Shown here: positions 1 to 32,080 of the stretch, one piece after another
Numbering within the stretch: position 1 is the stretch's first letter
Layout of the letters: every line of letters begins with the position of its first letter
IMG/VR virus record: IMGVR_UViG_3300030108_003561
Span: 1 to 32,080 of that record
Source: a virus
Reading direction: 5' to 3' (one strand)
DNA length: 32,080 nt
Program-made: the position numbers and the translations under genes
Notes under the pieces: generated by a model
Told to the model about the DNA's origin: nothing
Databases searched by the model: none
Seen by the model: the letters and a program-made list of their open reading frames with translations, nothing else

Positions 1-99
1 ATAACCACCTTGAAAACCATTTTCAGCTAATCTTATAAATGTACTATTATTTACATCTGCTGATTGTAATAAAATAGTTCCATCATTAGCAGAAATAGT
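1..99. repeat. Terminal direct repeat, copy 1 (overlap of a circular assembly)
   Basis: Bases 1-99 are identical base for base to 31982-32080. The repeat lies inside a reading frame that stays open and in phase across the junction. Confidence 0.95.
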
Positions 100-690
100 G
101 AGCTTTTCACTAGGCGAGGATGTACCGATACCCACCTCTCCAGTAGAAGTAATATTAAATCTATATGCATTATTAAATATGCCAAAAGAACCGCCACCTA
201 TACCAGCACCATTAGCACCCGAAACTAATTTCCATTCTCCACCACCAGTACCATCTGCATCAAGACTTAATTGAGTACCGATTGAATTACTTGAAGTTAT
301 TTTTGCAGTAACTTCAGCAGAATCACTAACATGAAGCGTATTACTAGGCGATGTGATATTTATACCAACTCGGTCATTTCCATTATCAACAAATAAAACT
401 ACATTTCCACTACTATCTTGAACACTAAAATCAGAAGATGCGTTTCCAGCTTTGAAATGAATACCTCTATTAGCAGTTGAATTAAAATAAATACCTCTTT
501 TTTCTACTGCACTAGATTCATCAAAAGAAGTATTAAATCCCGAACTTCCATTAGTTAATTGAAATGTTCCTTCAATTATCTCATCAAATGCAAAACTACC
601 AGCACCTTCAACTTTAAAATCTCCAGTAACTACTAAATCGCCATCAACTGTTCCACCACTAGCTAGACCAGTGGCTATTGAATCAACCAT
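1..690 (-). CDS. Tail fibre protein, N-terminal 230 codons (start ATG 690-688); the same gene continues across the circular junction into 31981->28754
   Basis: The minus frame is open from ATG 690 to base 1 (MVDSIATGLASGGTVDGDLVVTG...). I translated the first ~100 codons from base 1 and found no in-frame stop. 690 nt is 230 codons, and 31981..31898 is 28 stop-free codons (LKYDGTNNKFIIGTHNATGTTVSNDIPV) feeding into the track ORF. The VGIGT-SP motifs recur on both sides of the junction. Confidence 0.8.
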   Translation of the reverse strand, partial: MVDSIATGLASGGTVDGDLVVTGDFKVEGAGSFAFDEIIEGTFQLTNGSSGFNTSFDESSAVEKRGIYFNSTANRGIHFKAGNASSDFSVQDSSGNVVLFVDNGNDRVGINITSPSNTLHVSDSAEVTAKITSSNSIGTQLSLDADGTGGGEWKLVSGANGAGIGGGSFGIFNNAYRFNITSTGEVGIGTSSPSEKLTISANDGTILLQSADVNNSTFIRLAENGFQGGY

Positions 691-695
691 GCCTT

Positions 696-1040
696 TTAAC
701 ATTCTACTATCCTAACAGCTCCAGTAGTTGTTGATGTTGAGTTATAATTAAAATAGATTGTATTTCCTAAAGAGCGGGGAACTGTAATAAAAGTAAGAGT
801 ATTTTTTGGAATCAATAGATCATTAGAAGCATTTACATTTGTTTCGCTTGATGCAAAATTAAAATATATTTCAACAGCACTATAAACCCCAATATTTCCT
901 GTGCTTGAACTAATTGATTTGTGAGTGGTGTTATTAACATCAGCACTTGAGCCAGCAGTTCCAGCAGATGATACTGACCATCCACCTCCAACTGTGGTAT
1001 TTAATGCTTCTTGAACTGAATAGGTATGTAAATCTGCCAT
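696..1040 (-). CDS. Hypothetical S/T/N/G-rich beta-type protein, possibly structural or fibre-associated
   Basis: 114-aa ORF with a GAGAGG-type RBS. Its stop is 5 nt before the tail-fibre ATG. No recognisable motif. Confidence 0.65.
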   Translation of the reverse strand: MADLHTYSVQEALNTTVGGGWSVSSAGTAGSSADVNNTTHKSISSSTGNIGVYSAVEIYFNFASSETNVNASNDLLIPKNTLTFITVPRSLGNTIYFNYNSTSTTTGAVRIVEC

Positions 1041-1126
1041 TTTCTCTGCCTCTCTAAGCTATGACTAGCGTGAATGAGTTATATTATTGATAAAAGATAC
1101 TAATGAATAAAAAACTTTTGAAAGTT

Positions 1127-1306
1127 TTACTTTTTCTTTTTTATTCTTCTTTTAATTTTCTTTTTATATGGGCTTTCATCAGATTCAGAATTAATTCTTT
1201 CAAAGCCCTGGAATTTTAAAGATTCTATTTTTTCAGGATGCTTTTTGATTTCAGACTCTTCCAATCTTTCTACCATTCCGTTTTTAAAATTTTTCCAATA
1301 TTGCAT
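1127..1306 (-). CDS. Small hypothetical protein, 59 aa, with a K/R-rich tail (below the ORF-track cut-off)
   Basis: Hand translation gives MQYWKNFKNGMVERLEESEIKKHPEKIESLKFQGFERINSESDESPYKKKIKRRIKKKK. AAGGA lies 9 nt upstream of the ATG. The ORF fills an otherwise empty gap after the capsid gene. Confidence 0.4.
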   Translation of the reverse strand: MQYWKNFKNGMVERLEESEIKKHPEKIESLKFQGFERINSESDESPYKKKIKRRIKKKK

Positions 1307-1328
1307 TTGTTTTATTCCTTTTTAAATT

Positions 1329-1354
1329 GCGGGGAAGAGCGAATCATTCCCCGC
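1329..1354 (-). terminator. GC-rich stem-loop downstream of the capsid gene (possible terminator or mRNA-stabilising hairpin)
   Basis: GCGGGGAA-(10 nt)-TTCCCCGC is a perfect 8-bp stem, 55 nt after the capsid stop. On the coding (minus) strand it is followed only by AAUUU. The clean T5 run is on the plus strand, so a terminator function on the minus strand is uncertain. Confidence 0.4.
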
Positions 1355-1408
1355 TTTTTAAACTAATCTAGACCCACGGTGCGTTTGCTTGCATGGCGGT
1401 CTTACAGA

Positions 1409-2305
1409 TTAATCAACATTTCTGATTTTGATTCCACGCTTGTTATCGGTATCATCAATTCTCTTTACACCGTAAAGCAAATCAGCAACCACTTTTGTAC
1501 CAAGTGCATCAACGCTGTATTCAGATTGAACTCTGACTTCCTGTTGAACTGCTATAGCACAGGCTGTTTTGTGAAAAATAGCACCTGAGATTGTGTTAGA
1601 ATTACCACCAGTTCCAAATGAATTAGACATATAAACATCCATTCCATATAAGGAGCCAACCATTCCTGACCTTAAACCTCGATTGCCTTCGCCAACTGCA
1701 TCATTTCTAATGAAATATTGAGCAATTCCTGAGGCTGGATTTAAGATATCAGCAAATAAAGTTGGATTTACCACCATTGCAACATCCCCATCTGTATAAG
1801 GAATATCATTTTCACCTAATGTTGCAAGGGCTTCTTCAAACTTAGCAGCAGTTAATGTATCATCTGCGGAGAGATTTAAAGATTCTTCCAAGCTTGATAA
1901 TTCATCAAAAATATCTGCATCAACTTGTCTTGCTAAGGCTTCTCCCATCATTTGAGAATACTTAGCAACTAAGTCTACATTGGATTGAATTTCAGCCACA
2001 TCTTCAAATAATTTTGCAACATATTTGTGCTTATTTACTGTTAGCTGAGTTTCTGTAGTTGCAGTTGCATCATAAGATACATCTGAACCCGCTGATTTAT
2101 CACTAGCACTAATTAAGCTGATTTCAGGAATATGAAGAACATCTCCAAATCCCGCTCCGCTAAAAACAGCGGAAAAATCATCAATCAATCCTCTAAGGAC
2201 TGTTTTTCTCTCAAAGTACTTATAGATTCCTTCACTCCAAATTTCAGGTATGAAGTGTTGGTCTGTGGTTGTGGTAGATGCACTACCTTGATAATGTTTA
2301 GCCAT
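1409..2305 (-). CDS. Major capsid protein (putative HK97-fold)
   Basis: 298 aa, directly after a scaffold-like ORF in the terminase-portal-scaffold-capsid order. The sequence has the general look of HK97-type coat proteins and is followed by a strong hairpin. The call rests on position and composition only. Confidence 0.75.
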   Translation of the reverse strand: MAKHYQGSASTTTTDQHFIPEIWSEGIYKYFERKTVLRGLIDDFSAVFSGAGFGDVLHIPEISLISASDKSAGSDVSYDATATTETQLTVNKHKYVAKLFEDVAEIQSNVDLVAKYSQMMGEALARQVDADIFDELSSLEESLNLSADDTLTAAKFEEALATLGENDIPYTDGDVAMVVNPTLFADILNPASGIAQYFIRNDAVGEGNRGLRSGMVGSLYGMDVYMSNSFGTGGNSNTISGAIFHKTACAIAVQQEVRVQSEYSVDALGTKVVADLLYGVKRIDDTDNKRGIKIRNVD

Positions 2306-2319
2306 TATTTACACTTTTC

Positions 2320-2889
2320 CTATCTTCTTCTGTAGGCATCCAAGATATTTCCCCAGTTAGCTCTTTTTTCTTCATCGGATAGATCAACCCAACTTTTGTT
2401 TTCAGGATTCGCATTTCGAGCTGGAGTTCCATCTGTCGGCACTACTTCAGATTTTGATTTATTATTTAATTCCGAGTGGATAGCTTTTAGTTTATCTAAT
2501 GGCAAGTCGCCAAAGATATCCTTTTGCTCATCCGTAAAATCAGAAAGAATTTCACTTCGCATAACTTCTATTTGAGCCATTGCAGCCTCAATAACTGGTT
2601 CTTGCTCGGAAAGCTTTGCTCCCCTTTGCTCGGCCAGCTCTTGCCACTTATTTTCTTCAGCCATTTTATTTTCTTTTTCTAGCTGAATTTGCTTTTCTAG
2701 TTTTGCAAGCTTTTCTTCTGCTGATTGTGCCCTTGTTCTATACTTTTTGCTTTCTGCAATCAAACTTCCGACCTCAGGGCTTGATTCGGAAACTTGGCTT
2801 TGGCTATCAGTTGCCACCTCTTCTGCATTATCTTGCATTGGATTAGGTATCTCTTTTTCTACCGTAATCCCTGATTTTACTTCAGACAT
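2320..2889 (-). CDS. Scaffolding protein (putative)
   Basis: 189 aa, acidic, with long E/K/Q-rich predicted coiled coil (AEEKLAKLEKQIQLEKENKMAEENKWQELAEQ). It lies immediately upstream of the capsid gene. Confidence 0.6.
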   Translation of the reverse strand: MSEVKSGITVEKEIPNPMQDNAEEVATDSQSQVSESSPEVGSLIAESKKYRTRAQSAEEKLAKLEKQIQLEKENKMAEENKWQELAEQRGAKLSEQEPVIEAAMAQIEVMRSEILSDFTDEQKDIFGDLPLDKLKAIHSELNNKSKSEVVPTDGTPARNANPENKSWVDLSDEEKRANWGNILDAYRRR

Positions 2890-2913
2890 CTGTCCTCCAT
2901 TTTAGTTAAAAAA

Positions 2914-3213
2914 TCATTTATTTTTTGTTTTGCTTGGCGACCATTTGACTCGATTCGCCCAGTAGGCAGCCGAGCTTTTTCCCTTAGCAATATTTTTTGC
3001 ATGTCTAGCCTTGAAAGATTTTCTCTGAGCAACTGTTTGATTGGTTTTTACGCCTTGCTGGCCAAACCTAATAACTTTAGTTACTGTTTTGCCTCTTTCT
3101 TTAAATCGGCTTAACACCACATGTGATTTTGTAGGATGCTTTGGAGTTCTTTTTGGTTTATTAAAATCACTCAATCCTAATCTTGCTAATCTTGGGTCTT
3201 TTTTCTTAGGCAC
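2914..3213 (-). CDS. Small, highly basic conserved-looking protein of unknown function
   Basis: 99 aa, with a GTG start in an 8-nt GTGCCTAA overlap with the upstream gene. The motif RFGQQG...QRKSFKARHAKNI...AAYWANRVKW resembles a small DUF family seen in marine phages and giant viruses. That resemblance is from memory and unverified. Confidence 0.65.
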   Translation of the reverse strand: MPKKKDPRLARLGLSDFNKPKRTPKHPTKSHVVLSRFKERGKTVTKVIRFGQQGVKTNQTVAQRKSFKARHAKNIAKGKSSAAYWANRVKWSPSKTKNK

Positions 3214-3736
3214 CGAACTTTTCCTTTAATTCTTTTTTTCTTTGTTTTCTTCTATTAACTAAAAATATTTCTTCATCTGTATATGATGCTGGTACCAGTT
3301 GGCATTGACAATTACCTTTGCAAACGCTAAACCCGCTTCTTGGCAATCCTATCGCAGACCATTCAGGCCAAGTTGAAATCTTTCCATGTCTAGGCTTGCA
3401 ATCGACACATACATTTACGCCAGCAGTAACCCACTTAAATTCTTGAATGTTTGCATCTCCATATTTACCTCTTATTGCTACCTCTGACATTAATTGAACT
3501 GCATTTCCAGTAGTATTTTTTATTGCGTTTCTATATGGGCCAAATATGATTCCACCTTCAGATAAATCATTAAGCAAAATTTGCCTGATTGCATCATCTG
3601 TTGCCCCGCTTGCTCTTAATGTCAAAATAGTTTGCTCCAAATCTAAAATTGTTTTTGCTGTTGCATTTGCTAAGGCCGATGTGATTATTACTTCTAATTC
3701 ATTTAAAGCATCTTCTGCTGAAATGTGATTAGGCAC
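3206..3736 (-). CDS. Head morphogenesis / minor capsid protein, Mu gpF / SPP1 gp7-like
   Basis: The C-terminal signature WVTAGVNVCVDCKPRHGK...GLPRSGFSVCKGNCQCQLVP matches the W..a.d.r.C..C...G...P.H..C.C.l.P pattern of the MuF domain. It sits in the head module downstream of the portal. GTG start. Confidence 0.6.
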   Translation of the reverse strand: MPNHISAEDALNELEVIITSALANATAKTILDLEQTILTLRASGATDDAIRQILLNDLSEGGIIFGPYRNAIKNTTGNAVQLMSEVAIRGKYGDANIQEFKWVTAGVNVCVDCKPRHGKISTWPEWSAIGLPRSGFSVCKGNCQCQLVPASYTDEEIFLVNRRKQRKKELKEKFGA

Positions 3737-4268
3737 GCCTTATATTTCTTTCAATTTTAATAATCATTCTTTTCATTAAATCATTTTCTACTTTTTTTGT
3801 AACTCCAAACCACTCTCTTTTGGGTGTGCCTGGATGATTTACTGACTTAGCACCAAATTTTTTACCTTGATTAGTATATAAAGGATACAAAACTTTTGCG
3901 TTTTTTGCGACTATCTTATGAGGCCTAATTCCTTCTTGATGAAATTGACCGATTTGAATGCGGTCAGCATCAGGTCGCACCCTTGCTTCTTGGTCATATC
4001 TTGATGCTCTCTTTACTATTTCAACATCTTTTAATTTACCAGTTGCGAATAAAGGCACTCTAGGTTTTTCATAACCTTTTGCTCTTTTGCTTTGAATAGT
4101 TGAACCAGCAAGACTTTTGAATTTTCTTCCGTTTACATCCTGACCAAATTTTAATCTTCTATTGTGGTCTAAAACAATGGCAGTTGCAACATCATTAATT
4201 TCTTCAGATAGATCAAAAGAAAGTTTTTTCAGATTAAAGCTTTTGTCGATTGTGATTTTTGTTTTCAT
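3729..4268 (-). CDS. Virion morphogenesis protein-like (Mu gpG-like), tentative
   Basis: FGQDVNGRKFKSLAGSTIQSKRAKG...PLFATGKLKD...IQIGQFHQEG resembles the F..spdG..W.pL...T...k...L..tG.L / hqfG pattern of the phage virion morphogenesis family. Confidence 0.4.
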   Translation of the reverse strand: MKTKITIDKSFNLKKLSFDLSEEINDVATAIVLDHNRRLKFGQDVNGRKFKSLAGSTIQSKRAKGYEKPRVPLFATGKLKDVEIVKRASRYDQEARVRPDADRIQIGQFHQEGIRPHKIVAKNAKVLYPLYTNQGKKFGAKSVNHPGTPKREWFGVTKKVENDLMKRMIIKIERNIRRA

Positions 4269-4486
4269 ATTTTATCTAATATCTTTGTAGCAAATTTCTC
4301 ACCTTCTTTAAATCCTTGCTTTATTTCTTTGTCATGGTCTTCAAGAAATTTTTGAGCTAATGCTTTAAGATATGATTCAGGGTCTTTCAATAGTTCATCA
4401 ATGTCAATTGCTTTTAAAATATTATCAGCATTATTCTCTATTTTTATTTTTAAGATATCAATTTTATCTAAAAAATTATTGACCAT
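4265..4486 (-). CDS. Hypothetical protein
   Basis: 73-aa ORF wedged between the portal and the next gene, with 4- and 11-nt overlaps. No recognisable motif. Confidence 0.6.
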   Translation of the reverse strand: MVNNFLDKIDILKIKIENNADNILKAIDIDELLKDPESYLKALAQKFLEDHDKEIKQGFKEGEKFATKILDKI

Positions 4487-5855
4487 TAGCAGCCGTTTCT
4501 CTTAATGATTGAAAAATCTGAGGTTGATTTGCTTGCCTATCTGCTTCTGCTTGCTGAGTTCTTTCTTCTTGAACTTCACCAAGCTTTGCATTTAATTCTT
4601 CATCGCTCATATCAGGATTAAAATATAAAAGCAAATCACGCTGGGTCATTATGCCGTTAGCAAGCTTCCAGTCTAACATCTTTAATTCTTGGTCAATTGA
4701 CATTGGATAAGATATCTCTCCAAAATCAACATAGTAATCTTCGCTCAGGCTCATTGCATTATGAACATCAAGAATAGTTCTATCAATTTGGTATCTTGAT
4801 TGCTCCCATTCTTTAAAATATGAAATGTCGCTTTCCCTAGATTCTAGGTTTTCAATTTCCATTATCCTTAATGCTTCACCTGAGGGTGAATTGCCTCCCG
4901 ATTCACCCCATCTTATTCGTAGGTGATTATTTTCTGCTGTTTGATTTGCAAATATTTTCACTGCTTCTATCATTTCATTTAATCCGCCTGTTGGGCTTAC
5001 ATATTGAAATGATGCACCTTCAGGTAAAATTATAGCAGAATCAATTCCTGACTTTATTACAGACTGACCTTCATCAATTCCAGTAAATACTGGTTGGCCC
5101 AACCTATTCCTAACGCTTAATGCAATTTCTGTCATTGCTATTCCTATTTGAACAGCTGATAAAACAACATCATTACTTGAAGATGGATAGACCACTCTGC
5201 TAATTGGATTTATTTTATAAGGATTAATCATCTCAGGATTTCCAGCAATCGCAAATCTCTTTCCTTTTTGGTCAAATCTAAAATGCATTCCTTGCATTCC
5301 TTCTCTTTCTTCAGACCAAAAGACAAATTGCCTACTTTTATTTACCCCCTTATCTATTTCATAGCTATATCCGTAAGGCTCTGAATCTCCTTGCAAATAA
5401 TATTCTTTTACAAATGGTAATATTTCATATTCTAATCTTTGCTTTCTTTCATTGAATTTTGTTTTAAAATGGCAACTTCCCAAAAGCCAAGATAATTCGC
5501 TAAATTGTTTTGTTTGACTATCAAGCATATATGCGATAGAATTATAATCTTCATTTATCTCACCGCCTATCATTCTTTTTGGTGCATTCTTATAAAGCAT
5601 CATTCTTGCTCTCGCAAATCTTGGCACCACCTTTTGCGGATAAGTTGGAATTTGTTGCAATGATTCGCTTGAAAAGAATTGCTCTATATGCTTTTCAATA
5701 TTCTCATTATAGTAAAAATCAACTGCCGTTGACCTTTTGGCCATCTCTAAGTCTTTAAATTCTTGTTCTGCTTTTGCAACGCTTGCTAAGATTGTTTGTT
5801 CGGATAGCTCAGGAATCACCACTTGATTCACAGTTCTGCCAAAATAATTTTTCAT
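4476..5855 (-). CDS. Portal protein (putative)
   Basis: 459 aa, starting 2 nt after the terL stop. Size and position are canonical for a portal, and the C-terminal tail is acidic and Q-rich. Confidence 0.75.
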   Translation of the reverse strand: MKNYFGRTVNQVVIPELSEQTILASVAKAEQEFKDLEMAKRSTAVDFYYNENIEKHIEQFFSSESLQQIPTYPQKVVPRFARARMMLYKNAPKRMIGGEINEDYNSIAYMLDSQTKQFSELSWLLGSCHFKTKFNERKQRLEYEILPFVKEYYLQGDSEPYGYSYEIDKGVNKSRQFVFWSEEREGMQGMHFRFDQKGKRFAIAGNPEMINPYKINPISRVVYPSSSNDVVLSAVQIGIAMTEIALSVRNRLGQPVFTGIDEGQSVIKSGIDSAIILPEGASFQYVSPTGGLNEMIEAVKIFANQTAENNHLRIRWGESGGNSPSGEALRIMEIENLESRESDISYFKEWEQSRYQIDRTILDVHNAMSLSEDYYVDFGEISYPMSIDQELKMLDWKLANGIMTQRDLLLYFNPDMSDEELNAKLGEVQEERTQQAEADRQANQPQIFQSLRETAANGQ

Positions 5856-5856
5856 T

Positions 5857-7059
5857 TTACCACCTGATTGTTTTGCTTATCTTACTTATTACAGGAAACT
5901 TGTAGCTGATAGCATATGAACAAGCATCCAAAGCGTGAGTAAGCTCTATGTTAGATTTATTAATTCCTCCTTTTTTATCCCGTTGCACTTGCTCCAAATC
6001 TTTGATTAAAAATTTACATTTAGGGTCAATGGTCATTGATACATTTCCTTCTGCATCTAATAGTTTTCTATTTAATGCATTTAATCTATCAATGTGACTA
6101 GGATGTGATTTTTTTGCTCTAATTTGAAATCCGAAATCTTTTAATATAGCATGGTCGCTTTTATTACTGGTTGTGCTTCTTGCACTTCCCGCTGGGTCAG
6201 GATAGACCTCAATATTAGGAGCAATGGCTTTCATCTTTCTTGCCATCTCCTCAGTATTACTATTCTTTAATCTTATCTCATCAAAATAATGAATAGTTCC
6301 GTTTGTGAATTGGCAAGCTAATACTGCGGTCATATAGTCAACATTATGGTCGCACCCCCACCATAAATAATTAGATAATGAGCTTGCTTGCTTTACATGA
6401 ATATTTCTGTCAAAATTCCAGGCTGCTCGATTGCCTGAAGTTTCAAATGATGCTTCAAACTCTTGCCTGAATCTCACTCCATCCATTGTTCTTTTTGCCC
6501 TTGATATTTCATCAGCAGAAACAAATCCACCATCTATTGTTTTAAATTGCCATGATTTCCAATCAGGTTCCGATTGGCCTCTTGAATATAGATCATACAT
6601 TATATCATAACCATTAGGTGTTCCAATAAAAAGAACAGAACCTTTTGTGGTTGCCAACATAGGATAAACAATCTCTTCCCAAACATGAGGTTTAATATAA
6701 GCCATCTCATCCATAACGCACTTTGTAAGCTCAACTCCCCGCAATGAATTTTCATTATCAGCACCTTTGACAGATAGCTCAGCACCATTATCAAAATATA
6801 CTGACATTTCAGTTTCATTAAGTTTTGCTCCAGCAAATTGGCCAAACATTTGTCTTAATATAGGAAACACAATCATTTTACCTTGCTTATAGCTGGGCGT
6901 TATAAACCAGCGTCTTTCGTTTGCTTGGAAATCGTCTTTCATTAAATACATAAGCGAAAGAATAGTTTTCCCCCATCTTCTCCCAGCCACAATTACCTTG
7001 AACCTTGATTGGTCTTTGAGAATTGCACTTCGTGTTTGATTTAATGTCCAATTCAGCAT
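5857..7059 (-). CDS. terL: Terminase large subunit
   Basis: Walker A is VIVAGRRWGKT and Walker B is CVMDEMAY. The C-terminal half is nuclease-like (CDHNVDY...DPAGSARS). The track start at 7062 is GTG. The next codon, ATG 7059, overlaps the upstream stop (TGATG) and is the likelier start. Confidence 0.9.
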   Translation of the reverse strand: MLNWTLNQTRSAILKDQSRFKVIVAGRRWGKTILSLMYLMKDDFQANERRWFITPSYKQGKMIVFPILRQMFGQFAGAKLNETEMSVYFDNGAELSVKGADNENSLRGVELTKCVMDEMAYIKPHVWEEIVYPMLATTKGSVLFIGTPNGYDIMYDLYSRGQSEPDWKSWQFKTIDGGFVSADEISRAKRTMDGVRFRQEFEASFETSGNRAAWNFDRNIHVKQASSLSNYLWWGCDHNVDYMTAVLACQFTNGTIHYFDEIRLKNSNTEEMARKMKAIAPNIEVYPDPAGSARSTTSNKSDHAILKDFGFQIRAKKSHPSHIDRLNALNRKLLDAEGNVSMTIDPKCKFLIKDLEQVQRDKKGGINKSNIELTHALDACSYAISYKFPVISKISKTIRW

Positions 7060-7259
7060 CACCCAAATATTCTTTTAAATAATGCTTTTGGAACTTTCTT
7101 TCCAGCTTTATAAAGCTTCTGCATTCTTGCAATGTCTCTTCCTCTTTGACTTCTAGCAGAGCCTTTTGTTCCGCTTAGATATTTCTTTGGTACTGATTTA
7201 TAGGTCTTATCTTTTGCAACTCTTCTATTCATCTTTTTCTTTTTAGCTTTTCTAGGCAT
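7059..7259 (-). CDS. Tiny lysine/arginine-rich protein of unknown function
   Basis: 66 aa (MPRKAKKKKMNRRVAKDK...), overlapping the terL start. No recognisable motif. Confidence 0.6.
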   Translation of the reverse strand: MPRKAKKKKMNRRVAKDKTYKSVPKKYLSGTKGSARSQRGRDIARMQKLYKAGKKVPKALFKRIFG

Positions 7260-7517
7260 TTATTTTCTCCGCTTTTTTCTTTCTTTTCTTGCTAATATAG
7301 GGTCATGCTTGATTGCTTTTCTTCCTTTTACAATCTTAATAAAACTATTAACTCTTGCAGATGCCCAGCTAGATGGAGTCATTCCTTTTCTTGTTCCTGA
7401 GCCAACTGCAGCCCCCAGCCCTCTTTTATAAACTTGCGTTAAGCTGGATTTGCTTATCTTGTGCTTTTTTGCTAAAGTTCCTAATCTTTTAGAAACCGCT
7501 GGTGATATTCTTGCCAT
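7260..7517 (-). CDS. Small basic conserved-looking protein of unknown function
   Basis: 85 aa. The motif VYKRGLGAA...SWASARVNSF resembles a small DUF family shared by marine phages and giant viruses. That resemblance is from memory and unverified. Confidence 0.65.
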   Translation of the reverse strand: MARISPAVSKRLGTLAKKHKISKSSLTQVYKRGLGAAVGSGTRKGMTPSSWASARVNSFIKIVKGRKAIKHDPILARKERKKRRK

Positions 7518-7940
7518 TTATTCATCCTCCAAAACCATTACCCTTATAGGGTCATTTTTGTTTTCAACTACTCTAAATTCTTTTGCTTTTCCTTCTGTTC
7601 TATCTGCAATAAATTGAACCGCCCAGGGCTTTCCCTGAATTGCATAAATCATTGTTGTTCTCATCACGCCTTCCATTAAAGTCATTTCTCCAGCATCAAC
7701 ATCGTCAAAAATTTCATTTACCTTTGACCTGATTTCTTTCGGAATAGTTTCTTCTCCGATTCTTTTAAGCATATCAGGTATTGACATACTGCCTTTTGGC
7801 CTTCCATTTGGATTTCCTGAGACTCCAGCTTTAAATGTGCCATCTTTATTCCTGTTATTTCCTGTTTTTTCAGGCATAATTTTTGAGCGAGTCGGTAGGG
7901 TTCGAACCTCCTCCACTATCTTGGAATAGATAGTATGCAT
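7518..7940 (-). CDS. Terminase small subunit-like protein (putative)
   Basis: 140 aa upstream of terL. The N-terminal GVSGNPNGRPKGS motif is typical of a class of small-terminase / DUF5681-type proteins. Confidence 0.5.
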   Translation of the reverse strand: MHTIYSKIVEEVRTLPTRSKIMPEKTGNNRNKDGTFKAGVSGNPNGRPKGSMSIPDMLKRIGEETIPKEIRSKVNEIFDDVDAGEMTLMEGVMRTTMIYAIQGKPWAVQFIADRTEGKAKEFRVVENKNDPIRVMVLEDE

Positions 7941-7945
7941 ACCAA

Positions 7946-8656
7946 TTACACCAGACTCGCAATCCTTTTTCCTTTATACATTGAAGCTCCCATTTCTTTT
8001 ATTTTATAAAATGGAATAGGCTCCACAGTTAAATCTTTTATTTTATTTTTGTCTATAAAATATACATATCTTAATTGATAACCTTCAATCGGTTTCCATC
8101 CAGCTTCTTTAAACATCTTCATACTTGAACCGCCTTTATAATTTTCTAATAAATCATCTTTTTTTACATTTGATTTTAAATTCAATCTTAATGATATATC
8201 TGTTTTTACTTTACCTTCAGGCGACTTCCAAATTGTATTATTCTTTTTAATATTTGTTAATATAAATCCGCTTGCTCTATAGATTGTTCCGTCACCGCAT
8301 TGCGTTCCATCAGCAAAAGACAAAATCCATTTAATATGAGGAGCGTTCTTTTTTATTAATTTCATTGCAATCGATAGTGATCTACTTTCTGAATTTTTAG
8401 GCAAATGATTATCAAACGCCATTCTATTTAATTCAAGCATTTCATTCCAGCCAGTATTTTTTACTAATCCTATTGTGCGTCTTTTATCAAGCGGACTTCC
8501 AAAGCTTAAAACTCCATGCAAGGATTTATTTAAAAAGGCTCCAAAATGCAATCTGCTATTGGATACAACTGAACCTGAATAATGATGTTTTTTTACAAAT
8601 GCGTTTGCAACATTGCTTGGAATTACTTTTAACCTTATGTCTTTTACTTTACTCAT
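7946..8656 (-). CDS. Mom-like GNAT-fold protein (putative DNA base-modifying acyl/carbamoyl transferase)
   Basis: The ordered motifs FVKKHHYSG, LELNRMAF, LPKNSESRSL and SFADGTQCGDGTIYRASGF match the pattern I associate with the Mom (phage Mu) adenine-modification family. The ORF is open to ATG 8722, but that start would overlap the ParB-like gene by 74 nt. ATG 8656 overlaps the ParB-like stop as ATGAGTAA. Confidence 0.5.
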   Translation of the reverse strand: MSKVKDIRLKVIPSNVANAFVKKHHYSGSVVSNSRLHFGAFLNKSLHGVLSFGSPLDKRRTIGLVKNTGWNEMLELNRMAFDNHLPKNSESRSLSIAMKLIKKNAPHIKWILSFADGTQCGDGTIYRASGFILTNIKKNNTIWKSPEGKVKTDISLRLNLKSNVKKDDLLENYKGGSSMKMFKEAGWKPIEGYQLRYVYFIDKNKIKDLTVEPIPFYKIKEMGASMYKGKRIASLV

Positions 8657-9245
8657 AGCTTTGACATATCCACCATAATGCATTCCCATTATTGTTTTTG
8701 TTTCCTGTTTCACCAAAATCATTTTTTTTGGCCAGCTTAATTTTTTCTTTTATTATTTCTGCTTGTTCATCACTGACAGTAAAAGTCATTTGCTGATATG
8801 GGGATTTATCTCCATCAGGCAAACTAAACTCTTCAGAATAATCTTTATCAAAAGAAAACAATTCTTCATCTTTGAATCCCCATTCAAATAATTCATCAAT
8901 ATCAAAAAAATTTGCCAGGCTATCAAAGTCCCAAGAACCTACATTTTTATTAAGCCTTACATTTAGCTCACGCTCTTTTTCAAAACTTAAATTAACTTCA
9001 ACGCATGGAACAGATTTAAAGCCTAGCTTTTTTGCAATTCTTAATCTTTGATGCCCACCTACCAAGATATTTTTTCTATCTTGATTTATATTTATTATAA
9101 GCGGGTCAACTAATCCAAATTTATAAATGCTATCTTTTAAATATTTATATTGATTCTTTGTAAGCTGTCTTGGATTATAGTCAGCCATATGAATTTCATC
9201 AATATTAACCTGTTTTATTTTTAAAGATTTATTTTTTTCTACCAA
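8649..9245 (-). CDS. ParB/Srx N-terminal domain protein (ParB-like nuclease/NTPase domain)
   Basis: IDEIHMADYNPRQL, FGLVDPLIIN and ILVGGHQRLRIAKKLGF are the classic ParBc motifs. The only in-frame start at the 5' end is TTG 9245. Confidence 0.8.
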   Translation of the reverse strand: MVEKNKSLKIKQVNIDEIHMADYNPRQLTKNQYKYLKDSIYKFGLVDPLIININQDRKNILVGGHQRLRIAKKLGFKSVPCVEVNLSFEKERELNVRLNKNVGSWDFDSLANFFDIDELFEWGFKDEELFSFDKDYSEEFSLPDGDKSPYQQMTFTVSDEQAEIIKEKIKLAKKNDFGETGNKNNNGNALWWICQSYE

Positions 9246-9342
9246 ATCTGCTTTTTTTTGGCTTCATTGATTTGGCTTTTTTTCCGTTTTTCTTTTTTGG
9301 GCGACCCCTTTTAGAGCCGTAAGTTCCTTTTCCAAATGGCAT
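9229..9342 (-). CDS. Possible 37-aa extremely basic peptide (not in ORF track)
   Basis: Hand translation gives MPFGKGTYGSKRGRPKKKNGKKAKSMKPKKSRFGRKK. AGAGG lies 6 nt upstream of the ATG. The ORF overlaps the TTG start of the ParB-like gene. Confidence 0.35.
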   Translation of the reverse strand: MPFGKGTYGSKRGRPKKKNGKKAKSMKPKKSRFGRKK

Positions 9343-9410
9343 TTTTGACCTCTTTTTTATTAAGGTCTAATTTATAAACGCTTTTTAAACTATTAAAAGC
9401 AATAATTTTA

Positions 9411-9629
9411 TTATGCTATTTTTAAAATCTCAACAACTTCAGGCTCTCTATCTTTATATTGATTAAGCCTAGATTTAATATCTTTCATTAAATCTTTTTT
9501 ACTGCTGCCAACTGCATTTACATACATAAATCCGTTTTCTGTCTCAACTTTTATTTCAGCGTGCCATTTATAAGAATGATTTACTTTAGGTATTTCCGAT
9601 TGTTTTTGTTTTTTCATATATCCTTCCAT
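9411..9629 (-). CDS. Hypothetical protein
   Basis: 72-aa ORF on the coding strand. No recognisable motif. Confidence 0.6.
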   Translation of the reverse strand: MEGYMKKQKQSEIPKVNHSYKWHAEIKVETENGFMYVNAVGSSKKDLMKDIKSRLNQYKDREPEVVEILKIA

Positions 9630-9840
9630 TTATTTCTGCTATTGCATTTATTAATTCCCAAGTGCAAAACTCTTGATTTCCTGTTTTCTTCATTAAATCA
9701 CAAAATTCTTCATAAGAAATTATTGTAACAATTCCAAAATCATCTAAATCATTTTCCATACTCACGCCCTGGAAATTTTTTACAGCAATCATTGCAAAGC
9801 CAGCGACCTTCTTCTTTATTAGCAATAGTAACCCAGCCAT
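9586..9840 (-). CDS. Hypothetical protein (start uncertain; internal ATG at 9759 possible)
   Basis: 84-aa ORF with no clear RBS at 9840. Confidence 0.5.
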   Translation of the reverse strand: MAGLLLLIKKKVAGFAMIAVKNFQGVSMENDLDDFGIVTIISYEEFCDLMKKTGNQEFCTWELINAIAEINGRIYEKTKTIGNT

Positions 9841-9881
9841 AGCATTGCTCGCATTGAATTTTATTATTTTTAATTATGGGC

Positions 9882-11033
9882 CTATCTATCATTAAATAAT
9901 TTTTTCTTGATCTGTGTTGCTATGATTCTAACAATAGAAACAGTGACTGCGTTTCCAGCTTGCCTGTATCTTTGCCTATCTGATATTTCAATAATTTCAT
10001 TATCTAATATACCAAATTTATTCCAATTGTCCGAAAATCCTTGCAATCTATTGCATTCTACTGGAGTTAATCTTCTTATTCCAGTTTTAGAAATAGTAAC
10101 TTGATGATTAATTGTTTCTAATGTTTGAGATTTTTGCTTTCCTACTCTTCCTCTTCTTGTTTTAGATGTGGGCCGTTCTAAATTTATTGTATCACCTAAT
10201 CCAGCCTCAGCAAAACCTTTAGAATTTGGTTCAGATATTTTATACAATCCTGTTTTTGCTCCAAGACCTCCGCCCTCACTGTTTAAAGTTGATGATAATC
10301 CTTCAGGGTCATAAACTCTTCCCCAAATTGAATTATGGCCTTTTGTATCTATATTATCAATTTTTTTTAATTTAGCCTCAATCATTGTTCTTTTTCCGTC
10401 TGCTCCTTTATGGTAATTACTGTCGAGTCCTTTGACCAGCCTGTTTTTTTGTTTAAATCCATCTTGTCTAATGCTTCCATTGATTTTTCTGATAGGAAAT
10501 ATTTTTGCTCTACCTCTTCTTCCAAAATATCCAACAATATAAATCCGCTCTCTATGCTGAGGGAGTACGATGCTAGAATTAAAAACTTGGCACTCAATGG
10601 TATAACCAAGCTCGGCAAGTGAATTAAAGATGATAGCAAACGTTCGTCCATCATCGTGACTAAGTAAGCCTTTAACATTTTCGAGTAAAAAACAGGGGAT
10701 TGGCTTTTGATTTCTGATGAAATATCGCAGAATCCGTATAATTTCAAAAAATAAGGTACCTCTGCTGTCATAAAATCCTTTTCTTTTTCCGCTTTGTGAA
10801 AAGCTTTGACAGGGAAATCCCGCTGTAAGGATGTCAATGAAAGCTGGCAAATCTCTTTTTGGCTGAATAGATTTAATGTCTCCAAGATTTATTGCATCCT
10901 TGTAATTATATTTATAAACAGCATTTGCATATTTATCAACATCGCTATACCCAACCCAATCAAATTTAAAGCCAGCTTTTTCAAACCCTTTATGAAATCC
11001 TCCAACGCCACTAAATAAATCCAATAGTTTCAT
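9882..11033 (-). CDS. DNA (cytosine-5)-methyltransferase
   Basis: All conserved C5-MTase motifs are present in order: I LFSGVGGF, IV GFPCQSFSQSG, VI ENVKGL, VIII QHRERIYIVG, IX RRLTPVECNRLQGF and X YRQAGNAVTV. No adjacent restriction endonuclease was recognised, so it appears to be an orphan methylase. Confidence 0.95.
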   Translation of the reverse strand: MKLLDLFSGVGGFHKGFEKAGFKFDWVGYSDVDKYANAVYKYNYKDAINLGDIKSIQPKRDLPAFIDILTAGFPCQSFSQSGKRKGFYDSRGTLFFEIIRILRYFIRNQKPIPCFLLENVKGLLSHDDGRTFAIIFNSLAELGYTIECQVFNSSIVLPQHRERIYIVGYFGRRGRAKIFPIRKINGSIRQDGFKQKNRLVKGLDSNYHKGADGKRTMIEAKLKKIDNIDTKGHNSIWGRVYDPEGLSSTLNSEGGGLGAKTGLYKISEPNSKGFAEAGLGDTINLERPTSKTRRGRVGKQKSQTLETINHQVTISKTGIRRLTPVECNRLQGFSDNWNKFGILDNEIIEISDRQRYRQAGNAVTVSIVRIIATQIKKKLFNDR

Positions 11034-11287
11034 TATTTATTTTCATAATATTCAGGGCTTTCCTCAATTATATCGTGCATTACCATTGTCATAAATTCAA
11101 TAAATTTTTCTTTATTTCCGATATGAAATAATGCAAAATCAACAACTGTAATGACAATTCCAGCAATTACATCAATTGAATGAAATCCCTTTTTTTCCCA
11201 TTTCATAGATTGCTTTGAATGTGATATAAAATCATGCACATCTTTTCTAACTTTATTATAGTTTTTATTATTTGCTTTTATTTTCAT
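11033..11287 (-). CDS. Hypothetical protein
   Basis: 84-aa ORF with a TAATG junction to the methylase gene. Confidence 0.6.
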   Translation of the reverse strand: MKIKANNKNYNKVRKDVHDFISHSKQSMKWEKKGFHSIDVIAGIVITVVDFALFHIGNKEKFIEFMTMVMHDIIEESPEYYENK

Positions 11288-11694
11288 TTTTTATCCCCTT
11301 TATAGTTATTTATTAAATTATCTAATTCTTTTTCTGTTATTTTACCTTTTTGTAAATCTACTCCCCATTTAAAAAGCATTGTTACTAATCCATCAGGAGA
11401 ATTTTGCTTTTTTAAATTATTATGCTCTTTTTCTGATTTTTCAACCCTATTATTAAATAATATGTTTTGAATTTCTCGCATTTTAGGCAGCCGTCCAGCC
11501 ATTTGGCCGTTGGGTAGCTCGCAACTATAGATAATATCATTCCAAGACTTTTTAACAGTATCTTCACTATATTTCATTAATAATTTACAAAATTCATTAA
11601 ATAATGATTGATTATTGCCTTTTATTTCTAAATAATCAAATAAATCATTTACATAAAATTCAGCTTGCTCTGAATTGCATTTTTTCTCGCTCAT
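11284..11694 (-). CDS. Hypothetical protein
   Basis: 136-aa ORF on the coding strand. No recognisable motif. Confidence 0.6.
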   Translation of the reverse strand: MSEKKCNSEQAEFYVNDLFDYLEIKGNNQSLFNEFCKLLMKYSEDTVKKSWNDIIYSCELPNGQMAGRLPKMREIQNILFNNRVEKSEKEHNNLKKQNSPDGLVTMLFKWGVDLQKGKITEKELDNLINNYKGDKK

Positions 11695-12310
11695 TCTTTA
11701 CCCCCTTTTTAAAATCATTGCTTCTATTATACCAAGTTTGTAATCGCCTAGAAATTTCAAAAGTCTGCTGTAATTCAAACTTCATTTTTGTTTCTGATTT
11801 ATTCAATTCAGACCAATAATTAACAAATTTCTGCACTTCAGGTTCTGATATAGGTATTTTTTTATCAATAACAGAATCTTTTACATCATTTTTAAATTTA
11901 TTGTACCTTACTTCTAATTTATCTTTAACTTGTTCTTGTTCTTGTTCTTTAAGAGTTATCAAAGCCTTAGGTAAAGCCTTTAATAAATCTTTTTCTTTTA
12001 ATCTTTTAATTACAGAAATATGAGGTTTAGAATTTTCTCTAAGAACACCATATTGATATTTAATAAAAGATGGTATAAAAAACTGATTTTCCTCAATTTG
12101 AACAATTTTCTCCTTTATTGATTCAGGAAGTCTTTTATAATCGTCAATATCTGTTTTTATAAAAAATTGCATTGCTTCCCAATCTGCGTCAAAAATTCCA
12201 GCGTGGTCACATTTAGTAAGTATATAAACCCAAATTAATTTTTCATCAGGATTTAATTTTCTAAACCAAATTTTATCCCACATTTTAGTATCTATGAATC
12301 TTTTGGCCAT
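11660..12310 (-). CDS. Replication initiation / replisome-organiser-like protein (tentative)
   Basis: The N-terminus FIDTKMWDKIWFRKLNPDEKLIWVYILTKCDHAGIF resembles the N-terminal domain of phage replisome organiser / replication proteins. A GGGGG RBS precedes the start. Confidence 0.4.
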   Translation of the reverse strand: MAKRFIDTKMWDKIWFRKLNPDEKLIWVYILTKCDHAGIFDADWEAMQFFIKTDIDDYKRLPESIKEKIVQIEENQFFIPSFIKYQYGVLRENSKPHISVIKRLKEKDLLKALPKALITLKEQEQEQVKDKLEVRYNKFKNDVKDSVIDKKIPISEPEVQKFVNYWSELNKSETKMKFELQQTFEISRRLQTWYNRSNDFKKGVKNEREKMQFRAS

Positions 12311-12357
12311 GAATTCCCCCTTTTTTTATTTTTTTTGTTGATCTACAAAATAATTAA

Positions 12358-12618
12358 TTAATTTTCGCATAATGGACAGATTTCTCTCTTTTTACCTATG
12401 GTGGGAATATGATTTTTTGGATAATATTCCCACTCACGGTTCATCATTTTGCGATTTCTCTGCCAAATTCTTTTGCATTTTTTACAAAATCTAATTGTGT
12501 CATCAATTCGATGATGCAATCTTTCATAATTAGCAGATTTTTTCTTTTTACCGATTGATTGCTCGGCTCTTTCATTGTCTGTGACTTCTAATATCCAGCT
12601 AATTATTGGCTTCTTCAT
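12358..12618 (-). CDS. Zinc-ribbon protein of unknown function
   Basis: 86 aa with CKKC ... CPLC cysteine pairs. Confidence 0.6.
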   Translation of the reverse strand: MKKPIISWILEVTDNERAEQSIGKKKKSANYERLHHRIDDTIRFCKKCKRIWQRNRKMMNREWEYYPKNHIPTIGKKREICPLCEN

Positions 12619-12973
12619 AGGCCCGCACCTTTTCTTGAAGTTCCATAATCTGAGAAATTAAATATAGAAAGTCTTCCAGCCTTAGCCAAGAAAACCAATC
12701 TCCTTTAAATTTGGCAATTAATAAGCCTGATTTCCCTAGTGGCTGGTCATTTTCTATTTGTTTCATCCATTTAGGAATTTGAAGGGTATTAGTATTCTTG
12801 ATTTCTATATGAAAGTCATATAAAGGATTTGAATTATCAATATCTATAATGTCGCCTTTTATTGATAATCCCCCTGAATTAGGTGTGCGTTTAAAATTAG
12901 TTCCTAAATAGCGATTTATTTTTTTAACCACTTGTAATTCTCCACGCTTACCTTTGGCATTGGAATTTATCAT
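12599..12973 (-). CDS. Holliday-junction resolvase-like PD-(D/E)xK nuclease (tentative)
   Basis: KGKRGELQVVKKI...RTPNSGG...KGDIIDID...FHIEIKN follows the KG..fE...R.p.SG...D...iE.K layout of the small phage/archaeal resolvases. Confidence 0.5.
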   Translation of the reverse strand: MINSNAKGKRGELQVVKKINRYLGTNFKRTPNSGGLSIKGDIIDIDNSNPLYDFHIEIKNTNTLQIPKWMKQIENDQPLGKSGLLIAKFKGDWFSWLRLEDFLYLISQIMELQEKVRAYEEANN

Positions 12974-13479
12974 CAGAACAATTCCTCTATTTTATCTTGA
13001 ATTGCTAAATCATTGTTTTTGATTTTATCGCACATGTCTTTATGCAATGTCAAAACAGTATTTGTTAGGCTTTCCAATCTTGTAATGTCACCATCTACAA
13101 AATTAACTGCAATTTTCATGCCCGCCCAAACCATTATGTCAATTTTGGTATCATTTTGACTTGATTTCATTATTTCATCTAATGGCTTGTTTGAAGATAT
13201 TGAGGAAACATTCCAATTGTGTTTATACATATTGTCAGAATCATCTTCATCGATAACTTTTAAAATATCTCCAACCGCATATTTTTTTAATTCATCATGC
13301 AATCCATAATCAGCAAAAAAGTTTTTATTGATATCATTATGTTTTACACCATAAAGATACCAATTGTATTTTTTACCTTGAGGATTTTCACTCTGGCCTG
13401 TTTTGGGTTTATCAAACATAATCTCAATTTCATATGCTTTTCCCTTTTCAAACTCTAGTTTTGGTATTTCCATTTTCAT
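12973..13479 (-). CDS. Hypothetical protein (weak SSB-like hints only)
   Basis: 168-aa ORF with an AGGAG RBS. The C-terminus ends in an acidic stretch plus a terminal Phe (DKIEELF), reminiscent of SSB tails. No firm motif. Confidence 0.55.
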   Translation of the reverse strand: MKMEIPKLEFEKGKAYEIEIMFDKPKTGQSENPQGKKYNWYLYGVKHNDINKNFFADYGLHDELKKYAVGDILKVIDEDDSDNMYKHNWNVSSISSNKPLDEIMKSSQNDTKIDIMVWAGMKIAVNFVDGDITRLESLTNTVLTLHKDMCDKIKNNDLAIQDKIEELF

Positions 13480-13480
13480 T

Positions 13481-13624
13481 TTACATACTCCTTTTTATTA
13501 ATTGAAAAATAAATGATATAAATACCGCTGTTCCAGCAATAATAATGTATATTTTGGCAAATGATTCAAATTTATCCATAATATAATTTAATAAATCATC
13601 TATTTGGTTGTTTGTTTTTTTCAT
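13481..13624 (-). CDS. Small membrane protein, 47 aa (not in ORF track)
   Basis: Hand translation gives MKKTNNQIDDLLNYIMDKFESFAKIYIIIAGTAVFISFIFQLIKRSM. There is one clear TM segment and an AAGAGGT RBS. Confidence 0.5.
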   Translation of the reverse strand: MKKTNNQIDDLLNYIMDKFESFAKIYIIIAGTAVFISFIFQLIKRSM

Positions 13625-13650
13625 TTTCTTACCTCTTTTTTAATTATTTA

Positions 13651-13706
13651 GGGTGACATCAGGATTTTGCGGAATCCAATTCATGACGTTATAATAATGC
13701 CACCCC
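13651..13706 (-). other. GC-rich two-tier hairpin element, copy 1
   Basis: On the minus strand: GGGGUGGC-(41 nt with inner GGAUU/AAUCC stem)-GUCACCC. Its 5' arm and flank (plus-strand 13693-13710) match 15/18 nt with 15921-15938. Confidence 0.45.
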
Positions 13707-13712
13707 TTATTT

Positions 13713-14027
13713 TTATCTAATATGCTTTTTTTCGTCAAATTTTGGCGGTTCTTCATCCAGCCAACTTCTAAATGTTTGCGGATTATCGCTAAACATTTTT
13801 ACTTGCTTATTTTCATCAGAATTTATATCTAAATAATAGCTGGCATATTGACCACCATCTTTTGGAAAATGATAATCAGTCTTTATTTTTAAACCTTCTT
13901 GCTTAAGTTCAAAAATCACCGCTGCCAACCGATAATGATTGTAAAGTACAATGGCTTCTCTTGGAGTTATTTTTTTTCCTGATTCCAAATGCTCTTTTAT
14001 TTTTTGTTTTTTTGTTTTTTTTGGCAT
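13713..14027 (-). CDS. Helix-turn-helix DNA-binding protein (HTH_39-like)
   Basis: ITPREAIVLYNHYRLAAVIFELKQEGLKIKT...GGQYASYYL fits the it..eA...RLaarI.eLr..G..I.t...g..ya.Y.L winged-helix pattern. Confidence 0.55.
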   Translation of the reverse strand: MPKKTKKQKIKEHLESGKKITPREAIVLYNHYRLAAVIFELKQEGLKIKTDYHFPKDGGQYASYYLDINSDENKQVKMFSDNPQTFRSWLDEEPPKFDEKKHIR

Positions 14028-14042
14028 GATCTACTTCTCCTT

Positions 14043-14258
14043 TTATTTATATCCTAATTCATTTTGCTCAAATGCATCTAATTCTAAGATAATTTCTTCA
14101 GTTTTCTTGCTTAATGCATTCATTTCGGCTCTTAATATATCATAACTATAGTCATCATTTGTCTCTGTATAATTATATATACATCTGATAAAACTAGAAA
14201 GCTGGCGATATTTATCCTCCAGCTTTTTATATTTATCTAAGTTTAGTGGTGCAATCAT
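14043..14258 (-). CDS. Hypothetical protein
   Basis: 71-aa ORF with a GGGGG RBS. Confidence 0.6.
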   Translation of the reverse strand: MIAPLNLDKYKKLEDKYRQLSSFIRCIYNYTETNDDYSYDILRAEMNALSKKTEEIILELDAFEQNELGYK

Positions 14259-14334
14259 TGCTCCCCCTTATTTTTTGGTTAAGATGCCTGAAATTAATCA
14301 GGCATTTCGGCCATATAGGCCTCATCAGTTAACC

Positions 14335-14763
14335 TTACTTTCTATTTGTCCCAATCTTTTCAACAACCTTTTTTGCGTTAAATCTCATATTGATTGAATC
14401 AATTGGAAATTTATAGCTCGCTTTTGTATCTTGATTTGTAGCTAAAACAGGGAATTTTCTGCTTCTAGGCTTAAATCCATCTACAATGTAATCAACTCCA
14501 TTGTAATCAAATTTAAATCCCAGCGGAAATTCGCATCCATACATTTCAGCTAAGGATAAAAAGTCCCTAGATTCTTTTGTATGAGTTTTTCCATCAATAA
14601 CCAAGCTTGCATCTATTTTTGCGGAAAATCCTAGTGATTCGTAGCTAATCCTTCCGATTTTAAAATCAACATTATAGTTTTCCGATACCCTAGCAAGGGC
14701 CTCGTTTATTGCGATTCTCATTTCAGTTAGGTTATTCTTATCGAATGACTCTATTTTTTTCAT
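14335..14763 (-). CDS. Hypothetical protein
   Basis: 142-aa ORF on the coding strand. No recognisable motif. Confidence 0.65.
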   Translation of the reverse strand: MKKIESFDKNNLTEMRIAINEALARVSENYNVDFKIGRISYESLGFSAKIDASLVIDGKTHTKESRDFLSLAEMYGCEFPLGFKFDYNGVDYIVDGFKPRSRKFPVLATNQDTKASYKFPIDSINMRFNAKKVVEKIGTNRK

Positions 14764-14768
14764 TTTGT

Positions 14769-15089
14769 TTATCTCCTTTTTTTATTAAAAAAATTATCTA
14801 TATAATCGTCAAGAATATATTCAGCCTCTTTTGATTTTCCCCCGATATTCCAATCAGTAATGTTTTCAATATCTTGACCTTCATTTCCTAAAAATGCTTT
14901 ACCATTTTTCCAATTATATAGTGTTACAATAATATTGTCTATTTCAAAGGCCCACTCAGCATCGACTTTATCTCCTTCGCCACCTAAATAATGAGGATTG
15001 CCAAAGCATTCTACTAAATCCGAAAATTTAATTGTTAAATATCCTACTAAATGAGTTCCTGAAATATTATCTGTTGGTTTTATATTCAT
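14769..15089 (-). CDS. Hypothetical protein
   Basis: 106-aa ORF on the coding strand. No recognisable motif. Confidence 0.65.
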   Translation of the reverse strand: MNIKPTDNISGTHLVGYLTIKFSDLVECFGNPHYLGGEGDKVDAEWAFEIDNIIVTLYNWKNGKAFLGNEGQDIENITDWNIGGKSKEAEYILDDYIDNFFNKKRR

Positions 15090-15277
15090 TATACTTCCCC
15101 CCGAATTATATCATAAATTGAGTCTTTTAATTCATCTATTTGATTATCAATTATTCTTAGCTCATCAGGCTCAGAATCGCATTCATAAAAGCTTTCCCAA
15201 AACCTGTCTTCAAGAATCTCAAATAAATTAACAAGCCTAGCAATTTTCTTTTTTTTATTTTTTATTTGATATTCCAT
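15089..15277 (-). CDS. Hypothetical acidic protein
   Basis: 62-aa ORF with single-base start/stop overlaps on both sides. Confidence 0.6.
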   Translation of the reverse strand: MEYQIKNKKKKIARLVNLFEILEDRFWESFYECDSEPDELRIIDNQIDELKDSIYDIIRGEV

Positions 15278-15789
15278 TATATTTTCCCTTTCATGTATGA
15301 TGCATATTTTTCCATCTCTTTTATTTGGTATTCAATTTCATCAAGGGTATTTTGAAATGTTTCATCAGTAGATGCATATTGAAATAATTCATAAACTTTT
15401 ACAATATTAAAGCTTATGAAAAATGTTCCATCGTCAAAAAAAGGCTCATACATATCATTATTAATTAATCCAGCGTTCTGCAATTTATTAACTTCTGATT
15501 TGCCAACATTATAAACCTCACGAAGGCCCTTATAACTATCATTGTTTTTTGTATCATCCCCCAAATAAACCTCGATTGGAAAATAAGCATTAGAATCCTT
15601 TTCCATCAATTTTCTTAATTTATTTAAAGTTTCCATTTTTGATTCTTGGTCAAATCTAAATAGCATGAAATCATCATTTTCAAGATTATCATTAATGCAA
15701 AAAAAATCAGAAACAATGTCAGCAAGCTTATTTTTTTCAATCCTATATTGAAGAGTTTTTATGCTTTTATTTTCTAATAGTGTTTTCAT
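15277..15789 (-). CDS. Hypothetical acidic protein; first gene after the main intergenic region
   Basis: 170-aa ORF with an AAGGA RBS. By eye there are about 31 D/E against about 22 K/R. Confidence 0.65.
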   Translation of the reverse strand: MKTLLENKSIKTLQYRIEKNKLADIVSDFFCINDNLENDDFMLFRFDQESKMETLNKLRKLMEKDSNAYFPIEVYLGDDTKNNDSYKGLREVYNVGKSEVNKLQNAGLINNDMYEPFFDDGTFFISFNIVKVYELFQYASTDETFQNTLDEIEYQIKEMEKYASYMKGKI

Positions 15790-15843
15790 TTTATATCCTT
15801 TTTTTATTGTTGTTTATCATATTGTAAACTAAGGATATTTTTT

Positions 15844-15869
15844 AAAAAATCAAAGCCTTACCTAAGGCT
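15844..15869 (-). terminator. Intrinsic terminator candidate after the last tail gene
   Basis: On the minus strand: AGCCTTAGGTAAGGCT (6-bp stem with tetraloop) followed by TTGATTTTTT. Confidence 0.5.
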
Positions 15870-15880
15870 ATAGAGGGGGA

Positions 15881-15934
15881 GGGGTGGTGAGGTATATGTG
15901 ATAAACAAGAAGGATATACGAAGAATACCACCCC
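15881..15934 (-). other. GC-rich two-tier hairpin element, copy 2
   Basis: On the minus strand: GGGGTGGT-attcttc-GTATAT-(16 nt)-ATATAC-ctc-ACCACCCC. It is a conspicuous G/C island in the only large intergenic gap (15790-15990). Confidence 0.5.
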
Positions 15935-15990
15935 TAATATAATTTGCTCTTGAGATGGTTTAATTTAAGATCAATAAATCAATTAAAAAA

Positions 15991-16980
15991 CTAAAATTCC
16001 TCAACAAATGACAAATCTGTTGACCATTGCCTGTGAGCAACTTGATTAAATGATATTGTATTATCTAATCGACACCATAGAAATCCGTCGTCAATATCCG
16101 CATTATCTTTGTCATATTGCAATATTAAAGGAAACATTCCGCCATTTGTAAGCCAAACTATCTTATTCAATATAGAATCATCAGTTTGTTGGCTTGGAGT
16201 TCTATATAAATCTGATATATAAACATCGGAATCATCAAGAAAACTAAATGAAATATCTAGTTTTATTCTTCCGCTTTTTACTGGCTGCTGAGTATGAATT
16301 GAAAAGGGCCTTGCAACATTCCAGTCTGAATTTGATAGATGCGTCGCATGAGCATATTTTTGACCGCCTAAGCTTTCATTTATTTTTAATCCATTAAATA
16401 AAATTGTTTTTTTAATATCTAAATCAGGAGAGCGTGGGAAATCGTAGGTGGTCCCCCATAAAATACAACCGATTTTAATATCTTCATCATAATTACCAGT
16501 TACTGCATCAATTACCAGTTTTTGATATCTATTATCTGTGCTTTGGCTAAATGTGATTAATGACCAGCCATCATTTGCTGGCACAGCATAATTTGAACTT
16601 ATTGCTCCATTACATACATTTGTCATTGTTGGAGTTTTTGGAGAGCCAAAATCTGATGCATCATCAGTCATTATTTTAAATTTAGCATCTGCTGTTTTAA
16701 AATTATGGCCCAAAATAGCCACAAACAGTGGTTCATTTAACAGAAATCCATCATCATCAAGGTTTGTATCAATAATTATATTTTGCGTAGTATTTCCGCC
16801 ATTTCCGCCAATTGTTATTGTATTGTTTGGTTTATTGTCAAATAATTGAATTATTGATGATGCCGTTGATAATATTCCGCTACCAGTAATTTGGTCAGTG
16901 CCTGGAATAATTCCTTTTTCTAATAAAGGTTGAATTATGTCAATATATGCTCTTGGTGTTTTAAATCTTTGATAAGCCAT
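15991..16980 (-). CDS. Tail tip/baseplate-associated protein (putative)
   Basis: 329 aa, the last gene of the tail operon, with a single-base overlap to the 991-aa tail protein. The call is by position only. Confidence 0.45.
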   Translation of the reverse strand: MAYQRFKTPRAYIDIIQPLLEKGIIPGTDQITGSGILSTASSIIQLFDNKPNNTITIGGNGGNTTQNIIIDTNLDDDGFLLNEPLFVAILGHNFKTADAKFKIMTDDASDFGSPKTPTMTNVCNGAISSNYAVPANDGWSLITFSQSTDNRYQKLVIDAVTGNYDEDIKIGCILWGTTYDFPRSPDLDIKKTILFNGLKINESLGGQKYAHATHLSNSDWNVARPFSIHTQQPVKSGRIKLDISFSFLDDSDVYISDLYRTPSQQTDDSILNKIVWLTNGGMFPLILQYDKDNADIDDGFLWCRLDNTISFNQVAHRQWSTDLSFVEEF

Positions 16981-19955
16981 TATCCTACTTCCCTTGCTAT
17001 AATTTTTATTTGACCCATAGACCTAGTTATTGAAACAATCATGTAATAATTATTCCAATCACTTCCAAATGGCTCTACCACCATATCGTCAAATTTAACG
17101 ATGTCCCCAACTTCTAATAAATAAGCTTTTTGGATATTTACAATATCGCATTCTATTATTTTTTTTATGTCTCCATTTATTTGGCTATAATAAGAAAAGA
17201 AATCATCTTGTTTATCTGTAGCTATTGAAGTGGCTGGAGCTGGAAACAATGCATCTAAATTAATTGTTGGAATATTTTCAGCACTTTTAATATTATATTT
17301 TTTTCTAGGCTCGGCATTTATTGAAGTTGTTTCATTTATATAAGTTCCTCTTGCTGGATGTTTAAATGTATTGATCTTCGCTTTTGTTAAAATATCTTTT
17401 ATTGAGGTGGTGCTGATATTTATTGAAGAAATATCCTGTTTTTTTAATGTTGCGTTTACATCTTCGGCCCTAAAAGCATTATTTGTGCCAGTTCCATGAA
17501 CCCAAACATATTTACTTTTTCCGCTGCTTGGGCTTATATAATGAATAAATCCGAATTCATATTGAAGTTTTTCAAGCAAATCAAATAATGCAATTTCCTC
17601 ATTTAGCCAATATTTAATAAACCACGCAGTTCTGTCACTATCTAAATCAGACCAATTAATAGGCTCAATTGTAGGCATTCCAGCAAATCTGATTAATAAA
17701 TCTCTATGAGCATCATGACCCTCATCAATTAAATCATCGTCCCAGCTTGCATTAAATCCATCTGCACCACTATATAATTTTTCAACATCTTTAATTCTGC
17801 TCATTCCTTCAGCAGTAGAATTAAAATTTCTTACTCTTAAAGTCGTTTTAAATCTTACATCATATACTTTTAATGTTCCTTTTAATGTAATTAATGTTCC
17901 TCCTGATGCGTCGCCAGGCCTTGTTGCACTTCTTTTAAATCTAAGCCAAAATCCGTCTTCATATTGGCCTGAACTATTTGCATATAATTCTAAATGAGGC
18001 AATAAATCATGCGTTACAGTTTGCTCAGATACATTTGATTCTGTAGATGAGCTAACAGCAGTTACAACATTGTGATTAAATATTTCGGCTCCATCAGAAA
18101 TTGAATCAGATGATGTTGGATTTGAGCTTCCCCCGTATCTGCTATTATCAAGAATAGTAAATGAATTTGTTGCGTGGTTGCCACTATAATTTCTTGTTGC
18201 GTAAAAATCATCAACAAGGAATCGAATTTGCAATTCTAAACCATTTTTTTGACTTGATGAAAAGCTATCAAATTGGTCATCAAATGCGGGAATATCATAT
18301 TGAGCATCAATTCTAAAATCCGCAGGTGAATCTTCTGATTTTGTAAAATCTGCAAGTGCAAATGTTGAAGGAGTGCTAGTGCTAGATTCATCTGTTATTC
18401 CGTCAAAAGCATTAAAAATTTGATTAGTATTATCCCAAGCACTTGACCTTATTGGAACATCTATAGCTTTAAATTTAAAATGTCTTTTTAAATCCCATTT
18501 TGTTTTAACAATATATCCGTCCCCATAAGATTCTGCATCATTCAAATCTGCAAGTGGCAAAAAAGCGTCAATTGATTCTTCATAGTAGTGCAATGTTGTA
18601 TCTGTTGAGCCTATATCTTTATGGAATAAACATTTATAAGAAAATCCCCATGAGTCGACTTGAACTGGCCAAACTTGCCTTTTAAAACCTTCAGCATAAT
18701 TTTCACTTCCAAATGAGCTAGAATTTTTAACAAAATTTCCATATGCAATTGGAAAAAGGCGGCCATTTGGAGATTTTACGCTAGGTACTGTTATATTATC
18801 CCACGGTGATTTACTCACAATTGATATTTTAATGCTATTATCATCATGCGAAATATTTGTTAATCTGCCATGATATAACTGCAAGCAATCATCAATATTA
18901 TTTACCGAGTTTAATTGAGAAAATATTCTTATTGTTCTGTTAAAATAATTATTAGAACCTAAAAAAATCTCTTTTGATAAATCAGAGCCTTGATATTTTG
19001 CGTTAATTATTTTTAAAGAAATATTACTTGTTTTAGCTCTTGATTTGAGTAGATCAACAGAATGTCTTATTGATGCAGATGATTTTATAACTCCATGATA
19101 AAAGATTTCATCAATTGTTTCATCTCTATAAGACAAAGGTAAAAATCCAGCATATTTTGCTCCATTTATTGTTCCTGTTGATATATTTCCAGTTAAATCT
19201 TGAGCAAAATTTTCTCCGTTATTCAATTCCCAGTAAGCTTTTAGATTAGACGATTGATTGTAATTTCCTGAATCTTCTTCGACTGATAAAAAATCTCCGC
19301 TGTTATAAATTGCTGTTCTATTATTAGCATCTAATATTGCCCCCCAAATTGCAAAATATTTAATATAAAATTTTCCCCCATAGTTAGTAGCTGTAAAATC
19401 TTCTCTAGCAATATAAGCTTTTCCGTCGCTTACATAAGTTGGAGTTGTAACTGTTGCATTGCCATCATCAGAAATAGTTTCAGCTACATTGTTTATATAA
19501 ATATTTGTTCCTGATGTTGCTGTGGCAAAAGTGCTTGTAATTATTACATGATACCAAGTATTTGCTGATAATGCAGTGCTACCTATCATTGTTTTTCTAT
19601 CATGCTGAGTTGCACCTGAATCATCTCCCCAATTCAAAGCAATTTTATCCTCAGGATTTTTTTCAATCCAATAGCCTGAGTAAGTTGCCGTTGAATTAGA
19701 TGCAAATATAATTTCTCTATTTCCAATATCAGGAAAATTAATCCAAAAGGCAGCCGTTAATCCAGTTCCCCCTGATTCGCTAGTGCCTTTTACATTTATG
19801 CTAGATGATGCCGTTGTTGTTCCAAAATCAATATAATCATCTGTTCCATCAAATATTAAATATGAATCTTGATTAAAAAACTGAAAAAGCCAATTTTCTT
19901 TTACATTTCCTAGATAAGAAGCCCCGCTATAATTTGCAGATTGGTTTAAGCTCAT
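16980..19955 (-). CDS. Large tail protein with an N-terminal LamG/ConA-like lectin-fold domain
   Basis: 991 aa immediately after the tape measure. The N-terminal pattern LIFDGTDDYIDFG...TAAFWINFPD...IIFAS...WYHVIITS...IYINN is typical of Laminin_G_3-type domains. Confidence 0.6.
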   Translation of the reverse strand: MSLNQSANYSGASYLGNVKENWLFQFFNQDSYLIFDGTDDYIDFGTTTASSSINVKGTSESGGTGLTAAFWINFPDIGNREIIFASNSTATYSGYWIEKNPEDKIALNWGDDSGATQHDRKTMIGSTALSANTWYHVIITSTFATATSGTNIYINNVAETISDDGNATVTTPTYVSDGKAYIAREDFTATNYGGKFYIKYFAIWGAILDANNRTAIYNSGDFLSVEEDSGNYNQSSNLKAYWELNNGENFAQDLTGNISTGTINGAKYAGFLPLSYRDETIDEIFYHGVIKSSASIRHSVDLLKSRAKTSNISLKIINAKYQGSDLSKEIFLGSNNYFNRTIRIFSQLNSVNNIDDCLQLYHGRLTNISHDDNSIKISIVSKSPWDNITVPSVKSPNGRLFPIAYGNFVKNSSSFGSENYAEGFKRQVWPVQVDSWGFSYKCLFHKDIGSTDTTLHYYEESIDAFLPLADLNDAESYGDGYIVKTKWDLKRHFKFKAIDVPIRSSAWDNTNQIFNAFDGITDESSTSTPSTFALADFTKSEDSPADFRIDAQYDIPAFDDQFDSFSSSQKNGLELQIRFLVDDFYATRNYSGNHATNSFTILDNSRYGGSSNPTSSDSISDGAEIFNHNVVTAVSSSTESNVSEQTVTHDLLPHLELYANSSGQYEDGFWLRFKRSATRPGDASGGTLITLKGTLKVYDVRFKTTLRVRNFNSTAEGMSRIKDVEKLYSGADGFNASWDDDLIDEGHDAHRDLLIRFAGMPTIEPINWSDLDSDRTAWFIKYWLNEEIALFDLLEKLQYEFGFIHYISPSSGKSKYVWVHGTGTNNAFRAEDVNATLKKQDISSINISTTSIKDILTKAKINTFKHPARGTYINETTSINAEPRKKYNIKSAENIPTINLDALFPAPATSIATDKQDDFFSYYSQINGDIKKIIECDIVNIQKAYLLEVGDIVKFDDMVVEPFGSDWNNYYMIVSITRSMGQIKIIAREVG

Positions 19956-21589
19956 GCAAGCGTCCTTGCTTTTTCTATCTCAGGAACAAGAATATCTCTA
20001 ACAAAAGATTCTTCTCCAATTAGATTTCCTTGAATATTAACATTAACGCTTCCCATATTTCCGACTAGGTTTTCTTGCTGGGCTTTATTTAAAATTAATT
20101 CGCCAGGCGTAAGCATTGCTGGAACAGTATCTTGATTCCCAACTCCACCAACAATTCCTCCTTCAGCAAATGCTGGTACATATTTATCAAATAATGAGCT
20201 AATTGCAACGGCTACAGCGGTTCCAGTTACCACTCCAGCAAGGCCTTTTGTAGTTACTTCTTTTGCTATGGCTCCAGCTATTGCTTGAGAAAGCCTTCCT
20301 TTTATTTCATTTCTTATTCCTGAAAGAGTGGTTTGAAAGGTCATATTTTCTAAATCAAAACCTTTTTTCTTTTCTGCATTAACTAAACCTAATGCTCTTG
20401 CTTGCTCAGGATATAATTCAATGAATTTTTTAATATTTTCTTCTTCCGCTCTTAATAGATCAAGTTTATTTAATTGGTCTAATTTAAAAGTTTTAAAGCT
20501 CATTTTTTCTTGCAATGCATCTTTTTCCTTAAATTTTCTTAATGTATTAACTGCCATTTTTAAATCAAGATATTTAATAACTTGGTCTCCAAGAATCCCT
20601 CTTAATTCAGACCCTTTTTCAATACCTAGCTTAAATAATTCCATTTGAAGGTCAGAAGCTCCTTCTAGTTCCATCTTTTGCAATTCTAATGCTTTGATTT
20701 GGTCTTCATAGGTATTCACCACTTTTTCATTTGCAGTATTTAAAAGCTTTTGATTTTCTTCTTGAAATTTTATTTGCTCTGCTACAGATTTTGCATTCTC
20801 AGCTAAAATTGCTTGAGAATCAGAAAACTCCATTGTTGAATCCGATGCCTCTTCTTGCCCAACAATTAAATCAGCAAGTTTTTTTGCTCCGTCAACTAAA
20901 GCATTTGATAAAAAAGAAACTGCATTCGCTGTATGAATAACTGCTGGGCCTAATAATTCTCCCAAAGCTTCCCCAGCATCAAAAACTGCATTCTTTGTTT
21001 GCTCTAATTTACCAGCCAAAGAATCAGCATTGGCAACTGCTTGACCGCCCATCAGCTCAGATATAACTTTTAATGCTCCACCAGCTTGAAGCTCTTCTTT
21101 TGTTAGCTCTTTTAACTGAGGTATTAATTCTCCTAACTCACCTTGCAATCCGCTAAATGTTTTTGCAACATTTCTAACTGCTGAATCTAATTCCATTCCT
21201 GTAGCAGATGATAAATCCAAAGCAAGCGGAATTATTTCTTTTATCTGTTCTTGCGTGAAATCAAGGGATGCTAAAAAAGCTTGCTGAGATATAATAACTT
21301 CATCTCCAAAAACAGTTAATCTTTGAAGAGCAGTTGCTTGCTCTAATAAAGCATCAGTATTTGAACCTAAAGCAACGGCCAATCTTTTTTCAGCTAATTC
21401 TTGTTCAGCAGCCAAAATCGTTACTTGCTGGATTCCATTTATTATTCCCCTAGCTGTAAAAAATACTGCTCCAGCTTTTAATGCAGAAGTTCCTAAGCTT
21501 GTAAAAGATTTTTCAACTTTATCAACTTTTGCTTTTGATTCTTTATCACCAACGATTCCAAGCTTGATTAATAATTGTTTAACGGCCAT
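19952..21589 (-). CDS. Tail tape measure protein
   Basis: 545 aa, largely alpha-helical and A/L/E/K-rich, with a TP901-type core look (ALKAGAVFFTARGIINGI...). It has a glycine-rich C-terminus and follows the G/GT chaperone pair. Confidence 0.8.
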   Translation of the reverse strand: MAVKQLLIKLGIVGDKESKAKVDKVEKSFTSLGTSALKAGAVFFTARGIINGIQQVTILAAEQELAEKRLAVALGSNTDALLEQATALQRLTVFGDEVIISQQAFLASLDFTQEQIKEIIPLALDLSSATGMELDSAVRNVAKTFSGLQGELGELIPQLKELTKEELQAGGALKVISELMGGQAVANADSLAGKLEQTKNAVFDAGEALGELLGPAVIHTANAVSFLSNALVDGAKKLADLIVGQEEASDSTMEFSDSQAILAENAKSVAEQIKFQEENQKLLNTANEKVVNTYEDQIKALELQKMELEGASDLQMELFKLGIEKGSELRGILGDQVIKYLDLKMAVNTLRKFKEKDALQEKMSFKTFKLDQLNKLDLLRAEEENIKKFIELYPEQARALGLVNAEKKKGFDLENMTFQTTLSGIRNEIKGRLSQAIAGAIAKEVTTKGLAGVVTGTAVAVAISSLFDKYVPAFAEGGIVGGVGNQDTVPAMLTPGELILNKAQQENLVGNMGSVNVNIQGNLIGEESFVRDILVPEIEKARTLA

Positions 21590-21977
21590 TTTGCTCTACC
21601 TTATATTTTTCAATTTCTTTCAACTCTTTTTCAATAATATTAAAACAATCCATTTTCCAGGCGTTCACTGATTCAAGATTTTCAGCAATTGGAACATTAT
21701 AATTTTTTACTAAGTGATATTCTTCAATAATATCATAACACCAACTTGAAATAATTGAGGCGGGATTGCAAAAAAACGGTAGCTGAAAAAATAAACTTTT
21801 TCCAATTTCAAAATTTTTTTCGCTTGATTCATCAATTATTCTTTCAATTTCCTCGTAAATGTCTTTCTCAGTTTTATATTTCATCTTCCTAAAAAGAGTT
21901 GGCGACTGAGCGGTATATGGGAGGAGTAGACCATTATCGACGTTTCCAAAAATGGAAAACCAAAGTGCAATCCTCAA
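21579..21977 (-). CDS. Tail assembly chaperone T segment (expressed as a G-T fusion by -1 frameshift)
   Basis: The ORF is in the -1 frame relative to the upstream G ORF. It has no ATG at its 5' end, only TTG. The frame is open back to the slippery heptamer. Confidence 0.65.
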   Translation of the reverse strand: MRIALWFSIFGNVDNGLLLPYTAQSPTLFRKMKYKTEKDIYEEIERIIDESSEKNFEIGKSLFFQLPFFCNPASIISSWCYDIIEEYHLVKNYNVPIAENLESVNAWKMDCFNIIEKELKEIEKYKVEQNGR

Positions 21978-22249
21978 TCGCCAAGTTCTTTTCCCAGTTC
22001 TAGGCCCATATAAGACGCAATGATTTCATTTAGAACTTCATCTTCTTGAACAACAGTAAGATTTTTTAACTGCTCTTCAATATTCTTTTCATCTCCAAAA
22101 GCAATTAAAGCAAATTCATCAGCTAAATCATGCAATTGTGATAAATCATCAGAGCGGTAAACCACTTTGATTTTTTTAAATAGCTTTCTTCTTTCTGCTC
22201 TTGTTATTTCATTACATGCAAATTGACCATGTTTTGTATCAACTATCAT
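21974..22249 (-). CDS. Tail assembly chaperone G
   Basis: 91 aa and acidic, between the major tail gene and the tape measure. It contains the slippery site near its 3' end. Confidence 0.7.
   Translation of the reverse strand: MIVDTKHGQFACNEITRAERRKLFKKIKVVYRSDDLSQLHDLADEFALIAFGDEKNIEEQLKNLTVVQEDEVLNEIIASYMGLELGKELGD
21989..21995 (-). promoter_or_regulatory. -1 programmed ribosomal frameshift slippery heptamer G_GGA_AAA
   Basis: Minus-strand ...GAA CTG GGA AAA GAA CTT GGC GAT TGA places the X_XXY_YYZ heptamer in the correct zero-frame phase, 5 codons before the G stop. The -1 frame continues GGG AAA AGA ACT TGG CGA TTG AGG ATT... with no stop into 21579-21977. Confidence 0.6.
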
Positions 22250-22271
22250 TTTTACTCCTCTTTTTTACTAA

Positions 22272-23366
22272 TTAGAAAGCATCAGGTGCCTGATTCTTAA
22301 ATGTGGAAATTTTTAACGCTTCCGTTGAACCATTTTGAACACATTCAAATTCAAAACTATGAAAAACTCCGCTTTCACTTAAATCCTGACTTGGGTCGCC
22401 AGTATATTGAATTTCTGCTAAAATATTTAGTTCACCTTCTGCATCTAAAGAACCACCTGATATTCCATCATTACCAATTTTAATTGCAAGGCTCAATGTA
22501 TCACCATCAAGAAAATCTTGAATTGGATTTTTTGTGGCACCGTAATCAAATGCATCATCATATTTAATGACCATATTCCCAGTTATAACATACTCAGGAA
22601 AGACATAAAGCTCTGCATTGCCATTTGTATCAAAACCAACTCTATTTGCTCCATTTGCAATATTAAATGAAAATGATTTCATTATAAAAGTGCTTGAGGT
22701 TTGGTCATCAACATCTAATGTTCTTGTTTGAGCATCCATGACATTAAAATATACAGATTCAGGAGATGTCCAATTTGCGATTGTAAAGTCTTCTTCTAAT
22801 TTTGAAGAAGTAGAAACAGGATTGCTAAATCCACTAAAATAATTACCGCTTATTGATACAAGGCCATTATTAGCACCTACATCACCAGCAATCGTTAAAT
22901 CAGAACATATTACACCGCAAACCTTAATGCCTTCACTTGCACTTGGATAATAAGCTAAATTGGCACTATGAGGCATTCCACTTGAAATTGCACCGCCAAT
23001 AGAATTACTGTTGCTTGAACCATCAAATTCAGTTTCATGCACTCCCGCTGAATAGCCACTTTCTTGGCCAACTAATAATAAATGCTGGGCCATTGTTCTA
23101 GGCGTAGCAATCATATCAAAAGGCATAGTCACGGTTCCGCCTCTTAAATTAGTAATTGTATCAGCAGCGTTTTTCACAGTTCCTCTTCCGCTTAATAATC
23201 TTGATTCTCTAAGAATATTAAATGTAGGTTTTTCTGCTTGAACTACTGGTTGTTGAAAATATGCGGTTCCATCAGCACCGCTTGAATCTAAAGCAACCCC
23301 GAAGTTTGTTTCTGCTTTTAAGCCATATTTAACACCACTTACAGGGAGCACACGAGTATCTGCCAT
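22272..23366 (-). CDS. Major tail (tube) protein (putative)
   Basis: 364 aa, immediately upstream of the chaperone pair and tape measure. The call is by synteny. Confidence 0.5.
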   Translation of the reverse strand: MADTRVLPVSGVKYGLKAETNFGVALDSSGADGTAYFQQPVVQAEKPTFNILRESRLLSGRGTVKNAADTITNLRGGTVTMPFDMIATPRTMAQHLLLVGQESGYSAGVHETEFDGSSNSNSIGGAISSGMPHSANLAYYPSASEGIKVCGVICSDLTIAGDVGANNGLVSISGNYFSGFSNPVSTSSKLEEDFTIANWTSPESVYFNVMDAQTRTLDVDDQTSSTFIMKSFSFNIANGANRVGFDTNGNAELYVFPEYVITGNMVIKYDDAFDYGATKNPIQDFLDGDTLSLAIKIGNDGISGGSLDAEGELNILAEIQYTGDPSQDLSESGVFHSFEFECVQNGSTEALKISTFKNQAPDAF

Positions 23367-23557
23367 TATTTACTCTCCTTTTTTTTCTTTTTTGATTTAA
23401 TTGGCTCAACAAACCCCATATTTAGCAGTTCGCTGGCTACTTCTTCGGTTAATTCTACGGCCTCACCATCCCGAAGTTTATTTAGTGAAACCTTATCACA
23501 TTTTACCCCATTAGGGTTGATTCTGTGAAAACTATTTTTATTGATCTTTATTTTCAT
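23366..23557 (-). CDS. Hypothetical protein
   Basis: 63-aa ORF with a single-base overlap to the major tail gene. Confidence 0.55.
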   Translation of the reverse strand: MKIKINKNSFHRINPNGVKCDKVSLNKLRDGEAVELTEEVASELLNMGFVEPIKSKKKKKESK

Positions 23558-23980
23558 TTAGAAAACCTCTATGTTTTGACAATTAAAAATTGCGTTTGCT
23601 TTAAGCATTGATGCGTCTTCTTCATCTCTTTCATATTCAATTGAATCGATTTTTCCGTCAAAATATTCTCCGCCACTATTAGATGTTGGATTATTATTTA
23701 TGAGCCTTTTTAATCTTTCCATGATTGAGCTGATTTGCTTAATACTATCTTTATTATAATTACCAGCCACTTTTAATTCATAAGAAATATTTATATTGTA
23801 CTCTCTTTGCATTCCATATGAAAGCTGGCTAACAAATTCATCAGATTGAATTGATAAAAGAAAAGAATTAGAACCTCTATGTTTATCATAATAAAGTGGT
23901 ACTTTAAACTCATTATTTAAAAGCAATGCTAAAGGTTCTAAAATTTTGTTAAATAATATATTTGAAAAATCTGTAGGCAT
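23558..23980 (-). CDS. Head-tail connector / tail completion-like protein (tentative)
   Basis: 140 aa, with position and size typical of neck or tail-terminator proteins. No firm motif. Confidence 0.4.
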   Translation of the reverse strand: MPTDFSNILFNKILEPLALLLNNEFKVPLYYDKHRGSNSFLLSIQSDEFVSQLSYGMQREYNINISYELKVAGNYNKDSIKQISSIMERLKRLINNNPTSNSGGEYFDGKIDSIEYERDEEDASMLKANAIFNCQNIEVF

Positions 23981-24969
23981 TATTTTCTAGTCATCTGTAC
24001 TCTTTTAATAGGCGTGAACATTTGGTCAGTTACCCCGCTTACCTCTAACTCAAATTCATCATTTAAAGTATATAGCCCTGGCGAAAATCTGCAATACATG
24101 GAATGGCCAACCAACTGCCAATAACAATCTATTATTTCATCTATTGCCATCGCTTGAAGTTTTAAGCCATTTTCATTTCCTATAAATGAGCTAAATTTTA
24201 CTGTTTCATTTGCAACGCCTTCGCTTATTGTTCCCCCAGCAGTAATAATAATCTTGATTACATCCCATGAATAAGATGGCGTTCCTTTTACATCTACAAT
24301 TCCTCCTGTAGAATTAGCGTTTTGAGAAACAATTCTGAGAATCCCTCTTTTTTTATATTCGCTTTCACTTGAATACAAATGTACTTGCCCAGTTCTTAGC
24401 ATATCTAAAAAGCCAGTTCCCTGTTCATTGATTGCCTGATTTCTTATTAAATCTGCTTTTTCAGAATCATAAGGCCTGACAAGAGATTCAACGGCCATGA
24501 TTGCACAGCTCCTTACAATTATTTCAGGGTAATTACGCTCGGTGCTGTCTTGAGTTCCGACTCCTTTATTTGGGTAGATTGGAAACGGTAAGTATCCTCG
24601 AATAAAATCACTAGCCCTTTTTACAGCATCTGTTTTTAATGTGGCCCAATCAGATGAAGATTCAACAAGACTTGAATTAAGAGTTGATGCACTTCCACCG
24701 CTTTGATATAATTCCAAAAGGTCGCTTGCAGCTGTATATCTATATTCATTGTTTGAACTAGGTTGACTTGTTGTTGAGGTCATTTCCTGACCATCTAAAT
24801 AAAGCTGGCCACTTACATCACCGCTATTATATAGATAAAATAAATGACTTACCCCTGAGGCCACAAAGTTACTCGGCAATACTCTCTTTCCATCATATTG
24901 AGCTAGATAAGGTTCAATAAAAAGTAAATCTGTAGTGGTATTGCAATAAACTTGTTCAAATGTGCTCAT
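23980..24969 (-). CDS. Hypothetical structural protein (possible head-tail adaptor)
   Basis: 329 aa upstream of the neck and tail genes. The central DFIRGYLPFP...PEIIVRSCAIMAVESL is faintly like gp6-type connector proteins. Confidence 0.45.
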   Translation of the reverse strand: MSTFEQVYCNTTTDLLFIEPYLAQYDGKRVLPSNFVASGVSHLFYLYNSGDVSGQLYLDGQEMTSTTSQPSSNNEYRYTAASDLLELYQSGGSASTLNSSLVESSSDWATLKTDAVKRASDFIRGYLPFPIYPNKGVGTQDSTERNYPEIIVRSCAIMAVESLVRPYDSEKADLIRNQAINEQGTGFLDMLRTGQVHLYSSESEYKKRGILRIVSQNANSTGGIVDVKGTPSYSWDVIKIIITAGGTISEGVANETVKFSSFIGNENGLKLQAMAIDEIIDCYWQLVGHSMYCRFSPGLYTLNDEFELEVSGVTDQMFTPIKRVQMTRK

Positions 24970-26042
24970 TTTTTATACTTCTTCCTTTTAAATTTTAGAT
25001 ATTCCGCTCCTTCATAAGGATTAAAAAAAGTGGTGATTAATCTATTATCATTATCATCATATTGTGGGTCGATAACAGTAATCGGTGCATTAAAAATATT
25101 TTTATCATCTAATCCTAATTTATTTGCATATTCATCCATATTTTTAAATGATGCAACTTGAATCGCATGACTTATTAATCCTGATGCTGGGTCTTTTAAA
25201 ACTTGATATCCTGAAACATGAGTATGGCCAGCAGTTAAAATATGGTCTCGCCAGCCCATTTGAATTGCTTTGCTGATTCCATGAGCTGTATTCCACATCG
25301 AGTTCCCACGAAATTGATGCCTAGCTGATATTCTAACAGTTTTTCCATTTGGAAATCTGAGATTCATTCTTGCTCCATGTTGCTTATATAAAGTTTTTTT
25401 ATCACGCATAATAAAATCAAGCGGGTCACCGTCTCCGCTCCATACATCGTGATTTCCAGCAATTAAATATAACCATTCAACACTATTTAAGAAATGCTCT
25501 GATATTAGCCACGCTTCTTTTGCAGTTGTTGATTGCTGACCATGCAAATATGTAAGCCTTCCAACCCAATTATTTTGAACATCTCCGAGATTTCCAGCAA
25601 AAAGACCATCGGTTTCCCTGATTAGATCACAAAGAGAATATATTTCTGCAAGGTCTGTGCCATCATCATCTACATGAGGGTCGCCAAAATGACATATTCC
25701 TATAGGCCCGTTTTTATGAATATTTATATTTATTAATAGTCTATTTTTATAAGCATTATATTTTTGCTGATATCTTTTTTTTCTATATGAAATAATATCA
25801 TCAATATTCATTTCATCAATTGGAAGTTCTCCGATAGAAAATTCGTTTTTTTCTAATATAATCGGATTAAGAGTTTTAAATCCGCAACTTTTACATTGCC
25901 ATCTTTGCCTTTTTCGATTGTTCTTCCAATATTGAAAACCGTCTTTTTTTAAATCATCGGATTTACAGCTAGGGCAGCCTACAAGATTTCCCTCTAAGTC
26001 TTTTGCTGGCTTTTTTGTCATGCCATTAGGCTGTTTAGACAA
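24966..26042 (-). CDS. Zinc-ribbon + calcineurin-like metallophosphoesterase fusion protein
   Basis: The N-terminal CPSC-x23-CKSC ribbon is of the IS1 InsA / transposase-like type. The metallophosphoesterase motifs follow in order: ICHFGDPHVDDDG, GNLGDVQNNW, IAGNHDVW and TAGHTHVSG. The start is TTG, with AAGGA 7 nt upstream. Confidence 0.8.
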   Translation of the reverse strand: MSKQPNGMTKKPAKDLEGNLVGCPSCKSDDLKKDGFQYWKNNRKRQRWQCKSCGFKTLNPIILEKNEFSIGELPIDEMNIDDIISYRKKRYQQKYNAYKNRLLININIHKNGPIGICHFGDPHVDDDGTDLAEIYSLCDLIRETDGLFAGNLGDVQNNWVGRLTYLHGQQSTTAKEAWLISEHFLNSVEWLYLIAGNHDVWSGDGDPLDFIMRDKKTLYKQHGARMNLRFPNGKTVRISARHQFRGNSMWNTAHGISKAIQMGWRDHILTAGHTHVSGYQVLKDPASGLISHAIQVASFKNMDEYANKLGLDDKNIFNAPITVIDPQYDDNDNRLITTFFNPYEGAEYLKFKRKKYKK

Positions 26043-26480
26043 TTAAGAATCCTTTACAATTTCAAAATGACATAGGTCGTCAAATCCATTATCTGCGGTA
26101 GTTCTTACTTCTCTTCCCATCATTACATCTATATCAAGGCTTGGAGATGACCAATCACCGCCCCAGCGAATATTAACGCCCATCATTGCAGAAACTCCTA
26201 AAACAAACCCGCCAAGCATATGCCAGTCATCTCGATTTGACCAATCTATTTTGCGAGTTCGAAAATCATATGGTGCTATATCTACGGCCAACCCTTGACA
26301 ATGTTTCCCAAACTTAGTCTTTGATTTACCTTGTTTTACAAGTTTATTCTGTCTTTCTTGACTTCTTAATCCCTCTATCACAGTTATATCATAGTATTTT
26401 ACTACTTTTTGTAAAACTGCCACCAATCGAGGGTCAACGCCTTCTAGTCTCTTCATGCTTCTTCGACCAAGTTTGGGCAT
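26043..26480 (-). CDS. Endolysin, peptidase M15 (VanY / L-Ala-D-Glu peptidase type)
   Basis: EGLRSQERQNKLVKQGKS...GKHCQGLAVDI...DDLCHFEI gives the H-x-x-x-x-x-x-D ... H zinc-ligand pattern of M15 cell-wall peptidases. Confidence 0.85.
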   Translation of the reverse strand: MPKLGRRSMKRLEGVDPRLVAVLQKVVKYYDITVIEGLRSQERQNKLVKQGKSKTKFGKHCQGLAVDIAPYDFRTRKIDWSNRDDWHMLGGFVLGVSAMMGVNIRWGGDWSSPSLDIDVMMGREVRTTADNGFDDLCHFEIVKDS

Positions 26481-26482
26481 AA

Positions 26483-26710
26483 TTATTTACCTTTAAATAA
26501 TCCTTCAATTAAATCAGATAGTAGATCAACACAGCGTTCAAAGAACTCCTGTTCTTTACTTTCACTTACAAACGGTATATCTATCTTTTTATTAATCTTG
26601 CTTGCAAGCTCTTCCTGAAACTCATCAGATTGCACCCATTCTACAGCTTTTTGCTTAAATTGGTCTGCTTGAGATTCAGCTACTGCTAACATTATTTTTT
26701 TAAAATCCAT
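26483..26710 (-). CDS. Hypothetical acidic protein
   Basis: 75-aa ORF between a membrane protein gene and the endolysin. Confidence 0.6.
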   Translation of the reverse strand: MDFKKIMLAVAESQADQFKQKAVEWVQSDEFQEELASKINKKIDIPFVSESKEQEFFERCVDLLSDLIEGLFKGK

Positions 26711-26946
26711 TATTTTTTCTCCTTTAATGTCTCTTTTATTTCAGATATATCATTCATTATAATATCCAATTTATATTCAATAATTTTTCTATCAGCTTGA
26801 CTTTCTCTTTTATCTGTTTTTAAATCAAGTTCTTTTTTTATTGCATTAATATCATATTGCATAAATCCAAATGCCAATATGACAGAACAAATAAGAGTAA
26901 TAACTGTAATAATATTTTCAATTGATATATTTGTATTAAGCTTCAT
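26710..26946 (-). CDS. N-terminal TM anchor + coiled-coil protein (holin / i-spanin-class candidate)
   Basis: 78 aa. TM segment IITVITLICSVILAFGF followed by K/E-rich heptad-like sequence. Confidence 0.6.
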   Translation of the reverse strand: MKLNTNISIENIITVITLICSVILAFGFMQYDINAIKKELDLKTDKRESQADRKIIEYKLDIIMNDISEIKETLKEKK

Positions 26947-27263
26947 TAATTCTTGCCGTTTATTCTGCTAAGGCTTCCTTTTATTTCCGATACCTGATTG
27001 TCCAAATCATTAATTTCCTTCGTAAGCGAATCAAATTTTCTGTCAAGTTTGTCGTCACTCTGATTCCACCTCCCAATAAGCTTAATAACCATACTTTCCA
27101 TGTTCTCAAGCGTTTCACTTTGACCTTTATTTTCTATCTTTAGATTTTGCAAAGCTTCTTCCTGGGCCGACCCTCTTTTGTTCATAGAGTAAACCATATA
27201 AACTAACAAAGCCCCGACGACACCTATCATACCCGCTTCGCTGTAAATCGCCATAAAATCCAT
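26946..27263 (-). CDS. N-terminal TM anchor + coiled-coil protein (i-spanin / holin-class candidate)
   Basis: 105 aa. TM segment AGMIGVVGALLVYMVY followed by a long predicted coiled coil. Confidence 0.6.
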   Translation of the reverse strand: MDFMAIYSEAGMIGVVGALLVYMVYSMNKRGSAQEEALQNLKIENKGQSETLENMESMVIKLIGRWNQSDDKLDRKFDSLTKEINDLDNQVSEIKGSLSRINGKN

Positions 27264-27364
27264 TATTTTTTTTCATTTCTTTTTTTCTTGCAAGCCTGGC
27301 AAATTGCACCATAAGCAATTAAGATTGATTTTTTGCAATCAATGCATTTATAAGCATCTTTCAT
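27263..27364 (-). CDS. Possible 33-aa Cys4 mini-protein (not in ORF track)
   Basis: Hand translation gives MKDAYKCIDCKKSILIAYGAICQACKKKRNEKK (CxxC-x11-CxxC). Codon use is A/T3-rich, and it has a TAATG junction with the next gene. The RBS is weak. Confidence 0.4.
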   Translation of the reverse strand: MKDAYKCIDCKKSILIAYGAICQACKKKRNEKK

Positions 27365-27458
27365 TTTCCAGCTCTACGCAACTCTCTATTAATAAAATAA
27401 TTATGTTCAATGTCATCTAATTGTATATTTAAATCTTCTTCCCACCAATTATAATGAT

Positions 27459-27803
27459 TTATTTTCTTCTTTTTTTCTTTCCCCATGATAAGGGATTTAG
27501 TGATAAATTTAATTCTTTTTGATACCATTCTAATTTTTCTTGCATTTCAGTTATTTTTACTTCTTCTTCTTTTATGTGCTTTTCTACAAGTTCTTCAATG
27601 TCGGAATTAGCAAGTTCCATTCTTCGTTCAAGTTCTGCAATTCTATTTGTAATTTCCAAGTATCCATAAATAACCGCAAAGATTGCAATAAGCAGCTGGC
27701 CAAGCCACTTGATATTAATATGAACGGAAAAGTTATCATCAATAATTCCCGTTTTAACGCTTCTTGCCGTCTGCGGTTTGTAGTCTTTTTCATCAGGATT
27801 CAA
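27459..27803 (-). CDS. TM + coiled-coil protein with a basic C-terminus (holin / i-spanin-class candidate)
   Basis: 114 aa. TM segment WLGQLLIAIFAVIYGYL, coiled coil, and a C-terminal KKKRRK. The start is TTG, overlapping the upstream stop (ATTTGA). Confidence 0.6.
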   Translation of the reverse strand: MNPDEKDYKPQTARSVKTGIIDDNFSVHINIKWLGQLLIAIFAVIYGYLEITNRIAELERRMELANSDIEELVEKHIKEEEVKITEMQEKLEWYQKELNLSLNPLSWGKKKRRK

Positions 27804-27916
27804 ATCTCATAACCCATTATTGACCAGCTTCCATCGCAGGCTGTCAAAATAAATGTTAAAAAAAATAATGATACAATTATTATGATTTTCATTAAATCTG
27901 TGTAGTCTTTTTTCAT
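27800..27916 (-). CDS. Mini-lipoprotein, 38 aa (not in ORF track)
   Basis: Hand translation gives MKKDYTDLMKIIIIVSLFFLTFILTACDGSWSIMGYEI. It has a signal peptide with lipobox L-T-A-C. Codon use is genome-typical. The ORF exactly fills the gap between two genes, with a TAATG junction upstream and a stop overlapping the next start. Confidence 0.55.
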   Translation of the reverse strand: MKKDYTDLMKIIIIVSLFFLTFILTACDGSWSIMGYEI

Positions 27917-28185
27917 TATAATTCTGTTGCTATTCCATTAATTAGGGTATGTTTTCCAACTTGTATTTTTTTTATTTTATCTTCAGAATTATTTAAAAAG
28001 GATGATTGAGCAGTAATCCAAGAATTAGTTCTTTTGATAACTGCTCCATCACTTATTACAATATAAGACTTATTCTGTGCATCAAAAGAGATAGTTTCAT
28101 CACTAAATTTATATGTTACATTTTCTTTTGTTCTTGGTTTAAAAATGTAAACTTTGTTTCCTTTTGCACATTTTCGAACAAGCAT
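27916..28185 (-). CDS. Hypothetical protein
   Basis: 89-aa ORF with single-base overlap junctions. Confidence 0.6.
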   Translation of the reverse strand: MLVRKCAKGNKVYIFKPRTKENVTYKFSDETISFDAQNKSYIVISDGAVIKRTNSWITAQSSFLNNSEDKIKKIQVGKHTLINGIATEL

Positions 28186-28406
28186 TATTCTTCTTTAGAC
28201 TCCTTTAAAGATTCTTTTAAACGATTTATAAAAGCTTCTTTCCCAACATTAAGTTGATCTAAATTAAAAGCAGTTCCTGAAATTTTATTTTCTAAATCTG
28301 CTATATGATTTACCATTGCTTTCTGCTCATCTGTCAAGTCATCCAACAAATATTCTTTGTCGAATAGGTTCAACTTTTGAGGCTCTTTTTTTTCTTTTTT
28401 AGCCAC
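28185..28406 (-). CDS. Hypothetical protein
   Basis: 73-aa ORF with a GTG start and AGGAG 6 nt upstream. Confidence 0.6.
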   Translation of the reverse strand: MAKKEKKEPQKLNLFDKEYLLDDLTDEQKAMVNHIADLENKISGTAFNLDQLNVGKEAFINRLKESLKESKEE

Positions 28407-28430
28407 GATTGACTCCTATTTGGTTATTGA

Positions 28431-28754
28431 TTAAAGTGCTTTTAAATCTTTTTCTAGTTCTTCCCAATCAGCTTGCTCAGCTTTTGCTTCAGATGCTCTA
28501 TCTTTGCATTGCTGTATTTGTCTAGCTACATCTTCTAAACTCCAAGATGAAACTGCATCGTCTAGTGCTTTACCACTATTGGAATCCCATTGCTTTCGCA
28601 CTAATTGTAATTCATCATGTGATTGCTCTGCTTGTGCTTCTCTAACAACATTTCCGTCATCATCTTTGACCTCAGAAATTGCTGGAGAATCAACAATCTT
28701 AGCTTTCTTTACAGACCAACTTTTAGCAGATTTCATTGCTTTATAGTTTTTCAT
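28431..28754 (-). CDS. Hypothetical acidic protein
   Basis: 107-aa ORF with a TAATG junction to the tail-fibre stop. Confidence 0.6.
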   Translation of the reverse strand: MKNYKAMKSAKSWSVKKAKIVDSPAISEVKDDDGNVVREAQAEQSHDELQLVRKQWDSNSGKALDDAVSSWSLEDVARQIQQCKDRASEAKAEQADWEELEKDLKAL

Positions 28755-31700
28755 TATTTATCCTTAAGTTGTTTTTTAAGATTATTTACTTGCGTACTTA
28801 ATTCCTGTACCGCATTTACTAATGCCCAAATCATTGGTTCTTGATTAGCGGATAACCATTCGCCATCATCTTTAATCATTTCGGGCAAAACTTTTTGTGC
28901 TTCTTGAGCGATAATTCCTTGTCGTTTTTTATCAGAATTATATTTATATGGATTGTCTTTTTTAAAGTTATATGATACAATTCTTAAATTGTTTATTGCA
29001 TCTAAACCTACATTCCAATCCTCAACATTTTCTTTTAATCTGCCATCAGATGTTGTACTCCATGCAGAACCATTATCGCCCATAAAAACATCTGCACAAC
29101 TTGAGTTACCAATAATTGCACTATTATTTTGGACTCCAGTAGCACCTTTACCAATAACAATTTGATTTTGAGCATCAGCAGTAGATACATCTGAAGAACT
29201 ACCAATTAATATATTTTCATCGCCAGTAGTAAGAGTTTCTCCAGCCCTATATCCCGCAAGGTTATTGTGTTCGCCATTAGTTATATTTCTGCCTACTTGA
29301 GAACCAATAGCAGTATTATATGAATTTGCACCTTTGTTTTGACTTTTTAATGCTTGATAACCAATAGCTACGACTTGACCAGCAAAAGATTCATCTGTTA
29401 AAGATTGATAACCTATAGATACAACTTCTCCACCGCCAACATTAGCATCTAGTGAAAAAGCCCCAATACTAGTTGCTCCAATCGCAGTAGTCATTAATTT
29501 TCCAGCCTCATATCCTAAATATGTATTATTAGTGCCTGTTGTTGTATCATAACCTGCATGATATCCTAGTGCAGTGTTCCCAGTATTCTCATCATTACTA
29601 TCACTATTTTGACTAAATAAAGCTTGATATCCTATGGCGGTTGTACCTCTACCAACATCTTCTGTATTTAATGCTTGAACACCAACAGCCGTATTATTGT
29701 CTCCAGTTGTCATACTAGCCATAACATTCGAACCAACTGCCGTATTACCATTTCCAGTTGTAAGAGCAACACCTGCATTAGAACCTAAAAGAGTAGAATC
29801 AAATGAAGTTGTAACCGCATACCCAGCTTTATATCCAAGAGCGGTATTATTTGCAGTTCCATTTCTATCATGACTTCTTAACGCTTGATAACCTATTGCA
29901 GTATTAAAATCTGAATCAGCATTTGTCTGTAATGCTTCATATCCAATAGCAGTATTATTTGTGCCTGTGGTCAAAGCAGTAAGAGCATTATAACCTATTG
30001 CAACTTCACCTTCAAAATTATTAGAACCAGTAGAATTAAGAGCGTTTTTACCTATGGCAACAACTCTTTTTAAATCTCCACTTCCACCAGTTCCAGCATA
30101 TCCACCAATAATTACATTTTCTATTGAATTTGAACCAGTTATGCTATACCCCGAGGAAGCTCCAATAATGACATTTGTATTTTGAGTTGTAAGAGAAAAA
30201 GCAGAATCTGCACCTAATGCAACATTTGTACCACCAGTTGTAACATTTTTTAAAGTTTGATAACCTAATGCTGTGTTATTACTGCCTGATGTAATTACTT
30301 TTAAAGTATCTACTCCAACTCCGACATTATTAGTTGCAGTAAAATTATATGAACTTCCTGAACCTTGAGAGCCACCCATTGATGATTTACCAATACCAAC
30401 ATTATTATTAGCGGTATTATTATTTGTAGTGCTATAATCTCCGTTTGCACCAGCACCAGCACCCATAAAAGTATTATTATCAGCTTGATCTGACCCTAAA
30501 GAATATCCAGCAACATATCCTACTAATGTGTTATGAGTTGAGTCTAATAATTTTAGACCAGCTTGATACCCAACTATTGTTGTGTAATCTATTGTTGTTG
30601 CAGTTTGACCAGCTTGGTAACCGATTGCTGTTGTTCTGTTACCTGAAGTAAGTGCATTAAGAGATTGATGACCTATAGCAACTATACCAGTAATACCATC
30701 CAAAGAGGCTTCCATAGCATAATTACCAATACCAATATTCTTATTAGAGGCAGTATTTGCCCAAGTTCCACCACCAGCACTATTTCCTATAAAAATATTA
30801 TGTTCCGAACCTGCAGAAGTAGAACCAGCATTAGTATCATCCATTGCAAAATTACCGATAGCAGTGTTATAACTACCAGTTCCATGAACATTCATAGAGG
30901 CTCTACCAATAGCAATATTACCCTGGCCAGTTGTTTGTTCTTGTAAAGCACCAGTACCTATAGCAACCATATTATCTGCTGTGGTTATCCCACTTAAAGC
31001 TGAATAGCCAAGTGCAGTATTATATAAAGCTCCATCTAAAGCTGAATCCAAAACAAAACTACCAATACCAACATTTCCTGCTATATTTGTATTTGTCCAA
31101 GTTCCACTGCCTGTGCCATATCCTATGAATACATTATCTGAAGAAGCTAGAGAGGTAGAACCAGCATCTGTATTATTCATACTAGCATACCCAATAGCAA
31201 TGTTTCTATCTCCAGTTGTATGAGTTTGTAATGCTAATGAACCAAGAGCAACATTATAATTACCACCACTAGCTATTGAACTACCTGCTAATTTTCCAAA
31301 AAGTGTATTATCTGTACCACTATCATTATTAGATAGACTAATGCGAGAATTGTCATCAAGTTTCATTCTTGCATTACCTTCAAAAAAGATTCCTAAAGTT
31401 GAATTATTAGTACTATTGTAAATTGAGGCTATATGTATGTCAGCATCATAATTTCTAAGGTGAATTGCAGACATTGTATCAGCAGTAGAACTAGTATTTT
31501 CAATTCTTAATCCGTTACCACCCCAAGCTCCGTTAGAACCGCCACTAAATGATGTATTTGTATTTGCAAATCTAATATCAGTTTGATAGTAAGGAGAATC
31601 TGTTCCAATACCAATTTTGTTATTACTATCTAATATTGTTAATGCAGATGAGCTTAATCCATTATTAAAAAAGTCAATTTTATCTGCTCCTGGTTGATAC

Positions 31701-32080
31701 CTTAAAAACCACTTTGTACCAGTATTATCATCAAATTGAACTGTGCTATTATTTATTCCTTTTAGATGTAATGAAGCACCTGTAGATGAACCACCAGTAA
31801 TTAATGCAGTTGGAAAACTAGTTCCTTCAATGTGCAATAATTGGCTAGGCGATTCCGTACCTATACCAACCGCAGTTCCATCTCTTAAAAAAGTCATTAC
31901 TGGTATATCATTGCTTACTGTTGTACCAGTAGCATTATGCGTTCCAATAATAAATTTATTATTTGTACCATCGTATTTTAAATAACCACCTTGAAAACCA
32001 TTTTCAGCTAATCTTATAAATGTACTATTATTTACATCTGCTGATTGTAATAAAATAGTTCCATCATTAGCAGAAATAGT
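28754..32080 (-). CDS. Tail fibre protein, remainder of the gene (open to the window edge; 31982-32080 duplicates 1-99). Joined product is 1305 aa.
   Basis: The track ORF is 28754..31897, but the frame has no stop upstream of M31897 to the window end. It has repeated (V/I)GIGT-SP motifs and about 50 degenerate N-T-A-(I/L/V)-G-Y-x-A repeats of YadA-head/beta-roll type. The C-terminus TTSDGRLKENVED...IIAQEAQKVLPE... matches the S74 intramolecular-chaperone autoprocessing domain of tail fibres and endosialidases. Confidence 0.85.
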   Translation of the reverse strand, partial: TISANDGTILLQSADVNNSTFIRLAENGFQGGYLKYDGTNNKFIIGTHNATGTTVSNDIPVMTFLRDGTAVGIGTESPSQLLHIEGTSFPTALITGGSSTGASLHLKGINNSTVQFDDNTGTKWFLRYQPGADKIDFFNNGLSSSALTILDSNNKIGIGTDSPYYQTDIRFANTNTSFSGGSNGAWGGNGLRIENTSSTADTMSAIHLRNYDADIHIASIYNSTNNSTLGIFFEGNARMKLDDNSRISLSNNDSGTDNTLFGKLAGSSIASGGNYNVALGSLALQTHTTGDRNIAIGYASMNNTDAGSTSLASSDNVFIGYGTGSGTWTNTNIAGNVGIGSFVLDSALDGALYNTALGYSALSGITTADNMVAIGTGALQEQTTGQGNIAIGRASMNVHGTGSYNTAIGNFAMDDTNAGSTSAGSEHNIFIGNSAGGGTWANTASNKNIGIGNYAMEASLDGITGIVAIGHQSLNALTSGNRTTAIGYQAGQTATTIDYTTIVGYQAGLKLLDSTHNTLVGYVAGYSLGSDQADNNTFMGAGAGANGDYSTTNNNTANNNVGIGKSSMGGSQGSGSSYNFTATNNVGVGVDTLKVITSGSNNTALGYQTLKNVTTGGTNVALGADSAFSLTTQNTNVIIGASSGYSITGSNSIENVIIGGYAGTGGSGDLKRVVAIGKNALNSTGSNNFEGEVAIGYNALTALTTGTNNTAIGYEALQTNADSDFNTAIGYQALRSHDRNGTANNTALGYKAGYAVTTSFDSTLLGSNAGVALTTGNGNTAVGSNVMASMTTGDNNTAVGVQALNTEDVGRGTTAIGYQALFSQNSDSNDENTGNTALGYHAGYDTTTGTNNTYLGYEAGKLMTTAIGATSIGAFSLDANVGGGEVVSIGYQSLTDESFAGQVVAIGYQALKSQNKGANSYNTAIGSQVGRNITNGEHNNLAGYRAGETLTTGDENILIGSSSDVSTADAQNQIVIGKGATGVQNNSAIIGNSSCADVFMGDNGSAWSTTSDGRLKENVEDWNVGLDAINNLRIVSYNFKKDNPYKYNSDKKRQGIIAQEAQKVLPEMIKDDGEWLSANQEPMIWALVNAVQELSTQVNNLKKQLKDK
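31982..32080. repeat. Terminal direct repeat, copy 2 (overlap of a circular assembly)
   Basis: Identical to 1-99. Unit genome length is therefore 31,981 bp. Confidence 0.95.

Follow-up and report, generated by a model that had tools for sequence, protein, structure and literature searches.

We identified in a marine phage a widespread but apparently undescribed three-part cassette that comprises a ParB-like protein, a Mom-family enzyme predicted to modify adenines in DNA, and a private glycine-tRNA-like RNA that probably supplies the glycine. The cassette lies in a 32,080-nucleotide stretch (IMG/VR record IMGVR_UViG_3300030108_003561, positions 1 to 32,080; hereafter the window), where it sits at the head of the packaging genes. 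An earlier note, made from the sequence alone, had described a ParB-like gene and a Mom-like gene with overlapping frames beside a C5-methylase and upstream of the terminase genes, and this observation proved correct in all its sequence statements. Its interpretation, a two-component system that installs a non-methyl base modification layered on m5C, is only partly supported by our data: the pair is a real, strictly conserved and probably co-translated unit, but the unit has three parts, the C5-methylase is not one of them, and the chemistry is probably the known Mom reaction. In the literature we could search, no paper describes a ParB/Mom pairing.

The ParB-Mom gene pair and its surroundings

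The Mom-like gene (7946-8656, minus strand) encodes a 236-aa protein that matches Pfam Mom PF25680 at 174.2 bits (cut-off 27.1) and phrog_1384, 'Mom-like DNA modification protein', at 176 bits. The AF2 model (pLDDT 86) has Mu Mom (PDB 8bv8) as its top Foldseek match in the PDB (E 3.4e-18, TM 0.67-0.77), followed by GNAT acetyltransferases, and a profile comparison with 8bv8 gives E 2.7e-33. Six experimentally critical residues of Mu Mom (PMC7261163, PMC13219725), namely H58, Y59, R111, S124, D149 and Y159 in the 241-aa Mu numbering, are conserved as H25, Y26, R78, S91, D116 and Y126, all invariant in the clade. In contrast, the essential Mu residue R151 aligns with T118, the dimer residue W48 aligns with N15, and residues 1-33 of Mu Mom, which include an N-terminal basic tail proposed to contact tRNA (PMC13219725), are absent. 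The clade also has its own invariant motif, SFADGTQCGDG.

The ParB-like gene (8649-9245, minus strand) has a TTG start and encodes a 198-aa protein with an N-terminal ParB/Srx NTP-binding-type domain (residues ~9-130), a disordered linker (132-147) and a C-terminal, two-helix tail of ~60 aa (PDGD..QQMTFTV..GNxNxNGN). It matches ParB_N PF02195 at 40.6 bits (cut-off 26.3) and carries the DYNPR and GGHQR motifs; its AF2 model (pLDDT 78) returns ParB, Noc and KorB N-domains as top Foldseek hits (E 1e-7 to 1e-5), and its profile matches Spo0J/ParB at E 1e-9. At the nucleotide-binding P-motif GxxRxxA, GGHQRLRIA aligns with GERRFRAA of Spo0J: R67, equivalent to B. subtilis R80, is invariant, whereas E78, the glutamate that catalyses CTP hydrolysis in B. 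subtilis ParB, is replaced by His65 and R79 by Gln66, both also invariant. The protein lacks the central HTH parS-binding domain and the ParA partner of a canonical partition ParB: no HTH family was detected, TIGR00180 scores 31 bits against a cut-off of 58, and no ParA was seen among the window ORFs scanned. The tail is specific to Mom-linked ParBs: in a ParB-seeded scan, ParBs carrying the full tail are followed by Mom in 14/14 loci, and the tail is C-terminal in all of the 150 best of 751 hits.

The ParB stop TAA (8651-8649) and the Mom ATG (8656-8654) overlap by 8 nt as ATGAGTAA. Whether the two genes co-occur elsewhere had been set beforehand as a test of the pairing, and the pairing is not chance. 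A ParB lies upstream of Mom in 81/81 loci of one survey, and a full-length ParB of this subtype lies directly upstream of Mom in 99/99 viral loci and 72/72 bacterial-genome loci, with overlapping reading frames in 142/143 loci. No ParB-Mom fusion protein was found in our searches. Psychrobacter phage vB_PmaS_Y8A carries a second, Mu-like mom. As the earlier note had stated of this type of ParB domain, the same N-domain family is fused to N6/N4 methyltransferases (26/26 long relatives); it also precedes TET-associated glycosyltransferase, Tet_JBP, GNAT and methyltransferase genes.

The C5 cytosine DNA methyltransferase (9882-11033, minus strand) is complete, covering the whole PF00145 model (1-324/324, 242.6 bits) and matching TIGR00675 dcm at 277.6 bits, but it is not a conserved part of the module: a homologue lies near Mom in only 3 of 80 related viral loci, one of which is the same phage. 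Downstream of the cassette, a DUF5681 protein (7518-7877, minus strand; Pfam DUF5681, 46 bits) occupies the position of a small terminase subunit. Its probable true start is the ATG at 7877, as the first 21 codons of the 140-aa ORF (7940-7878) are read-through of the tRNA-like gene and the Pfam match starts at residue 33. It is followed by the large terminase subunit (5857-7062, minus strand), which matches phrog_2 at 126 bits as well as Terminase_6N and Terminase_6C. A small, highly basic 37-aa ORF (9229-9342, minus strand), whose end overlaps the ParB start, is uncertain and probably not a conserved component, as comparable basic mini-ORFs lie upstream of ParB in only 6 of 153 loci.

The tRNA-Gly-like element

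A third part, missed by the earlier note, is an unannotated tRNA-Gly-like gene (7885-7960, minus strand) that overlaps the last 15 nt of the Mom ORF and fills the gap before the next gene. It has a perfect 7-bp acceptor stem (GCGAGUC/GACUCGC), U73, a UUCC-containing but non-canonical anticodon loop, UAUUCCAA, of 8 nt (or 6 nt if the stem is extended to 7 bp), and the T-loop GGUUCGAAC; no CCA is encoded. This copy is one of the more degenerate: ARAGORN calls it 'tRNA-???' with anticodon (tc), Rfam tRNA RF00005 scores 24.1 bits (E 0.0084), below the gathering score of 29, the T-stem has a mismatch, and the minimum-energy fold is not a clean cloverleaf. Our own covariance model scores it at 58.4 bits, although this copy was in the seed. 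In 6 of 20 related loci tested, the elements pass the Rfam gathering score at 36-54 bits.

Covariance-model hits occur at the same place in 92/99 viral and 51/72 genome ParB-Mom loci, so that 7% of viral and about 29% of genome loci lack a detectable element. There are no hits in 63 ParB loci without Mom, nor in the Mu, Polaribacter, Salmonella or Enterococcus Mom loci, even with filters off. Every ARAGORN call in 166 viral loci is tRNA-Gly, or an xCC-type call of uncertain identity, and sits at the Mom 3' end; the elements lie at a median distance of 3 nt from Mom, and Salinibacter phage B2_17 has ParB-Mom followed by an annotated tRNA-Gly. In related loci, TerS/TerL follow the element. About 20% of elements lie on the opposite strand and would need their own promoter.

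The cloverleaf is supported by massive covariation. In a MAFFT alignment, 17 of 20 pairs show compensatory changes; in the model-fitted alignment, 99.1% of cells are paired, 440 show double-sided changes, and the covariation score is 0.866, against 0.21 when shuffled and at most 0.17 when slid, with 0/500 shuffles reaching the observed values. The identity set of bacterial glycyl-tRNA synthetase (GlyRS) comprises G1:C72, C2:G71, G3:C70, U73, C35 and C36, all of which are present in the window copy. Among 65 distinct sequences, G1:C72 and C2:G71 occur in 65/65, G3:C70 in 56/65, U73 in 64/65, and CC at positions 35-36 and CCA at positions 35-37 in about 60/65. Only about 19/65 have a canonical 7-nt loop with U33 (anticodon UCC or ACC), while about 70% have 8-nt loops or a non-U at position 33 and still keep C35, C36, U73 and the first three acceptor pairs; a CCA end is encoded in about 13/65.

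A proposed tRNA-dependent module and its alternatives

We propose, with moderate confidence, that the locus is a self-contained, ParB-assisted, tRNA-dependent adenine hypermodification module, expressed just ahead of the packaging genes. In this view, the Mom-like enzyme works like phage Mu Mom, which was shown in 2026 to transfer glycine from Gly-tRNAGly to adenine, followed by rearrangement to N6-carbamoylmethyl-dA, and which accepts all three E. coli tRNAGly isoacceptors but not Gly-tRNAAla (PMC13219725). The product in double-stranded phage DNA would be N6-carbamoylmethyl-adenine or a close derivative that blocks restriction. The tRNA-Gly-like RNA would be a private carrier that keeps what host GlyRS, and probably Mom, needs to recognise it, with an anticodon loop that in most copies would be unfit for the ribosome, so its charge would be reserved for DNA modification. 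The ParB-like protein, probably made by coupled translation, would recruit or activate Mom on duplex DNA through its Mom-specific tail, possibly restricting modification to phage DNA; a phage ParB was shown in 2026 to activate a thymine dioxygenase on dsDNA (PMC13229309).

Our analysis establishes the gene identities, the fold, the conserved residues, the linkage of the three parts and the RNA covariation, whereas every function remains an inference from sequence and predicted structure, including nucleotide binding by ParB, charging of the RNA, its use by Mom, glycine transfer to DNA, the dependence of Mom on ParB and the chemical product. The missing basic tail and the loss of W48 and R151 are gaps that a partner could fill, but the absence of R151 also means that the chemistry could differ. 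Moreover, Mu Mom needs no partner, and two randomly chosen metagenomic homologues, whose clade is unknown to us, were active alone in E. coli (PMC13219725), so ParB may be dispensable.

The alternative that survives best, though we consider it unlikely, is that ParB regulates the cassette, binding DNA to control the transcription or timing of a toxic mom gene as DndB does in the dnd system, while Mom acts alone as in Mu. Mu Mom is indeed a single-enzyme system under tight expression control (PMC13219725), ParB-fold proteins such as DndB act as repressors (PMC12704722), and the C-terminal tail gives a weak, sub-threshold hit (E 0.07) to the family of NikA, a ribbon-helix-helix DNA-binding protein. 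However, a regulator does not explain why the same ParB N-domain is physically fused to methyltransferases, a close relative activates a dioxygenase at the protein level, the near-universal frame overlap suggests stoichiometric co-production, and the clade has lost Mu residues needed for dimerisation and catalysis.

Less likely still, the tRNA-like gene may be an ordinary phage tRNA-Gly that serves codon supplementation or replaces host tRNAs attacked by defence nucleases, with an incidental position next to Mom. Phages commonly carry tRNA genes, and the canonical loops and the six elements passing the Rfam threshold fit this reading. Against it, only Gly-type elements occur, always within a few bases of Mom and never in Mom-less ParB loci or ParB-less Mom loci; most loops are non-canonical despite the retained identity positions; Rfam scores (24-54 bits) are low for real tRNAs; and the neighbouring enzyme belongs to a family shown to use Gly-tRNAGly.

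The two-component reading of the earlier note, in which a new, non-Mom-type modification is layered deliberately on m5C, is improbable. It draws on the replaced R151, the clade-specific motif and the position of the methylase 1.2 kb upstream on the same strand, but the methylase rarely co-occurs, six other catalytic residues and the fold match Mu Mom, and the glycine-tRNA identity of the linked RNA points to the known glycine chemistry. Finally, a DNA-level site, such as a pac site or an attP copy of a host tRNA-Gly gene, is very unlikely, even though temperate phages often integrate into tRNA genes and the element lies just upstream of the packaging genes in either orientation, because it is full length and, in prophages inside large bacterial contigs (three loci), internal between Mom and TerS/TerL, no integrase was found among the 29 large window ORFs, and the T-loop and glycine identity positions are conserved as in a folded RNA alongside anticodon loops that host tRNAs do not have.

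Comparison with known systems

Phage Mu Mom (Silva et al. 2026, PMC13219725) belongs to the same Pfam family, has the same GNAT fold with an insertion, and uses a co-substrate that fits the linked tRNA-Gly-like gene. Sequence identity is only about 31%, however, and the protein described here has an extra C-terminal segment, is always preceded by a ParB and is usually followed by its own tRNA-like gene, whereas Mu has Com, no ParB and no tRNA, and uses host tRNAs. The module also sits before the terminase genes rather than at the genome end.

The ParB-dependent phage thymine dioxygenases (5mYOX176/ParB176; O'Toole et al. 2026, PMC13229309) and the 'ParB-terminase locus' predicted by Iyer et al. 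2013 likewise pair a short ParB, with an NTP-binding-type N-domain and a C-terminal domain but no recognisable HTH, with a post-replicative DNA base-modifying enzyme encoded next to it near the terminase genes. Here, the partner is a predicted GNAT-fold aminoacyl-transferase instead of a dioxygenase, the tail is Mom-specific, an RNA component is added, and dependence on ParB is inferred only. The ParB-N6/N4 methyltransferase fusions of phages (phrog_498; Kaljevic et al. 2025, PMC12704722) share the same ParB N-domain subfamily (45-67% identity over about 130 residues), but their catalytic domain is covalently fused and uses SAM, while the enzyme here is a separate polypeptide.

A further parallel is the non-proteinogenic tRNAGly used with Fem-type aminoacyl-transferases in Staphylococcus cell-wall synthesis, where a glycine tRNA is kept chargeable by GlyRS but diverted from the ribosome to feed a GNAT-fold transferase; Silva et al. 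state the general precedent and cite Villet 2007 on tRNAs in cell-wall synthesis. In the proposed module, the acceptor would be DNA, the tRNA is virus-encoded and physically linked to the enzyme gene, and the deviation is in the anticodon loop. The analogy to the DpdA/DpdB 7-deazaguanine system, drawn in the earlier note, is loose: a ParB-like NTPase partners a DNA base-modifying enzyme there, but no tRNA-guanine-transglycosylase-like DpdA is present here, the chemistry differs, and the locus is not a member of that system.

Genomic Context and the Mom-Like Protein

All genes in the region lie on the minus strand. ORF 7946-8722 matches the Pfam Mom family (PF25680) at 174.2 bits against a cut-off of 27.1, as well as phrog_1384, a "Mom-like DNA modification protein", whereas ORF 8649-9245 matches ParB_N at 40.6 bits (cut-off 26.3) and also PHROGs that are either ParB-like proteins or the N-terminal part of DNA methyltransferases. 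ORF 9882-11033 covers the whole C5-methylase model. The ParB frame ends in TAT GAG TAA, and the ATG of the Mom-like protein (MSKVKD...) lies inside it, giving the ATGAGTAA overlap described in the earlier note. Downstream come a DUF5681 protein, two small ORFs, the large terminase, a portal-sized ORF, and a major head protein. The window is a 32,080-bp Tara Oceans surface-water scaffold (TARA_072_SRF_0.22-3) in which every sizeable gene is on one strand, and near-identical contigs of 31-33 kb suggest a complete small phage genome. The 991-aa and 545-aa ORFs (16980-21589) and several ORFs of 330-360 aa have no PHROG match. What the earlier note observed at this locus is confirmed.

The AlphaFold2 model of the Mom-like protein (pLDDT 86) finds the crystal structure of phage Mu Mom (8bv8) as its best PDB match, at E 3.4e-18 and TM 0.67-0.77, followed by ordinary GNAT acetyltransferases, and a profile of the clade finds 8bv8 at E 2.7e-33. 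In an alignment with Mu Mom, the residues shown to matter in Mu, namely H58, Y59, R111, S124, D149, and Y159 in 241-residue numbering (PMC7261163; PMC13219725), are all present and invariant in the clade. Three features differ: the essential R151 aligns with T118, the dimer residue W48 aligns with N15, and the basic N-terminal 33 residues of Mu Mom, proposed to touch tRNA, are missing. The clade also has its own invariant motif, SFADGTQCGDG. The chemistry assumed in the earlier note, conversion of adenine to N6-methylcarbamoyl-adenine, needs updating, as Mu Mom transfers glycine from Gly-tRNAGly to N6 of adenine in dsDNA, and the adduct then rearranges to N6-carbamoylmethyl-dA (PMC13219725).

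The ParB Partner

We next asked whether the pairing recurs elsewhere, a point the earlier note had set as a test. The Mom-like protein has at least 8000 relatives, counted as clusters, in the protein collection, and relatives are encoded in 418 IMG/VR stretches. In the 80 best viral loci plus the one close cultured relative (Psychrobacter phage vB_PmaS_Y8A, 48.5% identity), a ParB homologue lies immediately upstream of Mom on the same strand in 81 of 81. With profile HMMs, 99 viral loci have ParB upstream of Mom, and the only Mom loci without ParB are distant family members: Mu, the Polaribacter, Salmonella, and Enterococcus phages, and two weak hits. Among the distant homologues, the linkage is present in Salinibacter phage B2_17. 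An independent scan of one genome per prokaryotic species found 129 contigs, from 129 species across many bacterial phyla, and all 72 loci with enough flank have the ParB. The ParB stop overlaps the Mom start by 4-34 nt in 142 of 143 loci, consistent with coupled translation. ParB identity to the window falls to about 30% while that of Mom stays at 55-72%, and the pairing has therefore survived much divergence.

The interpretation offered in the earlier note, a two-component ParB/Mom system layered on m5C, is only partly supported. A C5-methylase homologue is nearby in only 3 of 80 loci, and it is not part of the unit. A very basic 37-aa ORF at 9229-9342 (-) (MPFGKGTYGSKRGRPKKKNGKKAKSMKPKKSRFGRKK), with a good Shine-Dalgarno-like sequence and overlapping the TTG start of ParB by 17 nt, was considered as a fourth, Com-like component and rejected, since similar mini-ORFs occur in only 6 of 153 loci. 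No ParB-Mom fusion protein appears in the best 120 hits for either protein.

The predicted ParB structure (pLDDT 78) has a ParB/Noc/KorB-like N-domain, a disordered linker (132-147), and two C-terminal helices. Its GGHQR motif aligns with the GERRxR motif of Spo0J; the key arginine is kept, but the glutamate and first arginine are replaced by invariant His and Gln. In a search of IMG/VR seeded with ParB, proteins that match our profile over its full length, including the tail PDGD..QQMTFTL..GNxNxNGN, are followed by Mom in 14 of 14 loci, and three with a shorter tail are followed by distant Mom-like genes. ParBs that match only the N-terminal ~130 residues (45-67% identity) are fused to N6_N4 methyltransferases (26 of 26) or stand alone. 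Among the ParB-seeded viral loci (L087-L166 in our locus numbering), the standalone proteins lie upstream of TET-associated glycosyltransferase (8), Tet_JBP (6), GNAT (3), or assorted methyltransferase and ATPase genes, which gives a broad set of ParB-linked DNA-modification cassettes. Some prophages place a ParB::N6_N4-methyltransferase fusion right after the ParB-Mom module (L185, 7189-8595; L190, 6001-7502 and 8434-9738); L190 has two tandem Mom genes and no detectable tRNA-like element.

The tail alone finds 751 cluster representatives, and in the best 150 it is always at the C-terminus of ParB-sized proteins. A ribbon-helix-helix assignment of the tail rests only on a sub-threshold NikA-like hit (E 0.07). 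We infer that one ParB N-domain serves many DNA-modifying enzymes, with the tail as the Mom-specific adaptor, which fits both the "ParB-terminase locus" predicted by Iyer et al. 2013 (as quoted in PMC4738411) and the phage ParB shown to activate a thymine dioxygenase on dsDNA (PMC13229309). None of the papers searched mention ParB together with Mom as a pair, although it cannot be excluded that Iyer et al. 2009 and 2013 list Mom among the enzymes of such loci.

A tRNA-Gly-Like Gene Next to Mom

ARAGORN reports a "tRNA-???" at window 7885-7960 (-), straddling the Mom stop. Across 166 viral loci (1.13 Mb), ARAGORN made 34 calls, every one of which is tRNA-Gly (UCC or ACC) or an xCC-type call of uncertain identity, and every one of which is at the 3' end of Mom. 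Twenty-seven such sequences align as a cloverleaf with compensatory changes in 17 of 20 pairs. A covariance model built from them (R1) finds the element in 89 of 99 ParB-Mom viral loci, and in 92 with filters off, starting a median of 3 nt after the Mom domain, with 72 copies on the same strand and 17 on the opposite strand. There are no hits in the 63 ParB loci without an adjacent Mom, and none in the Mu, Polaribacter, Salmonella, or Enterococcus Mom loci, even with filters off. In the independent genome set, 48 of 72 loci have it, and 51 with filters off. Two tandem copies follow Mom in some Clostridia prophages (L176, 6760/6861; L184, 6810/6911; L219, 6810/6932).

On 65 distinct sequences, 99.1% of pair cells are standard pairs and 440 cells changed on both sides. 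The covariation score is 0.866, against 0.21 in shuffles (0/500 reach the observed value) and at most 0.17 when the partners are slid; that alignment is fitted to the model, but the MAFFT result agrees. G1:C72 and C2:G71 are invariant, G3:C70 occurs in 56/65, U73 in 64/65, and CC(A) at positions 35-37 in about 60/65, which is the bacterial GlyRS identity set. By contrast, only about 19/65 have a normal 7-nt loop with U33, whereas 24 have 8-nt loops and others have A, C, or G at position 33. A scan of the window with Rfam gathering scores found nothing: the general tRNA model scores the window copy at 24.1 bits, below the gathering score of 29, while six of 20 relatives pass at 36-54 bits, and the window element appears only with ARAGORN, a relaxed Rfam scan, or a purpose-built model. 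Selection therefore appears to preserve the acceptor end and charging, the latter inferred from the identity positions, and not decoding. Silva et al. report that features at the tRNA 3' end plus the amino acid suffice for Mom's co-substrate choice, and note a precedent for isoacceptors used outside translation (PMC13219725).

The element is currently mis-annotated. The first 21 codons of ORF 7518-7940 (window 7878-7940, -) are read-through translation of the tRNA-like gene, as are the odd C-terminal tails of many database Mom and ParB ORFs (homologues P0021, P0073, and P0132), for example ...GGSIPT..., which is the T-arm GGTGGTTCGATTCC. In about one fifth of loci (L006-L008, L014, L029, L035, L057, L060, L062, L068-L070, L076, L079-L081, L095, L213, and L224), the gene lies on the strand opposite to Mom, yet at the same position, and in some of these (e.g., L006) the Mom ORF reads through its antisense. 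A sub-group of viral ParB-Mom loci (L017, L020, L023, L024, and L028), with ParB only about 30% identical to that of the window, has no detectable element even with filters off, while in L019 the element lies upstream of ParB (1010-1081) and an extra gene separates ParB from Mom. Other tRNA or tRNA-like genes lie elsewhere in a few loci: a weak tRNA-like hit in L012/L013 (666-729, -), tRNA-Gln just upstream of ParB in L241/L242 (5249-5323), and tRNA-Tyr plus tRNA-Ser in L217 (4301-4539).

Among alternative readings of the element, an ordinary translational tRNA is unlikely, given the exclusive Gly identity, strict linkage, and aberrant loops. A cis role in the mom mRNA is hard to square with the roughly 20% of copies on the opposite strand. 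An attP or integration site is rejected, because in prophages inside large contigs (L178, L195, and L185) the element is internal, lying between Mom and TerS/TerL or other phage genes, and no integrase was found among the 29 large window ORFs.

A Proposed Three-Part Mechanism

In the mechanism we propose, ParB and Mom would be co-translated late in infection, while the adjacent RNA would be processed, given CCA, and charged by host GlyRS. ParB, through its tail, would bring or activate Mom on duplex phage DNA, and Mom would then transfer glycine to adenine N6. Our analysis establishes the identity of the components, their linkage, and the structure of the RNA; that the RNA is charged and used by Mom, that Mom depends on ParB, and what product is formed are inferences. 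We hold the full mechanistic reading with moderate confidence, since Mu Mom works alone, two metagenomic homologues of unknown clade ("Homolog A" and "Homolog B" of Silva et al.) also worked alone, R151 is not conserved, the window's own RNA copy is degenerate, and 7-29% of loci lack a detectable element.

Both halves of this logic, tRNA-dependent Mom and ParB-activated DNA modification, were published in 2026. What appears undescribed is the three-way module, and especially a virus-encoded, apparently non-decoding tRNAGly tied to a DNA-modifying enzyme. Mom chemistry was presented as a single-enzyme reaction that scavenges host tRNA, whereas this very widespread module suggests that most Mom relatives in nature bring their own glycine carrier and a ParB partner. 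It would extend the newly found ParB-activator principle from dioxygenases to a second, unrelated enzyme class, and it makes it possible to test how a virus feeds an aminoacyl-tRNA into DNA modification without draining translation. More tentatively, the commonest natural form of the Mom system may not be the lone enzyme of phage Mu but a three-part machine, in which a ParB-type switch loads or activates the enzyme on phage DNA and a virus-encoded glycine tRNA, retired from translation, serves only as glycine donor for DNA; this would be the first dedicated "DNA-modification tRNA".

Two cultured phages carry the module, which makes it directly testable. Psychrobacter phage vB_PmaS_Y8A (L001, OQ059336; 6521-7944) has the ParB-Mom pair, with Mom annotated as "hypothetical protein" (WBF05279), two weak tandem tRNA-like hits (7786-7851 and 7858-7924) before TerS, and a second, Mu-like Mom (ORF69). 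In Salinibacter phage B2_17 (L083, OR896349; 2496-3697), two proteins annotated as "hypothetical" are ParB_N (48 bits) and Mom (92 bits), followed by an annotated tRNA-Gly whose anticodon loop reads CGUCCAG, with no U33.

Follow-up and report, generated by a model that had tools for sequence, protein, structure and literature searches.

Does a reading frame embedded in the 5' part of a phage coiled-coil gene encode a protein of its own and, if so, what kind of protein? The question is raised by a three-frame module that sits among the lysis genes of a marine tailed phage not yet cultured (IMG/VR record IMGVR_UViG_3300030108_003561). The window, the whole stretch of DNA analysed here, comprises 32,080 nucleotides of that record, and the features discussed are collected in Table 1. 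Comparisons were made with 140 distinct relatives or with a smaller set of 69 unique relatives; homologues in IMG/VR number more than 545.

Table 1. Positions of the module and of the surrounding lysis-region features in the window
Feature	Position	Strand	Description
Gene for the predicted mini-lipoprotein, 38 aa	27800..27916	(-)	signal peptide and lipobox LTAC, residues 1-27; Cys codon 27836-27838; TGA stop 27800-27802
TTGA junction	27800..27803	(-)	lipoprotein stop overlaps TTG start of the 114-aa gene
114-aa membrane protein (predicted topology)	27459..27803	(-)	polar N-terminus; TM helix at about residues 33-49 (27657-27707); charged helical/coiled-coil domain; invariant C-terminus NPLSWGKKKRRK
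Overprinted +1-frame ORF, 69 aa	27584..27793	(-)	basic N-terminus MKKTTNRRRQEALKRE; hydrophobic residues 17-36 (27686-27745); amphipathic acidic tail; TAG stop
Cys-34 codon of embedded ORF (lipobox LASC)	27692..27694	(-)	lineage-specific; window alone among 69 unique relatives at this position
Reduced-synonymous stretch of dual-coding region	27588..27635	(-)	main codons ~57-72 of the window, 51-66 in L004 numbering; last 16 embedded codons (..LQNLNEEWNLLIPTLKNL)
Two further TM+coiled-coil genes	26946-27263, 26710-26946		between module and endolysin, with small ORFs
M15-family endolysin	26043..26480	(-)	phrog_465 endolysin 8.6e-39; Pfam Peptidase_M15_4 above cut-off; closes the cassette

The locus and its relatives

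The embedded ORF is placed 1.1 kb upstream of the endolysin gene, and on a related contig, L192, the gene order of the cassette is the same as in the window. Contigs bearing related genes were binned to Flavobacteriales, Fluviicola and Gammaproteobacteria, and the hosts of the marine phages that carry the module are probably Gram-negative. Comparison with 50,697 phage records by blastn and tblastn revealed no cultured relative of the module region, and the sole match to the 545-aa protein of the window came from one Pelagibacter phage, over a short stretch (11% of the length, 44% identity). Family, structure and atlas searches with all three products of the module gave nothing useful beyond weak coiled-coil-type matches, the TPR matches among them being discarded as matches to a short repeated motif. 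Rfam, promoter and terminator scans yielded nothing above background.

The gene that hosts the embedded frame encodes the 114-aa protein, for which the mean column identity is 64-68% in two alignments (A1 and A4). The protein matched phrog_20984 at 1.3e-8, and no Pfam family passed its cut-off in a search with it. Its start overlaps the preceding stop codon as NTGA in 125 of the 140 distinct relatives, mostly in the form ATGA or GTGA, and in the closest relatives of the window an ATG stands at the aligned position of its TTG start. Recoding of the TGA, by which the small upstream ORF would be joined to the embedded frame, was rejected, since none of the large genes is interrupted under table 11 and stops and starts regularly overlap as NTGA.

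A miniaturised lipoprotein gene

The earlier note, made from the sequence of the window, had placed a mini-lipoprotein in the gap upstream of the 114-aa gene, and the coordinates and sequence that it gave for this 38-aa ORF are correct. The ATG of the ORF overlaps an upstream stop codon (TAATG), and its product, which reads MKKDYTDLMKIIIIVSLFFLTFILTAC followed by DGSWSIMGYEI, fits a PROSITE PS51257-type lipobox rule (K or R within the first 7 residues, an uncharged hydrophobic stretch, [LIVMF..][..][AGS]-C, and the Cys at 15-35), with the Cys at residue 27. Only two ORFs on the coding strand of the 32-kb genome conform to this rule, the other being the embedded ORF.

Conservation of the small ORF is evident at the protein level. 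Short forms are present in 39 of the 140 relatives and long forms in at least 25, and in alignments the short forms correspond to the N-terminal part of lipoproteins of 70-95 aa encoded at the same position, with the Cys and a Trp invariant. The lipobox Cys was found in every one of 28 aligned long and short forms and in 26/26 unique short-form coding sequences, the exception being a small sub-lineage truncated before or at this residue. The mature peptide, CDGSWSIMGYEI, consists of 12 residues and is under purifying selection (pN/pS 0.23); short-form coding sequences show codon turnover with the residues kept, including TCN<->AGY serine switches, and the consensus at the mature start is C-D-S/G-G-W-S-V-A-G-Y-E-V. 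The 38-codon ORF represents a true and conserved lipobox gene, and its product, for which lipidation is predicted, is a miniaturised member of a family of 70-95-aa phage lipoproteins that has kept the signal peptide, the Cys and the next 11 residues.

Sister phages carry a long, a short, an ultrashort or no version of this protein. Because it is absent, or cut to the Cys or beyond, in many relatives, the lipoprotein gene is dispensable and accessory. Long forms end in a conserved C-terminal Cys (NWC), and an AlphaFold2 model of a long form, of low confidence (pLDDT 67), suggests only a small beta domain. The residue that follows the lipobox Cys is Asp in 38 of the 39 short forms, compared with Ser, Asn or Gly in the long forms. 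In E. coli, an Asp at +2 keeps lipoproteins in the inner membrane, and by this rule the short peptide would be retained there.

A lipobox gene translationally coupled to a gene for an N-anchored coiled-coil protein, beside an endolysin gene, is suggestive of a two-component spanin whose genes are separate and in reversed order. The small lipoprotein would be the outer-membrane subunit, the 114-aa type-II protein the inner-membrane subunit, and the +1 ORF an extra, an arrangement compatible with a module of three products. The separated PseT.3/PseT.2 pair of phage T4 (PMC6139136) likewise consists of a lipoprotein gene and a type-II coiled-coil gene, and the combined periplasmic length in the window, about 64+11 residues, lies within the published range of 62-300 (PMC6139136). 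The 114-aa protein matches the Rz-like phrog_739 weakly (E=2e-3), the coding strand holds no other lipobox ORF apart from the embedded one, and the long form, with its suggested small beta-rich domain and a C-terminal Cys such as many o-spanins have, is like the T4 lipoprotein.

Even so, we regard such a pair as unlikely. An adjacent lipoprotein is missing in about half of the relatives, and long, short and absent states occur within a single main-gene subclade. Unlike in the T4 pair, the lipoprotein often comprises 12 or 2 mature residues or is missing altogether, and some versions end at ..GSCV or without a Cys. About 96% of two-component spanins possess periplasmic cysteines for intermolecular disulfides (PMC6139136), but the presumed periplasmic C-terminal domain of the 114-aa protein contains none, and the short mature lipopeptide has only the Cys that would be lipidated. 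That C-terminus, which is cationic and polybasic and in this respect unusual for a periplasmic end (the topology being predicted), is invariant whatever the state of the lipoprotein, so that there is no co-variation between the two. Retention in the inner membrane, as expected from Asp+2, would not suit an outer-membrane subunit. To our knowledge, the i-spanin gene comes first in known spanin pairs; here, the lipoprotein gene lies upstream and the order appears reversed, also in relation to T4, and a spanin function of the pair would be putative. The predicted complex between a long-form lipoprotein and the C-terminal domain of its cognate coiled-coil protein scored 0.00, a value that speaks neither for nor against binding.

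Selection on the embedded frame

The second ORF starts at ATG 27793, two codons past the lipoprotein TGA, in the +1 frame of 27459-27803, and its 69 codons specify MKKTTNRRRQEALKRELLMITFPFILISSGLASC..., confirming its description in the earlier note, which had cautioned that it might be a shadow ORF. Comparison with relatives overturned this caution. In the window, the frame runs for 71 codons without a stop, where synonymous resampling predicts about 22 (p<=2e-4), and the same procedure in 12 diverse relatives gave p<=0.01, mostly <=4e-4. The exact probability that no stop occurs, given the main protein and the codon usage of the genome, was 7e-5 for the window; for 11 other lineages, it ranged from 4e-7 to 7e-4. 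A control over 44 genes of the window showed the openness test to be calibrated. The +1 frame is open in 140/140 distinct relatives, for 51-107 codons (median 72), while in the same relatives the median run is 28 codons in the +2 frame and 36-46 codons in the antisense frames. An antisense ORF of 90 codons (27540-27812, plus strand) was set aside as lacking conservation.

Stop avoidance also depends on context. Codons of the type xTA numbered 0/1294 before a purine, as opposed to 117/289 before a pyrimidine. Openness is not a property of the cassette as a whole: of the neighbours, the 105-aa gene keeps its +1 run in about 20/65 relatives and the 78-aa gene in 1/22. In distant homologues without the NTGA junction, the +1 runs extend over 24 (L188) and 15 codons (L190). 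A +1 start codon is found at +4 or +7 nt from the main start in 129 of the 140 relatives and between -26 and +58 nt in at least 139, and it is also present near the main start in 15 loci without a stop/start overlap. A scan of the genome for +1 ORFs brought up the methyltransferase gene as the second outlier.

Could the frame be open merely through base composition, with the small upstream ORF a non-functional remnant? The dispensability of the lipoprotein in many relatives and the hydrophobicity of the +1 product, for which the main protein accounts when stops are excluded, would be in keeping with this. The per-lineage probabilities given above, the open frame in every relative, the dependence of stop avoidance on frame and context, the negative controls (other frames, neighbouring genes and the whole-genome scan) and the purifying selection on the mature lipopeptide leave chance with barely any credibility. 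Given the frame-specific stop avoidance, the embedded frame is real and not a shadow ORF: it is kept open by selection in all 140 distinct relatives. Since selection keeps it free of stops in every one of them, the frame is most likely translated.

The frame might also be kept open for a reason other than its product, either as part of a programmed frameshift that joins the two frames or through regulatory translation that sets main-gene expression after re-initiation at NTGA. Constraint on the amino acids of the +1 product is weak, the first 20 codons of the frame are statistically uninformative on openness (P about 0.04-0.46), and a suppression of synonymous change near the end of the ORF, described below, could mark an RNA or slippage element. 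Among 5.8 billion predicted proteins, there were 4 matches to the +1 frame, all of them artefact-like chimeras or fusions; such rare two-frame chimeras would be expected from joined frames, and on the L192 contig the lipoprotein is fused to the +1 frame with loss of the main start. However, the +1 frame has a start codon at its head in essentially every relative, including those in which no upstream gene overlaps, and at least one chimeric protein looks like the result of a single-base indel in a homopolymer run. Inspection by eye revealed no canonical slippery heptamer, Rfam gave no match, and 50-100 open codons are far beyond the need of a coupling device. Such a frameshift or regulatory role is, in our judgement, improbable.

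The embedded product and the proposed module

In the 140 relatives, the +1 product is 51-112 aa long, and each has a best 17-aa hydropathy of at least 1.5. The codons for its main TM segment overlap those for the polar juxtamembrane part of the 114-aa protein and not those for the TM helix of that protein. With stops excluded, the +1 frame is no more hydrophobic than the main protein sequence alone would make it, and no selection for hydrophobicity was detectable. The charges that flank the hydrophobic part differ between clades, the C-terminus being strongly basic in the L021-type clade and acidic in that of the window, and pairwise identity over the same span is 36% for the +1 product versus 57% for the main product.

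Suppression of synonymous change, which the earlier note had proposed as a check, was seen only locally. Across the whole overlap, main-frame synonymous variation was not reduced (0.74 vs 0.81, p=0.7), and observed/expected diversity was about 1.0 in three of four overlap segments. In main codons 51-66 (L004 numbering), the ratio fell to 0.50 and 0.69 in two clades, compared with about 0.7-1.2 elsewhere (Mann-Whitney, p=0.046 and 0.0012). The amino-acid sequence of the +1 product is weakly constrained, and from this weak conservation and the clade-variable charges it follows that no specific conserved peptide function is demonstrated. As predicted from the aligned sequences, the family consists of small hydrophobic membrane proteins, usually with a basic N-terminus and one or two TM segments, and not of lipoproteins. 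Three +1 variants searched for holin homology gave no Pfam or PHROG match.

The signal peptide and lipobox (LASC) that the earlier note had seen in the embedded ORF do conform to the rule in the window, but the Cys is absent at that position in homologues, which read LSGLGK, LSGLFK or LSGFYK. Conservation in relatives holds for the embedded frame and for the lipobox Cys of the 38-aa product, and fails for the embedded lipobox Cys. A relaxed lipobox pattern occurs in 8/140 relatives, but elsewhere in the alignment, within the second hydrophobic segment.

These observations bear on the Rz/Rz1 arrangement suggested in that note, in which the 114-aa protein would be Rz-like and the +1 product an Rz1-like outer-membrane lipoprotein. 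As in lambda Rz/Rz1 (PMC6139136), a +1 ORF lies wholly inside the gene for an N-anchored coiled-coil protein in a lysis cassette, the ORF of the window starts with a signal peptide and lipobox, and its mature part would be 36 aa, near the 40 aa of Rz1 (PMC6139136). Because the lipobox Cys, found in 1/69 unique relatives at that position and shared by 0/140 in the alignment, belongs to the window only, the +1 product is not an Rz1-type o-spanin. In addition, the +1 ORF overlaps the host gene at its 5' end and TM segment and not, as in lambda, in the periplasmic domain; the mature part is not Pro-rich; what the family conserves is a hydrophobic hairpin and not a lipobox; the predicted product is a hydrophobic membrane protein, as opposed to a soluble, Pro-rich lipoprotein; and the searches revealed no sequence homology beyond a weak coiled-coil-type match. 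An embedded pair of the lambda type is thus very improbable.

Parallels for an overprinted membrane protein exist outside the spanins. In phiX174, an ssDNA phage, the single-gene lysis protein E is overprinted inside D; there, too, the product of a +1 ORF is a short membrane protein whose TM segment is N-terminal, and the main frame is the more conserved of the two. Unlike phiX174, the phage studied here has a full endolysin-based cassette, and the role of its overprinted protein is putative. The Ply187 system (1999, cited in PMC6023083) is likewise reported to comprise a small membrane-protein gene overprinted on the 5' part of another lysis-related gene in a dsDNA phage, but the host gene is a different one, the host is Gram-positive and the sequences are unrelated; a later reinterpretation regards Ply187 as a virion-associated lysin (PMC6023083).

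Very small lipoproteins include the entericidins and colicin lysis proteins. These and Rz1 share with the 38-aa product a signal peptide and lipobox followed by a very short mature peptide. The 12-residue mature part found here is far shorter and represents the stump of a larger domain protein, yet it is under purifying selection.

Taken together, the comparative data favour a coupled three-product membrane module in the lysis-gene region, and we consider it probable that the stretch encodes a micro-lipoprotein, an N-anchored coiled-coil protein and an overprinted small membrane protein. According to this model, the 38-codon gene would yield the miniaturised lipoprotein, and the overlap of its TGA with the TTG start of the 114-aa N-anchored coiled-coil protein would couple the two genes. 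The ATG at 27793, ten nucleotides downstream, opens the +1 ORF that overprints the first ~70 codons of the 114-aa gene. Ribosomes that end at the TGA may re-start either at the overlapping start, in the main frame, or at the next GTG or ATG, in the +1 frame, where the product would be a small hydrophobic membrane protein. The overprinted protein may play a holin- or antiholin-like role in the membrane steps of lysis, and the anchored coiled-coil protein may act like a spanin or be directed at the outer membrane; the lipoprotein would be a dispensable accessory.

A more far-reaching version of this model is conceivable, although we hold it to be doubtful. In a marine phage family of more than 500 IMG/VR contigs, three membrane proteins would arise from one NTGA junction, one of them an unannotated, overprinted holin-like protein; the ratio of restarts would set the timing of lysis, and the lipobox gained in the lineage of the window alone would be a possible snapshot of the birth of an Rz1-type protein.

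Same-strand overlapping genes are routinely missed by annotation, and the comparative support in this case is unusually clean, comprising all 140 relatives, a stop avoidance that is frame- and context-specific, and internal negative controls. A textbook-looking embedded lipobox can be a lineage-specific coincidence, which calls for caution in motif-based spanin calling. The small lipoproteins provide a natural shrinkage series, with mature parts of about 65, 12 and 2 residues and finally none, and the 12-residue stage, still under purifying selection, would belong to the smallest known lipoproteins. The family abounds in marine viromes, whose lysis genes are little understood, and its embedded frame encodes a candidate hidden lysis or membrane protein.

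Gene context of the three-frame region

The record is a complete 32-kb virus with terminal repeats, in which the minus strand carries all genes and GC content is about 33%. Its three-frame region, formed by a 38-aa ORF, a 114-aa transmembrane (TM) plus coiled-coil gene and an ORF overprinted in the +1 frame of the latter, is flanked by a tail-fibre gene and an M15 endolysin. Reading downstream, the cassette consists of an 89-aa ORF, the 38-aa ORF, the 114-aa gene, two small ORFs, two further TM plus coiled-coil genes (105 and 78 aa), a 75-aa ORF and the endolysin. One ORF inside it, of 33 aa, is mini zinc-ribbon-like, with two CxxC pairs (MKDAYKCIDCKK...CQACKKK) and sub-threshold Pfam matches only. 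No relative of the three-frame region was found among cultured phages, and a 545-aa window protein matches a single Pelagibacter phage over no more than a short segment. In IMG/VR, more than 545 contigs carry a homologue of the 114-aa gene, and a few homologues lie on contigs binned to Flavobacteriales, Fluviicola and Gammaproteobacteria, so that a Gram-negative marine host is likely.

Coordinates of the features discussed (window positions unless a related locus is named)
Feature	Position	Strand	Remarks
C5 DNA methyltransferase gene	9882-11033	-
Inner +1 ORF of methyltransferase gene	10382-10885	-	168 codons
M15 endolysin	26043-26480	-	phrog_465, 8.6e-39
105-aa TM plus coiled-coil gene	26946-27263	-
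33-aa ORF	27263-27364	-
55-codon ORF	27361-27528	-	internal ATG at 27486
114-aa gene	27459-27803	-
Tail of 114-aa protein	27459-27494	-	NPLSWGKKKRRK
Overprinted +1 ORF	27584-27793	-	69 codons, ATG at 27793
Main codons 51-66 (numbering of relative L004)	27588-27635
38-aa lipoprotein ORF	27800-27916	-
Distant 114-aa homologue, MAG contig	L188:3989-4315
Distant 114-aa homologue, MAG contig	L190:3820-4146
Natural fusion variant, ENA contig k141_342711	L192:93-443

The lipoprotein gene at the stop/start junction

The small lipobox ORF proposed in the earlier note is present as described and encodes MKKDYTDLMKIIIIVSLFFLTFILTAC-DGSWSIMGYEI; its ATG overlaps the preceding stop (TAATG), and its TGA shares bases with the TTG at which the 114-aa gene starts (TTGA). 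Only this ORF and the embedded 69-codon ORF follow the lipobox rule on the genome's coding strand.

The 186 related loci, among which the 114-aa gene has 140 distinct versions, were classified by the ORF ending on the NTGA junction. Among these ORFs are 39 short lipoproteins whose mature part has 12 residues and at least 25 long lipoproteins of 70-95 aa; five ORFs are ultrashort and end ..GSCV, further forms have no Cys, and about half of the loci have an unrelated abutting gene or no junction ORF at all. The short forms can be aligned to the long ones through the signal peptide and the first 11-12 residues of the mature part, with invariant Cys and Trp in a C-x-x-G-W-S motif and 67% identity across the shared part between one short (L103) and one long (L081) representative, indicating that the short gene is a truncated derivative of the long form. 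Its 26 distinct coding sequences retain the mature peptide C-D-S/G-G-W-S-V/I-A/V-G-Y-E-V while their codons for Gly, Val, Ala and Cys vary and Ser changes between TCN and AGY, and pN/pS is 0.23 at pS 0.56; the short gene is no dead stump. Asp occupies position +2 in 38 of the 39 short forms, a position taken by Ser, Asn or Gly in the long ones. In E. coli, Asp+2 retains lipoproteins in the inner membrane, and by this rule, which may not hold for the phage's host, the short lipopeptide would be retained there. A single main-gene subclade contains long (L081), short (L096, L099) and absent (L106) lipoprotein states, so that the lipoprotein is an accessory rather than an obligate partner of the 114-aa protein.

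An open +1 frame under selection

As the earlier note also described, the same frame restarts two codons past the TGA and begins with another signal peptide and lipobox (..SSGLASC); relative to the 114-aa gene it is the +1 frame. When synonymous codons of the main gene are redrawn from genome-wide or within-gene usage, about 22 open +1 codons result, against 71 observed in the window (P <=2e-4; <=0.01, mostly <=4e-4, in 12 diverse relatives), and the test is well calibrated over 44 window genes. The exact probability of no +1 stop in codons 2-65 is 4e-7 to 7e-4 across 12 lineages. All 140 distinct relatives keep the frame open, for 51-107 codons (median 72), compared with a median of 28 for the +2 frame and 36-46 for the three antisense frames. 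Within the ORF, xTA makes up 117 of 289 xTN codons before a pyrimidine and none of 1294 before a purine (36% elsewhere in the genome); stop avoidance is thus context-specific, with no general codon preference. At the same loci, the +1 frames of the two neighbouring TM plus coiled-coil genes do not stay open. Together these results overturn the concern that the embedded frame is a shadow ORF.

In 129 of 140 relatives the +1 frame has a start codon at +4 or +7 nt relative to the main start (GTG at +4 in 88, ATG at +7 in 35); at least 139 of the 140 have one between -26 and +58 nt, including the 15 loci that lack an overlapping upstream gene. In more distant homologues of the 114-aa gene (L188 and L190, MAISKEDTARSYKG...), whose gene context differs and which lack the NTGA junction, the +1 runs reach only 24 and 15 codons; these homologues would make a useful outgroup for dating the overprinted frame. 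What is firmly established is that selection holds the +1 frame open and provides it with a start codon, which implies its translation; the product may have a specific peptide function.

Elsewhere in the window, the methyltransferase gene was the only other such outlier among the 44 genes (168 codons against about 48 under resampling, p<0.001); its +1 ORF has no PHROG match, and only one relative, near-identical, was found for comparison. The 105-aa gene also shows an open +1 run, of 50 codons (window p=0.001); just some 20 of 65 relatives retain it, so it is probably lineage-specific.

The Rz/Rz1 reading of the embedded ORF fails on a defining feature. The lipobox Cys is exclusive to the window, relatives having LSGLGK, LSGLFK, LSGFYK or NGWV at that position, and eight other sequences fit a relaxed lipobox pattern at a different place in the alignment, within the second hydrophobic stretch; the +1 family is therefore not a lipoprotein family. 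Its products combine an N-terminus that is usually basic with one or two hydrophobic segments and end in a charged tail, acidic in the window's clade and strongly basic (..NISWKKGLKDKSWQKK) in the clade typified by L021. The suspicion that hydrophobic stretches simply stay hydrophobic when frame-shifted does not account for the window's hydrophobic segment, LLMITFPFILISSGLASCLL, which is encoded by the main protein's polar stretch IIDDNFSVHINIKWLGQLLI.

Amino-acid-level constraint on the product is weak: pairwise identity is 36%, against 57% for the main product over the same span, and with stops excluded +1 hydrophobicity is what the main protein's sequence gives anyway. Main-frame synonymous diversity is at expectation across most of the overlap and is lowered only in main codons 51-66, where the +1 frame reads ..EEWNLLIP.. 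(two clades, at 0.50 and 0.69 of expectation; p=0.046 and 0.0012). A search of 5.8 billion proteins with a profile built from the +1 products returned only four matches, all two-frame chimeras or fusions. In the natural variant L192, TGAGTGGAAAAC -> GGTGGGGAAACC replaces the TGA/GTG junction; four substitutions change TGA to GGT and abolish the main start codon, so that the short lipoprotein and the +1 ORF are fused into one reading frame of 116 aa.

The 114-aa protein and a possible role in lysis

The N-terminus of the 114-aa protein is polar and conserved (..TARSY..DDN..S.N.KW); a single TM helix and a charged helical domain come next, and its tail is essentially invariant across all relatives in any downstream context; the Trp and polybasic residues of this tail suggest binding to an anionic membrane surface or nucleic acid. 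At an A-rich run (GGGAAAGAAAAAAAGAAGAAAA), a 55-codon ORF overlaps the last 23 codons in the -1 frame and may provide a slippage-based C-terminal extension or use its own start. Many relatives conserve the C-terminal peptide of this ORF (..DDIEHNYFINRELRR), the ORF is missing in the L021-type clade, and its openness alone is not significant.

The best family match of the 114-aa protein is phrog_20984 (function unknown, 1.3e-8); the match to Rz-like phrog_739 is weak (2e-3), nothing exceeds Pfam cut-offs, and PDB and Atlas gave no meaningful match. A classical two-component spanin is opposed by the dispensability of the lipoprotein, by a C-terminus that does not co-vary with lipoprotein state, and by a lipoprotein-to-coiled-coil gene order that appears opposite to that of known spanin pairs. 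Also missing are the periplasmic cysteines that about 96% of known two-component pairs possess (PMC6139136). A spanin-like role is nevertheless possible: together with the short lipoprotein, the periplasmic parts add up to about 75 residues, inside the published range of 62-300 (PMC6139136).

The three frames, their junction, conservation and selection signatures are observed. In the mechanism proposed to follow from there, ribosomes ending the lipoprotein gene at NTGA would restart translation at one of two sites, the overlapping start for the main frame or the GTG/ATG 4-10 nt further downstream for the +1 frame. The three proteins would all insert into the inner membrane and act in membrane steps of lysis, with the downstream TM plus coiled-coil proteins and the M15 endolysin. 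By size and shape the overprinted protein would be the most holin-like element; Pfam and PHROG gave no homology to any described holin.

Overprinting within lysis cassettes is already known, as in phiX174, where E lies in D. Further cases are Rz1 in Rz (PMC6139136) and, as PMC6023083 cites it from Loessner 1999, hol187 in ply187. The present case differs from these in that the overlap is at the 5' end, with starts a few bases apart, in that the product would be a hydrophobic membrane protein and no lipoprotein, and in its coupling to a miniaturised lipoprotein gene.
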